Source: Thermoproteota archaeon
GTDB taxonomy: Archaea > Asgardarchaeota > Jordiarchaeia > Jordiarchaeales > Freyrarchaeaceae
Assembly: GCA_029258835.1 (NCBI GenBank)
Contig: JAPDJY010000006.1
Coordinates: forward strand, 16,497 to 80,496
Reading direction: 5' to 3'
Length of the DNA stretch: 64,000 nt
The translations under genes were made by a program, and so were the position numbers. The notes beneath the pieces were generated by a model that saw only the letters and a program-made list of their open reading frames with translations, made no database searches and was not told where the DNA came from. Numbering within the stretch: position 1 is the first letter of the stretch; the number at the start of each line of letters is the position of its first letter. Shown in pieces: positions 1 through 64,000 of the stretch.

Positions 1-62
1 TGTAAAATGGGTTTTAACCCTTCGCAGCGGAACACCTCCCAAAGGGGAGGGGCAGACTTAAA

Positions 63-803
63 GTGTCGGAGGAAGAACTAGCTAACGATAAGATTAAGGC
101 TACATTAGAGGATGGTGCTCCCGTATCACTCACGGACTTAGAAAATGGCATATCTTACAGTGAAAATGGCCGCTTCATGACTCAAAGGTTCTCCTTTAAA
201 GAGAATGGGCAAGCGTCAGAGGCAAACGTTATGGTGACCAATACAGGGAAGAGAGGCGTCTATGCAGAGGTCACCGTCCACTTTAAACCGGTGGAACAAG
301 TATTAGTGGTAACATCCTACAGAGTTTACAGTAGTCTGCCCCTTTTAGAAATCGAAACAACTCTACGCTTCTCAGGAAGCCTTACTGGAGTGATTGAACC
401 CTCAGTCATACATCCCGGCTTCCCCAGACCAAGGGAGCTTTGGAGGGAAATAGGAGGACACATTAATAGAGTAACTATTGAGAAGGGGAAAGCTAGGTTT
501 TTACTAGCCAATAACTGGCTGGCGGCATGCAGCGGCGATAAAGGGTTAATGATCGCAGGAGACGGTTTAACACGTGCCTTAAAGGAAGTACGTGAATCTA
601 ATCAGGAGATAACCCTCTTTAGGGCCGAAACCATGTTTAAAGCCAACCAGTACGAGCATTTTACTGGAAGCTACAAGATAAGAACCGCAATAATCCCCTT
701 GAAGGGATCGCCAACAAGCGAGGACGTAGCCCTTGCAAAAGCATATACCTTTAGCCCAAAACAAATACATTTAACCCACTTCGATGGACCAAGATTTGAA
801 TAA
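63..803 (+). CDS. Hypothetical protein resembling the C-terminal beta-sandwich of GH38 alpha-mannosidase-like proteins; probably the 3' part of a longer, frameshifted gene
   Basis: 246-aa ORF with beta-rich pattern (PLLEIETTL, NNWLAACSGDKGLMIA). Another frame is open from the window start (VKWVLTLRSGTPPKGEG) and joins it if one G is removed from the G-run at ~49-52. Confidence 0.35.
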   Translation: MSEEELANDKIKATLEDGAPVSLTDLENGISYSENGRFMTQRFSFKENGQASEANVMVTNTGKRGVYAEVTVHFKPVEQVLVVTSYRVYSSLPLLEIETTLRFSGSLTGVIEPSVIHPGFPRPRELWREIGGHINRVTIEKGKARFLLANNWLAACSGDKGLMIAGDGLTRALKEVRESNQEITLFRAETMFKANQYEHFTGSYKIRTAIIPLKGSPTSEDVALAKAYTFSPKQIHLTHFDGPRFE

Positions 804-886
804 CATTGAAACAAAAGGGACAGGTTAACGCCCAATAAACTTTAAAATTGCTTCGCATGGGCTGTTTCTCTCTGTAAAGACGCCTC

Positions 887-1762
887 CTACAGTGCGCGCA
901 GCCTCTCTGGCCTCAGGCTAACCTCTCCATTTAGAGCTAGCCTTATTACCTTTAAGATCTCCTCTTTGTCTTGGGGCAGTGTTCCACCTATTGGAAGGTA
1001 GTTTGAAGCGTGATTACTCCTGAAAATACAGTCTGAAAGCTCTAATTCCTTAACAAGCACCTCCATTTCCTTTAGGACTCCTTGAACCGTCTGAGGCTGA
1101 AAAAGTCCCTCTTCAGCCTCCCTGTAAAGTTGCGTCCCTGGAACAAGCATAAGAGTTAGCGCTCCAATAAACGGCGGGTCTATCTCATTAAGAACATTAG
1201 CTGTGCCCTCAGCATGTTCCCTCCACCTTTCTCTCCCACCTAAGCCGAGAATAATAGTTACCGAAAGAGTTATCCCTGCATCCATGAGCCTCTTGCACGC
1301 TTTAATGGTCTGCTTAGCGTTCACTCCCTTTCTAACTCTTCTTAAAACGACATCGTCGCCCGACTCGACGCCCAAGTACACTATTTTAAGACCTGCCTCT
1401 CTTAACTCACTCAACTCATCAGGCCTCTTCCTTAGGGCGTCCTGCGCACAGGCATAGACACCAACTCTCTCAAGCCTAGGGAAAACAGCATTAAGGAGCT
1501 CTAAGATCTCCAGAAGGTCTCCAGTATCCATGCAGAGCGCATTAGCGTCAAGGAGGAAAACCCTTCTAACCCATGGCCCATATATTTTCCTAGCCATGAG
1601 AATGTCTTCCTTCACCTCATCAACCGGCCTTACATAGAATTGCTTTAACAAGTTTGACCCACAAAAAGTACACTTATTATATGAGCAGCCAACTGTCGCT
1701 TGGATAAGCAAGCTATGCGCCTCGCTTGGCGGCCTGAAGACCGGCTCAACGTACCTAACCAT
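887..1762 (-). CDS. Radical SAM protein
   Basis: CxxxCxxC motif CSYNKCTFC; RPPSEAxS N-terminus; GVESG and FRSNHASNYL motifs. Confidence 0.9.
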   Translation of the reverse strand: MVRYVEPVFRPPSEAHSLLIQATVGCSYNKCTFCGSNLLKQFYVRPVDEVKEDILMARKIYGPWVRRVFLLDANALCMDTGDLLEILELLNAVFPRLERVGVYACAQDALRKRPDELSELREAGLKIVYLGVESGDDVVLRRVRKGVNAKQTIKACKRLMDAGITLSVTIILGLGGRERWREHAEGTANVLNEIDPPFIGALTLMLVPGTQLYREAEEGLFQPQTVQGVLKEMEVLVKELELSDCIFRSNHASNYLPIGGTLPQDKEEILKVIRLALNGEVSLRPERLRAL

Positions 1763-1774
1763 TTCCTCCCTCCT

Positions 1775-2599
1775 TCACGTTCCAATTCTCAGCTTCTCGG
1801 TAAGGTTTCTCAGCGTCCTAACAGCACTTAAGGCCGCAAGGTAGCTTGTTTCCGGGTTCTCAGGGCTGGGATAGTTATGTGTTACACAAAGAAGCCTTCC
1901 AAAGCTTCCCTTAGCATGGATCTCATGTACATTCCTATTTATCGTCGGGTCTGCAATCACCTTAACCTTCGTCCTGTCAGCCCCTATCCCTGCAAGGCTC
2001 AGGGACAACGCCACGTTGATCCCCTTAGGGAAGAGTGGGGCCGCCTCCCTAGCTGACCCCTCAAAAAGGACTGTGGGCCTAGTCACCTTGTCCAAGTCTA
2101 TTCCTTTCGATTCAACGTACCTGTTGCCCTTAAATGCTCTAGGCGGCTTTCTCGTAACGAGCTCCACCACCTCCAGCTCCTCCATAGCTGCGGCTTTAAC
2201 AGCGTCCAGCCCGCTTATCGCCCCGGAGGGAATGTATACGTGCACATCCCTCTCTCTTAATATCTCAACGATTCTATCGTAGAGTTCCTGATCGTGAAAT
2301 GCTCCAACACTTAAAACCATCAGGTCCTTTCCGGCCATCAACACCTTCTCTCCATACTCCTTCACGGCGCTTGGAGCAGCCGCCTCAACAACCAGGTTTA
2401 CGGCCTCGTCTCTGACGATCTCATCGATGCTCCCCGCAACTCTCACCCTTCTCTTTAAGGAGTCAGCTAGCCTCCTCGCTTTTTCGCCATCCAAGTCAAA
2501 TAGGTAGACGAGTTCCACGTCGCCGGCTCTACCCTCATCAATAGCTCTAGCTAGGATGCCTCCAATCACGCCGCAACCCACGATGGCGACTCTTATCAA
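1775..2599 (-). CDS. nadX: L-aspartate dehydrogenase
   Basis: Rossmann GCGVIG; YIPSGAISGLD, TRKPP, NVHEI and SPENPETSYLAALS motifs. Confidence 0.92.
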   Translation of the reverse strand: MIRVAIVGCGVIGGILARAIDEGRAGDVELVYLFDLDGEKARRLADSLKRRVRVAGSIDEIVRDEAVNLVVEAAAPSAVKEYGEKVLMAGKDLMVLSVGAFHDQELYDRIVEILRERDVHVYIPSGAISGLDAVKAAAMEELEVVELVTRKPPRAFKGNRYVESKGIDLDKVTRPTVLFEGSAREAAPLFPKGINVALSLSLAGIGADRTKVKVIADPTINRNVHEIHAKGSFGRLLCVTHNYPSPENPETSYLAALSAVRTLRNLTEKLRIGT

Positions 2600-2715
2600 A
2601 AGCGCCTCCTCCTACCGCTTCTAAGCATAACGAACCTTCAATCCAGTAGCAGCCATAAAACTTACGTGAACCAGTAGATGATAAGTGTTATAAAAAAAGT
2701 TTGGGTTGGCCCTCA

Positions 2716-3366
2716 ATGTACGCGGCCGTTGTTAAGGTTGGAGGAAGCCTGGCACGCCTCAAAAAAGACATGTTACGCCTCTGCGCCTCCCTATCACGCC
2801 TAGCTCAGCGCTATCAAATGCTTATCGTCCCAGGAGGCGGGGCGTTCGCCGATAAGGTGAGAGAAGCCTACCGGAGATTCAGGCTGAGCGACGACGCGGC
2901 ACACTGGATGGCGCTTACAGCGATGAACCAGTTCGGCTTCATGCTGGCAGAAATGGTTGGGGTGGAAGCGGCGGAAAGACCCTCCGAAGACGGGAAATCC
3001 ATTGTCCTGCTTCCATTTAGAATCATGCTAGAGGACGATCCTCTCCCCCACAGCTGGGATGCGACATCCGACTCGGTAGCAGCCTACATTGCGTGGAAGT
3101 TCGGCATCGCAAAGGTCGTGATCCTCACCGACGTCGATGGCGTCTTCTCGTCAGACCCTAAGAGGAATCCTAACGCTAAGCTGCTCCGCGAGGTGAAAGC
3201 GTCGAAGCTAGCTGGCTTCAAAAAGGCTACAAGCGTCGATCCGCTATTCCCTAGGCTCATAGGAAGATACCGCCTTAAAGCATGGGTTTTAAACGGGAAG
3301 CATCCGGATAGGCTGGAGCAAGTGCTGTTAGGCGGAAAACCCGTTGGAACCAGAATTCTAATCTGA
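2716..3366 (+). CDS. mfnE: Amino-acid-kinase-family protein, probable methanofuran biosynthesis kinase MfnE
   Basis: VKVGGSL, VPGGGAFAD, AHWMAL, PHSWDATSDS and TDVDG motifs; close to mfnB. Confidence 0.75.
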   Translation: MYAAVVKVGGSLARLKKDMLRLCASLSRLAQRYQMLIVPGGGAFADKVREAYRRFRLSDDAAHWMALTAMNQFGFMLAEMVGVEAAERPSEDGKSIVLLPFRIMLEDDPLPHSWDATSDSVAAYIAWKFGIAKVVILTDVDGVFSSDPKRNPNAKLLREVKASKLAGFKKATSVDPLFPRLIGRYRLKAWVLNGKHPDRLEQVLLGGKPVGTRILI

Positions 3367-4152
3367 CCCTCTCAGGAGCATGTCCGGGCTCTTAAGGATC
3401 GTTTTTATCGCATCCCTCAGCCAGAAAACCTCCGTCCTCCAGTCAACATCAAGGTAACCTCTCAGCTCAAGCCAGTTTAGCACCTTCCTAGTCGAGCTTA
3501 AGTTAAACCCCATCTTCTCGCTGAAACGGCTGATCCCTCCTACCTCGCCGTCATAAGCGTCCAGAACGCTCAGGATGGGAGCAGCCTTCTTAACCAAGAG
3601 CGCCAGCAGCCTCCTAAGCGATAAGGAAACGTTCAACCCGGTCACGGCGCTCGTGCCAACGACGGGGACGTCGCCGGGAATGCCCAGAGCCTCCCTAACC
3701 TCCTCTGGCCTGCGCGCCCCATCGATATCCTGCTTGTTCGCCATAACGACGCAGACGACCCCCGGCAGAAACTCCTTAACCTCCCTCCACACGGTTAAAG
3801 CCTCCTCGTCCCTCCTCTCGTCTGCACTGTCAACAACGAACAAAACCCCGTCAGCCCCCTTAGAAAGAATCTCCCTTAAAACCCTAAAATGCTTTAATCC
3901 TGGGGTGCCGAAAAGGTGTATGGTTAACCCGCTAACATCGGTTTTTCCGTAGTCAAGCGCAACAGTTGTCCCATGCTTCTCAATGTTAATACTATCCCCA
4001 CTTGAAAGCGCCTTCACAACACTCGACTTACCGGCACGAAACCCGCCAGTAACTAGGATCTTCAAACCCGACCCACACAACCCCTCTAAAAACCGAAACT
4101 CACAGGGAAAAATCCACCCTAAAAATCTTTTGGAACACCCCACAGGAAACAA
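3358..4152 (-). CDS. Small Ras-superfamily (Arf/MglA-like) GTPase with C-terminal winged-helix extension
   Basis: G1 GGFRAGKS, G2 TTVALDYG, G3 GTPG, G4 NKQD, G5 TSA; C-terminal helix-turn-helix-wing pattern; true start probably near 4065. Confidence 0.8.
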   Translation of the reverse strand: MFPVGCSKRFLGWIFPCEFRFLEGLCGSGLKILVTGGFRAGKSSVVKALSSGDSINIEKHGTTVALDYGKTDVSGLTIHLFGTPGLKHFRVLREILSKGADGVLFVVDSADERRDEEALTVWREVKEFLPGVVCVVMANKQDIDGARRPEEVREALGIPGDVPVVGTSAVTGLNVSLSLRRLLALLVKKAAPILSVLDAYDGEVGGISRFSEKMGFNLSSTRKVLNWLELRGYLDVDWRTEVFWLRDAIKTILKSPDMLLRGSD

Positions 4153-4195
4153 TCAACACAAAATGCTAACGAGCTGAAAAAGAAAAATTAAAACC

Positions 4196-4948
4196 CTAAA
4201 TCCCCGCTTTAACGTCTACGCCACAAGCCCTTCCCTTCTCCGCCTCCCTAATGGCTCTAACCAGCTCTTCAACTCTCGTACGCGTTATACGACCCCTCAA
4301 CCTGTCAGCTCCCTCGCATGCAGCCCCCCTAACCCCAACTATGTCCGCTCCAACCCTAACAATTAAGGGCAGCTCCTCCTTCCTCAGTGAGCCAGCCAAG
4401 GCCACCGTCAACCCCCGCTCCTTCGCAAGGGAAACAAACCTCTCCACACCATCCAAACCCCATAGGTCCAGCAGGCTTAAGCCATCCTTAACAGCGGTGT
4501 CAACCATCGCCACGTCAGCGCCCGCAGCCTCCACAATGGAGGGAACAAGGAACGGGTCAACAGCCCCAACCATCTCAGCGTCAGCATACCCTGCAAGAAC
4601 AACTTTAACCTCAGAGCTAAACTCCTTAACACTCCTCACAGCCTGCTTCGAAAGGTGAACAGCAGAATCAAAGCTCCTCACACCGTAAAGCCCGATTTTA
4701 ACGTAGTTTGCCCCGCTCACAGCAGCCCCAAGAGCCGCCAGAGCCACAGTGCCAGGCTTGTCGGGAACATCCCCAACAGTGGCACTAACCTCAATACCCC
4801 TCGGAACCACAGCCCTGATCCTCCGGATCACCCAAGGAAAATTCGCACCCAAACTACCCTCTGCAGGATTCTTCACGTCTATGATATCAGCCCCTCCGGC
4901 AACAGCCTCCAAGGCCTCAAGCTCGTCAACAGGACTCACCAGAAGCAT
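4196..4948 (-). CDS. mfnB: (5-formylfuran-3-yl)methyl phosphate synthase
   Basis: LLVSP...GGADIIDVKNPAEGSLGANFPW, SATVGD, DTAVKDG, ALAGSL, GVRGAAC. Confidence 0.92.
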   Translation of the reverse strand: MLLVSPVDELEALEAVAGGADIIDVKNPAEGSLGANFPWVIRRIRAVVPRGIEVSATVGDVPDKPGTVALAALGAAVSGANYVKIGLYGVRSFDSAVHLSKQAVRSVKEFSSEVKVVLAGYADAEMVGAVDPFLVPSIVEAAGADVAMVDTAVKDGLSLLDLWGLDGVERFVSLAKERGLTVALAGSLRKEELPLIVRVGADIVGVRGAACEGADRLRGRITRTRVEELVRAIREAEKGRACGVDVKAGI

Positions 4949-5546
4949 CAAAGCAACCACCACCAGCCTAAACACCACTAACAACAAATAAAATATTTAC
5001 CTTTCGTTTAAAGCCATCAATCGCAAAAAGAAGCCCGCACCCAATAACCCCATCCATCCGGCATCCTCAACCCCCCGTCACCATACCAAGGAAAACATCT
5101 CACCCCCCGCATACCCCTCTCAAGATCATACCCGCCAACCAACCCTCGAAAGCCACCACGAGCCTCCACCCACTCCCTCCACCACCGCCCTCAAAACGAA
5201 AGGCACCCCTCAGCCACCCTGCAAAATGCCGAAGCCACGGAGCTTAAGCGGGAAACCAACTCGAGAAACCAACAAGAAACACCCAAAAACCGGCAATCCA
5301 CACGTCCAAAGGCTCCAAGGCCTCCAGCCACAAACCCATGAAAAGATGAAATCACCATCGGAAAATGTCAAAAAGCAATGCAGACTCTACACTCAAGATC
5401 ATCCTCATCCCTCAAGAGGTCAGAGGGGTCAGACCTATCATCGTCTGCAAACTAAAAAACAACCCAGAAGCCAATAAAAGTTTCGATACAAAAACCACCC
5501 AACTATAAAAAGTAATAAAGATAAAAGGGGAGATACCCCGCAAAAC

Positions 5547-7907
5547 CTACTTCTTCTTCCGTATAAGCCTAGGCAGCAACGTCGGGTCAATGATCCTGCT
5601 AGGCTTCCAGCCCCTATCCTTAAGCTCCCTCAACAGATCCTCCTTAAACGTTATAGGAATATCCCCCTCAACCCTGACAAGCTTATGGATATCATCAGGC
5701 CAGTCCTTACCCAAGTACTTCCTCGTTAAGTCAATGTAATGGCTCAACTTTATAGCCCTACCCTTCGTAGTGTCATTCGGCCTCATGCAAAGCTTCGCCG
5801 TCAACACTATACATTCTTCCATCGTGTCCGCTACAACTATCAGGTGCTCCGGCGTTGGACCAACGTAAACCCTATCACCCGTCCTCGCATCATACACGTA
5901 CCAATCCTCATCTATATCCGCCCTACCAAGGTACTGCCTCCTATACTTCGCCCCATGAGGACCTACTATCACCGGTACACCCCAGAAATTAGTTCCAGTA
6001 GCTATGCTCGCCGCCTTCTGCGAATAAGCCCCCCACGCCACTCCAACTGCCCCTACGCGGTTTAAAATGTAATCGGCGATTTCCTCGAAGTTACCCCTCA
6101 GGTTTCTTCTGGCGAATATGCTTGCTATCTTTATCGCTGCACCCGTTATATGTGGATTTGAAACACATGACCCAACGTTTACCAGTCCTCCTGCCTCGAA
6201 AGCTCCTGAATATTTTTCGTAGAGTGTTTTTCCTTCTTCATCCCTGTACCTTGCAATGTCCATTGCTGAGCATCCACTAGCAACCACTATGTACCTTCTC
6301 TTTAGGAACTCTTCAGCCATTAAAGCCACTTCGTGTGTTCCCTTAGGATAGTTAGCGCAGCCTACGTAGGCTACGACTCCCGGTATTTCACCGAGAACTA
6401 TTGGTGCACCTACCTCTCTTATTTCAGTATCTCTTATTGGTCCTCTACCAGCACGCATCTTATACTTGTCCTCTTTAATCTGCTTTTCAGCTGCCTTCAC
6501 TATCAAGTCGTGGATTGGTATTCCCTGTGGGCAGGCTTGACTGCACCTGTTGCATGCGACGCATGGGTCGTAGAGGTCTGCAAGCATGTTTAGGTTGCCT
6601 TCGGCTGCTGCTTTGACCGCGTAGCCTATGGGTAGGTCCTCTGGGCATGCTCTCTGGCATGTGAGGCAGAGGGTGCATTTGGATGCCCATTCGATGAGCT
6701 TTTTCTTGTCTGGTATTACCTTAAACTTCTTTCTTAGTGGTGCGAGTTTCATGGCTACTCTTACGGCAACTTCTCCTGCTTTCTCCGGGTCAGATATGAA
6801 AACTCCGTTATTGGTTTGTTCGAGTGCTCCTTTAACTAGGTCTTCCACTATTTCGTCTGTTGGGTCGTTTGTTCTGTCCGGTAATCCTCCTGCGTTCTTC
6901 TCGTTTGTGGCGATGAATGCCGCCTTTATCCTTCTAGCCTCTAGAATGTTGTCCGTCCTTATGCATTGCTCGTCTACCATGATGACGTCTGGAACTCCTG
7001 ACCGGATTATCTTTAGTTGTCTAGCTAGGGAGCCGACGATTTTATACTTGGGGTCGTACCTCGTGAAGTCTATGGCTGTGCAGCATATTCCGCAAACTTC
7101 TACTTCGTCCTCAAGCCTGTGCTCTCTGAGGTAGTCGATGACTCCTATTGCGGGAAGCACGTTGTGGCCTATTGCCAAGACCACGGGTTTGGTTACATCT
7201 ATCGTGCCCATCCCTATGTCTACTAGGGGTGCTTCAGGATCTCCCTTCGGGAATCCTAAGGTTACTATCTGGACGAGGTCTGCGACCTCCATTGAGATCT
7301 GGTCCATGAACCCTACGTGAAGAGCCTTGGCTTCGAAATCTAAGTAGTTGCTTTCCTGTCCTGTATGCGTGGCTGAGAGGCAGTGCATAATGTTTTCGTC
7401 GACATAGTCGAGTACTGGGATGAGGTCTCTCAGAACTTTGGGTCTTACACCACATATGGTTCGTGTTACAGGTGCTTCGACTTCTATCTCGTCTCCAAGG
7501 TCTATCGGGTAGTCGGGACCATATTTATGGATAAGCTCGCGGAGCAGGTGTCTTGCGTGTCCTGCGTGAGCGGCACAACCCATAAGGCAGGCTAACAAAA
7601 CAATTCTTCCCTGCTGGTCTTCGATATTAAGGCCGCACGCCCCCCTCTTCCCGGCGGTGAGGTCGCAGTGTCCAAAGGTGCATAGGCAGCACCTATCACA
7701 GAAGGGTGCATAAAATGGCCTGTACCTTTTTAAAAGTGTGTGAGCCCAGCTTCTTGTTGTTAGGATGTCCGGGAAAGGTGTTGGTCCTTGCGGCTCCCAT
7801 TCTTCTTCCTCTTCTATGATTTCACCTATGTACATCTCTAAGTTTTTGAAGGATGCTATACCTGTTGTTAATGAGTCTGCTTTTATTTTTGCGGCTGGTC
7901 TTACCAT
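5547..7907 (-). CDS. cdhA: CO dehydrogenase/acetyl-CoA synthase complex alpha subunit
   Basis: CDRCCLCTFGHC, HAGHARH, GICCT, two extra CxxCxxCxxxCP motifs, GSCVSN, GAYSQKA; start set at MVRPAAK after GGAGG. Confidence 0.96.
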   Translation of the reverse strand: MVRPAAKIKADSLTTGIASFKNLEMYIGEIIEEEEEWEPQGPTPFPDILTTRSWAHTLLKRYRPFYAPFCDRCCLCTFGHCDLTAGKRGACGLNIEDQQGRIVLLACLMGCAAHAGHARHLLRELIHKYGPDYPIDLGDEIEVEAPVTRTICGVRPKVLRDLIPVLDYVDENIMHCLSATHTGQESNYLDFEAKALHVGFMDQISMEVADLVQIVTLGFPKGDPEAPLVDIGMGTIDVTKPVVLAIGHNVLPAIGVIDYLREHRLEDEVEVCGICCTAIDFTRYDPKYKIVGSLARQLKIIRSGVPDVIMVDEQCIRTDNILEARRIKAAFIATNEKNAGGLPDRTNDPTDEIVEDLVKGALEQTNNGVFISDPEKAGEVAVRVAMKLAPLRKKFKVIPDKKKLIEWASKCTLCLTCQRACPEDLPIGYAVKAAAEGNLNMLADLYDPCVACNRCSQACPQGIPIHDLIVKAAEKQIKEDKYKMRAGRGPIRDTEIREVGAPIVLGEIPGVVAYVGCANYPKGTHEVALMAEEFLKRRYIVVASGCSAMDIARYRDEEGKTLYEKYSGAFEAGGLVNVGSCVSNPHITGAAIKIASIFARRNLRGNFEEIADYILNRVGAVGVAWGAYSQKAASIATGTNFWGVPVIVGPHGAKYRRQYLGRADIDEDWYVYDARTGDRVYVGPTPEHLIVVADTMEECIVLTAKLCMRPNDTTKGRAIKLSHYIDLTRKYLGKDWPDDIHKLVRVEGDIPITFKEDLLRELKDRGWKPSRIIDPTLLPRLIRKKK

Positions 7908-8184
7908 TTTAACCCTCCATAACTTTTTCCTTATGAGGGGCTCCCGTGGAAATGGGAGTGTAAACTTTGTTTTAAAAGTTTCGTCTATGCTCTTTAACAT
8001 GCATTTTAATCTAATAATTCTCACGTTGCTCTTCCAGTTACAATAGTAGTTTATTTTGAAGCTAAAGGCTGACTACACCATTAATGCATAACTCAAGAGA
8101 AAGAAAGGAAATTTTCCATCCCCACCATTATCCTTCCAAATGATAGTTAAAGCATTAACACTGTAATAAAAAGGAGAGGGGGGT

Positions 8185-9066
8185 TTATAGCCCTAGCTCC
8201 TTCAGATAGATAAAGTGCTTCCCCAAGTTTCCTCCATAGTTTCCGGCTGTTATTTTGACTACGCCAGGCATTTCCATGGCTGCCTTTATTCCGTCCCTCA
8301 TTGCTTGCTTTACGACGTCGAGTGTAGTTCCGTTTATCACAACCTCGTAAGCGCTTCCTACTCCTTCAGGTATTTCGCTGTCCTCAACTTGCTCCCTTAA
8401 TGTTGGGCATAGTTTATGGTTCGTCGTAGCCTTCATGAACTTATACTTTAACGATCCAACTTTACTGCCGCTTCTGCATATTCCTCCAGGGAAGGGAAGT
8501 ATCACGTTGTCTATCTTCTGTATGGCTTCTACTGCTGCCTCGGTTGCTGCAAGTCCCTTCTCCCAGTCCTCAGCTAGCACCATGAAGTTTCCGCCAGCCA
8601 CACCCTTCCTAACCCCCAGCTCCGCCTCCATCTTGAATATGCCTTCCATTACCGGTATCTCGTATATTGTCCTTCCAGCCAGCTCGCTCTTCCTCTGGAA
8701 GCCGTCGCCAAAGTACCTCATCTTCGCTCCGGTATCAAACTTCATTTCAGGATCTTCCATGGCATCAAACACTGCTGTCGTTGGACAGGTGAGAACACAC
8801 TGCCCTATCCTGTTAAGTAGCACGTGGTCAAGGTTCTTCTTTGACGCGAAAAACATCACTATTACTCCTGGCCGTCCATCAGGAGTCTCCGATGATGGAA
8901 CAAACTTGTCTATTCCCGCTTCAGCGTCGCAGGCTATGGTTGAAGTTGCATACCCGGTAACCACGGACGCCGCTATCTTAGCCCACTTCTCACTAGCGGC
9001 AGTTATTAGAACTCTCGCAGCCCAAAGGTTAAAAGCTTCAGCAAAAGTATCTTCTACTTCAACCAC
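8185..9066 (-). CDS. ftr: Formylmethanofuran:H4MPT formyltransferase
   Basis: EDTFAEAF, CDAEAG, TPDGRPG, RIGQCVLTCPTT, GVAGGN, SGSKVGS, AGNYGG. Confidence 0.97.
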   Translation of the reverse strand: MVEVEDTFAEAFNLWAARVLITAASEKWAKIAASVVTGYATSTIACDAEAGIDKFVPSSETPDGRPGVIVMFFASKKNLDHVLLNRIGQCVLTCPTTAVFDAMEDPEMKFDTGAKMRYFGDGFQRKSELAGRTIYEIPVMEGIFKMEAELGVRKGVAGGNFMVLAEDWEKGLAATEAAVEAIQKIDNVILPFPGGICRSGSKVGSLKYKFMKATTNHKLCPTLREQVEDSEIPEGVGSAYEVVINGTTLDVVKQAMRDGIKAAMEMPGVVKITAGNYGGNLGKHFIYLKELGL

Positions 9067-9250
9067 AAGTTTCCCCTCCTTTCCTAAGTGTGGAAAAACC
9101 CTTCAGAACCCATAAAAGATTCTTGCTCCTAACTTAAGAGGTTTACGTTCAACCATAATTAACCTTTAATCGTGTTCTATTAGGCAGAAACCTTTTTAGG
9201 CTGGGTGGTTAGATGAAGGAGTGCATAAAGCATGTTAAGGGTGAATTGTC

Positions 9251-10087
9251 TTGGAGGAAGTTGTTAAGATTGGTGTGGTTAAGACTGGCAACATTGGTAC
9301 AGCTCCTCTTTTAGAGCTTTTGCTGGACGAGAGAGCTGATAGGAAGGACATCGACGTGAGGGTAGTAGGCTCTGGGGCTAAGCTTAACCCCGAGCAAGCA
9401 GAAGAAGTTGCTAGGAAAGTGCTCGAATTTAACCCTAACCTCGTACTTACTGTAAGCCCTAACGCCGCCCTTCCAGGACCAAGTAAGGTTAGGGAGGTAC
9501 TGGCTGAAGCAGGTGTTCCAACGATAGTGATCTCCGATGCCCCTGGGAAGAAAGCTAAGGAAGATATCGAAGGAAAAGGTCAAGGGTACATTATTATAAA
9601 CGCAGACGCTATGATCGGAGCAAGAAGAGAGTTCTTAGACCCCATTGAAATGGCACTCTTCAACGCTGACGTAATAAAAGTCTTAGCAATCACAGGAGCC
9701 CTCACGGTGATATACCAAGAAATAGATAAAGTTATAGATGCGATAAAAAAAGGCGAACAGCCCACTCTGCCAAGAATAGTGGTTAATAAGAACGTGGCTG
9801 TTGAAGCCGCAAACTTCAGCAACCCGTATGCAAAAGCTAAGGCGATAGCAGCTTACGAGGCCGCATCCACAGTAGCAGACCTCAACGTTGAAGGCTGCTT
9901 CAAAGTTCAGGAATACGAAAAGTACGTTCCACTTGTTGCAGCCGCACATGAGCTGATGAGGCAAGCTGCTCTACTAGCTGACGAAGCAAGGGAACTGGAA
10001 AAGGCGGGCGACAGCGTCCTGAGAATGCCCCATAAAAAGTCAGGGGAAATAGTTTCAAAGCGCGCTTTAATATCGAAGCCCTCCTAA
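9251..10087 (+). CDS. mtd: F420-dependent methylene-H4MPT dehydrogenase
   Basis: GNIGT, LDERADR, SPNAALPGP, MIGARREFLDP, FSNPYAKAKA, AAAHE. Confidence 0.97.
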   Translation: MEEVVKIGVVKTGNIGTAPLLELLLDERADRKDIDVRVVGSGAKLNPEQAEEVARKVLEFNPNLVLTVSPNAALPGPSKVREVLAEAGVPTIVISDAPGKKAKEDIEGKGQGYIIINADAMIGARREFLDPIEMALFNADVIKVLAITGALTVIYQEIDKVIDAIKKGEQPTLPRIVVNKNVAVEAANFSNPYAKAKAIAAYEAASTVADLNVEGCFKVQEYEKYVPLVAAAHELMRQAALLADEARELEKAGDSVLRMPHKKSGEIVSKRALISKPS

Positions 10088-10416
10088 ACCACCTCTACCT
10101 CTCCACCATTCATCACCCATTTTTTATGAATGCTTCCAAATCCAACTCTCTCCTGTATGCCTTTACATGATTTAGGCTTTTACCTGATTCTTTGAGTTTT
10201 CCTGATTACTTGTACATTTAATTATGATTGATTATGATTGAGAGGAATTCTCTCTTTTATTTAAATATGATTTATAAGAATTAACTTTTCCTTTCTCTTT
10301 CGGTAAACTTAAAAAGCACGGGGATCTTCTCATTCAGAAAAGGCTTTCTAATCTACACTAGTAGGTCATTTGAAATGTATGTTGAAGTTTATGTTAAAGT
10401 TTTAGGGTGTCCGAAA

Positions 10417-11616
10417 ATGAGCTTGAACATCGAGGTTTGCAAAGGAGTTGGAGTACCCACGTCTCAGCTCGCAATGGAAATGGTTGAAAGGAAAGGGAGA
10501 GGTCATCCAGATGTAATATGTGACAGGGCGGCCGAGGAGCTCAGTGTAGCGCTCAGTAAGTACTATCTTGAAAAGGCGGGGAGGATTCTCCATTTTAACA
10601 CTGATAAGGCGCTTCTGGTTGGAGGACAGGCTAACGCGGTTTTCGGCGGAGGAGAAGTGATAGAGCCAATGTACTTGCTTCTAGTGGGCAGAGCTGCTCT
10701 AAACCTGCCTAGTGGCGAAAGGGTTCCAATAGGTAAACTAGTGGTTAAAACAACTAGGGATTGGATATCTAAGGAGTTTCGGTTCCTTGATCCGTTTACT
10801 GACATAATAGTAGATTACAGAATAAAGCCTGGAAGCGTGGATCTAGTGGAGAACTTCGAGCTTGGAGTAGATGTGCCTAGGGCGAACGACACAAGCTTTG
10901 GAGTAGCCTTCGCGCCTCTAACCGAGACGGAGAGGCTGGTGTACATGACGGAGAAAACACTTAATTCTCCTGAAGTCAAGAAGCTCCACCCTGAGATAGG
11001 AGAAGACATAAAGGTTATGGGTGTAAGACGGAACGACAGGATCGATCTCACCGTTGCATGCGCCGTCATATCAAGTCTAACGCCAGACAAAGACCACTAC
11101 ATGAACGTGAAGGAAACAGTTAAGGAGATTGTTTACAAGTTAGCGTCTGACATAACAGAAAAAGAAGTAAACGTAGAAGTAAACACCGCCGATGAACCCG
11201 AAAGAGACGTCTTCTACCTAACAGTAACAGGAACATCAGCAGAGCATGGAGACGATGGACAAGTTGGGAGAGGAAACAGGGTGAATGGGCTGATAACCCC
11301 ATATAGACCCATGACCCTTGAAGCAGCGGCAGGGAAGAACCCGGTAAGCCATGTTGGTAAAACCTACAACATAGCTGCAAGAAAGATAGTGGAAAAGCTC
11401 GTTAAAGAAGAGCAATCAGTAGAGCAAGCATCCTGCTACATAGTTAGCAGAATAGGAAAACCCATAAATCAGCCACAAGCAATAAACATCGAAGTGTACA
11501 CAGACTCTCCCTTAAACGTCATAAGGTCAACGGCTGAAAACATCGCACAGGAAGTCATGGACGAAATGCCATTAATATGGAAAGGCTTCATAGAAAAGCA
11601 ATACGAACTCTTCTAG
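10417..11616 (+). CDS. mat: Archaeal S-adenosylmethionine synthetase
   Basis: [49 protein letters not shown]. Confidence 0.96.
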
Positions 11617-11871
11617 CATAACTCAGCGACCTTTTATTCACGATATAGTTCATTTCAGCATCAAAACAGGAATGCTAGGAAAGAAAACAGGAGGAAAGGG
11701 GGAAAATAGCTACTTAGCATTTAGTCCATTAACGACGCTGCCGGTCTACATCTTGTTCCTCCGCTACCCAGTATCGATTATATTTTTCCGTATTCGAAAA
11801 TTGCCCTATGAAAAGGAGAGAAAAAATTAATTAGTTTAGATGGTTAGGTTAAACTTGCTGGTGTGGCCTGT

Positions 11872-12026
11872 GGGCGGGTAGTCTAGAGCTGGGTTGACTG
11901 GCGGAGAACTTGGTATGACACGATGGATTAAACAGGGTCCATCGCGTGATGCCGGCTTCGGGAGCCGGCGGTCCCGGGTTCGAAACGTGCACTGGATTGC
12001 ACGCGAGACTCCTGGCCCGCCCACCA
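11872..12026 (+). tRNA. tRNA-Pro(CGG) with three introns at positions 15/16 (11887-11908), 25/26 (11920-11950) and 59/60 (11985-12009); CCA encoded
   Basis: Acceptor stem GGGCGGG/CCCGCCC-A-CCA; anticodon arm CCGGC-TTCGGGA-GCCGG (CGG at 11959-11961); removing the three inserts gives a 77-nt cloverleaf with D-arm GTCTAGCTTGGTATGAC and T-loop TTCGAAT. Confidence 0.93.
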
Positions 12027-12269
12027 TATTTCTCTTAAGACCTTTTCCCTTAAGATTCCTTTGATTATACTTTATTCACTTTAGCTTGCAAACGGTGCAT
12101 TTTTCCCGTTTCAAATGCTTTTTTGTTTGTTAGCAGTAAGCACGTGTTGCTTTTTTGGTCATTTAAAGGTAATATTTTTCACTTTGCATGTTACCTTTTT
12201 ATTTTTAGTTTTTCTTGTATTTTCATGTCTTTACGTCTTTACGTGTTCGGTGTTGAGGTGGTGGTGTTA

Positions 12270-12875
12270 TTGAAGTTTCTAGCTCCGACGTGGGATGAAA
12301 TATATTTTCTTACGTTTAAAGTGGCTAGAATGATTTTAGAGGATGGTGTTAACTTCGATGTTATCGTTGGGATCGCTCGTGGCGGCTGGATTGTCGCCCG
12401 CATGATGTCTGATCTGCTTTCAATTAAGAAGGTAGCCTCTATCACCGTGGAGTTCTACTCGGATATTGGGGAAAAAATGGAAGAACCCGTCGTTTCACAA
12501 CCCATATCAATCGACGTCCAAGCTAAGCGTGTGCTTTTATGCGACGACGTGGCTGATAGCGGTCATAGCCTGCGTGTGGCCATTAACCATCTGAAAGACA
12601 ACGGAGTTACCAGTCTTAAAGTTGCTACCTTGCATCTAAAGCCGTGGAGTGTGGTTACCCCTGACTACTATGGGGAGGTTACGGATGCTTGGATAATTTA
12701 CCCTTGGGAGCTTTTCGAAAGCGTGGAAAGCCTCTCTAGGAAGTTTGAAGCTAAAGGCTGGACGAGGGATGAGATCGAGCGCTTCCTTCTAAACATTCCA
12801 ATTCCATTGAAATATTTAGATCCTTTACTTAAATGGAGAGAGATGTTCATGTTAGCATGGAGGGGTGGGAGGTGA
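12270..12875 (+). CDS. Phosphoribosyltransferase (purine PRTase-like)
   Basis: GIARGG, PRPP-binding VLLCDDVADSGHSL, PDYY, WIIYPWE; start estimated from GAGGTG. Confidence 0.88.
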   Translation: MKFLAPTWDEIYFLTFKVARMILEDGVNFDVIVGIARGGWIVARMMSDLLSIKKVASITVEFYSDIGEKMEEPVVSQPISIDVQAKRVLLCDDVADSGHSLRVAINHLKDNGVTSLKVATLHLKPWSVVTPDYYGEVTDAWIIYPWELFESVESLSRKFEAKGWTRDEIERFLLNIPIPLKYLDPLLKWREMFMLAWRGGR

Positions 12876-12877
12876 TC

Positions 12878-13447
12878 TTGGCTAGCTTGGTAGACGAGTT
12901 AAAAATTGGAATATGTGGTATTAAGGCTGTATGTATCGACGTTGATGAGGCTCTGAGCACGGCTAGACGTGTTGAAACGTCGCTGGAGGTCACTGTTCAA
13001 CTTTTTGACGCTTCGCTTGTTGCCACATGGGAGCACGTTTTCTTTAGCGCTTTAAATGCAGTTAAAGCATTTAATGATGGAAGGAAAATAGCTAGAACGC
13101 TTGGAATGGAGTGCCTCCTCCACATGTCTGGTCAGAGGCAAATAAACATCGCACTGAAAATGTTTGGTTTAAAGCCTAAAATTAGAGAGCTAGGAGCTTT
13201 GATCATAAGTAAAAGTGAGAAACGCATTAAAAGTGCAATTCAAGAGCTTGTAAACCGCTTAGGAGGCGTAATGGAAGATAGCGTACTCGAGCTTAACTTA
13301 GAAAAGGCTGAGAGGGTAAAGGAAGCCTTCAAGGTAGGGGATGAAGAGCTCGCTGCAGTTAAAACGTCGAAGCGAGAAAACTCTCTTTTTGAAGCGTTGG
13401 TTAAGTGTTGCATTGAAAGAAGTGCCATAATGCTCCTAGAGTCATGA
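12878..13447 (+). CDS. cgi121: KEOPS complex subunit Cgi121
   Basis: VQLFDA..V...EH...A..NA..AF; IARTLGMECLLHMSGQRQINIAL..FG; C-terminal ERSA; convergent with sua5. Confidence 0.88.
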   Translation: MASLVDELKIGICGIKAVCIDVDEALSTARRVETSLEVTVQLFDASLVATWEHVFFSALNAVKAFNDGRKIARTLGMECLLHMSGQRQINIALKMFGLKPKIRELGALIISKSEKRIKSAIQELVNRLGGVMEDSVLELNLEKAERVKEAFKVGDEELAAVKTSKRENSLFEALVKCCIERSAIMLLES

Positions 13448-14095
13448 TTAACCTCTCTTTAACGGTTTTCCTAGAACCTTCTCTAAAGCCTCTAGTGAGA
13501 TGGCGCCTTCCCTAACTATTAATGGTAGCTTTTTTGTTAGGTCCACAACCGTAGACGCTACTCCCTTCGTTCTCCCCCCATCAAGTATTAAGTCTAGTGA
13601 TGAGCCTAGTTGGGCGGCAACTTGGTTGGCGTCGGCCGCTGGAGGGGCGCCAGAGATGTTCGCGCTCGTACCAGTAATTGCTCCCCCCACCTTCTCTGCT
13701 ATTAACTTGGGAACAGGGTGATTTGGAACCCTTAAACCTATGTTTTCCTTCCCTCCCGACACCTCTCTTGGTATAGGTGTACGTTGTTCGAGTATAATGG
13801 TCAACGGTCCCGGCCAGAATTTTTCCGCTAAGGTGAGCGCTTCAGGAGTGAAGTAAGCGATTTTTTCAGCTACATTTAGACTGCATACTAAAATAGGTAT
13901 CCCCTTCTCAATCGGTCTCCTTTTAGCTTTCAGTAGCTTTCTGACAGCTTTCTGACTGAATGGGTTTACTCCGAGGCCATAAAGCGTATCTGTAGGATAT
14001 GCTACGATGCCTCCCTTTCTTATTATCTCGGCTGCAAGCTCAGCCGCTTCAGCGAGTTTTCCCCGTTTAACCTTAACTATCTTCGCTTCAGTCAC
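13448..14095 (-). CDS. sua5: Threonylcarbamoyl-AMP synthase (Sua5/YrdC/TsaC)
   Basis: AYPTDTLYGL, KRRP..K, FWPGPLT, TSANISG, STVVD, REGAI. Confidence 0.93.
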   Translation of the reverse strand: MTEAKIVKVKRGKLAEAAELAAEIIRKGGIVAYPTDTLYGLGVNPFSQKAVRKLLKAKRRPIEKGIPILVCSLNVAEKIAYFTPEALTLAEKFWPGPLTIILEQRTPIPREVSGGKENIGLRVPNHPVPKLIAEKVGGAITGTSANISGAPPAADANQVAAQLGSSLDLILDGGRTKGVASTVVDLTKKLPLIVREGAISLEALEKVLGKPLKRG

Positions 14096-14179
14096 GTTTT
14101 CCTCCTCGCTTCCCGTTTAACCTGTTAAATGGGCGGAAAGAAAAATTTAACTTTTTAGAGGTTTTATTGCCTTCCGGTT

Positions 14180-15193
14180 GTGGTGGCATTGGACACCGCA
14201 GTTGTTCTAGCTGCTGGCATGGGGCGAAGAATGGGCGTTCTCTCTAGGTTTTACCCTAAACCGCTCATTCCCGTGGCTAATAAGCCAGTTATCGATTGGG
14301 TTTTTTCGTCACTTTCAAATGCAGGGGTCAGAAGATTCATAGTGGTTGTTGGGTACATGGGAAGCGTTATTAAACGTCATATTGAACGTTACTTTAGCAA
14401 TGTGGACGTTAAATGTGTTTATGCGGATGATTACGTGAAAGGGGCAGGATACTCCCTTCTCGCCGCTGAGGGTTATGTTTCAGGGGATTTCCTACTTAGC
14501 CCCGCAGACTTAATCTTAGACCCCAAAATAGTTTCAGGGTTGATAAAGGCGTCTTCGAGGCTTGGCGTTCCACTTCTCGCTACGGGAAGCGCTAAAAGGC
14601 AGGGAACAGCCATCTCCACTAGTGGAGGAATGTGTGGAAGCGTAGTGAGCATGAAGAAGGGATGCGGGGTTGAGCGCGTTTGCATCGGCTTAGTTGCATT
14701 AGACTCCTCGTTCTTCAATTGTTTACGAAGAAGCATCAACAATGGGGAGGGAAGTGTTGTTTCAGCATTAGACCTTTACATTAGGGAAGGAGGGTGCCTT
14801 AAGTTTATCGATTTCCCAGAAACATGCTGGTTTGACGTCGACACGATAACTGAAGTTCTAAAGGTAAACAGTTACCTTCTAAACGCCGGCATAATTCCTC
14901 AGAATAACTTTTATGTTCCCCCCGGTGAAGTATGGTCCCTTTCATGTAGAGAAGAGAGTATTACTCGTTCTACTGTATTTGGACCCGTACTCTTTAACCC
15001 GGAATGCTCTATTGAGGGATCGAAGCTAGGACCTAACGTCTCGCTTAATGGTGGCGTTTCATGCAAGAAAGCCATAGTTTCTGATGCTGTCGTTTTTGGG
15101 AGGTGTAAGCTGAAGGGGGTTGTAAAGAGCGGCATACTCTTTAATAACATGTTTTTCAGCGAGGGCACCCGCATTGAGCAAGTACCGTGTTAG
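14180..15193 (+). CDS. Sugar/polyol-phosphate nucleotidyltransferase with C-terminal beta-helix
   Basis: LAAGMGRRM, PKPLIPV, WFDVDT; hexapeptide-like C-terminus. Confidence 0.8.
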   Translation: MVALDTAVVLAAGMGRRMGVLSRFYPKPLIPVANKPVIDWVFSSLSNAGVRRFIVVVGYMGSVIKRHIERYFSNVDVKCVYADDYVKGAGYSLLAAEGYVSGDFLLSPADLILDPKIVSGLIKASSRLGVPLLATGSAKRQGTAISTSGGMCGSVVSMKKGCGVERVCIGLVALDSSFFNCLRRSINNGEGSVVSALDLYIREGGCLKFIDFPETCWFDVDTITEVLKVNSYLLNAGIIPQNNFYVPPGEVWSLSCREESITRSTVFGPVLFNPECSIEGSKLGPNVSLNGGVSCKKAIVSDAVVFGRCKLKGVVKSGILFNNMFFSEGTRIEQVPC

Positions 15194-15794
15194 AAGACTT
15201 TTTCAACCATTAGTTTCTTCGTTAGCGTTGCTGTTCGCTAGGATCGGCTTAAGGCCGAATCATGTAACCGTTGCATCCCTTATAACAACAGTTTTTGCAT
15301 CAGTCTCCCTAGCTTTAGACCTCCCTCTCATGTACGGAATTCTACTCTTTACTTCAGGCTTGTTGGATGGAGTTGATGGAGCATTGGCACGGTTAACTGG
15401 GTCCTCTTCATCTTGGGGCGGCTTCCTCGACTCATTAAGTGATAGGTACGCGGACGTCATAGCTATCATAGGCTTTCTTTTCTGGAAGGAAATGAAAGGC
15501 TTCAAGCTTTTATTCCCTGTTGAGTTGTGGGTAGCCTTAGCCGTAGCTGGTTTCTTAATGGTAAGTTATGTTAGGAGTGAGGGGGAGGGTGTAGGTGTCC
15601 CTCTTGATGTGGGGTTAGCCGCTAGATCTGAGAGGCTTCTCATCCTTTCAACCTCGTCGATGCTTTATCCCTTAGCGTGGTTCTCCCCTTGTTTAGGTTT
15701 AATCGTGTGCTGCGTGTTGGCTCATCTAACAGCCATCTACAGGTTCGTCTTCGCCTCCGTTAAGTTAAAATTAAGGTATGAGGACTCTTCATAA
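15174..15794 (+). CDS. CDP-alcohol phosphatidyltransferase (archaetidylinositol-phosphate-synthase-like)
   Basis: PNHVT; DGVDGALAR...GGFLDSLSDRYAD signature; VSYVR..E, ER motifs. Confidence 0.9.
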   Translation: MSKYRVRRLFQPLVSSLALLFARIGLRPNHVTVASLITTVFASVSLALDLPLMYGILLFTSGLLDGVDGALARLTGSSSSWGGFLDSLSDRYADVIAIIGFLFWKEMKGFKLLFPVELWVALAVAGFLMVSYVRSEGEGVGVPLDVGLAARSERLLILSTSSMLYPLAWFSPCLGLIVCCVLAHLTAIYRFVFASVKLKLRYEDSS

Positions 15795-15823
15795 CACCGG
15801 CTTTAAGGGGAGCGGTACTTCGT

Positions 15824-16330
15824 TTGCTTGCCCATGTTATTTTGTCATCCCTGTTAGAGGCTAAGGTAGATTTCGCCGTTTCAGTGCCAGCTTCACTCTT
15901 CGCTGAAGTGCTAATGAAAATAGAAAGCTATGGAATCAAGCACGTAATTGTCACAAGGGAGGAAGAAGGTGTTGGGGTAGCCGCTGGTGCATACCTTGGA
16001 GGGAGGAGGCCTGCTATCCTCATGCAGAATAGTGGGCTTGGGAATTGTTTAAATGCTCTTCTCTCTCTCAACAAGACGTTCGGTATTCCGCTTCTAATGC
16101 TCATTGCCCAGAGAGGGTGGAGAAGGGAGAAGATTGTTGCTCAGATCCCGATGGGCGAAGCAACTATTCCCATCCTAAAAGCCGCGTGCATTCCCTTTTA
16201 CCTGCCTGGCAGCCTTCAAGAGTTAAGCGTTGAAATAGTGGAGGCCGCTGAGCTAGCATGGGTGAGGGAGCTGCCTGTCGCCGTTATAGTTAGAGAGGGG
16301 TTGAGGAATGAAGAGAATAGACGCCATTAA
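15824..16330 (+). CDS. comD: Sulfopyruvate decarboxylase alpha subunit
   Basis: [35 protein letters not shown]. Confidence 0.87.
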
Positions 16331-16871
16331 AGCCGTTGTAGAGGAGTTAGACGATGAGCTGGTGATATGCAATATCGGCTTTCCTTCCCGTGAACTCTAT
16401 AGTGTAAAGGATAGAGATGCAAACTTTTACATGCTAGGATCTATGGGGCTAGCCTCGTCGATAGGCTTAGGCCTAGCTCTTTCAACCAAAAGGCAAATTG
16501 TGGTCTTCGACGGCGACGGCTCTCTTCTTATGAACTTAGGCTCGCTTGTAACGATAGCGAATCAAGCGCCTTCCAACATGATTCTTATAGTTTTAGATAA
16601 TGCCTCTTACGCATCTACGGGAGGGCAGCCAAGTTACACTGCTGGAAAAACTAACCTCGCTAAAGTGGCCATGTCCGTAGGGTTCGAAAACGTGTTTGAA
16701 GTTGAAACCGTCGCCGAGCTGAAAAAGTCGTTTAGGAGTGCAAAGGGGAAGCTTTCTTTCATACTGGCAAAAGTGGAGAAGGGTAACGCTGACGTACCAG
16801 TAATACCACTTTCACCCTACAAGATTAAACGGCGCTTTATGAAGTGCATCAAGAAAAATCATTGTCATTAG
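16308..16871 (+). CDS. comE: Sulfopyruvate decarboxylase beta subunit
   Basis: [30 protein letters not shown] motif [11 protein letters not shown]...DN, STGGQ. Confidence 0.9.
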
Positions 16872-17102
16872 ATTTCTAATTGAATTTTCCATGGAATCAA
16901 CATTGCTTACACTGACCTTAACTCGAAATGGTTTAAACAGGTAAATATTCTACTTGTACATCTTAAGCTTACAACGTCTTTTTCCCACTTTTCCACGTTA
17001 TCTCTTACCATAAAGAAAGTGTTTTTTACTTTTCAAGTTTAAATCCTTATGACCTGTCGCCGCTATGAGAGTTGCCATTATAAGGGTTTAAACCTCGAAT
17101 AG

Positions 17103-18375
17103 TTGTTGCCCTTTGGGGGTGTTGGCTTGAGGGAGTTCTACTATGAGTGTTTTGAGTGTGGCGAGCTGTTTCAGCCTGTAGGACATATGATCGAGTGTAG
17201 TGAGTGTGGCAGCATCCTCCAGTATTTTTACCCTAAACTTAAGATTAGGCGGTTTAACGATTTAGTTTTGCCATTTATGAAAGGTGTGTGGATCTTCCAG
17301 AAAGTGCTCCCTATAAGGTGGGTTCATACCAGTGCTGTTTCTCTAGGTGAAGGAGGGACGCCTTTAACGCTTAGCAAGGCTGCCATGGACTTTATTGGGG
17401 TGAATAATGTATCAGTTTTCTTGAAGAACGAAATGCTGAATCCAACTGGAACGTTTAAGGATAGGGGTTCTGCCGTGTCTCTTTCCGTTTTTAAAGAAAG
17501 AAACATTTTAGAGGTCTCCTTAGCGTCTCTTAGCGATACTTCTGCTTCCTACGTGGCCTACAATAGGGATGCAGGAAGAAAGATTGCTATTTTCTCCCCT
17601 TCACGGCAGCGTATTGTTGACGGTGAGGAGAGTGTGGTTACAGTCTCGGTTGAAGGAGCTTTTCATGATGCTGAAGCTATGGCTAGAGCTTTCGCTGAAG
17701 GGGCTGGGTTCGTTTTCGACGGCGGCTTCAAAAATCCTAATATGACTGCTGGCCTAGAAACATTAGCGTATGAAATACTAATTCAACTCTACCAGAAATA
17801 CGGTAAACGGCTGAAGGAAATGATCGAAAAACGGGAAAGTATGGTATATTCATCCTACAGCTAGTGGAAGCACGCTGATCGCATGGTATCAGGCCTTAGA
17901 TAGAATGAATGAGTGGGGGATCATAAAGGGTTTTATCCGTCTCGTCTGCGTTCAGCCTGAAGGATGCCCCTCTATCGTGGATCCAGCTTTGAAAAAACTA
18001 AAGAAGCTGGAGGCCCCGATTAAGTCGGAAACTTGGGTTAAGGAGTTAGAAGTGGAATGGCCAAAGGAAAGCTATCCCTACGTAAGATATGTTGTCTCTG
18101 AGAGTGACGGCTTATTCTGTAAAGTTAAGGAGAAGTCGGTAAGAGGTGTTTATTGTTTATCTGGAGAATTTTTCGACGTGCAGGTTTCAGCCTCAACCGC
18201 AGTATCCTTAGCCGCCATCGCAGAACTGTCAAGCAACTTCGAGAGAGGCGACTTGGTGATCGTAAGCCTTACATGCGGAGAACAAACCCAAGAGATATCC
18301 AAAGGGCGCGCTGTCGGCCCGGTGTCCACTACTACATCCATCGAAGAACTAATCGAAAAACACCTCAACCTCTAA
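17103..18375 (+). pseudogene. Threonine-synthase/cysteate-synthase-like PLP enzyme split by a one-base frameshift
   Basis: Zn ribbon, SLGEGGTP, NPTGTFKDRG; removing one A from the A5 run at 17827-17831 joins both ORFs (IENGKVWYIHPTASGSTL..., VQPEGC). Confidence 0.75.
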
Positions 18376-18511
18376 TCCTTCAGCCAATCACACCCACCTG
18401 CAAGTGATTTTCTGCTGGAATCAGCGTAGTGGGGGGAACGAAATAATAAGAATGAAATAATAAATCTACTTGGGCGCTCGCTAGCAAGGAAAACTTGTAA
18501 TAGTGTAAGAG

Positions 18512-18725
18512 GTGGGGTTCAGCTTACATGGGTATTTGTAAGCCTTGGGGTTCATTGGGCTTGGTCCTCCTCTTGGGTTCATCGGAGGCTTATCATCGCC
18601 TTTACCCCCGTTCGTGGTAACCCTTCCGGAGCCCTCATGGGTGCACCTTTCCGCCTTTTCATCAACCTTGTTAGGGGCCTCGAAACCAAGCGGTTGGAAG
18701 GTGCTCGGACCCCGGGGAAACCCAC
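18512..18725 (-). ncRNA. Candidate structured non-coding RNA (~215 nt) with multiple K-turn/box-C-like motifs
   Basis: GC-rich intergenic block; ends pair (GTGGG/CCCAC); helices GCACCTT/AAGGTGC, GGGCT/AGCCC, CCTCC/GGAGG, GCTTACA/TGTAAGC; six (A)TGA motifs at helix junctions. Confidence 0.6.
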
Positions 18726-18906
18726 ACATCTTAAGGTAACCTCACCTACTAAATATCATATTCACCCACCAACCATCTAACTGTTACGCTAGGCGTTGAT
18801 TCCTCCTTATTACTGGTTTATCGCCTCGATGTGGATGAGAAATCGTGTTCTGCGTAAGTTTTAAAGGCTAATTGCGTAAAAACGTTAGGAGGCTAAGCGA
18901 TGCCGG

Positions 18907-19704
18907 GTGAATTCGATGTGTCCGCAACTTTTTGGTCTTTCACCAGTAATAAGAGGGAGAAAACCTAGAACTTCGGGGTTAACGTCTATTATAGATAGAG
19001 GGATCCCTGTCTCCGAGCTGAGGGGGCTGATGGAAAACGCCGGAGAGTACATTGATCTATGCAAGTTCGGCTGGTGCACCTGGCTTCTTATGCCTGAAAG
19101 GCTAGTAAAAAGTAAGATAGAAGTTTGCGAAGAGTTTGACGTTAAGGTTTTGCCTGGCGGATCAAGCATTGAGGCCGCTTTCATTAGAGGGAAGGCTGAA
19201 GAATTCCTTAGGTTCGTTAAGGAACTTGGTTTTACATCTATTGAAATATCAAGTGGTATAGCGAATATTTCCATTGAAGAGAAGCTTAGACTGGTGCGGT
19301 TGGCTAAGGACCTCGACTTTTGCCCTGTTATTACGGAGGTTGGCAGGAAGGATCCTAAGGAAGACTTAGCCTTACCTCTCAACGAGCGGATAAGGTTGAT
19401 GAAGCTTGAACTTGAGGCTGGAGCTGACTACGTGGTTGTGGAGGCTAGGGAAAGCGGGAAAGGCATTGGACCCTACAACGCTAAGGGAGACGTTAAGGAG
19501 TCTTTCGTTGAGGCGATAGTGCGTGACGTACCAGTTGAAAAAATAATCTGGGAGGCCCCCTTAAAGTCGCAGCAGGTATGGCTGATTAAAAGGTTTGGGC
19601 CTAACGTAAATCTGGGAAACGTTCAGGTAGGCGACGTGATACCCCTAGAGACGCTTCGTCTAGGTCTCAGAGGCGACACAATGCTCAAGTTTCTCTTAAG
19701 CTAA
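18907..19704 (+). CDS. comA: Phosphosulfolactate synthase
   Basis: KPRTSGLT..IDRG, KFGW, IEISSG, TEVGRK, EARESG, WEAP.K.QQ, GPNVNLGN, LETLRLGLRGDT. Confidence 0.95.
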   Translation: MNSMCPQLFGLSPVIRGRKPRTSGLTSIIDRGIPVSELRGLMENAGEYIDLCKFGWCTWLLMPERLVKSKIEVCEEFDVKVLPGGSSIEAAFIRGKAEEFLRFVKELGFTSIEISSGIANISIEEKLRLVRLAKDLDFCPVITEVGRKDPKEDLALPLNERIRLMKLELEAGADYVVVEARESGKGIGPYNAKGDVKESFVEAIVRDVPVEKIIWEAPLKSQQVWLIKRFGPNVNLGNVQVGDVIPLETLRLGLRGDTMLKFLLS

Positions 19705-19716
19705 GGATGGTTAACT

Positions 19717-20421
19717 ATGAAGGTCAGGGTGGCCTTCGGGGAGAGGGGGGCTCTCCTGGCTGCAGAGCGGGGACACATAGTTATAGTTGTAGACACGCTT
19801 AGAGCCAGCACGACGGTTACCACGGCCTTAGAGAACGGTGCCGAAAGGGTGATCCCCGTAAGAACCGTGAAGAACGCCAAAAAGCTTTTTCAAAGTTTAG
19901 TTTCTAAGCATCCTAGGGAGAAGGTTGTCCTCGCAGGCGAGAGGAGGGGGTTACGGATCCCCGGATTCGACCTTGGAAACTCCCCCCTCGAGTTCACAAG
20001 GAGTGTTGTTGAAGGGAAAATCGTAATCTTGACGACGACAAACTTCACGAAGGTCGTCTCCTCCGCCCTTAAGGCCCCATTCATCATGGCAGGCTGCCTA
20101 AGGAACGCCATGGCGGCAGCTTCCCTAGCAATGCGGGAGGCAGCTAAGCAAGGCAGGAACGTGACGATCGTTCACTCAGGGCGGAAGGGCTTTTTCACCC
20201 CGGAAGACTACATCACCGCGGTCGTGATAAAAAACTTCATGGAAGGGAGACGGGAGCCTGAAGGCTTTGAAAGATGTGTTTTCAACTCGCCAAGCGCTAA
20301 GTATCTTGCCTCGATAGGGTTAGGGGAAGACGTAAAGTACTGTGCACAGCTAAACCAGAGCAAAACAGTGCCGGTGATCGAGTTTACCTCCTTTGTAGGA
20401 AGGTTGATCAGTCCTTTTTAA
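19717..20421 (+). CDS. comB: 2-phosphosulfolactate phosphatase
   Basis: VVDTLRASTT, GER.G..IPGFDLGNSP, TTTN.T, F..ED; directly after comA. Confidence 0.92.
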   Translation: MKVRVAFGERGALLAAERGHIVIVVDTLRASTTVTTALENGAERVIPVRTVKNAKKLFQSLVSKHPREKVVLAGERRGLRIPGFDLGNSPLEFTRSVVEGKIVILTTTNFTKVVSSALKAPFIMAGCLRNAMAAASLAMREAAKQGRNVTIVHSGRKGFFTPEDYITAVVIKNFMEGRREPEGFERCVFNSPSAKYLASIGLGEDVKYCAQLNQSKTVPVIEFTSFVGRLISPF

Positions 20422-21214
20422 TCCAAACAACCCTACGCTTATCATACGGTTTGCCTTTAAGGTAGAACACGCGTAACCCATACTCCCATGCAAGCTGCTG
20501 TAATGCCGCAACAGTCACCCTCGTCCCATCTGTCACGTCTATTATCGGCTCCGACTTCGCCAAAAGCTTTTTCACTACGTTCTCTGCAACCCTATATATT
20601 TCTTCATAGTCGTAGAGGACGTCCTCGCTAACCCATAATATCTCCGCCACCTCTGTTCGTCCACTAATCTTCCCCTTCATCTTGTCCTCCGCAATAAAAA
20701 CATACTTGTTCGGGGCTATGCCCTCCTGCTCCTTAAGACGCCACCCAATCTCTCTTATTAGAAAGGGTTCTGAGTCGAGAGTTGCAACACACGAAAGAGG
20801 GGCATGCACATTCAGGTAGCGTCTTACCGCCTGCAACATCTTAGGATTGATCATCGCATACTTTATTTTCCAATCCCGGTAACGGACAATTACATTACTA
20901 TTCTCCAGTGCTTGAAGGTTAAAGTAAAGCTTCGCGTCGGAAACCTCCTTAGGGGTAACCCCAAGCACCTTAGCTAAAGCATACCTTAACTCGATTCCCG
21001 TCTTAGGCCCATCAAGTAACTCCTTCAATATAATGCGACGTGCTTCAACACCCCCCACGGCACGAACTATGGTCATTAACGATTGGTTCAAAACAGACAC
21101 CACAACTCCTCTTTTAGTACCACCCTCCACTCGATCAGTTAAAAAGATGAAAACAAAAAATAATAAAATTTTCCGAAAGCGCCTCCGCAAAGCAAATGGC
21201 AAACTGAAAATCAA
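20408..21214 (-). CDS. Winged-helix transcriptional regulator with C-terminal CARF-like Rossmann domain
   Basis: N-terminal ArsR/PadR-like HTH (RRIILKELLDGPKT...LYFNLQALE); C-terminal IIDVTDGTR...L....GLRVFYL; true start probably ~21094. Confidence 0.6.
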   Translation of the reverse strand: MIFSLPFALRRRFRKILLFFVFIFLTDRVEGGTKRGVVVSVLNQSLMTIVRAVGGVEARRIILKELLDGPKTGIELRYALAKVLGVTPKEVSDAKLYFNLQALENSNVIVRYRDWKIKYAMINPKMLQAVRRYLNVHAPLSCVATLDSEPFLIREIGWRLKEQEGIAPNKYVFIAEDKMKGKISGRTEVAEILWVSEDVLYDYEEIYRVAENVVKKLLAKSEPIIDVTDGTRVTVAALQQLAWEYGLRVFYLKGKPYDKRRVVWIKKD

Positions 21215-21355
21215 ATACGCCTTACTTAGCTTTTAACTTGGCTATTGTTTAGCTATAGTTTAGCTATATGAAAGCCAAGGATCATGTGCTCTCTACGTTA
21301 GCAACGGGAGGCGTCAAAGAACCTATAAACCACGAAAAAGGGAAAAAAAATAAAT

Positions 21356-22240
21356 TTAACCTTCACTACCTTTCTCTTCCTCATCAAACTTTTTGACAAG
21401 CTTTACCGGGATCCCAGCCCATACGCTATTGCTCGGAAGCTTGGCTCCCTTCGGAACCATCGAATATGTGCCGATTATTACGTTGTCGCCTAGCTCCGCC
21501 CCGGGCCACACGAGCGAGCGAAACCCGAGCACACACTTGCGTCCTACCTTCGCTTTAGCGAATAGAATGGTGTCCCCTTCTATTGCGTGCCCAGCAATGC
21601 AACTGTATGCTCCCATTACTGTTCCATCCCCTACCTCTGCTAGGTACGGGTCTAGGATCGTTGCAGGGAAAACGTTTTTTCCCACCTTAGCGCCTAAGGC
21701 CTTATACATCAGGCGGCTCAGCTCGGCTCGTCCCCATGGCCCCTCACCGAAGAAATTTAGGAATGTCCCGGTTATTGTGGCGTTTAGTATAAACTGTCTT
21801 ACGACAGGGTTTGCTGGAGTGTACGGGTACCTTCCTTCAGGTATCGGTTTAACAAGGATCTTAGCGAAGACCAGCAGGTAGAGGAAGTAAATGAACTTTG
21901 CTATTACGTGTACTATCGGTATTGCTGCTAGGATCAAGGCTACCGTTGCGGGGGTTAGCGTGATGGTTAACCCTCCTAATGTTAATGTGGGGTAGCCCAA
22001 GATAGGCCAGAGAACCGGGTAATTCACGTAGAACGTGTCTAGAACCCATTGTAGCACTTTAAAGGCTACGAAGATAATTGATGTGACTGTTAGGAATGTT
22101 AGGATCGCTGGGGCTATAAGGAATAAGTTGTGCCGTACTGCAAACCAAGTGTTCGCCCTTCTGAGAGCCCTCGCCTCCTGCTTTAACTCTTCCTGTGTTA
22201 GTATCTTAGCGTTCTGCCTGTCGGCACCTTTACCGTTCAT
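21356..22240 (-). CDS. Membrane-anchored hexapeptide-repeat (LbH) acyltransferase-like protein
   Basis: Hydrophobic N-terminal helices; GAKVGKNV, EVGDGTVMG, VGRKCVLG, WAGIPVK. Confidence 0.75.
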   Translation of the reverse strand: MNGKGADRQNAKILTQEELKQEARALRRANTWFAVRHNLFLIAPAILTFLTVTSIIFVAFKVLQWVLDTFYVNYPVLWPILGYPTLTLGGLTITLTPATVALILAAIPIVHVIAKFIYFLYLLVFAKILVKPIPEGRYPYTPANPVVRQFILNATITGTFLNFFGEGPWGRAELSRLMYKALGAKVGKNVFPATILDPYLAEVGDGTVMGAYSCIAGHAIEGDTILFAKAKVGRKCVLGFRSLVWPGAELGDNVIIGTYSMVPKGAKLPSNSVWAGIPVKLVKKFDEEEKGSEG

Positions 22241-22376
22241 GTGGACACCTCGCTTATCAGCCTTCCTTAAGCTTTCCTTAATACTTTCCTTCTAAGATTT
22301 ATAATTTTTCAAAACATCACCATCTCAGAATTAAACGCCTTTACGCCTTTAAACATTGAAAAATCGAGGTATTCCA

Positions 22377-23792
22377 TTAAAGCCCCATTTTGCCGGGGTT
22401 TAATATGCCGAGTGGGTCGAAGGCTTTCTTTATTGCCCTCATGAGCCTCAGGGACGTTGCTCCATGGATTCTCTCCATGTATTCTGCTCTTAGAATTCCT
22501 ATTCCATGCTCCCCGCTTATGTTTCCTCCGAGTTTAACTGCTAGCTCATATATTTCCCTTGCTAGGTGCCGCATTTTTTCCCATTCCTCTCTGCTAGTTG
22601 GATCCACCATTATTCCTGAGTGGCAGTTCCCATCCCCTGCATGCCCATAAAGGCACACCGGTATCCCGTATTTTTCCGAGATCTTGTGTACCTCCCTGAT
22701 GAAGGCTGGGAGTTTTGAGAGAGGGACGCACACGTCCTCTGCCTCATATATTCTAACCCTTCTCCGGTCAACATTCATTATCGCACCACCTACAAGCTCC
22801 CTCCCCGTTAAAAGCTTCTCCTTTTCGTTTGGATCGTCAGTCCACTCCGTTTTCCCACCAAGCTCCTTGCATGCTTCAACTATGACCTTAATTTGATGCT
22901 CTACTTCTTTGGCTTCCCCCTCGACCTCGAAGTAGAGGGCTGCCTCAGCCTGAGGGAGGTTGAGGGAAGGCATGTACCTGTTAACGGCTTCTATGGATTT
23001 CCCGTCCAAGATCTCTATTGCTGACGGCGTAATCCTCCTTAGAACCGTGTTCGCTACCCTAGCCGCCTTAGAGATGTCTTGGAAGTATGCTACAGCCACC
23101 GCAGACATTTCAGGTATTGGGAGAACCCTGAGGGTTGCCTCCGTTATTATTCCAAGCGTCCCTTCCGACCCTATGAAAAGCTGGAGGAGGTCGTATCCTA
23201 AACATCTTTTAAGGGTTTTCCCTCCAAGCTTTAATATTTCACCTGAAGGGAGAACCACTCTTAACCCTAGAACGAAGTTCCTAGTTACCCCGTACTTCAC
23301 CGCGTGCATCCCACCTGCGTTTGTAGAGATCATCCCGCCGATGGTGCACATCTTCTTGCTACCCGGGCTTGGAGGGAAGAAGACGCCGTGCTCCGACAGC
23401 TTCTTGTTTAGTTCTTCAGGGACGATCCCTGCCTCAACCGTAACGCAGAAGTTGTCGGAGTCCACCTCTAAGATCCTATTCATCCTGCTTAGGTCTACCA
23501 CTATTCCTCCGTAGAGTGGAACGGCTCCGCCGCAGAGCCCTGTCCCGGCCCCCCTCGGCGTTACAGGAATCCTTTTTTCAGACGCTATCCTCATGATCCC
23601 TGAAACCTGCTCCGTGGTTTCAGGAATGACTACCACGTCTGGGAGGGCGCTGAAAAGGGATGCATCGCTAGAATAAACATATCTTTCAACTATATCCGTC
23701 TTAACGTTTTCACGCCCTAAGGTTTCCACGAGTTTTTCAATAACTTCATCGTCAACCTTACTGAAACCGCGCTCCTCCTCCAACGGGGACAC
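22377..23792 (-). CDS. FAD-binding 2-hydroxyacid oxidoreductase (GlcD/D-lactate dehydrogenase family)
   Basis: PRGAGTGLCGG, GSEGTLGIITE, GHAGDGNCH, SGEHGIG, FDPLGILNPGK. Confidence 0.9.
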   Translation of the reverse strand: MSPLEEERGFSKVDDEVIEKLVETLGRENVKTDIVERYVYSSDASLFSALPDVVVIPETTEQVSGIMRIASEKRIPVTPRGAGTGLCGGAVPLYGGIVVDLSRMNRILEVDSDNFCVTVEAGIVPEELNKKLSEHGVFFPPSPGSKKMCTIGGMISTNAGGMHAVKYGVTRNFVLGLRVVLPSGEILKLGGKTLKRCLGYDLLQLFIGSEGTLGIITEATLRVLPIPEMSAVAVAYFQDISKAARVANTVLRRITPSAIEILDGKSIEAVNRYMPSLNLPQAEAALYFEVEGEAKEVEHQIKVIVEACKELGGKTEWTDDPNEKEKLLTGRELVGGAIMNVDRRRVRIYEAEDVCVPLSKLPAFIREVHKISEKYGIPVCLYGHAGDGNCHSGIMVDPTSREEWEKMRHLAREIYELAVKLGGNISGEHGIGILRAEYMERIHGATSLRLMRAIKKAFDPLGILNPGKMGL

Positions 23793-23807
23793 CTTAAGCT
23801 CCTATGG

Positions 23808-26800
23808 TTAGCATGATATGGAATGCTTCTCGACATTCCTTAAGGCTTCAAGGTGCTCGTTTAACGACTTTACCGAAAGCTTCTTCCCGCTCTTCCTTAT
23901 ACGCTCCAATGCGTCAACAATCGCCTTAGCCATCTTCAGGTTTGTTACGACCGGTATGTTGTACTCTATGGCTTTCCTCCTTATCATGTACTCATCTTTC
24001 AGCATTTCAGCATATTTCTCCAGCGTCCCTGTCCGGGGAATGTTGATAACCAAGTCCACCTGCCTGTTTAAAAGGAGATCTCTTATGTTGGGTTTCCTTT
24101 GAGGTTCACTTATCTTATAGACGACATTCACGTTCTTTATTCCCGCTTTAACTAGAGCCTCCGCAGTGTGTTCAGTAGCGTAGATGGAGTAGCCCATGTC
24201 TGAAAGCTTCTTAACGATTGGTGTTATCTCCCGCTTAAGCCGCCGTCCTCCAACGGTGACAAGTATGTTGCCTCCTCCCAATGGAACGTTAAACTCGGCT
24301 GCCAGCAACGCCTTTATGAACGCCTCCTCTAAGCTGTCCCCCAAGCACGCCACCTCTCCCGTTGAAACCATTTCAACACCCAAAACCGGATCGGCCCCAT
24401 CAAGCCTCATAAACGAAAACTGGGGAACCTTAACTCCTACGTGAGGCAGGTAAGCTGGCTTCTTAACGTTCAGCTCTTTAAGCTTCCGCCCTAGCATCAC
24501 CTGGGCTGCAACCTCCATCAAGTTTACACCAGTCGTCTTGCTGACGTAGGGCATGGAGCGGGAAGCTCTGAGGTTACACTCTATAACGTAAACCATTCCG
24601 TCCTTGACCAAGTACTGAATGTTAAATGGCCCCTTTATCCTTAGGGCTAAGGCTATCTTACACGTGTAATCTTCAATGGTTTTAACCACGTCTTCGGGAA
24701 GGCTGAAGGGTGGTATGCTCATCGTTGCATCGCCGGAGTGTACTCCTGCATCCTCCACGTGCTCTATTACAGCCCCAATCAGCACGCTCTCCCCGTCGCT
24801 CACCCCATCAACCTCAACCTCCCTCGCCCCCTCTATGAACTTTGATATGACCACTGGGTGCTCCCTAGAGACGGAGGATGCCAAAACCAAGAAGTCTTCG
24901 AGTTGCTCCTCGGTATACGCAACCCTCATAGCGGCTCCAGACAGGACGTAGCTTGGACGTACGAGAACAGGATATCCAACCATCCTCGCAAACTCCTTGG
25001 CTTCCTCGAGGGACGTAAGCTTGCTCCATGGAGGTTGAGGTATCCCAAGCTCTTCTAGGAGGGAGCTGAACTTAGCTCTGTCCTCAGCCCTGTCAATGTC
25101 CTCCCCCGCCGTCCCTAGGATCTTGACTCCTGCCTTAGCAAGCTTGGGCGCTATGTTATTTGGTATCTGCCCTCCAACCGATACTATGACCCCTAAGGGC
25201 TTCTCCTTCTCATAAATGTCTAAAACCCTTTCAAAGGACAATTCCTCGAAGTAAAGCTTGTCGCTTATGTCATAGTCCGTTGAAACAGTTTCCGGATTAT
25301 AGTTTATGATTATGGCCTCGTCGACGCCGTTGTCTTTGAGGGCGAAAACCGTGTTGACGCAGCACCAGTCAAATTCCACAGAGCTCCCTATTCTGTACGT
25401 CCCCGCGCCTAGAACAATAACCTTACTGTTTCCTTCAAAAGTTATATCGTCCACCTCGCCCCCATACGTCAAGTACAAGTAGTTTGTTTTCGCGGGCCAC
25501 TCTGCTGCAAGCGTGTCGATCTGCTTAACGACGGGAACTATCCCCAACCTTTTCCTGATCCTTCTGACTTCCAGCTCGTCTATCCCAAGGTACATGGATA
25601 TTTGCTGGTCGGAGAATCCTGCCCTCTTCGCCCTGAACAGCAGGTCCTTAAGCTCCTCTTCTTCAAGGCTGTCAACCCCTCTCCTCCCGGCCTCTTTAAG
25701 CTCATCCTCCAAGTCCACTATGTTCTTTATCTTCTGTATAAACCACCTGTCAACGCCGCTTAACTCGTGGATCCTATCAACACTCAGCCCGTACTTTAAG
25801 GCTTTAACGATCTTGAAGCATCTCTCATCGGTTGGGTGTGCTAGGACGTATTCGATGTGCTCGAGCGGCTCAGGTTTCTCCTCGTCAACGTTCCCTACAA
25901 GCCCAATCTTCCCTATATCCAGCATCCTCACCGCTTTCTGTATAGCCTCCTCAAAGCATCGACCTATAGCCATCACTTCACCGACGCTCTTCATCTGAGG
26001 CCCTACCTCACGGCTGACGTTAGAGAACTTCTGCAGGTCCCAGCGGGGAAACTTGACTACGATGTAGTCTAGGGCTGGCTCAAAGCACGCCGTAGTAACC
26101 ATAGTCACCTTATTCATAAGTTCTGGAAGGGTGTATCCTACAGCCAGCTTAGCTGCAATGTACGCTAATGGGTAACCTGTAGCCTTCGACGCTAAAGCGG
26201 AGGAACGGGAAAGACGCGCATTAACCTCTATAACCCTAAACTCCTCACTTTCAGGATGCAATGCATACTGTATGTTGCACTCCCCAACTATCCCCAGAGA
26301 CCTTATCACCCTTATTGACGCATCCCTAAGAAGGTGGTACTCCCTGTTGGTGAGCGTCTGACTAGGCGCTATAACTATCGAGTCACCCGTGTGAACCCCC
26401 ATAGGGTCAAAGTTCTCCATGTTGCAAACCGTTATGCAGTTATCCTGGTAGTCCCTCACCACCTCATACTCGATCTCCTTCCACTTCCCAACATACTCCT
26501 CCACTAAAACTTGACTGATCCTGCTCTGAGCAAGCCCCCTCCTGCTAATCTCAACTAGTTCCTCCCTGTTCCTAGCCACCCCTGACCCCCGTCCCCCAAG
26601 GGTATAAGCCACCCTAACTATAACGGGGTACCCTATCTCCTCCGCAACCTCCAAGGCCTCATCAACCGAGGATGCTGGACTGCTTTTAAGGACGGGGACG
26701 CCGGCTTCGATCATGGCTTGCCTGAAAAGCTCCCTATCCTCCGTTACCTCTATCGCCCTTATGGGCGTTCCTAAAACCTCCACTCCATACCTGTCAAAGA

Positions 26801-27125
26801 CTCCTCTCTTGGCGAGTTCCACCCCGCAGTTAAGAGCGGTCTGCCCTCCGAACCCCAAAAGAACACCGTCAGGTCTTTCTTTCTCGATGACTCTCTCAAC
26901 AAACTCGGGGGTTACGGGGAGTAGGTAAACCCTGTCAGCCATCCGAAGATCCGTCTGAATAGTTGCGATGTTAGGGTTAACGAGAACGGTTTCTATCCCC
27001 TCCTCCTTCAACGCTTTCAACGCTTGGCTCCCCGAGTAGTCAAACTCGCCAGCCTGCCCTATCCTTATGGCTCCACTACCCAGAATTAACACCTTATTTA
27101 CCCATTCAAACCGAGCCACTTTCAC
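23808..27125 (-). CDS. carB: Carbamoyl-phosphate synthase large subunit
   Basis: IGQAGEFDYSG, GVHTGDS, EVNARLSRSS, duplicated ATP-grasp, MGS domain. Confidence 0.98.
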   Translation of the reverse strand: MKVARFEWVNKVLILGSGAIRIGQAGEFDYSGSQALKALKEEGIETVLVNPNIATIQTDLRMADRVYLLPVTPEFVERVIEKERPDGVLLGFGGQTALNCGVELAKRGVFDRYGVEVLGTPIRAIEVTEDRELFRQAMIEAGVPVLKSSPASSVDEALEVAEEIGYPVIVRVAYTLGGRGSGVARNREELVEISRRGLAQSRISQVLVEEYVGKWKEIEYEVVRDYQDNCITVCNMENFDPMGVHTGDSIVIAPSQTLTNREYHLLRDASIRVIRSLGIVGECNIQYALHPESEEFRVIEVNARLSRSSALASKATGYPLAYIAAKLAVGYTLPELMNKVTMVTTACFEPALDYIVVKFPRWDLQKFSNVSREVGPQMKSVGEVMAIGRCFEEAIQKAVRMLDIGKIGLVGNVDEEKPEPLEHIEYVLAHPTDERCFKIVKALKYGLSVDRIHELSGVDRWFIQKIKNIVDLEDELKEAGRRGVDSLEEEELKDLLFRAKRAGFSDQQISMYLGIDELEVRRIRKRLGIVPVVKQIDTLAAEWPAKTNYLYLTYGGEVDDITFEGNSKVIVLGAGTYRIGSSVEFDWCCVNTVFALKDNGVDEAIIINYNPETVSTDYDISDKLYFEELSFERVLDIYEKEKPLGVIVSVGGQIPNNIAPKLAKAGVKILGTAGEDIDRAEDRAKFSSLLEELGIPQPPWSKLTSLEEAKEFARMVGYPVLVRPSYVLSGAAMRVAYTEEQLEDFLVLASSVSREHPVVISKFIEGAREVEVDGVSDGESVLIGAVIEHVEDAGVHSGDATMSIPPFSLPEDVVKTIEDYTCKIALALRIKGPFNIQYLVKDGMVYVIECNLRASRSMPYVSKTTGVNLMEVAAQVMLGRKLKELNVKKPAYLPHVGVKVPQFSFMRLDGADPVLGVEMVSTGEVACLGDSLEEAFIKALLAAEFNVPLGGGNILVTVGGRRLKREITPIVKKLSDMGYSIYATEHTAEALVKAGIKNVNVVYKISEPQRKPNIRDLLLNRQVDLVINIPRTGTLEKYAEMLKDEYMIRRKAIEYNIPVVTNLKMAKAIVDALERIRKSGKKLSVKSLNEHLEALRNVEKHSISC

Positions 27126-28288
27126 CGCTCCTCCACGTATTTTATGAACAGGTCGAAGAGGAACTCTGTGTCAAAGGGCCCGGGACTGTGCTCCGGGTGA
27201 AACTGGACAGAGAAAGCCTGCCACCTCCTATGCCTAACACCCTCGACCGTTCCATCATTAGCGTTAACAAAGGAAACGGTTAATCCAGTTTCCGCTAGGG
27301 ACTCTTCACTAACAGCATATCCATGGTTCTGCGTCGTAACATAGCACCTCCTAGTTTCAACGTCCATGCACGGTTGATTCTGAGACCTATGCCCATACTT
27401 CAACTTGTAAGTGTCTCCTCCACACGCAAGAGAAAGGATCTGATTGCCAAAGCATATCCCGAAGATGGGAACTTCTCCTAAGAGTCCTCTAACCGTTTCC
27501 ACTGTTTCACGTGCACGCTTAGGGTCTCCAGGACCATTACTTATAACAACACCAGAAGGCCTACACTCCAAAACTTCATCCGCACTCGTATCATATGGTA
27601 CACGGATAACCCTTACACCCCTCCTCAAAAGCTGACGCAGGATGTTAAACTTGACCCCGCAATCCAGCAAGACAACGGTTCTCCCTCTATCACCGTAAAC
27701 CACCGGCTCATCGCAGGAGACCTCGGATACAAGATTCCTCTCGTTCGGGTCATGAACATGCCGCACCTCCCTTAAAAGCCTATCAACGTCAGGCTCCACG
27801 CCTTCATCGCAAACCTCTAAAACACCAAGCATAACCCCCTTAACCCTAAGCTTCTTAGTCAACTCCCTCGTGTCAACCCCCTCAATCCCCGGAACCCCCT
27901 CCTCTTCCAGCCACCCACTAAGACTCTTAACAGAACTCCAATGGCTGGGGGTCTTACAACACTCGTGGACGACGAACCCCTGAACCTTGATCCCATCAGA
28001 CTCGAAGTAGGCAGGCAACCCCCAACTATCAACAACGCTCCACGAAGGAACGCCATAATTCCCCACAAGCGGATACGTTAAAACAAGAATTTGCCCGTGA
28101 TACGACGGGTCAGTTAAACTCTCAACATAACCAACCATACCCGTGTTAAAAACAACCTCACCGGAGACGCGGCCCACAGCGCCAAATCCGTACCCGAGAA
28201 AAACGCTTCCATCCTCTAACACTAAGGCTGCATTCCTAACCTTCCAACCCGTCGAGGCCAACGCTCCAAAACCCTCAGCAAGTTTCAC
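27122..28288 (-). CDS. carA: Carbamoyl-phosphate synthase small subunit
   Basis: GEVVFNTGMVGY, SNGPGDP, GICFG.Q, QFHPE. Confidence 0.97.
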   Translation of the reverse strand: MKLAEGFGALASTGWKVRNAALVLEDGSVFLGYGFGAVGRVSGEVVFNTGMVGYVESLTDPSYHGQILVLTYPLVGNYGVPSWSVVDSWGLPAYFESDGIKVQGFVVHECCKTPSHWSSVKSLSGWLEEEGVPGIEGVDTRELTKKLRVKGVMLGVLEVCDEGVEPDVDRLLREVRHVHDPNERNLVSEVSCDEPVVYGDRGRTVVLLDCGVKFNILRQLLRRGVRVIRVPYDTSADEVLECRPSGVVISNGPGDPKRARETVETVRGLLGEVPIFGICFGNQILSLACGGDTYKLKYGHRSQNQPCMDVETRRCYVTTQNHGYAVSEESLAETGLTVSFVNANDGTVEGVRHRRWQAFSVQFHPEHSPGPFDTEFLFDLFIKYVEER

Positions 28289-28426
28289 AACAAAATTATT
28301 TAAAACTTACGATACTCCCAGAACACATCCGCACAATAACGTTGAAAAATCGGTATGGAACCAGTACGGGGAAAGCAGGGAACAGCAATCCTCTCTTCAT
28401 TAAAAAATGATAAGAGAGGAGACATT

Positions 28427-29527
28427 TTATTCCTCTTCTTTCACAAATTTTTCCTTTAACTTCTCCAGAACTTGCGGCAACGTCGTGTACTCCATTTCAT
28501 CGGGGCCAAGCCTGTGGAACATGAAGGGGCCATGTCTCCTCATATAGTCGGCTATCTGGTTGGCTATTCTTCTCGCCTCGTCGAAGGCTGGGTCGTCGAA
28601 CAGGTCTGCTGGGCCTATTAACCGCCCGTCTGAGACCTGGAAGCCTAATGCTATGATCCGTGGTGGCCCGTCAAAGCGTGTACACTTCGCATCCTTCTGC
28701 GACACAGGCATCAGCGGGCCCACATGCGAGCCACGCATCCACCCGGCCACCAAGTGTGGGAATGCGAAGGGCTCTAAGACTTCTCCTAGAGCTGGTAGCC
28801 CATGTTGGGCTCGTACGACTGCACATGGGTCGTCTTTCCCCACGTATCTTCCTGCGATTAGTGAAAGCCTTGTTATCGATATCGAGGCTGCGGGAGTTCC
28901 GTCCTTCTTGTACACTTTGCGGATTACGTATCGTCCAGGTGTTCCTATTATAGCGAGTAGGTCGTAAAGGTCTTCAGGGCAGGACAGTTTTACGTGTTGA
29001 TGTTCTATAACGTCGTAGATCTCGAAGACGAATCCGTCGTGCATGGATGGGTCTATTATTAATCCTGCAGTGTTAAATGGATCTGCGAAGATCTTATAGA
29101 GTGGGAGGTTGAACGCTCCTGGCTCCGTTTTGTCAGCCATGAAGCATACTATCGGGTCCGACCTTCTCTCCTCGAACTCTAGTTCTGCTACTCCTGGCCC
29201 CATTCCTCTCACGTTTCCCGAAAAGGTGTCCTTGAGCAGGTCTTGTCCCGCGGCGTAGAGTTTTAGTTCTCGTGATACTTCGGCTGCCTTTTGGAGCGTG
29301 TCCCATGCAAGCTTGTGGACTTCGGGGTTTGCTTCCCCCTTTCTGTGGCTCATTATGAGCTCTAGGTCGTCTCCGCAGTTGGTTACGTAGTAGTCTATGA
29401 TCACTCCCTCATCTGCCCCTTTCTGGAGGCTTTCCTTTGCTACCTCTATACATTCGTCATATACTATGTGGTGTCCTGCGAGGGATCCTATATCTGCTTT
29501 TATAATCGATACGGTTACTTTAGGCAT
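28427..29527 (-). CDS. fbp: Bifunctional fructose-1,6-bisphosphate aldolase/phosphatase (class V)
   Basis: IKADIG, GDD, YAAGQDLL, DKTEPGAFN, YVGKDDP, GWMRGSH, MEYTTLP. Confidence 0.96.
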   Translation of the reverse strand: MPKVTVSIIKADIGSLAGHHIVYDECIEVAKESLQKGADEGVIIDYYVTNCGDDLELIMSHRKGEANPEVHKLAWDTLQKAAEVSRELKLYAAGQDLLKDTFSGNVRGMGPGVAELEFEERRSDPIVCFMADKTEPGAFNLPLYKIFADPFNTAGLIIDPSMHDGFVFEIYDVIEHQHVKLSCPEDLYDLLAIIGTPGRYVIRKVYKKDGTPAASISITRLSLIAGRYVGKDDPCAVVRAQHGLPALGEVLEPFAFPHLVAGWMRGSHVGPLMPVSQKDAKCTRFDGPPRIIALGFQVSDGRLIGPADLFDDPAFDEARRIANQIADYMRRHGPFMFHRLGPDEMEYTTLPQVLEKLKEKFVKEEE

Positions 29528-29746
29528 GTTCTCCCTCTCCTTAAGGGGGCTATACGCCTCCCTCATAACAAGGTTATTTTGCATGCCTTATGTTTTTTGT
29601 TATCGCTCCCCGCCGCAACCGCCTCCGCCCCTCGTAAGAGGCTTCGCCCTCAAAGCCGATTATTACGTGTCCTTGCTTGTCTTCGAAGCTTGTTGCTGCG
29701 GAAACTTTATATTTCAATTCTTTTTTCTGAGGGGTGTGGTCTGGGG

Positions 29747-30574
29747 GTGATCTTGGTGGACGGGGCTGGCCTTGGTTTCGCTTTGGCCTTCAGCATACTT
29801 TACCCTCTATGTGTGTGTGTTCTGCTTTGGAGGTGGCGGTTTGGCTGGGAACCTCTTAAGCCTCTTGCAGTCGCTTTCATTGTCGGATTAGTGATGTTTT
29901 ATGTTGCCTACCTGCGCAAAGTTTATGCTTTATTCTTGTCTGGTGTTGGGCTCTACGCGGTCGACCTTGTAGCCACCGGCTTCGTGGAGGAGGCCGCTAA
30001 GCTTCTGGTGCTCTTCATTCCAGTGGTTAAACGGAGGGTAAGCGTGGAAACGGGGCTTTTCTACGGTATGGTGGCTGGCTTGGGTTTCGGTGCAGGTGAA
30101 GCCTTAATAGTATTAGCCGACGCCTCCCTCGCAGTCCCCGTCTTGGTTAACATCTGGCTCCTCCTTTACTGGTTGGAGGTGAGCGGTGCTCTGGTAAGCC
30201 TCCCGGAGCTCATCTGGCTCATCGATTTCACCCTCCTCTACTTAGCCTTCAATTTAGCCTTGTCTCTTTCTGTTCCATCCGTCTTCGGAGTGTCTCTTTT
30301 AGGGGTTTACGAGCGTTCCATAGTTGTCCTCTTGCATGGTGCTCTCACGGGCATTGTTGGGTGGGGTGTAGCTAGGAATGCTACCGTTAAGTTCTACCTT
30401 CTCGCAGTCGGCTTGCACATACTCGTCGACTTCTTCGCCGTCCTTTACATGCTAGGCCTGGCCAACGTGACCGTGGTGGAAGTGATCTTGACCGCCATCA
30501 CGGTTCCCCTTTTCCTGTACCTTCTATGGAAATCTACTCCCACCCAAGGCGATGCACTTACTCCATTGGCATAG
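29747..30574 (+). CDS. PrsW/YhfC-family intramembrane glutamic protease
   Basis: Multi-TM; GFVEEAAK, GLGFGAGE, ER....LH, H...D motifs. Confidence 0.75.
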   Translation: MILVDGAGLGFALAFSILYPLCVCVLLWRWRFGWEPLKPLAVAFIVGLVMFYVAYLRKVYALFLSGVGLYAVDLVATGFVEEAAKLLVLFIPVVKRRVSVETGLFYGMVAGLGFGAGEALIVLADASLAVPVLVNIWLLLYWLEVSGALVSLPELIWLIDFTLLYLAFNLALSLSVPSVFGVSLLGVYERSIVVLLHGALTGIVGWGVARNATVKFYLLAVGLHILVDFFAVLYMLGLANVTVVEVILTAITVPLFLYLLWKSTPTQGDALTPLA

Positions 30575-30715
30575 GCTCAGCATGCCCCCACTCTCTCCCA
30601 CTCTTACCTACCTTTAACGTTCCCCTTGCATGCTTCCCCCCAGCAGGGATCTTCTACGCTTGTTTTTTCCATAGGTTTATATTTTGGTGATCTTTCTGTT
30701 TTGAATGTGGTCGTA

Positions 30716-32542
30716 ATGGAGCAGGAGGCTTTTTTTGAGGAAGCCTTCTTTACTGGAAGGAACATTGGCCGGGCTGTCCAATGGTGTAAGGATAGGGAAG
30801 GTAATGTTATTGAGGTGAGAGTTCAGGGTGTTTGGCGAGAGAGCGGAGAGCACTTTAGAGGGAAAGGAAGGCTTTTAGAAGCTTATTCCGGCTTCCTTAG
30901 TAGTTATATTGCCGTGTTGTTGGAGTCGGGTAAGCGAGGAGGGGACTGGGTAAGGAAAGGCTCCGTGGTAACCGTCGGTGGGCCTAGGTCTAAGTGCGAC
31001 GTTCAAGCGTTAAATCTTGTTTTTAGAAATTACCTCAAGAGAGATACTTCGCAGATGGAGTTTTTTGATGCCAACCACTTCGCTTCGGCTTTGAGGTGGC
31101 TTCGAAGAAATATTCTCCTCAGACGTGTTGTTGGCAAGGTCGAGGGGGTCTGGTCTCGGAGCGGGGCTAATTTCATGGGCGAAGGCGAAGTAATCGCCGT
31201 GGAAGGAGGGGTTAGAGGGTTCTTCGTGCTAGAATTAAAGCGTGGAAGAGTAGGCGGGGAGGAGCTGGAGGAAGGCTCACTAGTGTCCATCGGCTCCAAC
31301 CCCCTTGTAATCAATCACTTAGCATCCTTCCTAAAGGGCTCGGCATCCTCCTTGAATCTCGTCCTGAAGAGGGGGGCTGAGGCTCTCCGCTTCATTGCGT
31401 TGAAAACCGGTGGAAGCAGCATATTGAAAAGTAGAGGTGCCACTATTCTTCGAAGCAGCGTAACGAAGCTTTCAAACTACCTCTCCTCCCTCAGAGGAAG
31501 CTTTCCGATTGCCCGTTCAGTTGGAAGGCCAGATGTTGTTGTTAGCAAGATGCTTTTTAAGCCCAAGCAAGCTAGGGCAGAGCTTGTGGACGGATACGTG
31601 CTGAAGGTTCGAGGGTTAACGGTTTCCTATGGTAAGAACGTTGTTTTGAGGAACGTCACCTTCTCCCTGAGGGAGGGGGAGATCCTAGGTATAGTGGGCG
31701 AGTCTGGCAGCGGGAAGACCACTTGTATGAAGGCCCTGATAGGTGAGCTAACACCTGACGCAGGTGAGGTCACCATCTGCGGCTTTCCCCCGTCTGACAA
31801 GGACTCTGTGGCCCCGCTAATAGGGTACGTGCCTCAAGATCTAAGCAGAATGTACGACAACTTTACCCCTATGGAGAACATAGTGTACTTCGGGAGGCAG
31901 TATGGTATTCCAGAGGATGAGCTCATAAAAAGAGGGAAAAGAATCCTTAAAGATCTAGAAATATTCACTAAGGGAAACGAGAAAGTTGGCAGTTTGAGCG
32001 GCGGTGAAAAGCGCCGTGTCAGCATTGCGATAGCCCTCGTCCATTATCCTAGGATCCTCTTTCTAGACGAGCCAACAAGCGGCTTAGACCTTGTAAGGCG
32101 CCACGAGCTTTGGAGCTACCTCGAGAAAATAAACAGAACATATGGTACCACGCTCGTCGTGATAACCCATTACCCCTCAGAAGCCGACTACTGCGACAAA
32201 GTAGCGGTCTTCATGAAGAATAAAGGGTTCATCGACTTTGGAACTCCAAAGGAGCTCGTAGCCAAGCTTCCGGGAAGCGGCTACGCCATAGGCCTCGTCC
32301 TCGAAGAGGACGAGCCAGAAGCTGAAGAACTAATAAAGAGCACCGAGGGTGTAAGCTACGTTTTCAGAATAGGGCCATACTATAAGGTGCTTGTTGGAGT
32401 CGAAGACGGTGGCGCTGTTCTAAGAAAGATCCTAAGCCGCCTCTCATCGAGGGGGATCAAAGTCTACAAGGTTGAGCCTAGAGTCGAGGTCAATTTTGAA
32501 GACTACTTCAGGTATCTGACTGGTACAGGAAAGGAGACGTGA
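30716..32542 (+). CDS. ABC transporter ATPase with long N-terminal extension (two internal repeats)
   Basis: Walker A GESGSGKT, LSGGE, LFLDEPT; ~300-aa N-terminal extension. Confidence 0.88.
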   Translation: MEQEAFFEEAFFTGRNIGRAVQWCKDREGNVIEVRVQGVWRESGEHFRGKGRLLEAYSGFLSSYIAVLLESGKRGGDWVRKGSVVTVGGPRSKCDVQALNLVFRNYLKRDTSQMEFFDANHFASALRWLRRNILLRRVVGKVEGVWSRSGANFMGEGEVIAVEGGVRGFFVLELKRGRVGGEELEEGSLVSIGSNPLVINHLASFLKGSASSLNLVLKRGAEALRFIALKTGGSSILKSRGATILRSSVTKLSNYLSSLRGSFPIARSVGRPDVVVSKMLFKPKQARAELVDGYVLKVRGLTVSYGKNVVLRNVTFSLREGEILGIVGESGSGKTTCMKALIGELTPDAGEVTICGFPPSDKDSVAPLIGYVPQDLSRMYDNFTPMENIVYFGRQYGIPEDELIKRGKRILKDLEIFTKGNEKVGSLSGGEKRRVSIAIALVHYPRILFLDEPTSGLDLVRRHELWSYLEKINRTYGTTLVVITHYPSEADYCDKVAVFMKNKGFIDFGTPKELVAKLPGSGYAIGLVLEEDEPEAEELIKSTEGVSYVFRIGPYYKVLVGVEDGGAVLRKILSRLSSRGIKVYKVEPRVEVNFEDYFRYLTGTGKET

Positions 32543-33708
32543 GGTGGAGCCACTTGGTTAGGGTTGCCGGAAGCTTCATGAGGATCATGTCGCTTGTCCG
32601 AAAAGAACTTGAGGTCATAGTTAAGGATCGCATGGCCCTCATCGTCTTAATCCTCCTTCCAACTCTGATCACGTTCAGCCTAGGTGCGACACAGTTCAGA
32701 GTGTTAACCCCTGCAGACTACGCCAAGGTGGCTGTTATAGATCATGACACGAGCGAGGGTGACCCTCACTACGACTTCTCCCAAGCTTTCTTCTGGGATA
32801 TGGTTGCCAACGCTAATGATAGCACGTGCATAGTCTTCCCTCTTCCCAGCGAAGACTTAGCCTACTACCTGCTCTGGCAAGGAGACATAGACGCCATAGT
32901 AGTCATACCATTTGGCTTCGAAAGCCACCTAGCAAGTAACAGAGATCCAAACGCCCCCGTCCCGGTGCCAGCGTATGTTAACGTAACCCTTGACGGTACA
33001 GACCTTGAAAGCCAGGGAAAAGTCATTGACTGCTTAACCAACGCAATAGCAGATTTTAAAGTAGAATTTAACTTCACAAGGGACGAAGTGCTTCCCGCGA
33101 TGACCGCCGTCATGGGGCCAACAAAGGAGCAAGGCTTTGACCTGAGAGTAACCGTCCCACTCATTATCCCCCTACTTCTCATAGGTGGAACAATGATCCT
33201 TACCAGCCAATGCATCGTAGGAGATGTACCGCTGAGAAGGCTCCTGCTCACCCCTGCAAGCAAATCTGAGGCGATAATAGCTAAAACAATTGCCTACCTT
33301 GTAACCAGCCTGTTTCAAATACAATTAATAATGGGAATACTCATCCTTGTATATAATTACCAGCCTGCCGGACCGTACTTCCAGCTTGTTTTATGCCTTC
33401 TCATTATAGCGTTCTTCGGCATCGTCCTCGGGATTTTCATATCCGTCGTTAGCAACTCGCGTCTTCAAGCAAACCAGTACTTTATCTTCGCCTTCCTCAG
33501 CCTACTTGTGATAGAGTTGGCTGTACCGGTGGCGGACGTCAGGAATGCTAACCCGCTTCACATGGCTCGTGAAGCCATAGTTAACATCGCGTCACGAGGT
33601 CTCCCATTCTACGACGCCATGCCGCCGATTCTAGGAATACTCGCTGTTAGCCTAGCCTTTTTCGTGTCGGCTCTAGCCGTGTTCTCGGTCAAGAAGACTC
33701 TGGTTTAG
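32539..33708 (+). CDS. ABC-2 type exporter permease
   Basis: N-terminal TM, extracellular loop (IVVIPFGF), RLLLTP...II.K, C-terminal TM helices. Confidence 0.85.
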   Translation: MRWSHLVRVAGSFMRIMSLVRKELEVIVKDRMALIVLILLPTLITFSLGATQFRVLTPADYAKVAVIDHDTSEGDPHYDFSQAFFWDMVANANDSTCIVFPLPSEDLAYYLLWQGDIDAIVVIPFGFESHLASNRDPNAPVPVPAYVNVTLDGTDLESQGKVIDCLTNAIADFKVEFNFTRDEVLPAMTAVMGPTKEQGFDLRVTVPLIIPLLLIGGTMILTSQCIVGDVPLRRLLLTPASKSEAIIAKTIAYLVTSLFQIQLIMGILILVYNYQPAGPYFQLVLCLLIIAFFGIVLGIFISVVSNSRLQANQYFIFAFLSLLVIELAVPVADVRNANPLHMAREAIVNIASRGLPFYDAMPPILGILAVSLAFFVSALAVFSVKKTLV

Positions 33709-33720
33709 GAAGGAGGAGCC

Positions 33721-34689
33721 ATGGGAAAGGAGCGAGATATAGAGCTTGAAAGGGTCTACGTGAACATAGGAAAAAAGGTTATCCTTGAGGACGTGAGCTT
33801 CTATGCTGAGAAAGGCGAGGTTTTAGCTATAATAGGAGGTAGTGGAGCTGGGAAGACGACGTGCTTAAGGGTGCTAACTGGGCAGATCCCTCCTTCGAAG
33901 GGCAAAGTGCAGGTTGCAGGGGTAGATGTGCTGAGAGATAGGGAATCTCTGAAGGATGTTTTAGGTTACGTTCCCCAGCTTGAAGAGGTTGGGTTATACT
34001 ACGAGTTTTCAGCCATCAGGAACGCTGTTCTCTTCGGGAGAATGTACGGGATCCCTAAGAAGGATGCCGAGAGGAAGGCAAAGGAAATATTGACGATTTT
34101 AGGGTTTAAAAGCGAGGAGCTTATGAGGAAGCCTGTCGGCAAGCTTTCCGGCGGCGAGAGGAAGAGGGTCTCCATATGCGTCGGCTTAATTCATGAACCA
34201 CGTGTCCTGCTCCTAGACGAACCTACAACAGGTCTCGACGCACACCTGAGGATAGACGTGCTAAATTACTTAAGGGACATTAACAAGAAATACAAGGTAA
34301 CGATCGGCATAGTGAGCCACGACCTGGAAACCGCAGAGTTCTGTGATAGAGTCGTCGTGCTGGATCGAGGGCGTGTGATGATTTTTGGAAATCCTAGGGA
34401 ATTTGTTGAACGCGTCCCTGCAGGATACGCCTTCATCGTCTCGTTCGGAAAGCTTGGAGAAAGAGATCTTTCTAGGATTGAGAGGATAAGGTTCGTCACT
34501 AGAGTGTTGCAAGTAGGCAGAGGAACGGTCAAGGTGTTCGTTAAGAGAATCGAGGAACCCCTCAATCTCTTGGTCGAAGAGCTGGAAAGGATCGGATTGA
34601 CGCCTTCCAGCATAGTCTCAAGCGACATAACATTCACGGATTATTTCCGGCTGAGTGCCTTAGAGAGGGAGGAAGAAACCTACTTTTGA
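33721..34689 (+). CDS. ABC transporter ATPase
   Basis: GGSGAGKT, LSGGE, LLLDEPT, SHD. Confidence 0.92.
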   Translation: MGKERDIELERVYVNIGKKVILEDVSFYAEKGEVLAIIGGSGAGKTTCLRVLTGQIPPSKGKVQVAGVDVLRDRESLKDVLGYVPQLEEVGLYYEFSAIRNAVLFGRMYGIPKKDAERKAKEILTILGFKSEELMRKPVGKLSGGERKRVSICVGLIHEPRVLLLDEPTTGLDAHLRIDVLNYLRDINKKYKVTIGIVSHDLETAEFCDRVVVLDRGRVMIFGNPREFVERVPAGYAFIVSFGKLGERDLSRIERIRFVTRVLQVGRGTVKVFVKRIEEPLNLLVEELERIGLTPSSIVSSDITFTDYFRLSALEREEETYF

Positions 34690-35507
34690 AGGACGCTTAC
34701 TGCAGCAGCCATCGCTACAGCCCCTAAATACTCGTTGGGAGGCGCCGCCCTTGACGTGTCAATGATAACCTTTCTCATGTTCGCGTAGAGTGCACCGTAG
34801 GATCTGCCAGAGCCCAAGTGAACCAAGGTCCTGTAAATTAGGTTTCCCGATATCCCGTCAGGAGCTATTATTACGTTCGCTCCCTCAGAGACAGCATTCT
34901 CTATTAAGATTTGGTAGTGTTCGGCATTATAGCCTCTCTCCCTTAGGTTGGCTGCAACAACCTCGGCTTCCCTTATCGTTGCGTCAACTCTCTGGCTCCG
35001 CCCCACGTCCCCCAGCCTCCCTCCCGAAAGAACGGATATTTTTTCCTTCATCCCTATTTTTCTAAGAAAGTTGGCTGCTTCAACCGCCAGCCTCACCTTT
35101 TCCTCGACGTTTCCTCCCTCGTCTACCCCTACCGGGGCGAACATGAATTGGTGGTTCTTCGCTGTTTCTAGGAGGGCTACCCTAAACGTCTTATTCACTT
35201 TAAATTTTGCCTTCACCTGCTTCAGGAACACCGATGAACTCAGCGTTCCTCTTACGACCCCATCCACCTCCCCTGAAGTAAGCAGCCTCAGAGCTTCCTC
35301 TTCAGGGCTGCTTGAAGGTAGAAACTCTACCTCGTGCATATGCCCCTTCAGTTTTTCTTCTCCTATAAGGGTTGGCTCGGGGAGTCCCTCAGCTCGGAGA
35401 AGCCTTACCGCCGCTACGAGCCTTTCTACCGAGTGTGGCTCCCCTACGCCAACGATCACCCTCACCTTGCTCCTCCTGGCATGCTCGAGGATCCTCGAGA
35501 ATATCAC
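34680..35507 (-). CDS. mtxX: Methanogenesis marker protein Mmp4/MtxX
   Basis: VRGTLS, APVGVDEG, LSGGR.GD.GR, ILIE.A, APDGISGNLIYRTL, DTSR. Confidence 0.88.
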   Translation of the reverse strand: MIFSRILEHARRSKVRVIVGVGEPHSVERLVAAVRLLRAEGLPEPTLIGEEKLKGHMHEVEFLPSSSPEEEALRLLTSGEVDGVVRGTLSSSVFLKQVKAKFKVNKTFRVALLETAKNHQFMFAPVGVDEGGNVEEKVRLAVEAANFLRKIGMKEKISVLSGGRLGDVGRSQRVDATIREAEVVAANLRERGYNAEHYQILIENAVSEGANVIIAPDGISGNLIYRTLVHLGSGRSYGALYANMRKVIIDTSRAAPPNEYLGAVAMAAAVSVLQK

Positions 35508-35518
35508 TTCCCTTCCCT

Positions 35519-36589
35519 CTAAACGATTTTTTCATGCGCTTTCTCGAGGGCTAACCTCACCAGTTTTATCGCGTTTTCAACGTCATTAATGTTTAAGACT
35601 TCCACTGGGGTGTGAATGTAGCGTGTCGGTATCGAAAGGACGGCCGCTGGCACCCCTCCCCGTGCTAACGCTATTTCTGTTGCATCCGTTGTCCCTCCCT
35701 CAAATACTTCTAACTGGTAGGGGATATTGTTTTCCTCAGCCGTCTCTATTAGCAGACTTCTTGGAAGCGGGTGGGATATTAACCCTCCCCCGAGGCTTTC
35801 ACGTCTACCGTCGGCTACGGTTATGGCTGGACCCTTGCCTAGTCTGACTGGAACGTCGCGTTCCTCCACTCCAGGATAGTCTCCTGTAGCCGTCACGTCT
35901 ATGGCTATTCCCATGTCTGGGTTGATCGAGAACGTCGAGGTTCGCGCCCCCCTAAGACCTACCTCCTCCATGACCGATGCAACACCGTAAACGTCCACTT
36001 CAGGGTCAATGCTCTTCATTACTTCTATTAGAATTAAGCATCCCACCCTATCGTCAAATGCCTTGCCGCAGAGATGGCCATTCTTTAATTCTATCATGTC
36101 TCCAACCCACGTTATCGGGCTTCCCACCTTCACCCCCCACTTCTCAGCCTCTTCCCTACTAGTTGCCCCTATGTCTATGAACATCTGATTTCTCTCAACT
36201 GTTTTTTTGCGTCTCTCCTCTGGCAGCAAGTGGGGAGGTGTTGCCCCTATCACCCCCGGAATGCTTTCTTTCTCAGTGTGCACCAGAACACGCTGGTTTA
36301 AAACGGTCTGGTCAAAGAACCCTCCTAGGTAAGCAAATCTAATGAATCCTTCCTTCTCTATGTACTTGACGACCATCCCTATCTCGTCCATGTGGGCTGC
36401 TATCATAACTTTTAACCGTCCTTTCCCTCCCTTTTTAATGCAAATTAGGTTTCCCAACCGGTCTTCCCGTATCTCGTCGACGTGCCCTTCGAGTTCTTCT
36501 CTAATTATCTTCCTTACATTTTCTTCATATCCAGGTGGTGCACAAGCCTCTACAAGCCTTTTTAAGGTCGACTTCAAGCTTTCACCCAT
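35519..36589 (-). CDS. M42-family (TET) aminopeptidase
   Basis: AAHMDEIG, KAFDDR, EEVGLRGA, IDV, GGTTD, RYIHTP. Confidence 0.95.
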   Translation of the reverse strand: MGESLKSTLKRLVEACAPPGYEENVRKIIREELEGHVDEIREDRLGNLICIKKGGKGRLKVMIAAHMDEIGMVVKYIEKEGFIRFAYLGGFFDQTVLNQRVLVHTEKESIPGVIGATPPHLLPEERRKKTVERNQMFIDIGATSREEAEKWGVKVGSPITWVGDMIELKNGHLCGKAFDDRVGCLILIEVMKSIDPEVDVYGVASVMEEVGLRGARTSTFSINPDMGIAIDVTATGDYPGVEERDVPVRLGKGPAITVADGRRESLGGGLISHPLPRSLLIETAEENNIPYQLEVFEGGTTDATEIALARGGVPAAVLSIPTRYIHTPVEVLNINDVENAIKLVRLALEKAHEKIV

Positions 36590-36710
36590 CTGATGGCACC
36601 CCCAACAACACGTTAAATGCTCCCCTCTTAAACTATTCTCGCCCCCTCGCAGGATTTGCCTTGCGAAACAGTTAAAATTTGGTAGGTGTTTGTGAGTGCT
36701 GGTCTGGCCA

Positions 36711-36817
36711 CAGGGTGGCCTATGAGGGCGGAACCTTTGGACGTGGGGCTCCGGGGTCCCCCCCGAAAGCCCCATCAGAGGCGTACGCCTCGATGACGGG
36801 GAAACGCCTGACAGACC
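36711..36817 (+). ncRNA. Candidate structured non-coding RNA (~107 nt) closed by a K-turn
   Basis: Terminal stem GGTCTG/CAGACC; GCCAC/GTGGC hairpin; K-turn-like TATGAG-GGCG/CGCC-TGA; TGGGGCT/AGCCCCA; TATA-like TTAAAA at ~36672. Confidence 0.6.
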
Positions 36818-36873
36818 AAAACACACACTACCCATAAAAACCTATCAAGCGTAACCCCTACATCCCTGAACGT

Positions 36874-37437
36874 TTAGGCTTGAAATGTTAGAGTAAGCAT
36901 GTTTCCGAAGAAGAATGAAACCAGAAAGCTTATTGTTATGATTGGAATGGCTGGAGGGAACCATTGAAGGTATCCCTTGATACCCCTGCTTGCCCTCGAC
37001 TTGTCAGCTTTATCATGGCAGCACGAATAAACCTCCCTTTCCCCTCTAGCAGCCTGCAGGAGGATCCTCACCGAGGAGAATGCCCCCAATAATATGAAGA
37101 AGTTTACTGTCAATGTGGCAGGGAATAGTAAGGGCGATCTACCTGCAGTAGGTGCGAGGATGGACGTTAAAATGATGGCTTTACAGTCCGCTCCCCCAAG
37201 AATTCTAAACCGGTGCAGTAAGTATGCAAGTGATAACGCTGCTACTATATCCATGTATGCCTCCTCAGGGAGAAGCAACAGCATTTTAACCTTTAAGGTC
37301 ATTAATGCGATTCCCAGCGTAAATGGTGCAATCCAAACCTTATTTTGAACCATTTTGCTTTTCACGTCCAAGTATGATGCGTAACTTAGGGTTAAGAGTG
37401 CTACGGTAAGTGAGAGGATTTGGAGAACACACCTCAG
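36874..37437 (-). CDS. Prepilin/preflagellin peptidase (A24, GxGD type)
   Basis: SYASYLD (first catalytic Asp), GGADCK, PAIP.I; frame is open upstream of 37371 but offers only CTG (37437) or ATA (37443) as start. Confidence 0.75.
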   Translation of the reverse strand: MRCVLQILSLTVALLTLSYASYLDVKSKMVQNKVWIAPFTLGIALMTLKVKMLLLLPEEAYMDIVAALSLAYLLHRFRILGGADCKAIILTSILAPTAGRSPLLFPATLTVNFFILLGAFSSVRILLQAARGEREVYSCCHDKADKSRASRGIKGYLQWFPPAIPIITISFLVSFFFGNMLTLTFQA

Positions 37438-37450
37438 GGGTATACCTCCT

Positions 37451-39196
37451 TCACTCGTGAGCGAAGAATACCTTTATTTCCGGAGTAACCTCGTCCACCC
37501 TGCAAAAACCGTACCGTTCAAACTGTACGAGCTGGCCTTCGCTAAGGTTCCTGCACTCCGGCTCTCCTAGTCCCTTTACAGCCTCCCCGTCCGGCTTGAT
37601 AACGGTGATTGGAAGGCACCCGTCAACGGGAACCCAGTGGATGATCGGAGCTTTTCTCCCTCTAGCTTCGCTAACATCCAAACTGTGAAATACGCCTAAA
37701 GGCGGAGATGAACGTTGAACCTTAAAGTTCAGTAAGTCCTTGAGTCTAACCATGGAGTCCTCCTCTAGACGTTTCGCATCATCTCTATCTATGTAAACAC
37801 GTACCTTCCCCTCCTCAACTCGGACCTTCACTATCCTCCTGCCTCGCTCCGGAAAGTCCGGGTGGAGGGGTGGATGAGCGGTAAGCGTATCAACAGTCAC
37901 ACCTTCTATGACTAGTTCAACAGGCTTCTCAACGAAAAAATACCTGTTTGCTTCAGGATCCACTATGCGTCTATTAATCGCATACAGCATCTCAGGACTA
38001 TACTCCACATCAATCATGCTCAGCCCAAGGCTGAGCATTGACTCCCTTAAGGCCTTAGGCTGGATTCCTCTCTTTTGAAGCGATTGGAGGCTCCACGTGC
38101 GGGGGTCACTCCAACCCATGTAAACTCCCTCTTCTATTTTCTTCCTTGCCTCCGTCTTACTAAGCTTTAACCCCTTAAAGATAATCATTCCATAATGTAT
38201 AAACTCCACTTCCGGCCATCCATATATCTTCCACACAAACCTCTCGATGACGTCCTCTTTGAACAGGTCTTTCCCTCTAAGTATGTGCGTCACCCCTAGC
38301 AGATGATCATCTATCGCCCAGGAGAACTCTAAAAGTGGCCAGACACGATATCTTGACCCGACCCTTGGGTGTACCCTCTCGGAAATACGCATTATAACAT
38401 GATCTCTTATGGCAGGGTCAGGCTGGTCCATCCCCGTCTTTAACCTTACAACGGCCTCTCCCTCGCCGTAAACTCCGCTAAGCATCTCATCCCATTTCTC
38501 AAGGTTCTCCTCGACGCTTGTCTCCCTATGAGGACAGGCTTTCCCTTTCTCCTTAAACTTCCGCCGCCACTCTTCACGTTCACAAGTGCACACGTAAGCA
38601 TATCCTCTTCTGATCAAGTCCTCACAGTACTTGTAAAATATGGGGATCCTATCCGACTTGTAGAATTCCCTATGCCATTTAACACCTAGCCAACGCAACC
38701 CTTCCCTTATTAGCTCATAAGCTTCGCCCACAACGAACTTTTCCCCCCCTCCAATCGTGTCGTCGAATACCAAGAGAAGTTCTCCATCATACTTCTTCAC
38801 ATACTCGTCGTTTAAAATCGCCATTCTGGCATTCCCTATGTGAAGGGGCCCTGAAGGATACGGGGCGAGCCTCATGACAACTTTCTCATACTTTTCAACG
38901 TTTGGAAGAGGAGGCAGCTCCCTTTCCTCCCTCTTTTCCCTCTCCTTCATCATTTCAGGTGCAATCTCTGAGAGCTTCGCTTTCTGAACCTCTAAGGGCA
39001 TCTTGTTTACTTCCTCCACCAGACCCAAGACGACGCTAAGAACCTCCTTAGCTTTCGACCTGAGCTCCGGCATTTCGGACAGAATCTTCCCTAACACCGC
39101 CTTAGGATTAGCCTTCCCTCCATACTTCACCGCATTAGCAAGCACGTGCTTAAGGAAAACCTCATTTAACTCTGGTGAAGCCTCCACCACAACCAC
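37451..39196 (-). CDS. gltX: Glutamyl-tRNA synthetase
   Basis: RLAPYPSGPLHIGN, DDH..GVTH.LRGKD, KLSKT, QFERYGF. Confidence 0.97.
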   Translation of the reverse strand: MVVVEASPELNEVFLKHVLANAVKYGGKANPKAVLGKILSEMPELRSKAKEVLSVVLGLVEEVNKMPLEVQKAKLSEIAPEMMKEREKREERELPPLPNVEKYEKVVMRLAPYPSGPLHIGNARMAILNDEYVKKYDGELLLVFDDTIGGGEKFVVGEAYELIREGLRWLGVKWHREFYKSDRIPIFYKYCEDLIRRGYAYVCTCEREEWRRKFKEKGKACPHRETSVEENLEKWDEMLSGVYGEGEAVVRLKTGMDQPDPAIRDHVIMRISERVHPRVGSRYRVWPLLEFSWAIDDHLLGVTHILRGKDLFKEDVIERFVWKIYGWPEVEFIHYGMIIFKGLKLSKTEARKKIEEGVYMGWSDPRTWSLQSLQKRGIQPKALRESMLSLGLSMIDVEYSPEMLYAINRRIVDPEANRYFFVEKPVELVIEGVTVDTLTAHPPLHPDFPERGRRIVKVRVEEGKVRVYIDRDDAKRLEEDSMVRLKDLLNFKVQRSSPPLGVFHSLDVSEARGRKAPIIHWVPVDGCLPITVIKPDGEAVKGLGEPECRNLSEGQLVQFERYGFCRVDEVTPEIKVFFAHE

Positions 39197-39363
39197 CCTG
39201 AAGAAATATCTTCCTTCTCCTCAAAGAGGATAGACTAAAGTTACCTTTAAAAATCCCTCCCCCTCACCGGATGCAAACCCCGAAATTTAATTAGAAGGTA
39301 AAACCTCATCAACTAAACAATCAGCCTCTCTCCCTTAAACGCTTAGGAACGCTAGATTACCTC

Positions 39364-40137
39364 ATGGAGCGCTTTGACTCGAAAGTTTTAAAATCACGTT
39401 GCCTCCTCGAACCTACTGGCGTAGGCTGCCTCCCTTACGTGAGGGGTGTCATATTGATAAAGGTGATTATCTTCGACCTTGACGGAACCCTAATAGATAC
39501 TAGGGAACGCTTCTTCATGGTTTTCAATAAAACATTGGAGTCCTTCTCCCTAAACCCCCTAACTAAAAGGAGATTTAACGAGCTCTACTCGAGAGCATCC
39601 CTAGACGAAGCTATTCCTAAAGAACTTCAAAAGAATTTTTGGGAAAAGTTTCTCCACGACTATGGTAGAACATGCTCAGAGAAGGATTCACCCTTCCCCG
39701 GAGTAAAGAATGTACTCAAGGTGCTTAAGAGGAAGGGGCTAAAGATCTGTGTCGTCACAGGGAGGGCCTGTGCGGAAAGCGACGTCTGGACGGAACTTAA
39801 AAAACACGGCCTGGCCGAGTACGTCGACGCTGTGGCTTCAAAGGATGTGAAAGTAAAAGATCATTTCTTCAAGGACGAAGAGGTCTCCCGTATCTTGGCA
39901 AAGTTGAGTGTTAAGCCTCATGAATGCTTGATCGTCGGAGACTACCTCGCTGACATAGAAACAGGAAAAAAGATGGGTTCTCTCACCGTAGCCGTACTAA
40001 GTGGAGGCGTTAAGAGGGAAGTTTTAGAATCAGCCGATCCCGACCTCGTATTGGAAAGCGTCAACGACCTTCCTAGCATAGTAGATATTCTCGCTTCTAA
40101 ACCCTCCAAAAAAGGATGCTTAGAACTTAACATTTAA
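39364..40137 (+). CDS. HAD-superfamily hydrolase (phosphoglycolate-phosphatase-like)
   Basis: FDLDGTL, VVTG, VGD...DI; true start probably ~39454. Confidence 0.88.
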   Translation: MERFDSKVLKSRCLLEPTGVGCLPYVRGVILIKVIIFDLDGTLIDTRERFFMVFNKTLESFSLNPLTKRRFNELYSRASLDEAIPKELQKNFWEKFLHDYGRTCSEKDSPFPGVKNVLKVLKRKGLKICVVTGRACAESDVWTELKKHGLAEYVDAVASKDVKVKDHFFKDEEVSRILAKLSVKPHECLIVGDYLADIETGKKMGSLTVAVLSGGVKREVLESADPDLVLESVNDLPSIVDILASKPSKKGCLELNI

Positions 40138-40148
40138 CACTAACATAA

Positions 40149-40994
40149 TCATGGCGCTCTAAGCATTTTCTCCAGTTTCTTCCTGCTTTCAACCAGCCCT
40201 CTAAGAGAATGCACCTCTAAAATGACTGGCACCTCGATCTTTCTCATGAATGGAAGTAGTACGTCAAACCTTATCTTTCCCTCCCCAACAGCTAAATGCT
40301 GGTCGGATTTCCCGTCGTTGTCGTGGACGTGGAAAGCAACCAAATAATCCTTCAAGGACGATATGAACCTCAAGTGTCCCTCCTCTGTTATCCCCCAAGT
40401 GTTGGCATGTCCCACATCGTAAACCACGCCCACATTTGAATCTAACCCTTCTAAGAACGATGTGAACTCCTCGGGGGAGACTAGGAGGTGCCTGTTACTT
40501 GCTCTCTCCTTATTCTCTAAACCCAGCACGACACCTTCCTCGGAAGCATATTTTGCAAGCGATGAAACCGCCCTCTTAGACCTGACCCATGCCTTACTAA
40601 AAAGCCCTGGAGGGTAGTCTCGGGATAGTGTGCCACAGTGAACGGTTAGGTAGCATGCATCCAGCAACCCAGCCAGCTCCACACATTTCCTAGTCGCCTT
40701 CAGGGAAGCCTTATACGTGTAATCGCAGAGACTTGCGAGGTTAATGTCAATGTATGATGAATGAAGAGCGAGGCGCAAGCTGAGCGAATCAGCCAGCTCA
40801 GCCAGCCTCCTCAAAGCCTCCCCTTCCACCCTCGCTGGGTTGAAAAGCGGCTCCTCACACTTAACCTCGACAATACTGAACCCGCTATCAGAAAAAAACT
40901 TTAAAATTTCCTCAAGGGTACCTTCGAAGTTCACAAGGGTAGCTGCTCCGATAATCACCTGCTCCACCCTCGCAAACGCCTTTTCCCTTTCCAA
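40149..40994 (-). CDS. Sugar phosphate isomerase/epimerase (AP endonuclease 2-like TIM barrel)
   Basis: LEN, DVGHA, HVHDNDG..DQH...GEG, LEV. Confidence 0.85.
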   Translation of the reverse strand: MEREKAFARVEQVIIGAATLVNFEGTLEEILKFFSDSGFSIVEVKCEEPLFNPARVEGEALRRLAELADSLSLRLALHSSYIDINLASLCDYTYKASLKATRKCVELAGLLDACYLTVHCGTLSRDYPPGLFSKAWVRSKRAVSSLAKYASEEGVVLGLENKERASNRHLLVSPEEFTSFLEGLDSNVGVVYDVGHANTWGITEEGHLRFISSLKDYLVAFHVHDNDGKSDQHLAVGEGKIRFDVLLPFMRKIEVPVILEVHSLRGLVESRKKLEKMLRAP

Positions 40995-41010
40995 GCCTCC
41001 CAGCCAATCT

Positions 41011-41250
41011 TTATATGGAAGAAACTATCCTTTCCAAGACCCTCTTACCCTCGTCTGAAAGGGCAATCCCCCCTTCCTCCTCCCTGACAAGCCCTATTTC
41101 TAGGAAAACGTTAATTTTCGCTTTAACAATCCTCTCACTTACACCAGAAAAATCGGCTATCTCGCTTATAGAGGTAGCCCCCATTCCTAGTGCAAGAAGA
41201 ACCTTCACGCCTCCCTCACCTATAAGCTGCGCCTCCGGAATAACCCTCAT
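41011..41250 (-). CDS. Small winged-helix protein
   Basis: SISEIA..SGVS.....K......GLV...wing pattern. Confidence 0.6.
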   Translation of the reverse strand: MRVIPEAQLIGEGGVKVLLALGMGATSISEIADFSGVSERIVKAKINVFLEIGLVREEEGGIALSDEGKRVLERIVSSI

Positions 41251-41257
41251 CTAATAA

Positions 41258-41920
41258 TCACCGTCCCTCACCACTAATTCTGAAATCGAATTTTGAAAGA
41301 TCTATTATTAGAAGGCGATCGGCTTCATACGGCTCCAACGACTTAAGCTTTATCACGACCATGTTCCTCTTTATCTTCCGTATTTCCGGGTTCAACTTTT
41401 CACTATGCAGCTTCTCCAGGAGAAACTCTATGAACTTGGATGGAATCTCTCTCACCTCTCCACTAATAATCATTTTCCCAACATCTCCAAGAAAGTACTG
41501 GCTGTTCCTGCCTCCGCGGCGGATGCTAATTAACCCCGCATTCAGCATTCTCTTTACATGCCATCTAACGGTATCATGGTGGAGGCCGGAGAACTCTACA
41601 ATATCCCCCTGCTGAACCCCCGGATTCTCGGCGATAAACTCGAATATTCTTCGCGCATTCTCATTTCTTAAAAGGAGGAAGGCCTTCTCGGTCCTAGCAT
41701 CCCTTAAATATTTGGGGTAAAAGACCGCTCTCCCACCACACTTCGTTTTCTCGAGCAGCCCTCCTGCCTCAAGCACCCTAAGGTGCCACGCCAACGTCCC
41801 AGTAGGAATGGACAGTTCATTGGCAATCTCAAAAAAGTATGCCCCTGGATTTTCACATATCCAACGATAAATCTCTTGGCGAACCGGGTGTTGAAGACAC
41901 CCTAAACGCTTACTTAACAA
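41258..41920 (-). CDS. Double winged-helix transcriptional regulator
   Basis: Two repeats of R..I...I.ENPG....I.......WH...L...GL. Confidence 0.85.
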   Translation of the reverse strand: MLSKRLGCLQHPVRQEIYRWICENPGAYFFEIANELSIPTGTLAWHLRVLEAGGLLEKTKCGGRAVFYPKYLRDARTEKAFLLLRNENARRIFEFIAENPGVQQGDIVEFSGLHHDTVRWHVKRMLNAGLISIRRGGRNSQYFLGDVGKMIISGEVREIPSKFIEFLLEKLHSEKLNPEIRKIKRNMVVIKLKSLEPYEADRLLIIDLSKFDFRISGEGR

Positions 41921-42172
41921 AAAACATCACCAACCACGTTATCAATACGTTAACGCCTCTATCTTTTATTTAAGCAAACCATTAAATAATATTTACTGAA
42001 ACTCTAACCTTAAGCTTTTAAAATAAGGTTAAAGGTGGGGGAGCGTTACGTGGATTCCGAATGTTGAAGGAATACCCACTGAGAGCTTAGGGTGCATCAG
42101 TAAAGGAAAAAAGTTTTTTATAATTTAGCGTAGAGTTGAAGGTAAGGTGGCTTCTTCTTCGAGGGTTCGGAG

Positions 42173-43093
42173 ATGCGTTCGGTGTCCGTAGTAGTTTGCA
42201 CGTTTAACCGTAAGAAGGACATTGTCGAATGCGTGGAAAGCATCTTAAATCAAGATTACCCCGACTTTGACGTATGGGTTATCGACGATGCATCGACGGA
42301 TGGAACAATGGAAGCTCTGAGGGACGCCTTCTCGGGGGAAAAGAGGCTTCACCTGATAAGGAACGAGGTTGAACTTGGAAACACTCTCTCCAGAAACATT
42401 GCCATGCGTACTTCGAAGGGTGAAATAATCGCCTCGACGGATGACGACTGCATCGTCGCCGAGGACTGGCTTTCAAACTTGGTAAAGGTGTTTGACGAAG
42501 GAGACGACATAGGACTCGTATGTGGACGAGTCCTACCGATCTTCTACACCCCAGTACCAGAATGGCTTAAACCCCCAATCTACCCCATACTAGCCATTAG
42601 AACCGAAAAGGAAAGAACAGAGCACCTCAGCCCTTACGGCTGCAACATGGCTGTCCGGAGAGACGTGATGGAAAAAGTAAACTATCTCAACGAGGACATA
42701 ACCCGGAAGCATGGAACCCTCTACTCCGGAGAGGACACCGACCTAGGATTAAGGGTGCGCGCCGCAGGGTACAGGGTCGTCTACACGCCTGACGCAGTGG
42801 TAAAACACAAAATGTTCCCCTACAGGCTTACAAGAGAACACTTCATCGAGAGAGCCCTCTACTTCGGAATGTCCGAAGTAATGTTCTCCGGCAAGAACAC
42901 TTGGGGGATCCTCGACGCAGCAGCCAACATAACAGCATACTTCATAAGATACATCATCAGGCCAAGATTCTACAATTTAACCCTAATAGCCTACAAGTTC
43001 GGCTGGCTCCTTAAAGCCCTAGGGGGAGGAGAGGAAGAAGCCACCAAAGCAAAGGAATGGTTCATGAGGTTCGCGCAGAAAGCAAAAAAATGA
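42173..43093 (+). CDS. GT2 glycosyltransferase
   Basis: VVVCTFNR, IDDASTDG, TDDD, GEDTDL. Confidence 0.92.
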   Translation: MRSVSVVVCTFNRKKDIVECVESILNQDYPDFDVWVIDDASTDGTMEALRDAFSGEKRLHLIRNEVELGNTLSRNIAMRTSKGEIIASTDDDCIVAEDWLSNLVKVFDEGDDIGLVCGRVLPIFYTPVPEWLKPPIYPILAIRTEKERTEHLSPYGCNMAVRRDVMEKVNYLNEDITRKHGTLYSGEDTDLGLRVRAAGYRVVYTPDAVVKHKMFPYRLTREHFIERALYFGMSEVMFSGKNTWGILDAAANITAYFIRYIIRPRFYNLTLIAYKFGWLLKALGGGEEEATKAKEWFMRFAQKAKK

Positions 43094-43123
43094 AGTAAAA
43101 ACGTAAAAGGAAAGGTTAGCAAA

Positions 43124-43471
43124 ATGATGAAGCACGTGAATAAATACTGCGCCTCCGAAAGGCTGAAATCCCTCTCAATAATATCCTCAGTAGTGATCTC
43201 AAGGCACATGGCGTACCTAAACGGCGGCAAGGAGCCGGAAGGCCAGGACGTCCTCCTATGGATGCTAGACGCTGTGTGCAGCGAAGCAGACCTCCTGGCA
43301 ACAACGGCCAGTTCAACCATCCTAAAGCAAGCATCCTCCCTCCTGAAGATGGCCAGGGAGAACGTTGCAACAGGAAAACTAGACGAAGCCCTGAGAAAAA
43401 TCTCGGAGGCAACGACTAGGATAACCACCCAAGCAGACTACGCCCTAAGAAAGCTTGAAGAAAAAGATTAG
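43124..43471 (+). CDS. Hypothetical helical-bundle protein
   Basis: 115-aa ORF with amphipathic helices that fills the gap between neighbouring genes. Confidence 0.55.
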   Translation: MMKHVNKYCASERLKSLSIISSVVISRHMAYLNGGKEPEGQDVLLWMLDAVCSEADLLATTASSTILKQASSLLKMARENVATGKLDEALRKISEATTRITTQADYALRKLEEKD

Positions 43472-43484
43472 AAAAATTAGCTTT

Positions 43485-44000
43485 CTAAGAAGCCTCAACA
43501 GAATACACCAGAATCATACGGTAATCCTGGTTGAACGTTACAGCGTAGGGCATCGAAGTTTCATTGCCAAACTTGGGAACCATCCCGAAGCACTGGTCAA
43601 CAACCCTCCAACCGCTAGGCCAAACATTCTTGAGCAACATCGCTGAAACGATAAGGTATCCTTCTCCCTCAACGTTTAGCGTCGCAGTCGGGTTAAACCA
43701 CTCCTGAAGCCACGTTGCGCCAGAGTAGTGCCAGCCAGTAGTTCCGTTACCTACAGTGAACGCAGCCTTAACGCCAGACGAATCCACAGCAATGAACACG
43801 AACAGGATTAAATCCCCACTTTCCTGAACGTAATACGCTGGAACCCTCAGCGACAGGCTGTAGCTTGAGCAAGCCCTCGCTTGTCTTTCTCCATTCACGC
43901 TCACCGGGGGTGCTAAGGCAAAGCCGGCAATAGATGGCGCCATTGCGACGAGTACCATTGAAACGAGCAAAAGGGCGGTAAACACCTTTAACTTCAACAT
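43485..44000 (-). CDS. Secreted hypothetical protein
   Basis: Basic then hydrophobic signal peptide; GGAGG upstream. Confidence 0.6.
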   Translation of the reverse strand: MLKLKVFTALLLVSMVLVAMAPSIAGFALAPPVSVNGERQARACSSYSLSLRVPAYYVQESGDLILFVFIAVDSSGVKAAFTVGNGTTGWHYSGATWLQEWFNPTATLNVEGEGYLIVSAMLLKNVWPSGWRVVDQCFGMVPKFGNETSMPYAVTFNQDYRMILVYSVEAS

Positions 44001-44148
44001 TCAGCCCTCCACTTTGCACCTCTCCAGAAAACAAAGCTACACCATAATATAACTTTAACGTAACTTCCAGATTTTCTTTCCTCATAAGGGGTATGAAGGC
44101 ACGCAATCCCACATTTTGGTTTTGAAGTGGGTGTTACCCCCCTGCTGG

Positions 44149-44200
44149 GGGTGGTCCCCACCTCCACCAGCAGTTTAGGGAGGTGGTTCAGCCCTCACCC
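44149..44200 (-). promoter_or_regulatory. Candidate SECIS element (eukaryote-like K-turn hairpin) overlapping the vhuU stop codon
   Basis: GG-GCT-GA-A-CCACCTCC-[CTAAACTGCTGGT]-GGAGGTGG-G-GA-CC: tandem G.A core, 8-bp upper helix, AAA in the apical loop. Confidence 0.65.
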
Positions 44201-44337
44201 AATACTACCTCTTTCTCGGCAACTTTCCTGCCCTTGTGGTCCACCACGATTAGATGTGCTGAGCATGCCAGTCAGCAGTCATAGGCTCTCATAACCATCT
44301 CGATCAGGTTCAGAAGCTTGGGGTCAACGTCCACCAT
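44188..44337 (-). CDS. vhuU: Selenoprotein VhuU, small subunit carrying the C-terminal Ni ligands of the [NiFeSe] hydrogenase (49 aa, Sec22)
   Basis: MVDVDPKLLNLIEMVMRAYDC-U-LACSAHLIVVDHKGRKVAEKEVVLGEG; in-frame TGA at 44272-44274; GGAGG SD; upstream large subunit lacks the L2 motif. Confidence 0.93.
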
Positions 44338-44389
44338 TAATCAATCCCTCCACAACTTTTCATCCAAATTGGGAAAACCCTTATGCGTC

Positions 44390-45718
44390 CTACTTAAACC
44401 ATGGTTCTGGAAACTTTAACTTCTCGTGTATTTTATCCTCGAATATCTGCTTCGCTGTAACTAGCATCGACTTCTCCACTGCTGCGATGTTATTGTTTGT
44501 TGCCACGATCAGGTTCGCCTTCTTTATCACTCCCTCGTCATCCGTCCAGTAGTTGTAGATGAGCGTCCCTCTGGGGGCCTCAACGATCGCTACCCCCACG
44601 CCCTCCTTCGGAGTCACCGTTTCAAGCTTAACGTCGGCACTAACTATTTCAGGATCCTCTAGCAGCTTCTTAGCTTTTTCAACAGCCTGAACCAGCTCGA
44701 TTATCCTAGCCCAGTTGTAGGCAAGAGTTGCATGGCATGGTCTCCCAACAGTGTCCCTGAACTCCTTAAGGAGCTCCTGGGCTTTCGGCGTCTCCATCCT
44801 GTCGGCAACGTTGATCCTCGCCAGTGGACCTGCACGCCATATTCCGTCAGGGTAGCCGGCAGGCTTAAAGAAGATGTGCGTAGCGTACGAGTGAGGGGCG
44901 ACACGCTCTCCGGCGTACTTGAGGTAGTCCCCCTTCGGGAAGTCCGCTGCAACCTTACCGTCAGGGTCCATGACTCTAACCGTCGCCTTGGGATCATAGA
45001 TTGTGTGAACTCCCTCAACGTTCAAGCCAATGTAATATGTGGGCACAACTCCGAGCTTCGTGATCACGTCAAGGTATCCTTCAACGATCTTCCTCGTCAC
45101 TTCAACGGTGAAATCAGCCAGTTCCTCGCCCTCATTGACCAGTTTAAGCAGCTCATCCCTTTCCTCCTCGGTTAACCGTTTAGCCATTCCTCCCGGAATC
45201 CCCGTGACAGGGTGGACAGAGCGGCCGCCCACATACCTGCAGATCGTCTGACCAACACGCATAAGAGCTATAGCCTTCTTAGCAGCGTCAGGCATGTTCT
45301 TGATTATCCCAACAAGGTTCCTTACGGATGGATCGGCGAATGGACCAGCCAGAAAGTCTGGTGCGGCTAGAGCATAAAAGTGCAGTGCATGACTTGAAAT
45401 CTGCTTACCCTGCATTAAAAGGTCTCTAAGCTTCACCGCTGCAGAGGGTGGAGTAACATCCCATGCAGCCTCAACAGCCTCTAAGCTGCATACGTGATGG
45501 GGCTCAGGGCATATCCCACAGATCCTCGGAGTCAGCCGTGGAGCCTGCTCTGCGAGACGCCCTTCAAGAAACTTCTCAAACATGCGTGTGAGAGTGATGC
45601 TAAACATCAGGTCGTCCACTTCGCCCCTCTCGTTCAGCTTAAGAACTATTTTCGCATGACCCTCAAGCCTCGTCGCAGGCTCAATAACAATAGTCCTTTC
45701 CTCACCCATTTTCCCCAC
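44390..45718 (-). CDS. vhuA: F420-non-reducing hydrogenase large subunit (split type, lacks C-terminal CxxC)
   Basis: TRLEGH, L1 motif RICGICPEPH, EAPRGTL, IVAT; ends without RAYDPCxxCxxH. Confidence 0.93.
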   Translation of the reverse strand: MGKMGEERTIVIEPATRLEGHAKIVLKLNERGEVDDLMFSITLTRMFEKFLEGRLAEQAPRLTPRICGICPEPHHVCSLEAVEAAWDVTPPSAAVKLRDLLMQGKQISSHALHFYALAAPDFLAGPFADPSVRNLVGIIKNMPDAAKKAIALMRVGQTICRYVGGRSVHPVTGIPGGMAKRLTEEERDELLKLVNEGEELADFTVEVTRKIVEGYLDVITKLGVVPTYYIGLNVEGVHTIYDPKATVRVMDPDGKVAADFPKGDYLKYAGERVAPHSYATHIFFKPAGYPDGIWRAGPLARINVADRMETPKAQELLKEFRDTVGRPCHATLAYNWARIIELVQAVEKAKKLLEDPEIVSADVKLETVTPKEGVGVAIVEAPRGTLIYNYWTDDEGVIKKANLIVATNNNIAAVEKSMLVTAKQIFEDKIHEKLKFPEPWFK

Positions 45719-46633
45719 CTACTTCCTCCTGTCAGTTACCGCCCTCGGTATTATCGCTGATGGAAGAGTAAACCTGCTGAACGTGCCGACAACATCCTTA
45801 ACAGCCTTAACAAGCTCCTCAGGACTGACCGACTCGTAATCCACAATCGACGCCAGCGCGCTAAGCATCTTAGCCCCCTGATCCAACACGTTAGGCCCGG
45901 GACCCATACACCCCTTGCAAGGGACCCCCGCAGACGGACACACCGCGCCGCACCCCGCCCTAGTCGCAGGACCCATGCAGATGTACCCTTGCTCCAGCAG
46001 GCACTTCTCAGGGTCAGGTATGCCCTCAAAGTCCCTCTTAATCTTCTTAACAACCACAACGTCCGATTTAACACGTGGACACTCGTCGCAAAGGGTTCTC
46101 TCCTTAAGCTTCGGCATCTCTCCTTTAAGGAGGCTAGTTAAAACCTCCGCTATCAGCTTAGGCTCAGGAGGACACCCCGGCACTAACAAGTCATACTTGA
46201 CGATGGACGGATTCGGCTTCACGTAGTCAAGCATCTTGGGAACCACCCTGTCGGGTATCCTCCCATCAACTACGCTCTCAGCCTCCATGAACTTACGCCT
46301 CAAAGCCTCATCGATAGGGTAGAGGTTCAGAAGCGCCGGAAGCCCCCCGAAAGTGGAGCATGCACCATAAGAAACCAGCATTTTACACTTCTGACGTGCA
46401 AGCTTCAACAAGTGAACATCCTCTTCCGTCCTGCAGAAACCCTCTGTGAGGCCAAGATCCACCGAGCCGTCGGGGAGCCCCTCAAGATCCTTAAACTTAT
46501 AATCCACGACAGTATGCCAAAAAACTATGTCAAGCTGCGGGATCACATCGAGCAACGCCTCATGCAAGTCTAATAGACTCTGCCAACAACCCCAACAGCT
46601 ACTGAGCTGAATGAATGCTACCTTAACTGGCAT
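45719..46633 (-). CDS. vhuG: F420-non-reducing hydrogenase small subunit
   Basis: SCWGC, GAC...GG, PGCPP, CDEC, CLLEQGYICMGPAT...C...CP....C.GC. Confidence 0.95.
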   Translation of the reverse strand: MPVKVAFIQLSSCWGCWQSLLDLHEALLDVIPQLDIVFWHTVVDYKFKDLEGLPDGSVDLGLTEGFCRTEEDVHLLKLARQKCKMLVSYGACSTFGGLPALLNLYPIDEALRRKFMEAESVVDGRIPDRVVPKMLDYVKPNPSIVKYDLLVPGCPPEPKLIAEVLTSLLKGEMPKLKERTLCDECPRVKSDVVVVKKIKRDFEGIPDPEKCLLEQGYICMGPATRAGCGAVCPSAGVPCKGCMGPGPNVLDQGAKMLSALASIVDYESVSPEELVKAVKDVVGTFSRFTLPSAIIPRAVTDRRK

Positions 46634-46646
46634 GTTAAAACCTCCA

Positions 46647-47063
46647 TTATCCTTTTCGAAGCGGGCTTGGCCCAAGCTCCTTAAGTTTTTTAACAAATTC
46701 TTCGACTGCGTTTACGAGCTCTGCCCCCTCGCTTGCCGATATCCATTTAAGCATTAACCTGTCGGGGTTTAAGCCTAGCTGATGTAGCATCGCCCTTAAG
46801 AGGGCGATCCTGCGTTCAGCACGGTAATTTCCTCTGACGTAGTGGCAATCTCCGGGATGGCAGCCGGCAACTAGGACGCCGTCGGCGCCCAGCTCGAAGG
46901 CTTTCAGGACGAATTGGGGGTCGACTCTGCCGCTGCATAAAACTCTGATGATTCTGATGTTTGGCGGGTACTGCATCCGGCTCGTGCCGGCCATGTCGGC
47001 TCCTGCGTAACTGCACCAGTTACAGAAGATGCCTAGGATCTTGGGTTCGAAGCCGTCGCTCAT
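46647..47063 (-). CDS. mvhD: Hydrogenase delta subunit MvhD/VhuD (Cys form)
   Basis: FCNWCSYAGAD, CSGRVD, GCHPGDCHY, WISASE. Confidence 0.96.
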   Translation of the reverse strand: MSDGFEPKILGIFCNWCSYAGADMAGTSRMQYPPNIRIIRVLCSGRVDPQFVLKAFELGADGVLVAGCHPGDCHYVRGNYRAERRIALLRAMLHQLGLNPDRLMLKWISASEGAELVNAVEEFVKKLKELGPSPLRKG

Positions 47064-47386
47064 TTCCATCATCTCCTTCATATAGTGAGGGGATGGTAAA
47101 GGTAAAAACTCGTATTTCACGAGCTTCTTTCCTTATTTTAAAGTTTCGGGAGAGGCTGCGTGTCACCCTTTAAGGCTGAAGCCATAGGTGGCTGCCATGT
47201 TTCTTAGGTCGTTGAGGTGGGGAACGGTGGAACATGTTTTTTCAACTTTGTTGCGAGACGTCGGCTCGGAGGGATTCTGGGCTTTCAGCGGAAAAGATAA
47301 ATATTTTTAGTAGTCTTAAGTTGGTTGCGTTAGGGGGGCTCCCCCCGCAGCTGCATGGTTACTTTAAAGCTTGAAGGAGGCTCTTT

Positions 47387-49363
47387 ATGGGTGAGAAGGT
47401 GGGCGAGGAACCGCGGGTAGGCGTTTTCATATGTCATTGCGGCACCAACATTGCCGGCGTAATAGATGTTGAGGAACTGGTCAGGTATGCTTCGAAGCTT
47501 CCCGGGGTGGTCGTCGCTAAGGATTACAGGTTCATGTGTTCCGATCCGGGTCAGAACCTCATCAAGGAAAGCATAAGAGACTTTAAGCTTAACAGGGTCG
47601 TGGTTGCCGCGTGTAGTCCGCGTCTCCACGAGGAAACGTTCAGGGAGACCGTGAGGGAGGCCGGCCTTAACCCTTTCCTTTTCGAGATGGCGAACATAAG
47701 GGAGCATTCAAGCTGGGTTCACATGTGGCAGCCTAAGGAGGCGACGGAGAAGGCTAAAGACCTTATAAGGATGGCTGTTGCTAAGGCTAGAGACCTGGAA
47801 CCCCTAGAAGTCAGGAAGGTTCCGGTTAAACCGTCCTGCCTCGTAATTGGCGGGGGGATAGCAGGCATATCCGCCGCCTTAGACTTAGCCGATGCAGGAT
47901 TCGAGGTTCACCTTGTTGAGCGTACACCTTCCATAGGGGGCCATATGGCCCAGCTTGATAAAACGTTCCCTACAATGGACTGTTCCGCATGCATTTTAAC
48001 TCCCAAAATGGTTATGGTGTCCCGCCACCCAAACATAAAATTGCACACTTACTCGGAAGTAGTAGACGTCGACGGATACGTTGGAAACTTTAAGGTTAAG
48101 ATCCCTGAAAAGGCGAAGTACGTGAAGGATCGTGAATGCACGGGTTGTGGGCTCTGCGCCGATGTCTGCCCGGTGCACGTTCCCAACGAGTTCGAGCTAG
48201 GGCTTGGTGCAAGGAAGGCTATTTACATACCCTTCCCTCAGGCAGTCCCTAATACTTACGTCATAGATAAGGAAAAGTGTATCGAGTGCGGCCTATGTGC
48301 GCAGGTATGCGAAGCCCAAGCCATAGACTTCAACATGAAGGATAAGGAGGTCGAGGTGGAGGTAGGCACGATAATAGTTGCCACGGGCTACGACATTTTC
48401 CACCCTTACGAAATGCAACAGTATGGTTACGGTAAGTACGAGAACGTGATAACCTCCCTTCACATGGAGCGTCTCCTAAGCGCCTACGGCCCAACCGGGG
48501 GGAAGGTTGTCGTCCCCTCGACGGGGGAGAAGCCGAAGCGGATAGCCTTCATCCAATGCGTCGGCTCAAGGGATGAACACTACTTCCCCTACTGCTCGAG
48601 AGTCTGCTGCATGTACAGTCTTAAGCATGCAAGGCAGATAAAGGAAAAGTACCCCGACGCTGAAACCTACATTTTCTTCATAGACATGAGAACCTTCGGG
48701 AAAGGGTACGAAGAGTTCTATGAAACGGCAGCTAAGGAGTACGGTGTCAAATGCATTAGAGGCAAGGTGGCCGAAATATACGAGGACCCCAAGACCAAGA
48801 AGCTTATAGTTAGGGCCGAGGAGACCCTTCTAGGAGACCCAATAGAAATGGAGTTCGACTTGGTCGTGCTAGCCTCCGCCGTAAAGCCGAGCGAAACAAC
48901 GGACGAAATACAAAGGATACTAAAGCTTTCAAAGAGCCCTGACGGCTTCCTCTTAGAAGCACACCCCAAGCTAAGACCCGTAGACACGTTCGCAGATGGA
49001 GTGTTCCTTGCTGGGATGGCTCAAGGCCCAAAAGACATACCCGACGCGGTCTCCCAGGCTAAGGGCGCCGCATCCGGGGCAGCCGCCCTAATGGGGAAAG
49101 GCGAGGTCGAGATAGAACCGTACTACGCAGTGGTAAACCAGGAAATATGCTCCGGTTGTAAAACGTGTAGTGGAATATGCCCCTACGGAGCAATAAGCTA
49201 CAACGAGGAGGGAAAAGCGGAAATCAACAGCGTACTCTGTAAGGGCTGCGGGGCATGCGCGGCGGCATGCCCAAGCGGAGCCATAGAGCCAAACCACTTC
49301 AAGTTCAAGCAGATCTTGGATACGATAATAGCAGCATTCCAAGAAGAAACAACATCAACATAA
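47387..49363 (+). CDS. hdrA: Heterodisulfide reductase subunit A (Cys form)
   Basis: CHCG.NI, ACSP..HE, GGGIAG, KTFPTMDCSAC, ferredoxin motifs, QCVGSR, GPKDI. Confidence 0.97.
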   Translation: MGEKVGEEPRVGVFICHCGTNIAGVIDVEELVRYASKLPGVVVAKDYRFMCSDPGQNLIKESIRDFKLNRVVVAACSPRLHEETFRETVREAGLNPFLFEMANIREHSSWVHMWQPKEATEKAKDLIRMAVAKARDLEPLEVRKVPVKPSCLVIGGGIAGISAALDLADAGFEVHLVERTPSIGGHMAQLDKTFPTMDCSACILTPKMVMVSRHPNIKLHTYSEVVDVDGYVGNFKVKIPEKAKYVKDRECTGCGLCADVCPVHVPNEFELGLGARKAIYIPFPQAVPNTYVIDKEKCIECGLCAQVCEAQAIDFNMKDKEVEVEVGTIIVATGYDIFHPYEMQQYGYGKYENVITSLHMERLLSAYGPTGGKVVVPSTGEKPKRIAFIQCVGSRDEHYFPYCSRVCCMYSLKHARQIKEKYPDAETYIFFIDMRTFGKGYEEFYETAAKEYGVKCIRGKVAEIYEDPKTKKLIVRAEETLLGDPIEMEFDLVVLASAVKPSETTDEIQRILKLSKSPDGFLLEAHPKLRPVDTFADGVFLAGMAQGPKDIPDAVSQAKGAASGAAALMGKGEVEIEPYYAVVNQEICSGCKTCSGICPYGAISYNEEGKAEINSVLCKGCGACAAACPSGAIEPNHFKFKQILDTIIAAFQEETTST

Positions 49364-49624
49364 ACGCTAAGAATCATAATAAGACGCCAATAAAAGCCAC
49401 ATATAACCCCACTGAAAACACAACTCATCAGGATCGTTTCGAGCTCGAAATCCATAATCAAGTGGATGAATAAGGGCTCATCTCTTATCACTCTTCTCCT
49501 TTATGATTTTATCTCTCATTTTCTATCCTCTTATTTTCTGTAAATGTTTATATCTTTTTCAAAAAATTTATTAAGTTGCTTCTTCCTTGAAGGCTCGCTT
49601 TTGAACGGTTTTACTGTCTAATGG

Positions 49625-50907
49625 GTGCGGTGTGTTAGAGGGGTCGGCGTGTTTGAGGGGTCGTGGAGAGGTGAAAGGAGAAAGAAAAGTGAGGGAGATG
49701 TTAGCGAGGTGGCTGATGAGGGGTTGTCGTGGCGGGAGGAAGTACTGTTAAGGGTTGGCAAGGCTGCAAGAGGAAGACACTCCACTCAGCCGCCGTCAAA
49801 ACTGAACGCTGTGGTTAAAGAAGCCTTCTCGAGAGAAAAAGTAGCGAAAAAGAGGCGTTTGACAGGGAGGTGCAGAGGGCAGTTAAGGGTAAATTAGAAG
49901 GCAGCCGAAACATGCTAACAATACCTTACTTCAGGCAGAGGCAAGTAAAGCGAGGAAAAACCGACGAGAAGCTCGCTTTTTAGTAAGGAGGCGGAGGAGA
50001 GAATTAAAAAGATTAAAGACGAGGCTAAGATATTTGAAAAGGAAGAAGCTCTTAGAGGTAGAAATCTTAGTTTTTCGGTAGTGAGTGATGGGAAAGTAGG
50101 AGAGGAAAGGGAGGGGAAGGAAAGGAAGAGTTGAAGAAGGGGAGGGAGGGTGAAGCTGGGCGGGCGGGTGAGGGAGGTGTGGGATGGCGGGAGGGGGCTG
50201 GAGGGCTTGGGGTGGAGGCTGGCGTTCCCGGGCGGGTTTCTCCTTTCGAGGTTGCTGAGCTTCTTTACAGAACTGAGAGAGTGTTAAGAGGTGATCCGGG
50301 GGTTAAGACTGGTGAGTTGTTAGAGAGGATTGTAGAGGAGCTTAAAGATGACGGGTTTGAGGGAAGGGTTAAGAGAGTTGCTCTCGGCTTACGACGGGAG
50401 CTAGGACCACTAGAGGATGTTCCCGGTAAAAAACTCGTAGAAGTGCTTAAGAAAGTGTTGCGGACTGTAAATGGCGCCTCGAGGCATTCTAGTTTGAAAG
50501 TTCCCGTACCGCAGGAAATCACGGAAAGAGGACTTCTTAAGGTGAAGATGGGTGGTATTTCCCTTAAAGAGTGGGACGTCATGAAAAATTTTCTCAAGAA
50601 TAAGGGGGTAGACGTAGACGAGATGGTAAGGGAAGGAGTAGTGGAGGTCATGATCATAAACGTTAGAAAGTGGGGGGAAAGGGTTGTCATTGCTAAGGGG
50701 TGGACTGAACTTTACAACAAGGTCAACGAGAAAGGCTTGACAATTAAAGAAATATGCAGAGAGGTAAACAAGGAAAAGGAGGCGGGAGAACCTAAACTGG
50801 CTGAGAGTACAGTAGCCCGGTTTTTCTGGTTTGTTAATGTTAAATCATCAAAATTTATTTTTCCCCTTAAAAAACATATTTTTTTCTTAAAATTACAGAA
50901 ATTGTAA
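49625..50907 (+). pseudogene. Degenerate, truncated paralog of the N-terminal half of the large protein at 51334-54408
   Basis: Shared blocks GELLERI/GELLEKV and IAKGWTELY...GLTIKEICREV/IIEGWEKLY...NLSIMDLGREI; broken by stops; runs out into AT-rich DNA at ~50830. Confidence 0.6.
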
Positions 50908-51052
50908 TGTAACGATGTTAAAATCGTAGATAAGCCAAAATAAACATGCACTTTTTGAACATTATGCAGAGGGGAGGCGAAGATTCACATTTGATTCGAT
51001 TAAAAGCTCAATTCTTTATATTTTTCAGCCCACAACAGTAAAATATATATGT

Positions 51053-51337
51053 TTGATGGGGTTTGTAGGGTGGCGTCCTGCAGGAGGTGGAGAGGCGCCC
51101 CCATCCCGACGTCTTATCCGTATGAGGGGTGATCGGGGTGAAGCTCCGAAGGGTTATTACGCTGCTCGTAGCCGTGACGTTTCTCATTCAAGGTGCTGGA
51201 TGATCGCTACGAAACCCGGTATGGACCGGTTGAAGTCCGCTAAGGAGGGTGCCTGGAAAGAAGGGTTAGCGAAGTTAGTTGAGCTGGTCAAGGAGGACTT
51301 TAACCCCCCGGGAAAGCTGGAGGTGGGTTCGCGTTGA
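51053..51337 (+). CDS. Hypothetical protein overlapping the start of the large ORF (TTGA overlap)
   Basis: 94-aa ORF after an AT-rich TATA-like region. Confidence 0.4.
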   Translation: MMGFVGWRPAGGGEAPPSRRLIRMRGDRGEAPKGYYAARSRDVSHSRCWMIATKPGMDRLKSAKEGAWKEGLAKLVELVKEDFNPPGKLEVGSR

Positions 51338-54300
51338 AGGAGTGGGGCTTCGAACGGCCGGAGCGGCCCGAGAAAAGCGGAGGAAAACCACCAGAAGAGG
51401 AGTACGCCGAAAAAATGGTCAGGCTAATCACCAGGAAACCGCCCGAGGAGGAGCTTGCCAGGATGGCCGGGTTCACCCCCTCCACAGGCAGGGAGTTGCT
51501 CAACTCCAAGCCAGGCAAAACAATGGGGGCGCAGGAGGGAAAAAAATACTCAGGAGGGGGACGGGAGAAGCTCAGCCAAGGGTTTATCAAACATTGGGAG
51601 AAAGTAGGAGGAGAGGGGAAGAGATCGAGAAGAGTGGTTGAGGAAGGGTGTGTGCTGGCTTTACCTTCCGAGTTGAGAGAATTTTATCGTTTTAGTTTGA
51701 TTTCGTCTGGTGAAACTATGGGTGAGTTGCTGGAGAAGGTTAGGGGGGTTGGTGGGGTTGTTGGGGGGATTGCTAAGAGGTTGATGGAGCGGCTTACTTC
51801 ATTACTTAAGCTTGAATGGAATGAGAAAAGTGGGATTAAAGCTAGTGAGTTTTTAAAGTCATTTAATGAGGTGTTATGGGGAGGTAGTGGTAATGTTCCT
51901 GGGTTATTGAGAAGAGGCATTCCAACGCCACCTGAAATAGCTAAGGGTATTGAAAGACTTGTAGAGGAATTGGGCTCTGCGAAAAAGGTTGCTTCATTAT
52001 TTGCTAAAGTAGGTGTTAAGACGGATGAAGCTGTCGTTCTCGCTATGGCTGGCAGACTTGGTTTTGCTCTTGAGCAATGGAACAGGCTGAAAGAGAAGTT
52101 GAAAATAGAGGAAGACAAGATTAGTGTTGAATTTGTTCAACGTGAGAGGATATCGGTGAAAGTTGAAAATGTTCGTCTCGGGAAAGGCGAGATTAAGGTC
52201 GAGTTCGGGAGATCCTCTAAGGGGGAAGAAAAGGTTTACATTATTGAAGGATGGGAAAAGCTCTATGACATAATATCGGAGAGCAATTTGTCGATAATGG
52301 ATCTTGGGAGAGAAATCGGAGTAAATCATACCATTTTGTCTCGTGCCCTTAGGGTTGTAAGCGTTGAGAAGGTTGATGCGGCCGCCAAAATTTTGGGCTT
52401 AGAGTCGCCAGTGAAGATAAGCATCGATGAGTTAGCCTTACGACTTGCCGTTAAGCTTACACCCCCCATAGTTCCAATAAGGAAAGGTGTTATAACTGTT
52501 TTTAATTCACGGATTGCAGTTCGCGACTTCAGGGCTAAGCGTATCGCTACCCCAGAAGGAGTGATTAAAACAGATATACATTTAATGAAGCGATATAATT
52601 CACCGTTACTCAAAGAAGTAGCGTTGGATATAGTAAAGAAGCTGGGGGGAAAGGCGGAGAAATACCCCGTAATCTTCCGTAAAGTAGGAATATACTCACT
52701 AGGCGGCTTCATGCTTAAGATAGGAAGCATTAAGGATGAGAAAGGTTACACGAGGGAGGTAAAGGGAGGTGGTGTAGCAGGGATAGATGCTGTGGCACTA
52801 GCTGTCCTAGTAGCGGACACGTTGGGGCTTAAAAAAGCGAAGCAATTTCTCGAGTCGTTGAGACCTGGGGAAATAATCCTTAAGGATAGGTTTAGGGTGG
52901 CGGCTGAAAAGGAGCTTGAGAAGGTCGCCTATAACCCCCTCGAATTCGTCGAGGCATGTATGAAGCTTTTCGACGTTAAAGGTAACGTAAAAGAGGTGGC
53001 ACTTGGCATAGGGATGATTGAAGGGTTCGCATCCTCGGACGCATCCGTAATTGGAAGCTTCTCACATGGCAGTTTAACTAGGATTGAAGAGGCTGAGCTG
53101 TCTGTTTGGGCAATAAAAACAGTATTCGGAACAAGCGTCAGAATATCACAGCGTGGCGACGGGAGATACTACGTCGATGTTCGAATTCCAAGACTTCTTC
53201 TTGATGTAACAGGATATAAAGGGGAGAGAAAGGTTAAGAGCGGCGAAACTGTTCCGAGGAAGCTCTTTGAGAGAGTGAACAAGTGGCTAAAAAAGGGGAA
53301 GGAAATAAAGCTAAGAGAGAGTGAGAAACGCAGAGTTGACGTAGCCATACTTGAAGCTGGGGGACTAATAAGCGCAATGGTGATGGGAGATGGAAACGTT
53401 AACGTAAAAGAGTTCATAGTTAAAGTTGAACAGAGGATGGTCGTCGGTGACACTAGAGGGAAAGGAGTAGTAAGGGAGTTCGGTGAAAAATTAGAAGGTA
53501 TTCTGAGAAAGCTTACAGGAAAAGAGACGCCAGAAGAAATCATCCGAGAACTACATAGAAAGAAGATAATAGAAGAATTTGTCAGCCCTTCGGGTTATGT
53601 AGAGTGGTTGCTCAAATTTGGAAAGCTGAAGAAGATGTGTGAAGAGAGAGGATTGAAGGAGGAGTTTAGAAAGCTTACGGAAGTTATGATATGGCATCCC
53701 GGCCTCGGACGGACGAAAATAATCGCGAAGAGACTGCTCAAGGCGCTCGTAAACCGCTTCAACATAAGAAGACCAAAAATACGGGTAGAATTACAACATG
53801 GCAGATTCATCTTGAATGTGAAAAGCGACCGGATAATAGTCAAAAAAACTGCTAAGCTGATGTTTAGGGGGTGGAGCGCCGCACTGCTTCTCTTACCATT
53901 CCTCAAAGGTTCTAAAGGGTTTGAGCTTGCAAAGGCGGTGATGCATAGAATAGCGGGACACGTGATAGAGTTGAGTCCAAAGGAATCCAAGTTACTCGTC
54001 AGTTGGGTACAAGATAATCATAAAAAACTCGAAAGAGAGGGAAGACTAAACAGTGTTAAAGGAATACTTTATGTTCACCTTCCACCAACCATGATGAGAG
54101 ATGTTGAATTACGGATTCCAGAATGGGAGAACAATGAGATAAAGGAAGAGGTAAAAAGCAGTGTGAGAGAGTTTATGAGCGGAAAAAAGTTTAAAGATAG
54201 GGAAACTGTAGAAGACCTGCTGGAAAGGGCTGAAATCAACCTTGAAAAGCTGGAACCCTTACCTCACACGGTAGAAGTTTACAACTGGAGAAGTGATGGT

Positions 54301-54408
54301 AAGATTAGTGGGAGTGAGTGGTGTCGAGTCTACTATGCTCCAGATCCAAGACCGCTTTACAACGGAATGAGAAAACTAGAAAAGGACTTCCTAGAGGACA
54401 GAATATGA
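51334..54408 (+). CDS. Large basic protein with HTH-like segment and two LAGLIDADG-like motifs
   Basis: 1024 aa, K/E/R-rich; SIMDLGREIGVNHTILSRAL (HTH-like); MIEGFASSDASV and LISAMVMGDGNV. Confidence 0.6.
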   Translation: MKEWGFERPERPEKSGGKPPEEEYAEKMVRLITRKPPEEELARMAGFTPSTGRELLNSKPGKTMGAQEGKKYSGGGREKLSQGFIKHWEKVGGEGKRSRRVVEEGCVLALPSELREFYRFSLISSGETMGELLEKVRGVGGVVGGIAKRLMERLTSLLKLEWNEKSGIKASEFLKSFNEVLWGGSGNVPGLLRRGIPTPPEIAKGIERLVEELGSAKKVASLFAKVGVKTDEAVVLAMAGRLGFALEQWNRLKEKLKIEEDKISVEFVQRERISVKVENVRLGKGEIKVEFGRSSKGEEKVYIIEGWEKLYDIISESNLSIMDLGREIGVNHTILSRALRVVSVEKVDAAAKILGLESPVKISIDELALRLAVKLTPPIVPIRKGVITVFNSRIAVRDFRAKRIATPEGVIKTDIHLMKRYNSPLLKEVALDIVKKLGGKAEKYPVIFRKVGIYSLGGFMLKIGSIKDEKGYTREVKGGGVAGIDAVALAVLVADTLGLKKAKQFLESLRPGEIILKDRFRVAAEKELEKVAYNPLEFVEACMKLFDVKGNVKEVALGIGMIEGFASSDASVIGSFSHGSLTRIEEAELSVWAIKTVFGTSVRISQRGDGRYYVDVRIPRLLLDVTGYKGERKVKSGETVPRKLFERVNKWLKKGKEIKLRESEKRRVDVAILEAGGLISAMVMGDGNVNVKEFIVKVEQRMVVGDTRGKGVVREFGEKLEGILRKLTGKETPEEIIRELHRKKIIEEFVSPSGYVEWLLKFGKLKKMCEERGLKEEFRKLTEVMIWHPGLGRTKIIAKRLLKALVNRFNIRRPKIRVELQHGRFILNVKSDRIIVKKTAKLMFRGWSAALLLLPFLKGSKGFELAKAVMHRIAGHVIELSPKESKLLVSWVQDNHKKLEREGRLNSVKGILYVHLPPTMMRDVELRIPEWENNEIKEEVKSSVREFMSGKKFKDRETVEDLLERAEINLEKLEPLPHTVEVYNWRSDGKISGSEWCRVYYAPDPRPLYNGMRKLEKDFLEDRI

Positions 54409-55292
54409 CAGAGGAATTTAAAAAGCTCAAAGAAATTGTTAAGGCTCTTGACTTTAGTAGATTGCTTAACGTTGAGGAGGAGCGAGTGTTCGAGAGAGCG
54501 AAAGACCTCGTATCACAACTAGACCTTGAAAAGCTGAGAACTAGGGATGGAGTAGAGAAAGAAAAGTTTGAAGCAGTTCTCAAGCTATCGAGGGTGTTTG
54601 CTGAAAAGATACTGGAGTGGCTTGGAAGGCAGCCGCCAGACTCAAACAAGCCCATAATGGGCATGGAGCTGAAGGAATACTGGAAAGTAGAAAACAGCCT
54701 GTGGCGTAAGGCGGAGGAAGAGTGGCGTGCCTATGCCTACGCTGCACGCTACCTGAGCATTTTCGGAGAACTCGCAAACAAGCTGATAGTCAGGAAACTT
54801 TACGACGAGGCATTGAGGATTGCCCTCACCATACCGTGGTTTCACCCCCCGGAGCTAGTAGCAAACATAGAGCTCCTCAGTGAGGAAGACCTAAGTCGAA
54901 CTGCTAAGGAAGCAGAAGAACGTTTTAATGCGTATAGTGAGGTCGCTCTGACCTCTGGTGTGGAGTGGACAGAGGAAGTAGAAGAAGAAATCAGAGAGCT
55001 GGCTATAAAGAAGAGAGACGTAATGCTGGATGAAATGATAAGCTACTTAGAGAGCTCCCTGAAGGAGAGTATGTCGAGAAGGGGGGTTCTCGGGCTGCTT
55101 GCAGCATGCGCCAAAGACGATGATGAAGCCCTAAAAGCTATACTAAACCATCTAGACGAACTGAGTAAGTGGGACAAAGCCATAGTAGCAAGCAAGCTTA
55201 GATATAGGCATAAGGAAATTGCAAAGAGAATATATTCAAACTTAAGGGAGGCAGGAGAAACGTACCGCATGCTGGAGGAGGTCTGGTGCTGA
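54405..55292 (+). CDS. Acidic all-helical hypothetical protein coupled to the upstream gene
   Basis: ATGA overlap with the 54408 stop (MTEEFKK...); E-rich helical repeats. Confidence 0.65.
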   Translation: MTEEFKKLKEIVKALDFSRLLNVEEERVFERAKDLVSQLDLEKLRTRDGVEKEKFEAVLKLSRVFAEKILEWLGRQPPDSNKPIMGMELKEYWKVENSLWRKAEEEWRAYAYAARYLSIFGELANKLIVRKLYDEALRIALTIPWFHPPELVANIELLSEEDLSRTAKEAEERFNAYSEVALTSGVEWTEEVEEEIRELAIKKRDVMLDEMISYLESSLKESMSRRGVLGLLAACAKDDDEALKAILNHLDELSKWDKAIVASKLRYRHKEIAKRIYSNLREAGETYRMLEEVWC

Positions 55293-55359
55293 TCCAGAAA
55301 AACGTTTTTATATCCCCGCCTTCTAAGTGGGGATGAAACGTCCAGTTTAAGTTAAAAGG

Positions 55360-55953
55360 GTGGTAAAGATGTCCTCTAGTAGGCTGATTAAGGAATTTGA
55401 CACAGATTTCACCCGGGAAGTAATAGATTTCGGATCTAAGTTTTTCCCTGAAGTAGAAAATTTTAGGGCATGTATCCAGTGCGGGACGTGTACTGGTAGC
55501 TGTCCTAGTGGCCGCGAAACCGCGTGGCGCGTGAGGAAGCTAATAAGACAGGTTCAGCTGGGTCTTAAGGAGGACGCAATAAGAAACGATGCCTTATGGA
55601 ACTGCACTACATGCTACACTTGCAGCGAATCCGCTTTGCATGTAGCAAGCGGTCGCTAAAGGTGTCCCCGCCTAATCCCTATCACCGACATAGTCCGTAG
55701 TGTAAGGAACATCGCCGTCTATAATGGTATTATGCTGCCAAGACACGTTCAAGTGGCCGGCTTACTTATTAAGTACGGCCACGCCGTCCCAATTAACGAT
55801 GAAACTAGGGAGGTAAGGAAGGAGCTTGGACTAGACGAGACGCCTCCCACAGTTCATGCCTTCCCCGACGCCTTAGGGGAGGTTAAGAAGCTACTGGAGG
55901 ACACGGGTTTCATCAGGCTAATAGAAGAGGCTGGAAGGGAGGGTTCTAAGTGA
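55360..55953 (+). CDS. hdrC: Heterodisulfide reductase subunit C, interrupted by a 30-nt intron (55630-55659)
   Basis: CIQCGTCTGSCP; spliced second motif CTTCYTCSE|RCPR; GHAVP and PPTVH C-terminal motifs; coupled to hdrB. Confidence 0.92.
55630..55659 (+). other. BHB-type intron in a protein-coding gene
   Basis: TCCGCTTTGCATGTAGCAAGCGGTCGCTAA; central helix AGCG/CGCT, bulges AA^T and AA^A, inner stem CCGCTT/AAGCGG; excision restores frame and Fe-S motif. Confidence 0.85.
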
Positions 55954-56840
55954 GTAGGTATGCTTACTTTCTAGGATGTTTAACTCCCAACAGGTATCCT
56001 GGAATTGAGACCGCAACTATCGACCTTTTAAGGCTTTTTGACATAGAAGTTGACTACATGAAGGGTACCTCCTGCTGCCCTGCTCCAGGAGTTTTCGGCT
56101 CTTTCGACCTTAACACGTGGATCGTCATAGCCGCTAGGAACATCACTATAGCCGAGGATATGGGTGCAGACATAACGTTAACCTGCAACGGGTGCTATGC
56201 TACGTTGCAGGAGGCAGACCACATGCTTAAACACAATAGGGAGCTTGTGATAGACGTCAACCGGCGTCTTGCAAAGGTAGGAAGAGAGTACAAGGGGACG
56301 GTTAACGTGATACACATCATGGAGATACTTTACAAGGAAATTGGACCGGAGAAAATAAGGGACATGGTTGTTCAGCCGCTTGAGGGAGTTAAAGTAGCAT
56401 GCCACTATGGCTGCCACTTCCTGAAGCCTAGCGATATAAGACAGCAAGGCAACCCTGAAAACCCGACGATGATGGAAGAACTCATTGAGGCCATAGGCGC
56501 TGAGCCGGTGGAGTACCGGGACAAGAACATGTGTTGTGGTGCGGGGGGAGGTGTAAGAGCCGGAAAAATAGACTTAGCATTAGACATGACCCGTAGAAAG
56601 ATAGACGCGATGATGGAGGCTGGAGCCGACTGCGTCGTTACACCGTGCGTATTCTGCCACTTCCAATTCGACGTCGGCCAGGCCGAAATTAACAATAGGC
56701 TTGGAGCCGAGAAATATAAGCTACCAGTAGTGTTCATCACACAGCTCATTGGGCTGGCCCTGGGAATGTCCCCGAGGAGAATGGGTCTTCACAGAAACCG
56801 CACACAGGTGAAAACCCTCTTGGACAAGGTCTTCGCCTAA
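55950..56840 (+). CDS. hdrB: Heterodisulfide reductase subunit B
   Basis: FLGC, SCCPAPG, CNGC, HYGCH, CCGAGGG, CVFC..QFD. Confidence 0.96.
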   Translation: MSRYAYFLGCLTPNRYPGIETATIDLLRLFDIEVDYMKGTSCCPAPGVFGSFDLNTWIVIAARNITIAEDMGADITLTCNGCYATLQEADHMLKHNRELVIDVNRRLAKVGREYKGTVNVIHIMEILYKEIGPEKIRDMVVQPLEGVKVACHYGCHFLKPSDIRQQGNPENPTMMEELIEAIGAEPVEYRDKNMCCGAGGGVRAGKIDLALDMTRRKIDAMMEAGADCVVTPCVFCHFQFDVGQAEINNRLGAEKYKLPVVFITQLIGLALGMSPRRMGLHRNRTQVKTLLDKVFA

Positions 56841-57009
56841 ACACGGTCCACTTCAAACATTACCCTTCCCTTTTTTAACACTTCTAAACCTTTTTGGCTT
56901 GCTTGGATGACGCTTCCTCTAGGTGGCACTCCTCGATGGGTAACGCTTTTAAAGATTCCATATGGATTGGTACTTACGGTTGTTCTTATAGGGCTCTGGA
57001 GGTAGCACT

Positions 57010-57402
57010 TTGGGCAAAATTAGACCTAGATACATTAAAAGAATCGCTAGGAAGTTGCTGGCGGAATACGGACACCTAATAACAGATGATTTCGAGGAAA
57101 ATAAGAGAATCCTAAACATGATCGCTGAGATAAGGTCTAAGAGGGTGCGTAACAGGGTTGCAGGATACCTCGTCCGACTAGTAAAACTCGGCAGAGAAGA
57201 ATATGCCACCCCCACAGCCGAGGAACGAGCCATGGAAATGGAATACGAGACGGAAATAAAAAGGTATGAGGAGGAAAAGCAGGCAGAATCCGGGTCTAAA
57301 GCAAGCATGGAGGCAAGCGGGGAAGGAGAGAAGGCATCCGGAAAGGAGTCTGGTGAAGCAGAAGTTAAACCTCAAGAGGAAGAATCGGGAAAAGATGAGT
57401 GA
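57010..57402 (+). CDS. rps17e: 30S ribosomal protein S17e with acidic C-terminal tail
   Basis: MGKIRP..IKR.A..L, DFEENK, SKRVRNRVAGY. Confidence 0.95.
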   Translation: MGKIRPRYIKRIARKLLAEYGHLITDDFEENKRILNMIAEIRSKRVRNRVAGYLVRLVKLGREEYATPTAEERAMEMEYETEIKRYEEEKQAESGSKASMEASGEGEKASGKESGEAEVKPQEEESGKDE

Positions 57403-57417
57403 AGAAAGGACTTTTAC

Positions 57418-58344
57418 CTATATGTCCACTTGTATGTTAAGTTTTTTGATGAGCTCCTTGTACCTGTTTCTTATGGTTACCTCTGTTACATGAGCTACCT
57501 CGGCTATCTCCCTCTGAGCTCTTCTCTCTCCCGTAAGTATCCCGGCAATGTATAATGCTGCGGCGGCAAGGCCGGTCGGATCCTTCCCGCCTGTTATACC
57601 CATTTCCTTCGCCTTATTGAGTATCTCTGCAGCCTTAGTCCTAGCTTTAGCTGACAGCCTAAGCTCGGATGCAAACCTGGGTATGAAGTCTATCGCATTA
57701 GGCCTAGGCGACTTGAGCTCCAACCCTCTCAGGATCAACCTTACACAGTGAGCTAACTCCTTCCTGTTAACACGTGCTATGTGCTCTATCTCGTCAAGCG
57801 GCCTGGGGATCCTATGCTCCCTACAGGCAAGGTAAACTGAAGCTGCAACCATCGACTCGATGGAGCGCCCTCTAACCAGCCCGCTCTCCAGAGCGCGCCT
57901 ATATATAAACGCTGCAGTCTCCCTTATCTCCTTGGGAACCCCTATCTGGCTTGCAATCCTGTTAAGCTCGGGCATAGCCTGAGCAAGGTTCCTGTCAGCC
58001 GAGGAATGAACCCTAGTCCTAACCTGCCACTTCCTAATCCTGTAAATCTGAGCCCTCCGCCTAGGGGATATCTTCCTCCCGTAAGCGTCACGGTCACTTC
58101 TACTTATCGTCGTACTTAACCCTCTATCAGGCATCCTAAGGGTTAAAGGCGAGCCAACCCTACTCCTGTCCTTCTTCTCCTCAGCGGTGAAAGCCCTCCA
58201 CTCTGGTCCACTGTCAATCATTAAGTCATCAATCACCAGCCCGCACTCGCTGCAAGTCGTTTCGCCTCTAACGTAATCCTTAATTATGCTTGTACTGCCA
58301 CAGTTCGGGCATCTCACCTTGTGTTCTCTCTCCACTTCAGACAT
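57418..58344 (-). CDS. tfb: Transcription initiation factor IIB
   Basis: Zn ribbon CPNC...CSECG, GPEWRAF, GRSIE, GKDP.G.AAA, VTEVTIRNRYKE. Confidence 0.96.
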   Translation of the reverse strand: MSEVEREHKVRCPNCGSTSIIKDYVRGETTCSECGLVIDDLMIDSGPEWRAFTAEEKKDRSRVGSPLTLRMPDRGLSTTISRSDRDAYGRKISPRRRAQIYRIRKWQVRTRVHSSADRNLAQAMPELNRIASQIGVPKEIRETAAFIYRRALESGLVRGRSIESMVAASVYLACREHRIPRPLDEIEHIARVNRKELAHCVRLILRGLELKSPRPNAIDFIPRFASELRLSAKARTKAAEILNKAKEMGITGGKDPTGLAAAALYIAGILTGERRAQREIAEVAHVTEVTIRNRYKELIKKLNIQVDI

Positions 58345-58535
58345 TTTTAAACACCTCCTGAAGAGGTGGTGGGAGATGAAGATTACATGAACCTTCATCC
58401 TAATAGAAGGAGTCAGCGCTGCTGATTGACGGGTTTTTAAATCTTTTGGTTTCTGAATAGAAATTAGCACTATAAACTATCTCCATCTCCCAGCCATTAA
58501 AATAATGGATTTCCCCATATATAAACCTTTCGCCC

Positions 58536-58940
58536 TCAGCTCACCGTTGAAATATCTACTGAAAGCACACCTTCTATTTCTTCTATTTCTTTTTTAAATG
58601 TTTCTATGTTCGAGCTTAAGTGTAATTTATCTATGTAGCCTTCATAAAAGCATATCTTTCCCTTCCTGCAAAGCCCTGTCGTGTAGAGGAAATCTATCTT
58701 GTTCCTAACAATAACAGTCCCCAGCTCCTTTAGGAACTTCTGGCTTAACTTATTAATTTTTATGGAGACTTTTACTACTTCCGTACCGTCTGTGGGTATT
58801 AAGCGTGCCTCATTGTTTGCCTTTGAAAGCACAAAAACGGCGTTCTTCTTTCCTAAAATCTCAACGAACTTCTCAGGTAATCTTATGGGCCTATTAGGAT
58901 CCACGACGACCATTTTAGCAAGGGTTAACTCCTCCGACAT
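58536..58940 (-). CDS. Small AbrB-like/ACT-like regulatory protein
   Basis: N-terminal VD.N..I.LP pattern; C-terminal ACT-like beta-alpha pattern. Confidence 0.45.
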   Translation of the reverse strand: MSEELTLAKMVVVDPNRPIRLPEKFVEILGKKNAVFVLSKANNEARLIPTDGTEVVKVSIKINKLSQKFLKELGTVIVRNKIDFLYTTGLCRKGKICFYEGYIDKLHLSSNIETFKKEIEEIEGVLSVDISTVS

Positions 58941-59067
58941 GTTAACCTCCTTCTGGCAATTAATTGGATCTTAAAAGGTAGTAGAGATTTTTCCTTCATT
59001 AAAAGTTTTTGCAGAGTCCTTCCGTGCTTCCCCTTCCTTTTAATCCTTTAAAAAAAGATGAAGTAGA

Positions 59068-59415
59068 CTATTCCATTTCATCTCTGACTATTTCTATTAC
59101 TGTCCTAAACTTTACGGCATCCGGCAGTGCACCGGTAATCTTAAGGTCTCCACTCATATAGGCTGATGTCGCATCTATCTCTCCCGTAAGAATCCCTAAG
59201 ATAGTATCTTTATTTGTTTCAAACGTTAAGTCAGGGTTATCATGGGTTCCCTCGTGAACCGTGAGCTTACCATCCTTAACTTCAATGTAAAATGGCGTCC
59301 CTCCCTCAACATTGAACTGAAGAACCCTATCCCATCCCTCGATCTCAGCAGCAACATCCTCGCTTTTAGCTGCAACCTCCTCTATCTTCTTGAGGGCATC
59401 CATAATTTCAGACAT
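59068..59415 (-). CDS. SCP2 sterol-binding-domain protein
   Basis: QFNV, PDLT, G..DA..AYMSGDLKITG signature. Confidence 0.88.
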   Translation of the reverse strand: MSEIMDALKKIEEVAAKSEDVAAEIEGWDRVLQFNVEGGTPFYIEVKDGKLTVHEGTHDNPDLTFETNKDTILGILTGEIDATSAYMSGDLKITGALPDAVKFRTVIEIVRDEME

Positions 59416-59773
59416 ACGTCTCCTCCTCCAAGAAGTTAGTGTGATAAGACTCAAAAAGAAAAATTATATAAACATTTCTCTAAGAAATGGGTGCCCAGTG
59501 AATAAAAAATTTTCTTCATTGCTGAAACGGAAACCCTTGTTTTAGCTGACTCATCCTTTCTCAGGTTTAAAATTTTCGATTCCAATACTATCCTTTTGCA
59601 TCGCCATGTTAAATTTTCTATCTTTCAAAACATTTTCATTACATTTTTCTGACTATTAACTTGAGGATTTTCAAGAATGGCAGACTTAAATTGCTAAATT
59701 ATTTAAAGGGAAAAGGTAAAACTAAATATGTGGTTTCACTCAATAAATTTAAAGCTGGAAGTAAAATGAAAGT

Positions 59774-60727
59774 TTGGGATGCCTCATGAGCATCGTGGTT
59801 TATGATGTTCAACCTGATGGAGAATTAACGGAACTACCAGGTCTTAGCAAGGATTTACTCACCAACGACAGAGTCCTAATAGTTGTGGCTGAAAGACAAA
59901 AGAAAATATATCTCTGGAAAGGGAAAAACTCCTCGGTGAGGAAGAAATTTGTTGGTGCACGGAAGGCATCAGCTCTAAGAGGGGAATGGGGCCTCGTTTT
60001 TAAAGTAATCGCAATGGACGAGGGAGACGAAGACGAAGAATTCCTAAGCTTGATTGGCATGGAAGCTAAGCCTCCGACACCACGCCCAGCACCCAAGCCA
60101 GCTGTTAAAAAACCTATTGTTGAAAAGCAAGCCGCTCCTCCCGCCAACCAAACCAGAGTAGCCATGGCGAAGCCCACCCAGCCGATACCCCAACCAGCGG
60201 CACAACCCTCACCCCCTGTTAAGTCTGCCGCTCAACCTGTAGTCCAGGCAACGTATGGAAGCAGCGGCCACACCCTTGTACCTGCTCAAGGAGAGGTTGC
60301 CACCATGAAACCCGGTGAGGGGGCCGCTATCAGCACCGCGTCTCCTAGTATAGGTGTTACTGGCGGCTTCACAGGAATCAATGAAAACGAGGTTATCTCC
60401 AAACTTAATGAAATTAGGATCCCAAAGGGTTACGTTAGAGAGATCGTTGTGATAGGGCCTTCTATATTCGCCGTTAAGGAGAGTAGGACTAGCATTTTTG
60501 GAAAGGAAAAAGTGGAGCGAAAACTTGAGAAGGTTAAGCCTCCTGAAGGCGTATTCCTAGTAGAAAACTTCATTCCAAGAGTTATAGCGGAAAACGGAAA
60601 AATCCTTGCAATAGAGTTTTTAAGGGAGAAAAGCGACCTAAATGAAACCATGGAACCATTAAAAAGCGAAATGGTAAAACATCTTGAAGATATAATATCT
60701 ATGTTTAGAAAGGAAAAAGAAAAGTAG
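59774..60727 (+). CDS. Gelsolin-like-domain protein with Pro/Ala-rich linker
   Basis: VLIV....KIYLWKGKNSS.RKKF.GAR.A...DEGDE..EF. Confidence 0.75.
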   Translation: MGCLMSIVVYDVQPDGELTELPGLSKDLLTNDRVLIVVAERQKKIYLWKGKNSSVRKKFVGARKASALRGEWGLVFKVIAMDEGDEDEEFLSLIGMEAKPPTPRPAPKPAVKKPIVEKQAAPPANQTRVAMAKPTQPIPQPAAQPSPPVKSAAQPVVQATYGSSGHTLVPAQGEVATMKPGEGAAISTASPSIGVTGGFTGINENEVISKLNEIRIPKGYVREIVVIGPSIFAVKESRTSIFGKEKVERKLEKVKPPEGVFLVENFIPRVIAENGKILAIEFLREKSDLNETMEPLKSEMVKHLEDIISMFRKEKEK

Positions 60728-60789
60728 ACTCCACCTCAAAGTAGCAGCTGGTTAAATCCATTTTTAACATTAATTTTTTTATATTAAAC

Positions 60790-61566
60790 TTGAAGTATCA
60801 TTCTTGGGGGATTTGGTTGCTGGCAGCAGAGAACGTTTCTAAAGTTGTTAGTATGCTGAGGGATGAGTTGAGGGTCCTTGGAGCCATAACAGCTAGGGGC
60901 CTCGCGCTCTACACCGTGGGAGGAAAACAAATTTACTCTGACCTTGACCCCTCCGTTGAGGAAAGGTTAAAGGTGTTTGTTTCAAGCTTTCCCGGTTTGA
61001 GCATAGGATCCCACATAACAGTCACCATAGGGGAAAGAACCTTAATAATAATGCGTCTCTCGGAAAGGTCTGTTTTAGCGGTTTTCACCCATCAAAGAGT
61101 TGGGATCGTACTGGTTAAAATGTCCGCTCTGATCAAGTCCTATGGAACAACACTAGATAAGCTTCTCGAAGGAGTTGAGGAAGAGCAGGTTCCATCCATA
61201 CAGCTACCCGAAGTGAGCGAAGTTAAAACCGAGGAGGTTCCGGTAGAAGAACAACCATCAGAACTTGTAGAGGCCCCTGTTGAGGAAAAAGCTGAAGTAG
61301 AGGAAGCGAAAGCTGAGGAAGTTGAAGCCGAAAGAAGGACGAGAATAGTTACAGTACAGGTTCCGGTGATCATGGATGAATCGATTCTTAAGAAGTGCAG
61401 CGACAGAGAGCGAAAAATACTAGAGATGTGCGATGGGGAAAGGTCAATAGATGAAATAGCCAAGGAGACAGGCATCCCATTCTTCGAGATCCTTCAACTA
61501 TGCACAAAGTATAGCGCGAAAAAGAAAATCAAAATAATAGACCGCCCTCGCATCATAACCGAATAA
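60790..61566 (+). CDS. Roadblock/longin-like N-domain, acidic linker, C-terminal winged helix
   Basis: Alpha-beta-alpha N-domain; E-rich linker; ILEMCDGERSIDEIA. Confidence 0.55.
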   Translation: MKYHSWGIWLLAAENVSKVVSMLRDELRVLGAITARGLALYTVGGKQIYSDLDPSVEERLKVFVSSFPGLSIGSHITVTIGERTLIIMRLSERSVLAVFTHQRVGIVLVKMSALIKSYGTTLDKLLEGVEEEQVPSIQLPEVSEVKTEEVPVEEQPSELVEAPVEEKAEVEEAKAEEVEAERRTRIVTVQVPVIMDESILKKCSDRERKILEMCDGERSIDEIAKETGIPFFEILQLCTKYSAKKKIKIIDRPRIITE

Positions 61567-61589
61567 AAATAGAAAAAGTAGGTGTTAGG

Positions 61590-63850
61590 CTACTTACTCC
61601 TTTTTCTCCTTATTATAGTTATGGCTCCCGTCCCGGCCGTGGCGGCAACCGCTACTATCATGATGATAATTCCTGCTCCTCCCTTCCCTGAAGATGTAAG
61701 TAATAGGAGTAGCAGCAACGTGAGTGGAGTTTGCGTCTCATAGACGCTGGTTGAAATGTATGATATATAGGATGGATCGTTGTCTATGCTTTTTCCATCC
61801 CACTTCGGGAAGCATGTTGCCATGAAGTACGTTTCACCGGTTATGGTAATGTTTGCTATGGAATCCCCTGCTTCTCCAATGTACATCCCCTTGAAGGCTG
61901 AGACAGGTGTTGTTGAGGAGTAAGCAGTATAATTCTCTGTCCCATTCCACACGTAAACTGAGCCACCCATCTGGAAGTCTGCTATGGACGCGTTGCCTAC
62001 CTTAAAGCTGAAAGTGCTTGACATCGTCGAGTTTTCATCAGGGTCTACTGGCCTACCCGACTCCGAGACGAAGGTCGACGTGTAGTTTCCTTGAACTCTC
62101 CGCCCATAGTATGCTATGGCTAAACTTCTATTAGTAAGGTCGGCTGGATTAGTGCTATTACCAACGTTCACGCTCCATTCTCCGACTCGCTGGTCTATCT
62201 TAAGAACTCCCTTAAAGTTTCCATCTCCGGCCTCAAGGTTGAAGTGCCCCACTAAGGATATGCCCGTTACGTTCGCCTTGGATGGTGTCTTATCAAAGTC
62301 CTCAGGGTCAACTGGTGTCACCTCCCTGATGAATGACCAAACATTATGTACCCTCTTAGCGTTGCCGACCTTAAGCGGGAACAATACTCCGCTCACGTTG
62401 CTGAGCGTTACGCCGAAGTCAACAGTTTCCCCTCCAGAAACCGTTACGCTGCCGTTTTCTCCATAAGCGCCGTTAAAGGGTAATGTTAAGTTGACTGCTT
62501 GGGCGGAATCTATAAGGAAGACGTGGGTTGCCTCCTCCGGGTCGGCTGCGCCTAGGAGCGGGCTAACGCCCATGTCAAGCACTCCATCCCCATCAACGTC
62601 GGTATAAAGGAGTATACCTGCAAACTCTGACATGAGCGTGTTCCAAGTAACCCCAAGTCCCGTAATGTCGGTAGCGTAGACCTCCTTGACCCTGAAGACG
62701 AGCCACGTCCACTCGAAGTTTTTATCCGTAATCCACCAATATTTGGGGTCGCCCGTAAGGTTATCTATGGTCGTGTTTTCTGTTATCGGTCCAAGCCCGG
62801 CATACCCTAATTTCTCCATTCCCATCGTTTCATTTTCCCAGATCATGTCTCTTATCTGACTCATTTCAGCGTCGCTCACCGCTGTACCATTAGTGTAGGT
62901 CCAAGTGTAGTTTCTCTCCCAGTCAACTGTCTGGTTAAAGTGTACGTAGCCAACATAAGACAGGAACAACAGCCCTGGAGGAACACCAACTATAACTACT
63001 AGGAAGTCATAGGTTACCTCCGTGTGGGACGTGGCGTTAACGTGCATCCTAACATAATAGTTCGGCGTATCCTTGTTGTTGTCCAAGTCAAGCGCTCCAT
63101 TCTCATCTATGCTATAATTGAACCAGCTGAATGATGGCAGATTAAACACTATAAACCTGTTCAGCTCGAAGTGCTTCATCAAATCAACGTTCCATACAGA
63201 GCCACTAGTAGTGTTAAAGTATGCTGGTATTACGGCGTAGGTCCCGTAAAGCGATGAATTTGTCGTGTTAAACATTAAAGTAAATGTGAACCGGATGAAG
63301 CGTTCATTGTAAAATACCTGTTGGCTGGTGTTTGAAGCTGAAATGATCTTGATCGGGGTTTCACCGAGTCCGATAGGCACGATCTGCTATGTCTGAGTTG
63401 ACGTATCGTACTCTACTAGTATTATATATTCCGGCTCTTCCCCTGCCAGTGTTTCTAGCGAGAAGGGTACAAGAGCTATCCCTACCTTGGATACGCTGCT
63501 AAGTTCGCTAGGGCCGCTATAAAGGTCAACCGTGATGCTGAACTGTTGATTTTGCATTACTAGTATTTCGTGTGGAGGTAAGTTCTGTGCTGATGCACCG
63601 CTTACGTTTGCATCTATGTATATGTATGGATCATCAACTATGATCCCCGGTTCAATGGCCTATTTATCCAGTTTAGAACATTGCCGTATGCGTCAAGGAC
63701 ATTTATTACCTCATATTTGTGTCTTCCATCTGCAATGTTCAGAGTTCCCGCGAAGACTACCTTATCATCGCTGTGGCTACACTTCGACGGGTCTAACGTA
63801 AAGTTTTCCGACCCGTCCTGTATTTTAGCATACGTGAACTCTGTTGTCCT
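61590..63850 (-). pseudogene. Cell-surface glycoprotein gene disrupted by IS insertion, a frameshift (~63655) and an in-frame TAG (63387-63389)
   Basis: Many N-x-S/T sequons; C-terminal TM plus basic tail; coding-like frames continue upstream of 63380 to the IS end. Confidence 0.7.
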
Positions 63851-64000
63851 TTGACACTCTCCCCGCTGAAGCGGGGGGATTCTGGGTTTGTCGGCTTGGC
63901 TTCATTCTGCCCGGTTCGGGCTGTGTCAAGGTAGCCCCTGCTACGGAGACTAGCCCCGTAGCCCGCTTCAAGATGTTCATGGCTCCGTTGTAGTTCGCGT
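63851..64000 (-). mobile_element. tnpB: IS200/IS605-family element: tnpB 3' end, omega-RNA region and right end
   Basis: Minus strand reads ANYNGAMNILKRA; subterminal hairpin GAATCCCCCCGCTTCAGCGGGGAGAG followed by TGTCAA. Confidence 0.85.

What the first reader, a model, noticed from the sequence alone, without database searches (positions are those of the whole stretch)
44188..56840. One electron-bifurcating Mvh/Hdr complex may need two RNA-level decoding steps
Seen: the genes for one complex (vhuA/G/U, mvhD, hdrA/B/C) include a Sec-recoded vhuU and an intron-containing hdrC, and the same window has a triple-intron tRNA implying a broad-specificity splicing endonuclease. Inference: complex assembly could be gated post-transcriptionally by selenium supply and splicing activity, and short stop-containing BHB introns may be common in this lineage and mis-annotated as pseudogenes.
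Basis: inference. Interest (0 to 1): 0.78.

Follow-up and report, generated by a model that had tools for sequence, protein, structure and literature searches.

The report
Intron plus selenocysteine in Mvh-Hdr genes
In this uncultured Asgard archaeon (Jordarchaeales), one hydrogenase/heterodisulfide-reductase gene cluster needs a stop codon read as selenocysteine (already known for this group) and, much more unusually, a 30-base tRNA-type intron cut out of the hdrC message; at least nine other protein genes in the genome carry the same kind of intron.

Summary
hdrC (55369-55953) is broken by a 30-nt in-frame insert (55630-55659) ending in TAA. Removing it joins CSE|RCPR. The two halves then abut residue-for-residue on solved HdrC structures.

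The insert folds as a relaxed bulge-helix-bulge motif: a 4-bp helix AGCG/CGCU, with bulges AA|U and AA|A. Cutting between the 2nd and 3rd bulge bases gives the exact junction.

Inserts of 30, 30 and 39 nt sit at the same codon boundary in three species of another Jordarchaeales family. Their helix covaries (CAAG/CUUG). Seven other relatives and 55 metagenomic HdrC lack any insert. The codons just after the stop are under strong purifying selection.

By homology I found nine more coding-sequence introns of this architecture in the genome, including one in the single EF-1alpha gene. [quoted passage not shown]

vhuU has a conserved in-frame TGA at the Ni-ligand Cys and a covarying SECIS-like hairpin. 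The three-intron tRNA-Pro is real.

The proposed gating by splicing is unsupported and rather disfavoured: the intron is polymorphic among close species, and EF-1alpha needs the same splicing.

This scan had already noted such introns on other contigs of this genome.

The parts
44188..44337 (-). vhuU: a 49-codon selenoprotein ORF that supplies the C-terminal Ni-binding motif of the split [NiFeSe] hydrogenase large subunit.
   Evidence: sequence. It aligns to MvhA residues 422-451 and to a 27-aa VhuU chain. It is conserved with one in-frame TGA in 10 of 11 Jordarchaeales genomes.
44272..44274 (-). In-frame TGA (Sec codon), at the position of the first Cys of DPCxxCxxH. The local motif is D-C-U-L-A-C-S-A-H.
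44150..44195 (-). SECIS-like hairpin: a UGA...GA core, a covarying helix and a GAAAC/UAAAC apical region. Its core UGA is the vhuU stop codon.
   Evidence: 9 relatives, 16 pairs, 7 of them with compensatory double changes. Fold.
44390..45718 (-). vhuA: [NiFe(Se)] hydrogenase large subunit that lacks the C-terminal motif.
   Evidence: Pfam PF00374; profile positions 1-79 and 323-464 of 508 only.
45719..46696 (-). vhuG: hydrogenase small subunit.
   Evidence: Pfam PF01058.
46647..47120 (-). mvhD (FlpD domain), the Cys form with no stop inside.
   Evidence: Pfam PF02662, 190 bits; translation.
47387..49363 (+). hdrA: flavin/FeS subunit, uninterrupted (Cys form).
   Evidence: Pfam Fer4 and Pyr_redox_2.
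55369..55629 (+). hdrC exon 1. It ends ...CTTCYTCSE.
   Evidence: It aligns to solved HdrC up to residue 85 (5ODC_C).
55630..55659 (+). 30-nt relaxed BHB intron. H2 is AGCG (55624-55627) paired with CGCU (55654-55657). The bulges are AA|U and AA|A. The inner stem has 6 bp. One extra U (55653) lies opposite bulge 1. The intron ends in TAA.
   Evidence: Inserts at the same site in G006, G008 and G009 have a covarying H2.
55660..55953 (+). hdrC exon 2. It starts RCPRLIPITD... and has no start codon for 24 codons.
   Evidence: It aligns to solved HdrC from residue 86 (5ODC_C). pN 0.09-0.12 against pS 0.66-1.0 in the first 24 codons.
55950..56840 (+). hdrB (two CCG domains).
   Evidence: Pfam PF02754.
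11872..12026 (+). tRNA-Pro(CGG) gene with three introns of 22, 31 and 25 nt at non-canonical positions. Introns 2 and 3 are strict hBHBh'; intron 1 is relaxed.

Best explanation
The cluster encodes a VhuAGU-MvhD hydrogenase and HdrABC. Two of its messages must be decoded unconventionally.

(a) vhuU. Its UGA is read as selenocysteine, directed by a eukaryote-like SECIS hairpin that starts at the gene's own stop codon.

(b) hdrC. The primary transcript carries a 30-nt archaeal bulge-helix-bulge-type intron.
- The last exon bases AGCG pair with the intron's 3' CGCU to form the 4-bp central helix.
- The (alpha-beta)2 tRNA-splicing endonuclease cuts between the 2nd and 3rd bases of the flanking bulges AA|U and AA|A.
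- RtcB joins the exons. This restores the second CxxCxxCxxxCP [4Fe-4S] motif and gives a 184-aa HdrC.

This is not a device peculiar to hdrC. It is one of at least ten, and by extrapolation roughly 15-25, such introns in ordinary protein genes of this genome. Splicing is most likely constitutive.

What is shown: the insert, its structure, its conservation with covariation, selection on the downstream exon, the enzymes, and sister introns in other genes.
What is inferred: that cleavage and ligation actually occur on the mRNA.
For: Insert and junction
- The insert lies exactly between E and R of CSE|RCPR.
- The halves abut on solved HdrC at 85|86, with no residue lost or gained.
- The insert is identical in 3 independent assemblies.

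Comparison with relatives
- Inserts of 30, 30 and 39 nt occupy the same site in G009, G008 and G006. They have unrelated inner sequence, but H2 is CAAG/CUUG against AGCG/CGCU here: 3 of 4 pairs changed on both sides.
- The Glu codon before the site is GAA in 4 of 4 intron-bearing alleles and GAG in 7 of 7 intron-less alleles. This fits a constraint on the A-rich bulge.
- The 24 codons after the in-frame stop have pN about 0.1 against pS 0.66-1.0, and there is no start codon there.

Cleavage rule and sister introns
- Cutting between the 2nd and 3rd bulge residues is the published rule for the cbf5 intron (PMC2738675), and it gives the exact junction here.
- Nine other CDS inserts were found by homology, not by structure. 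All have 4 of 4 H2 pairs in the required register, 3-nt bulges beginning with A in 19 of 20 cases, and an inner helix of 4-10 bp.
- They include a 43-nt insert in the GHVDHG|KST motif of the only EF-1alpha gene.

Enzymes
- EndA alpha has the Y/H/K triad and a crenarchaeal-type loop. Its best solved match is Aeropyrum pernix 3P1Z_B.
- A second EndA homologue lacks the catalytic His.
- RtcB scores 607 bits.

Selenocysteine
- The TGA is conserved in 10 of 11 genomes.
- The SECIS-like element has 7 compensatory pairs.
- SepSecS scores 405 bits.
- Sec in Jordarchaeia and Asgard VhuU/MvhD/HdrA is published (PMC9723677, PMC11227280).
Against: - There is no transcript or protein data, so splicing itself is inferred.
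- The motif is relaxed. The outer exon-exon helix next to the 3' cut is only 1 bp. In the MFE fold the 3' cut lies in a 2x2 internal loop, with a 6-bp outer helix ACACUU/AGGUGU set back by 2 nt.
- The window's version has one extra U opposite bulge 1.
- All four hdrC inserts are multiples of 3 (30, 30, 30, 39), whereas none of the other nine CDS introns is. I cannot explain this.
- Scans of the genome for the structure alone gave no excess over controls, so the motif by itself is weak evidence.
Confidence: 0.8

Rival explanations
1. Conditional splicing. The intron is removed only under some conditions, so that HdrC, and with it the bifurcating complex, is made only when splicing capacity and selenium are both available.
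For: The in-frame stop would truncate HdrC after 1.75 cluster motifs if the intron were left in. Vhu is the only Mvh-type hydrogenase in the assembly and it needs Sec.
Against: Among the six species of the sister family's genus, three carry the intron and three lack it; the four species of the other genus in this genome's own family also lack it, with no other change in the cluster. EF-1alpha, DnaG, AdoHcy hydrolase and others need the same reaction, so splicing must be efficient. No regulatory element is conserved in the intron beyond the helices.
Confidence: 0.08
2. Dead or split gene. The insert inactivated this hdrC, and paralogous hdrCB pairs elsewhere supply the function.
For: At least three intact hdrC-hdrB pairs lie elsewhere: two on C6 and one on C15, beside an HdrA-MvhD fusion. 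Public gene callers see two fragments.
Against: The paralogues are only 29-40% identical. The exon after the stop is under purifying selection as strong as in exon 1, and it has no start codon. The interrupted form persists in four species of two families, always with the BHB register intact.
Confidence: 0.07
3. Translational bypass. As in phage T4 gene 60, the ribosome takes off at GAA and lands after the insert without any RNA cutting.
For: In G006, G008 and G009 the take-off codon GAA is repeated as the last codon of the insert. In G008 and G009 a stop codon follows the take-off codon directly. A hairpin lies in the gap.
Against: In this window the last insert codon is UAA, not GAA. The helix that covaries pairs exon bases with the 3' end of the insert, which is what EndA needs and a bypass does not. 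The same architecture occurs in tRNA-Pro intron 3 and in nine other genes.
Confidence: 0.04

Closest known systems
BHB intron in the cbf5 pre-mRNA of Crenarchaeota (Desulfurococcales, Sulfolobales; PMC2738675 and references there)
   Same: A short intron inside a protein-coding sequence, with an unconventional or relaxed BHB. The predicted cut lies between the 2nd and 3rd bulge residues. The enzyme is a hetero-oligomeric EndA. Presence and absence are patchy among relatives.
   Different: A different phylum (Asgard, Jordarchaeales) and a different gene (hdrC, inside an Fe-S motif). It is one of at least ten intron-bearing protein genes in a single genome, rather than a single gene. The bulges are A-rich (AA|N).
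Non-canonical BHB introns of archaeal tRNA genes, including the heavily interrupted Asgard tRNA genes (preprint 10.64898/2026.10.13.758758)
   Same: The same motif geometry and the same presumed enzymes. A three-intron tRNA-Pro lies in this very window. The preprint also infers a two-subunit (alpha-beta)2 EndA for most Asgard genomes.
   Different: The host RNA is an mRNA. The outer exon helix is much weaker (0-3 bp) than in tRNA-Pro introns 2 and 3 (4-5 bp). The preprint has no occurrence of 'mRNA', 'cbf5' or 'Jordarchae'.
VhuU/VhuA split [NiFeSe] hydrogenase of Methanococcales, and the Asgard selenoproteome (PMC11227280, PMC9723677)
   Same: A separate small VhuU peptide carries Sec at the Ni-ligand Cys of DPCxxCxxH. 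The SECIS is eukaryote-like with a UGA...GA core. SepSecS is present.
   Different: The motif is D-C-U rather than D-P-U (a vicinal Cys-Sec), conserved across the order. In two of the three genera the SECIS core UGA is the gene's own stop codon.
Programmed translational bypass of phage T4 gene 60
   Same: A short stop-containing gap with a hairpin inside an otherwise continuous reading frame.
   Different: Take-off and landing codons do not match in this window. The covarying exon-intron helix and the sister introns point to RNA cleavage.

Membership tests
Archaeal BHB (EndA-spliced) intron | A 4-bp central helix flanked by two 3-nt bulges on opposite strands. | tested here: met
   AGCG/CGCU with bulges AAU and AAA. 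The window's version has one extra U opposite bulge 1. The versions in G006, G008 and G009 are clean (CAAG/CUUG).
Archaeal BHB (EndA-spliced) intron | Cutting between the 2nd and 3rd bulge residues yields the correct mature sequence. | tested here: met
   It removes exactly 55630-55659. The product matches solved HdrC at 85|86. The rule comes from PMC2738675.
Archaeal BHB (EndA-spliced) intron | Both outer helices (strict hBHBh'). | tested here: not met
   The inner helix has 4-6 bp, but the exon-exon helix next to the 3' cut has 1 bp. This is a relaxed (HBh'/bulge-helix-loop-like) form, as in most cbf5 introns.
Archaeal BHB (EndA-spliced) intron | The genome encodes an endonuclease type able to cut relaxed motifs, and an RNA ligase. 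| tested here: met
   A catalytic alpha subunit with Y/H/K and a crenarchaeal-type loop. A paralogue lacking the catalytic His. RtcB. [quoted passage not shown]
Archaeal BHB (EndA-spliced) intron | Spliced RNA or a circular intron observed. | not testable with these tools
   No transcriptome of this organism is available.
Selenoprotein VhuU | An in-frame UGA at the Ni-ligand Cys of DPCxxCxxH, conserved in orthologues. | tested here: met
Selenoprotein VhuU | A SECIS element downstream. | tested here: met
   A conserved UGA...GA core and a helix with 7 compensatory pairs in 9 genomes. No Rfam family matched.
Selenoprotein VhuU | Sec synthesis and insertion machinery. | tested here: inconclusive
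   SepSecS was found at 405 bits. SelB, PSTK, SelD and tRNA-Sec were not searched here. They are published for the class (PMC9723677).
HdrC subunit of heterodisulfide reductase | Two CxxCxxCxxxCP [4Fe-4S] motifs in a protein of about 185 aa, next to hdrB. | tested here: met
   Met only after removal of the insert. hdrB overlaps the 3' end.
MvhAGD-HdrABC electron-bifurcating complex | All six subunit genes present and syntenic. | tested here: met
   The same cluster is contiguous in G001. Physical association and bifurcation are not testable.
Programmed translational bypass (gene 60 type) | Matching take-off and landing codons. | tested here: not met
   GAA against UAA in the window. They do match in G006, G008 and G009.

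The most novel reading that the evidence does not exclude
Jordarchaeales carry a turning-over population of tRNA-type introns in ordinary mRNAs. Its features are A-rich bulges and weak outer helices, with gain and loss between sister species. The hdrC site between the third Cys codon block and RCP would be a recurrent insertion point, hit independently in two families. On this reading, EndA/RtcB splicing of messages is a routine layer of gene expression in a close relative of eukaryotes. Intron retention in hdrC, or in the Sec-containing vhuD paralogue, could additionally tune how much bifurcating complex is made.
Probability: 0.3. Interest if true: 0.88.

Novelty: new variant of a known kind. 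Interest (0 to 1): 0.7.

Why it matters
- In the papers I could search, splicing of an archaeal protein-coding message by the tRNA endonuclease is documented for only one gene, cbf5, in Crenarchaeota.
- Here the same chemistry appears to be needed for a core energy-metabolism subunit. In the same genome it is also needed for EF-1alpha, DnaG, AdoHcy hydrolase, a Ras-family GTPase and others.
- The organism belongs to the archaeal group closest to eukaryotes.
- This makes concrete predictions for RNA-seq and for in-vitro EndA assays.
- It means that gene callers systematically split or discard real genes in these MAGs. That distorts metabolic reconstructions, for example 'HdrC missing or truncated'.
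- The selenocysteine half is already known biology.

Tried and rejected
Approaches that led nowhere
- Structure-only genome scans. I ran three versions: strict hBHBh'; AA-bulge; and relaxed with an ORF-rescue filter. Their counts equalled a control in which the H2 pairing was read in parallel orientation (1302 vs 1221; 6925 vs 6027; 6725 vs 6569). The motif is too short to find introns without homology, so I abandoned this for homology-based detection.
- Rfam at gathering threshold and at E<=1 found nothing in the window, not even the tRNA or the SECIS. Default ARAGORN found none, and relaxed ARAGORN gave only noise.
- A protein search with the 96-aa fragment at 'near' lengths returned only the window's own cluster as a truncated form.
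- The metagenome scan returned only uninterrupted HdrC. It ranks by contiguous tblastn matches, so interrupted copies may be under-sampled.
- The nearest HdrB locus in genome contigs (JAWCFL01, 81%) has no hdrC upstream, so it was uninformative.

Ideas considered and rejected
- The insert as a repeated element: it is unique in the genome.
- TAG read as pyrrolysine: Pyl is restricted to Sifarchaeia (PMC9723677), and the window's stop is TAA.
- The 'TAG inside' an HdrA-MvhD fusion on C6: it is just the gene's terminal stop.
- Candidates at C38:18153, C19:4648 and C11:36181 from the homology scan: they are adjacent genes or low-identity gaps, not introns.


Full report
**Organism and layout**

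The window is contig C5:16497-80496 of a 2.72-Mb, 91-contig assembly (94.7% complete). The nearest named public record is a Candidatus Jordarchaeales MAG.

Pfam assigns the genes as follows:
- 44390-45718(-): [NiFeSe] hydrogenase large subunit
- 45719-46696(-): hydrogenase small subunit
- 46647-47120(-): MvhD
- 47387-49363(+): HdrA
- 55360-55659(+): a 4Fe-4S dicluster fragment
- 55950-56840(+): HdrB

Three ORFs without Pfam hits (50131-55292) lie between hdrA and hdrC. In relative G001, hdrA, hdrC and hdrB are contiguous. The roughly 6 kb here is therefore an insertion into an otherwise conserved cluster. The vhuU-to-hdrC distance is 5.5 kb in G001 against 11 kb here.

**hdrC: the insert is real**

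Read in one frame, 55360-55953 gives ...WNCTTCYTCSE-SALHVASGR*-RCPRLIPITD....
- The 30 nt at 55630-55659 are extra.
- Without them the second CxxCxxCxxxCP motif is restored.
- The N half aligns to solved HdrC chains up to residue 85 (5ODC_C and 9SFI_E). The C half aligns from residue 86.
- The identical insert is present in three independent public assemblies, where gene callers report a 96-aa and a 73-aa ORF.
- It is unique in the genome, so it is not a repeat.

**hdrC: comparison with relatives**

Across 40 relatives, orthologues in the four species of the sister genus of the same family are uninterrupted. In the six species of the other family of the order:
- three are uninterrupted (G005, G007, G010);
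- three carry an insert at exactly the same codon boundary: 30 nt in G009, 30 nt in G008, and 39 nt in the complete genome G006.

All the inserts contain stop codons. Their inner sequences are unrelated to the window's. All 55 metagenomic HdrC homologues in which both halves could be placed are contiguous.

On a gene tree, the intron-bearing and intron-less alleles of that genus are intermixed. G009 and G010 differ by 10%. Presence is therefore polymorphic on a short time scale.

**hdrC: structure**

In all four alleles:
- The last exon bases form a 4-bp helix with the 3' end of the insert. This is AGCG/CGCU here and CAAG/CUUG in the other family, so three of the four pairs are changed on both sides.
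- Each strand of that helix is followed by a 3-nt bulge: AA|U or AA|A on the 5' side, and AA|A on the 3' side.
- An inner helix of 4-6 bp closes the insert.

Cutting between the 2nd and 3rd bulge residues is the rule stated for the cbf5 intron (PMC2738675). Here it removes exactly the 30 nt.

The Glu codon that supplies the first bulge is GAA in 4 of 4 intron-bearing alleles and GAG in 7 of 7 intron-less alleles. That is what a constraint on the bulge would produce.

The motif is relaxed:
- The exon-exon helix adjacent to the 3' cut is 1 bp.
- The MFE fold instead places the 3' AA in a 2x2 internal loop below a 6-bp helix ACACUU/AGGUGU.
- The window's allele has one extra U opposite bulge 1.

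**hdrC: selection**

Between the window and its intron-less relatives, the 24 codons that follow the in-frame stop have pN 0.09-0.12 against pS 0.66-1.0. These codons precede the first possible start codon. The whole second exon behaves the same way. The downstream part is therefore translated in frame with the upstream part. This excludes a simple pseudogene or an independently initiated fragment.

**hdrC is not alone**

Following leads from earlier notes of this scan, I checked two genes directly.
- The only EF-1alpha gene (698 bits; the other hits fall below the family cut-off) is interrupted in GHVDHG|KST by 43 nt, with H2 CGGC/GCCG, bulges AA|U and AA|G, and a 10-bp inner helix.
- A Sec-containing vhuD paralogue on C7 has a 22-nt insert one base before its first UGA, with H2 CUGG/CCAG and bulges AA|A and AA|G.

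I then ran a homology-based scan that makes no use of structure.
- ORFs from 400 kb of same-family genome G001 were compared by tblastn with this genome. This gave one split alignment among 501 ORFs with hits.
- ORFs from 1.2 Mb of a distant Asgard genome, G011, were compared in the same way. This gave six credible split alignments among 809.
- Pfam names the seven hosts as: a hexapeptide transferase; a Toprim (DnaG-type) protein; a Ras-family GTPase; protein-isoaspartate methyltransferase; an aconitase-family protein; AdoHcy hydrolase; and one unknown.

All ten inserts, hdrC included, share these properties:
- length 20-43 nt;
- 4 of 4 H2 pairs in the register fixed by the protein alignment;
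- 3-nt bulges beginning with A in 19 of 20 cases, and with AA in 14 of 20;
- an inner helix of 4-10 bp;
- a weak outer helix of 0-3 bp.

Six in 809 extrapolates to very roughly 15-25 in a genome of this size. It is an underestimate for introns near gene ends; EF-1alpha itself was missed by the scan.

**Enzymes**

- Two EndA homologues exist.
- The 190-aa one keeps the Tyr/His/Lys triad. It aligns best to the catalytic subunit of the Aeropyrum pernix heterotetramer (3P1Z_B, E 4e-46), including the loop region GQPLGIRKPK that corresponds to the crenarchaeal-specific loop.
- The other has Ala at the catalytic His position.
- This is the (alpha-beta)2 arrangement. According to PMC5829648, this type and epsilon2 are the ones that cut non-canonical introns.
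- RtcB is present.

**tRNA**

Removing 22, 31 and 25 nt from 11872-12026 yields a 77-nt tRNA-Pro(CGG) with an encoded CCA.
- In the BHB register, introns 2 and 3 are strict: H2 4 of 4, inner helix 9 and 6 bp, outer helix 4 and 5 bp.
- Intron 1 has one H2 mismatch.
- Intron 3 (UUCG-AA|A ... CGAG-AC|U) has the same layout as the hdrC insert.

**Selenocysteine**

- vhuU reads MVDVDPKLLNLIEMVMRAYDC-U-LACSAH... It aligns to the C-terminal 30 residues of MvhA, with U at the first Cys of DPCxxCxxH.
- One in-frame TGA is kept in 10 of 11 Jordarchaeales genomes. One species has an extra Cys paralogue.
- Downstream there is a conserved UGA...GA core, a helix with seven compensatory pairs and an A-rich apical loop.
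- In this genus and in the other family, the core UGA is the gene's stop codon.
- SepSecS is present.
- The other two [NiFe] large subunits in the assembly are membrane-bound group-4-like enzymes. The Sec enzyme is therefore the only Mvh-type hydrogenase found.
- Sec use in Jordarchaeia, and VhuU/MvhD/HdrA selenoproteins with eukaryote-like SECIS in Asgard archaea, are published (PMC9723677, PMC11227280).

**Interpretation**

The best-supported reading is that hdrC mRNA is spliced by EndA and RtcB like a tRNA, and that vhuU is decoded with Sec.

Against the 'gating' idea:
- the intron is dispensable among sister species;
- the same reaction is required for EF-1alpha.

Rivals:
- Bypass translation fits the other family's alleles (GAA repeated at the landing site) but not this one (UAA). 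It also does not explain the covarying exon-intron helix.
- Divergent intact hdrCB pairs exist elsewhere (29-40% identity). They cannot be excluded as alternative partners of Vhu, but selection shows that this copy is in use.

**Literature**

- Searches for BHB introns in archaeal mRNAs returned only the cbf5 work and reviews.
- The recent Asgard tRNA-intron preprint does not mention mRNA introns.
- The Jordarchaeia description has no occurrence of 'intron'.
- Earlier notes of this same scan had already reported such introns on other contigs of this genome. I re-derived six of them independently.

**Unexplained**

All four hdrC inserts are multiples of three, unlike the other nine CDS introns.

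Noticed in passing
window 49364-55359: About 6 kb with three ORFs (258, 1024 and 324 aa) that have no Pfam hit. GC skew is strongly positive and GC content is lower. The segment is inserted between hdrA and hdrC, which are contiguous in relative G001. The 1024-aa and 324-aa proteins have paralogues on C7 (20456-26244), C15 (42973-43776) and C31 (327-1850), contigs that also carry vhuD or hdrA-mvhD genes. This may be an accessory module or a mobile insertion.
   Followed up: partly
window 55630-55659; L016:341-370; L018:1471-1500; L019:1462-1500: All four hdrC inserts are multiples of 3 nt (30, 30, 30, 39). None of the nine other CDS introns of this genome is. I have no explanation.
   Followed up: partly
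G000 contigs C27, C7, C28, C1 (two sites), C8, C51, C6 and C4 (coordinates): Nine further protein genes carry 20-43-nt BHB-type inserts. The hosts are EF-1alpha, vhuD, a hexapeptide transferase, DnaG/Toprim, a Ras GTPase, PCMT, an unknown protein, an aconitase-family protein and AdoHcy hydrolase. Their bulges start with A in 17 of 18 cases. Their outer helices are much weaker than in the tRNA-Pro introns.
   Followed up: yes
window 44272-44280 (-) and loci L144-L152: The Ni-binding motif is D-C-U-x-x-C-x-x-H (vicinal Cys-Sec) rather than D-P-U, and this holds across Jordarchaeales. The one Cys paralogue (G008, L148) reads D-C-C...S-A-F and so lacks the terminal His.
   Followed up: partly
window 44150-44195 (-); L144-L146: The SECIS-like core UGA coincides with the vhuU stop codon in this genus and in the other family. 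In the sister genus the gene ends in TAA and a separate AUGA core lies about 20 nt downstream.
   Followed up: partly
whole genome: ARAGORN finds few tRNA genes in the assembly, and most of those it reports are predicted to carry an intron away from the canonical 37/38 position. Standard tRNA finders evidently miss much of the set.
   Followed up: no
G000 C31:11605-11973 and C7:13058-13405: Two vhuD paralogues each have two in-frame TGA codons, at the positions of the CxxC-type Cys residues. The window's own mvhD is the Cys form.
   Followed up: partly

What the first reader, a model, noticed from the sequence alone, without database searches (positions are those of the whole stretch)
55630..55659. 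Spliced mRNA: a BHB intron with an in-frame stop inside the Fe-S motif of hdrC
Seen: hdrC is broken by exactly 30 nt (TCCGCTTTGCATGTAGCAAGCGGTCGCTAA) between codons GAA and AGG, and removing them restores CTTCYTCSERCP, the second [4Fe-4S] motif. The junctions fold into a relaxed BHB: 4-bp helix AGCG/CGCT, 3-nt bulges AAT and AAA, inner stem CCGCTT/AAGCGG (one extra U opposite the first bulge), and exon-exon pairing ACACTT/AGGTGT. Cutting after the second nucleotide of each bulge removes exactly these 30 nt. Known: archaeal EndA/RtcB splice BHB introns in tRNA/rRNA; mRNA cases are rare and cbf5 is the classic one. Inference: an energy-metabolism mRNA here depends on tRNA-type splicing, and the unspliced form gives a truncated, non-functional protein.
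Basis: partly seen in the sequence, partly recalled or inferred. Interest (0 to 1): 0.93.

Follow-up and report, generated by a model that had tools for sequence, protein, structure and literature searches.

The report
tRNA-type intron inside Asgard hdrC
A 30-base insert that breaks the heterodisulfide reductase gene hdrC of an Asgard (Jordarchaeia-class) archaeon has the position, shape and evolutionary behaviour of an intron cut out by the tRNA-splicing enzymes, a type published for the coding part of only one archaeal gene, but its removal from RNA has not yet been seen.

Summary
Window 55630-55659 is a 30-nt in-frame insert ending in TAA, between the third and fourth Cys codons of the second Fe-S motif of hdrC. 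Removing it joins the HdrC profile TIGR03290 seamlessly (positions 2-56 | 57-144).

It is real DNA: three other assemblies carry it identically. Three of six species of the sister family have an insert at the same codon junction (30, 30 and 39 nt). Their 4-bp central helix co-varies (AGCG/CGCU versus CAAG/CUUG) and their inner hairpins differ but all pair.

A 99.7 %-identical intron-less allele also exists. All six exon-2 codon differences from it are synonymous, and two of them add outer-helix pairs.

The genome encodes a crenarchaeal-type two-subunit EndA and RtcB. At least four other genes (aDnaG, GatE, AhcY, aIF2-gamma) are broken and seamlessly restored the same way.

The motif is relaxed (HBh'), not strict.

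No RNA read across the junction could be obtained, so splicing is inferred (about 0.85). In print, only cbf5 has a coding-region intron of this type. This scan has already reported the class on other Asgard DNA and elsewhere in this genome.

The parts
55305..55313 (+). A/T-rich TATA-like box upstream of hdrC; GGTGG ribosome-binding-like site at 55359-55363
   Evidence: Read directly from the sequence; inference only, not tested.
55369..55629 (+). hdrC exon 1 (87 codons): first CxxCxxCxxxCP motif and the first three Cys of the second
   Evidence: TIGR03290 positions 2-56, ending at the last residue; Fer4 Pfam families.
55616..55621 (+). 5' strand of the outer exon-exon helix (ACACUU), pairing with 55660-55665
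   Evidence: Minimum-energy fold. Two of its six pairs exist only in the intron-bearing allele, through synonymous changes at 55662 and 55665.
55624..55627 (+). 5' strand of the 4-bp central helix H (AGCG, exon), pairing with 55654-55657
   Evidence: Pair probability 0.96-1.0 with 16-nt flanks. Three of the four pairs change on both sides relative to the sister family.
55628..55630 (+). 5' bulge AAU; predicted cut after A55629
   Evidence: The 5' bulge is canonical in the sister-family inserts.
55630..55659 (+). 30-nt intron: inner hairpin 55631-55636/55647-55652, extra U55653, 3' strand of H at 55654-55657, in-frame TAA at 55657-55659
   Evidence: Identical in three further assemblies. Absent from alleles L037/L038.
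55658..55660 (+). 3' cut-site loop AAA, opposite G55622-C55623; predicted cut after A55659
   Evidence: AAA is invariant in all four same-site inserts.
55660..55953 (+). hdrC exon 2 (97 codons plus stop), beginning RCP, which holds the fourth Cys of the second cluster
   Evidence: TIGR03290 positions 57-144 from residue 1. All six codon differences from the intron-less allele are synonymous.
55950..56840 (+). hdrB, overlapping the hdrC stop
   Evidence: TIGR03288, 426 bits against a cut-off of 345; two CCG domains.

Best explanation
The 30 nt at 55630-55659 are an archaeal bulge-helix-bulge-type intron in the hdrC-hdrB pre-mRNA of a Jordarchaeia-class Asgard archaeon.

Proposed mechanism:
1. 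The transcript folds locally. Exon bases AGCG (55624-55627) pair with intron bases CGCU (55654-55657) to form the 4-bp central helix. The intron's own hairpin (CCGCUU/AAGCGG) forms the inner helix. Exon-exon pairing ACACUU/AGGUGU closes the outside.
2. [quoted passage not shown]
3. RtcB joins the exons, and probably circularises the intron.
4. The joined message encodes a 184-residue HdrC with an intact second CxxCxxCxxxCP motif.

Unspliced RNA would give a 96-residue fragment that lacks the fourth cluster ligand.

Shown: the insert, its exact seamless position, the fold, the co-variation, selection on the downstream exon, the enzymes, and parallel cases in the same genome. Inferred: cleavage, ligation and translation of the joined product.
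For: (1) Seamless join. Exon 1 covers TIGR03290 positions 2-56 and exon 2 covers 57-144. The bit scores sum to 90 + 104, above the cut-off of 160. The intron-less allele scores 217 over positions 2-143.

(2) Same-site inserts. Among 11 genomes of the class, an insert lies at exactly the E|R junction in this genome and in 3 of 6 species of the sister family: G009 (30 nt), G008 (30 nt) and the complete genome G006 (39 nt). None is present in the 4 genomes of the sister genus, in about 17 more distant Asgard hdrC genes, or in 77 metagenome loci.

(3) Structure is kept while sequence changes. The central helix is AGCG/CGCU here and CAAG/CUUG there, so 3 of 4 pairs change on both sides. In the shuffle control, 7 of 500 shuffles reach the observed co-variation. 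Slid registers give 5-48 % paired against 87.5 %. The inner helices CCGCUU/AAGCGG, AGCC/GGCU and UCAGAG/CUCUGA are unrelated but all pair. The central-helix pair probability is 0.85-1.0.

(4) Comparison with the intron-less allele L037 (99.7 % identical over 979 nt downstream). Nine of its roughly 15 differences lie within 25 nt of the insertion site. All six changed exon-2 codons are synonymous. AGA>AGG and TGC>TGU create two outer-helix pairs. CAG>AGC builds the central helix.

(5) Not an assembly artefact. An identical allele is present in GCA_054386335.1, ERZ27248101 and ERZ27227321.

(6) Enzymes. The EndA alpha subunit (190 aa) aligns end to end with the Aeropyrum pernix catalytic subunit 3P1Z_B (E = 4e-46), with no gap across the crenarchaeal loop region. 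A second, His-less paralogue and RtcB are also present.

(7) Same rule elsewhere in the genome. aDnaG (profile 1-26 | 28-...), GatE (3-88 | 90-...), AhcY (1-179 | 181-416) and aIF2-gamma, the only copy found in the genome (exon 2 starts at profile position 19, just after the P-loop), are broken by 23-31-nt inserts with the same geometry.
Against: - No RNA evidence. The only RNA-library contigs that match cover 55262-55460 and 56203-56843, not the junction. No joined protein of this allele is in the 15-billion-protein collection.
- The motif is not the strict hBHBh'. The 3' cut lies in an internal loop, and one U faces the 5' bulge.
- With 30-nt flanks a competing fold halves the probability of the central helix.
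- The gene is not demonstrably essential. Three or more HdrC-like paralogues exist, all below the equivalog cut-off.
- The intron-less allele was seen on more contigs (8 versus 4).
- My offset control for a genome-wide excess of such inserts had no power.
Confidence: 0.85

Rival explanations
1. hdrC of this strain is a pseudogene. A small hairpin-forming insertion, such as a miniature mobile element or a replication slip, inactivated it, and paralogues or the intron-less allele in other cells supply the function.
For: - An in-frame stop lies in the insert.
- HdrC-like paralogues exist.
- The intron-less allele is the more frequently assembled one.
- There is no RNA proof of splicing.
Against: - Inserts at the identical codon junction in three other species, with compensatory central-helix changes, are not expected from random insertion.
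- All six codon differences in the downstream exon are synonymous.
- hdrB and the rest of hdrC are intact.
- The insert has no other copy in the genome.
- The same kind of insert breaks aIF2-gamma (only one copy found in the genome) and GatE, which cannot all be dead.
Confidence: 0.07
2. The insert is retained in the mRNA and is passed by the ribosome through translational bypassing (as in phage T4 gene 60) or by stop-codon read-through.
For: In the sister-family inserts the codon before the insert and the last codon of the insert are both GAA, and a stop follows the first GAA directly in two of them. This resembles a take-off/landing pair.
Against: - In this window the last insert codon is UAA, not GAA, so there is no matching landing codon.
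- The GAA repeat in the relatives follows automatically from a helix ending in G plus AA-initial bulges.
- Read-through would insert ten residues between the third and fourth Cys ligands of a cluster motif.
- The 39-nt relative has two in-frame stops.
- Co-variation of a helix that pairs exon with insert fits recognition of RNA structure.
Confidence: 0.03
3. The 30 nt are an assembly or binning artefact of this genome assembled from a metagenome.
For: - Contigs of the best DNA holder X1 stop on either side of the region.
- Another run (X7) and two JGI contigs lack exactly these 30 nt.
Against: - Three further assemblies, from NCBI and ENA, carry the identical allele with 0 mismatches over 427-585 nt.
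- A curated complete genome of the sister family has an insert at the same site.
- An artefact would not have splice-motif geometry.
Confidence: 0.02

Closest known systems
BHB intron of the cbf5 pre-mRNA in Crenarchaeota (Watanabe 2002; Yoshinari 2006; Yokobori 2009, PMC2738675)
   Same: - A short intron inside a coding sequence.
- A relaxed cleavage motif.
- A host with a hetero-oligomeric, broad-specificity EndA.
- Lineage-specific presence and absence of the intron.
- Gene callers split the gene in two.
   Different: - Different gene (energy metabolism, inside an Fe-S motif) and a different phylum (Asgard).
- Here presence and absence are seen between alleles 99.7 % identical, with linked synonymous exon changes.
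- cbf5 splicing was shown by RT-PCR and in vitro cleavage. Here it is inferred.
Non-canonical tRNA introns of Freyr-/Jordi-/Atabeyarchaeia (Valentin-Alvarado 2024, PMC11291895; bioRxiv 10.64898/2026.10.13.758758)
   Same: - Same lineages and the same presumed enzymes.
- Short introns at many positions.
- Repeated gain or loss at the same positions.
- Two EndA paralogues consistent with (alpha-beta)2.
   Different: Those papers describe tRNA genes only. A text search of the preprint finds 'mRNA' zero times, and every mention of introns in the 2024 paper concerns tRNA. Here the host RNA is a messenger and reading-frame restoration is the test.
BHB intron in the 5' UTR of Haloferax volcanii HVO_1309 (Schwarz 2020, PMC7714728)
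   Same: EndA acts on an mRNA; there the intron is released as a circle and cut in vitro.
   Different: That intron lies in the untranslated leader and does not interrupt a reading frame. The host has a homodimeric EndA and a strict motif.
Translational bypassing in phage T4 gene 60
   Same: A short untranslated gap with a stop codon and a hairpin inside an otherwise continuous coding sequence.
   Different: It needs matching take-off and landing codons, which are absent here (GAA versus UAA). There is no exon-insert helix co-variation in that system.

Membership tests
Archaeal BHB intron, strict hBHBh' motif | [quoted passage not shown] | tested here: not met
   The central helix is 4 bp. However, the 3' cut site is an internal loop (AA(A) opposite GC), and one U faces the 5' bulge. 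The sister-family inserts have a clean 5' bulge and the same 3' loop.
Archaeal BHB intron, relaxed HBh' motif (substrate of (alpha-beta)2 and epsilon2 EndA) | 4-bp central helix, one proper bulge and an adjacent intron-internal helix; cuts after the second nt of each bulge or loop | tested here: met
   AGCG/CGCU, AAU, then CCGCUU/AAGCGG. The cut rule removes exactly 55630-55659. The same holds for the three relatives.
Archaeal BHB intron | Removal restores the mature product exactly | tested here: met
   TIGR03290 positions 56|57 are contiguous, with no residue lost or gained. The spliced reading matches intron-less orthologues.
Archaeal BHB intron | Helices are maintained by compensatory change among homologous introns | tested here: met
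   Three of four central-helix pairs change on both sides, and the inner helices are wholly different yet paired. Only three independent lineages are available, so the statistics are thin.
Archaeal BHB intron | The host encodes a splicing endonuclease able to cut relaxed motifs, and an RtcB ligase | tested here: met
   An alpha subunit with the Tyr/His/Lys catalytic residues, aligning without a gap across the crenarchaeal loop of 3P1Z_B; a beta-like paralogue; RtcB at 607 bits. Enzyme activity was not tested.
Archaeal BHB intron | The intron is absent from mature RNA (exon-exon junction, circular or linear free intron) | not testable with these tools
   The matching RNA-library contigs do not reach the junction.
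HdrC, CoB-CoM heterodisulfide reductase subunit C (TIGR03290) | Two CxxCxxCxxxCP motifs, full profile coverage above the cut-off, adjacent hdrB | tested here: met
   Read through the insert, the gene scores 196.8 bits against a cut-off of 160. The two exons cover positions 2-144. hdrB overlaps the stop. That the substrate is CoM-S-S-CoB is doubtful in a non-methanogen and was not tested.

The most novel reading that the evidence does not exclude
hdrC is one visible case of a lineage-wide habit. Jordarchaeia-class Asgard archaea would routinely interrupt ordinary and essential protein-coding genes with 20-40-nt tRNA-type introns. These introns would still be gained or lost today between near-identical strains, together with a short tract of flanking exon changes. 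That would make them a prokaryotic, spliceosome-free example of intron-rich protein genes in the closest relatives of eukaryotes.
Probability: 0.65. Interest if true: 0.9.

Novelty: new member of a known kind. Interest (0 to 1): 0.72.

Why it matters
- State of the literature. In the papers searched, only cbf5 has a coding-region intron removed by the tRNA-splicing machinery (PMC7714728 says so explicitly).
- What this case adds. It is a second, unrelated gene, in an Asgard archaeon, inside a metal-cluster motif. Intron-bearing and intron-less alleles 99.7 % identical co-exist in nature. That gives a natural experiment on how such introns arise, how exons adapt to them, and whether splicing limits expression.
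- Annotation. Gene callers split or truncate these genes: the 96-aa and 73-aa fragments are what the databases hold. Metabolic reconstructions of these Asgard lineages therefore under-count intact genes.
- Wider relevance. Together with the parallel cases in this genome, it bears on whether messenger splicing by protein enzymes was common in the archaeal relatives of eukaryotes.

Tried and rejected
- RNA evidence. Two metatranscriptome runs from one sample (X19, X24) were laid. Their contigs cover only 55262-55460 and 56203-56843, so nothing can be said about the junction, and an RNA library may contain DNA. X1 contigs stop at 55585 and resume at 55702; this is uninformative.
- Protein search. 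A 'longer' protein search with exon 2 returned only five distant full-length HdrC proteins and missed even the known 100 % match. The 90 % cluster holds only the intron-less protein and the two fragments, so no joined product of this allele is on record.
- Genome-wide excess test. Shifting the 3' cut by 1-5 nt gave as many ORF-merging hits as the true rule (21 versus 14-20). The ORF criterion alone cannot count introns. The parallel cases therefore rest on profile continuity, not on that statistic.
- False positives of my scan. CRISPR repeats on C2 and C16; the end of a fumarylacetoacetate-hydrolase gene (C6:63011-63069); a doubtful case at C16:38457-38493.
- tRNA census. ARAGORN finds no tRNA in the window and a noisy, incomplete set in the genome. 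It was not used as a count.
- Other copies of the intron. A BLAST of the intron against the genome found none, so it is not a repeated element.
- Split-protein reading. Rejected, because the next in-frame start (ATG 55732) lies after the RCP cysteine.
- Pfam gave nothing for the two ORFs upstream of hdrC.

Full report
**1. What is in the sequence**

hdrC runs from ATG 55369 on the + strand. After ...CTTCYTCSE the frame continues through nine codons and a TAA (55630-55659). It then resumes in the same frame with RCPRLIPITD... down to the stop at 55951-55953. hdrB follows, overlapping that stop (55950-56840; TIGR03288, 426 bits).

The insert therefore lies between the third and fourth cysteine codons of the second CxxCxxCxxxCP motif. 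Against the NCBIfam equivalog model for HdrC (TIGR03290, 144 positions):
- exon 1 matches positions 2-56 and ends at its last residue;
- exon 2 matches positions 57-144 and starts at its first residue.

No residue is missing or extra. This is the strongest single statement that exactly these 30 nt are foreign to the protein.

**2. Organism**

The window is part of an assembly of 2.72 Mb in 91 contigs, 94.7 % complete.
- The nearest named hdrB is from a Candidatus Jordarchaeales genome assembled from a metagenome.
- The intron-less form of this very HdrC is named Candidatus Freyrarchaeum guaymaensis / Freyarchaeota in NCBI.
- DNA runs that hold the locus are hydrothermal-vent and marine-sediment metagenomes.

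This class of Asgard archaea is known for extreme numbers of tRNA introns (PMC11291895; bioRxiv 10.64898/2026.10.13.758758). A text search of the preprint finds 'mRNA' zero times, and every mention of introns in PMC11291895 concerns tRNA.

**3. Structure**

With 16-nt flanks the minimum-energy fold (-24.1 kcal/mol; z = -3.2) has these elements:

| Element | Bases | Window positions |
|---|---|---|
| Outer helix | ACACUU / AGGUGU | 55616-55621 / 55660-55665 |
| 2x2 loop | GC / AA | 55622-55623 / 55658-55659 |
| Central helix | AGCG(A) / (U)CGCU | 55624-55627 / 55654-55657 |
| 5' bulge | A(A)U | 55628-55630 |
| Inner helix | CCGCUU / AAGCGG | 55631-55636 / 55647-55652 |

The EndA rule, a cut after the second nucleotide following the central helix on each strand, removes 55630-55659.

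It counts A55660 twice and ignores the GC opposite the 3' site. The motif is therefore the relaxed HBh' type, not the strict hBHBh'. That is the type processed by crenarchaeal-type (alpha-beta)2 enzymes (PMC5829648, PMC2738675).

With 30-nt flanks a competing fold appears, because the intron loop (55638-55645) is complementary to exon bases 55607-55614. The probability of the central helix then drops to about 0.45. I have no explanation for that complementarity.

**4. Comparative evidence**

Eleven genomes represent the class in the genome collection. hdrC has an insert at precisely the E|R junction in:
- this genome;
- three of the six species of the sister family: G009 (30 nt), G008 (30 nt) and the complete genome G006 (39 nt).

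It has none in the four genomes of the sister genus, in about 17 more distant Asgard hdrC genes, or in 77 metagenome loci. All four inserts contain in-frame stops.

Their structures are equivalent but built from different letters:
- The central helix is CAAG/CUUG instead of AGCG/CGCU, so three of four pairs change on both sides. Overall 87.5 % of cells pair, against 5-48 % in slid registers. In the shuffle control, 7 of 500 shuffles reach the observed co-variation.
- The bulges are AAU or AAA, and AAA.
- The inner helices are AGCC/GGCU or UCAGAG/CUCUGA.

The 5' strand of the central helix is coding exon (Ser-Glu here, Gln-Glu there) and the 3' strand is intron. The intron thus tracks the exon it must pair with.

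**5. The two alleles**

Two JGI contigs (L037, L038) and a contig of run X7 carry hdrC without the 30 nt. L037 is 99.7 % identical to the window over the 979 nt downstream. Nine of its roughly fifteen differences lie within 25 nt of the insertion site.
- CAG>AGC (Gln>Ser) creates the exon strand of the central helix.
- AGA>AGG and UGC>UGU are synonymous, and each adds a pair to the outer helix.
- All six changed codons of exon 2 are synonymous.

A dead downstream half would not be expected to change only synonymously. The clustering fits either adaptation of the exon to the intron or co-conversion of flanks when the intron was gained or lost. I cannot tell which, nor whether the intron is ancestral to the class with several losses or was gained more than once at a structurally permissive site.

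**6. The insert is real DNA**

The 96-residue truncated product, which is specific to the insert, is on record from four contigs. The three shown (GCA_054386335.1, ERZ27248101, ERZ27227321) are identical to the window over 427-585 nt.

**7. The machinery**

The genome encodes:
- a 190-residue EndA catalytic subunit that aligns end to end with the Aeropyrum pernix alpha subunit (3P1Z_B, E = 4e-46), with no gap across the loop that gives crenarchaeal enzymes their broad specificity;
- a second paralogue lacking the catalytic His, taken as the beta subunit;
- RtcB.

**8. The same thing elsewhere in the genome**

A motif-plus-ORF scan of my own picked out short inserts with the same geometry, mostly with AA before each cut, in well-known genes.

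| Gene | Insert (locus coordinates) | Length | Profile | Exon 1 covers | Exon 2 starts at |
|---|---|---|---|---|---|
| aDnaG | L114:281-311 | 31 nt | NF003108 | 1-26 | 28, at residue 2 |
| GatE | L116:426-455 | 30 nt | NF003107 | 3-88 | 90, at residue 2 |
| AhcY | L115:755-777 | 23 nt | TIGR00936 | 1-179 | 181 |
| aIF2-gamma | L117:1181-1210 | 30 nt | TIGR03680 | not detected (62 aa) | 19, right after the P-loop |

The profile coordinates are. aIF2-gamma is the only copy found in the genome, so this organism must be able to remove such inserts from messengers.

Earlier first-stage notes of this scan list many more candidates in this genome, and follow-ups report the same class in other Asgard genomes. 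I used those as leads only. My attempt to estimate the total number with an offset control had no power.

**9. What is not shown**

No RNA read or contig spans the junction, and the tools for more runs were exhausted. Essentiality of this hdrC is not established, because weaker paralogues exist.

**10. Verdict**

This is a new member of the small known class of endonuclease-spliced introns in archaeal coding sequences; cbf5 is the only published case (PMC2738675, PMC7714728). It has unusually good comparative support and an informative intron-plus/intron-minus polymorphism. Confidence that it is spliced is about 0.85.

Noticed in passing
L114:281-311 (+), L116:426-455 (+), L115:755-777 (-), L117:1181-1210 (-), L118:689-715 (-), L119:1114-1149 (-): Other genes of the same genome are broken by 23-36-nt inserts with the same helix-bulge geometry: aDnaG, GatE, AhcY, aIF2-gamma (only one copy found in the genome), a radical-SAM activase-like gene and an FAD-oxidase-like gene. 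Profile coordinates are contiguous across the first three. The aIF2-gamma exon 2 starts at profile position 19.
   Followed up: partly
window 55607-55614 and 55638-55645: The loop of the intron hairpin is perfectly complementary (8 nt) to exon sequence about 25 nt upstream. This gives a competing fold that halves the predicted probability of the splice motif with longer flanks. The sister-family inserts show nothing similar.
   Followed up: partly
window 51334-55405: Upstream of about 55405 the intron-bearing and intron-less alleles are unrelated in sequence, although they are 96-99.7 % identical downstream. The window has two ORFs here (1024 aa and 324 aa) with no Pfam family, so the neighbourhood differs between the two populations.
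   Followed up: no
G000 contigs C2 (about 2300-7850, - strand) and C16 (about 55180, + strand): CRISPR arrays with a repeat containing GAGTCCCCAGACATGGGGATTG. They mimic the splice motif and were false positives of my scan.
   Followed up: no
whole genome G000: ARAGORN finds only about 26 tRNA genes, most with predicted introns and several with implausible ones. This fits the published heavy and partly hidden interruption of tRNA genes in this class.
   Followed up: no
window 55630-55659; L008:341-370; L010:1471-1500; L011:1462-1500: All four hdrC inserts are multiples of three (30, 30, 30, 39 nt), lie in phase 0 and carry in-frame stops. The window's insert and the two 30-nt relatives share a GCUU...AAGC hairpin core, which hints at common descent rather than independent gain.
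   Followed up: partly
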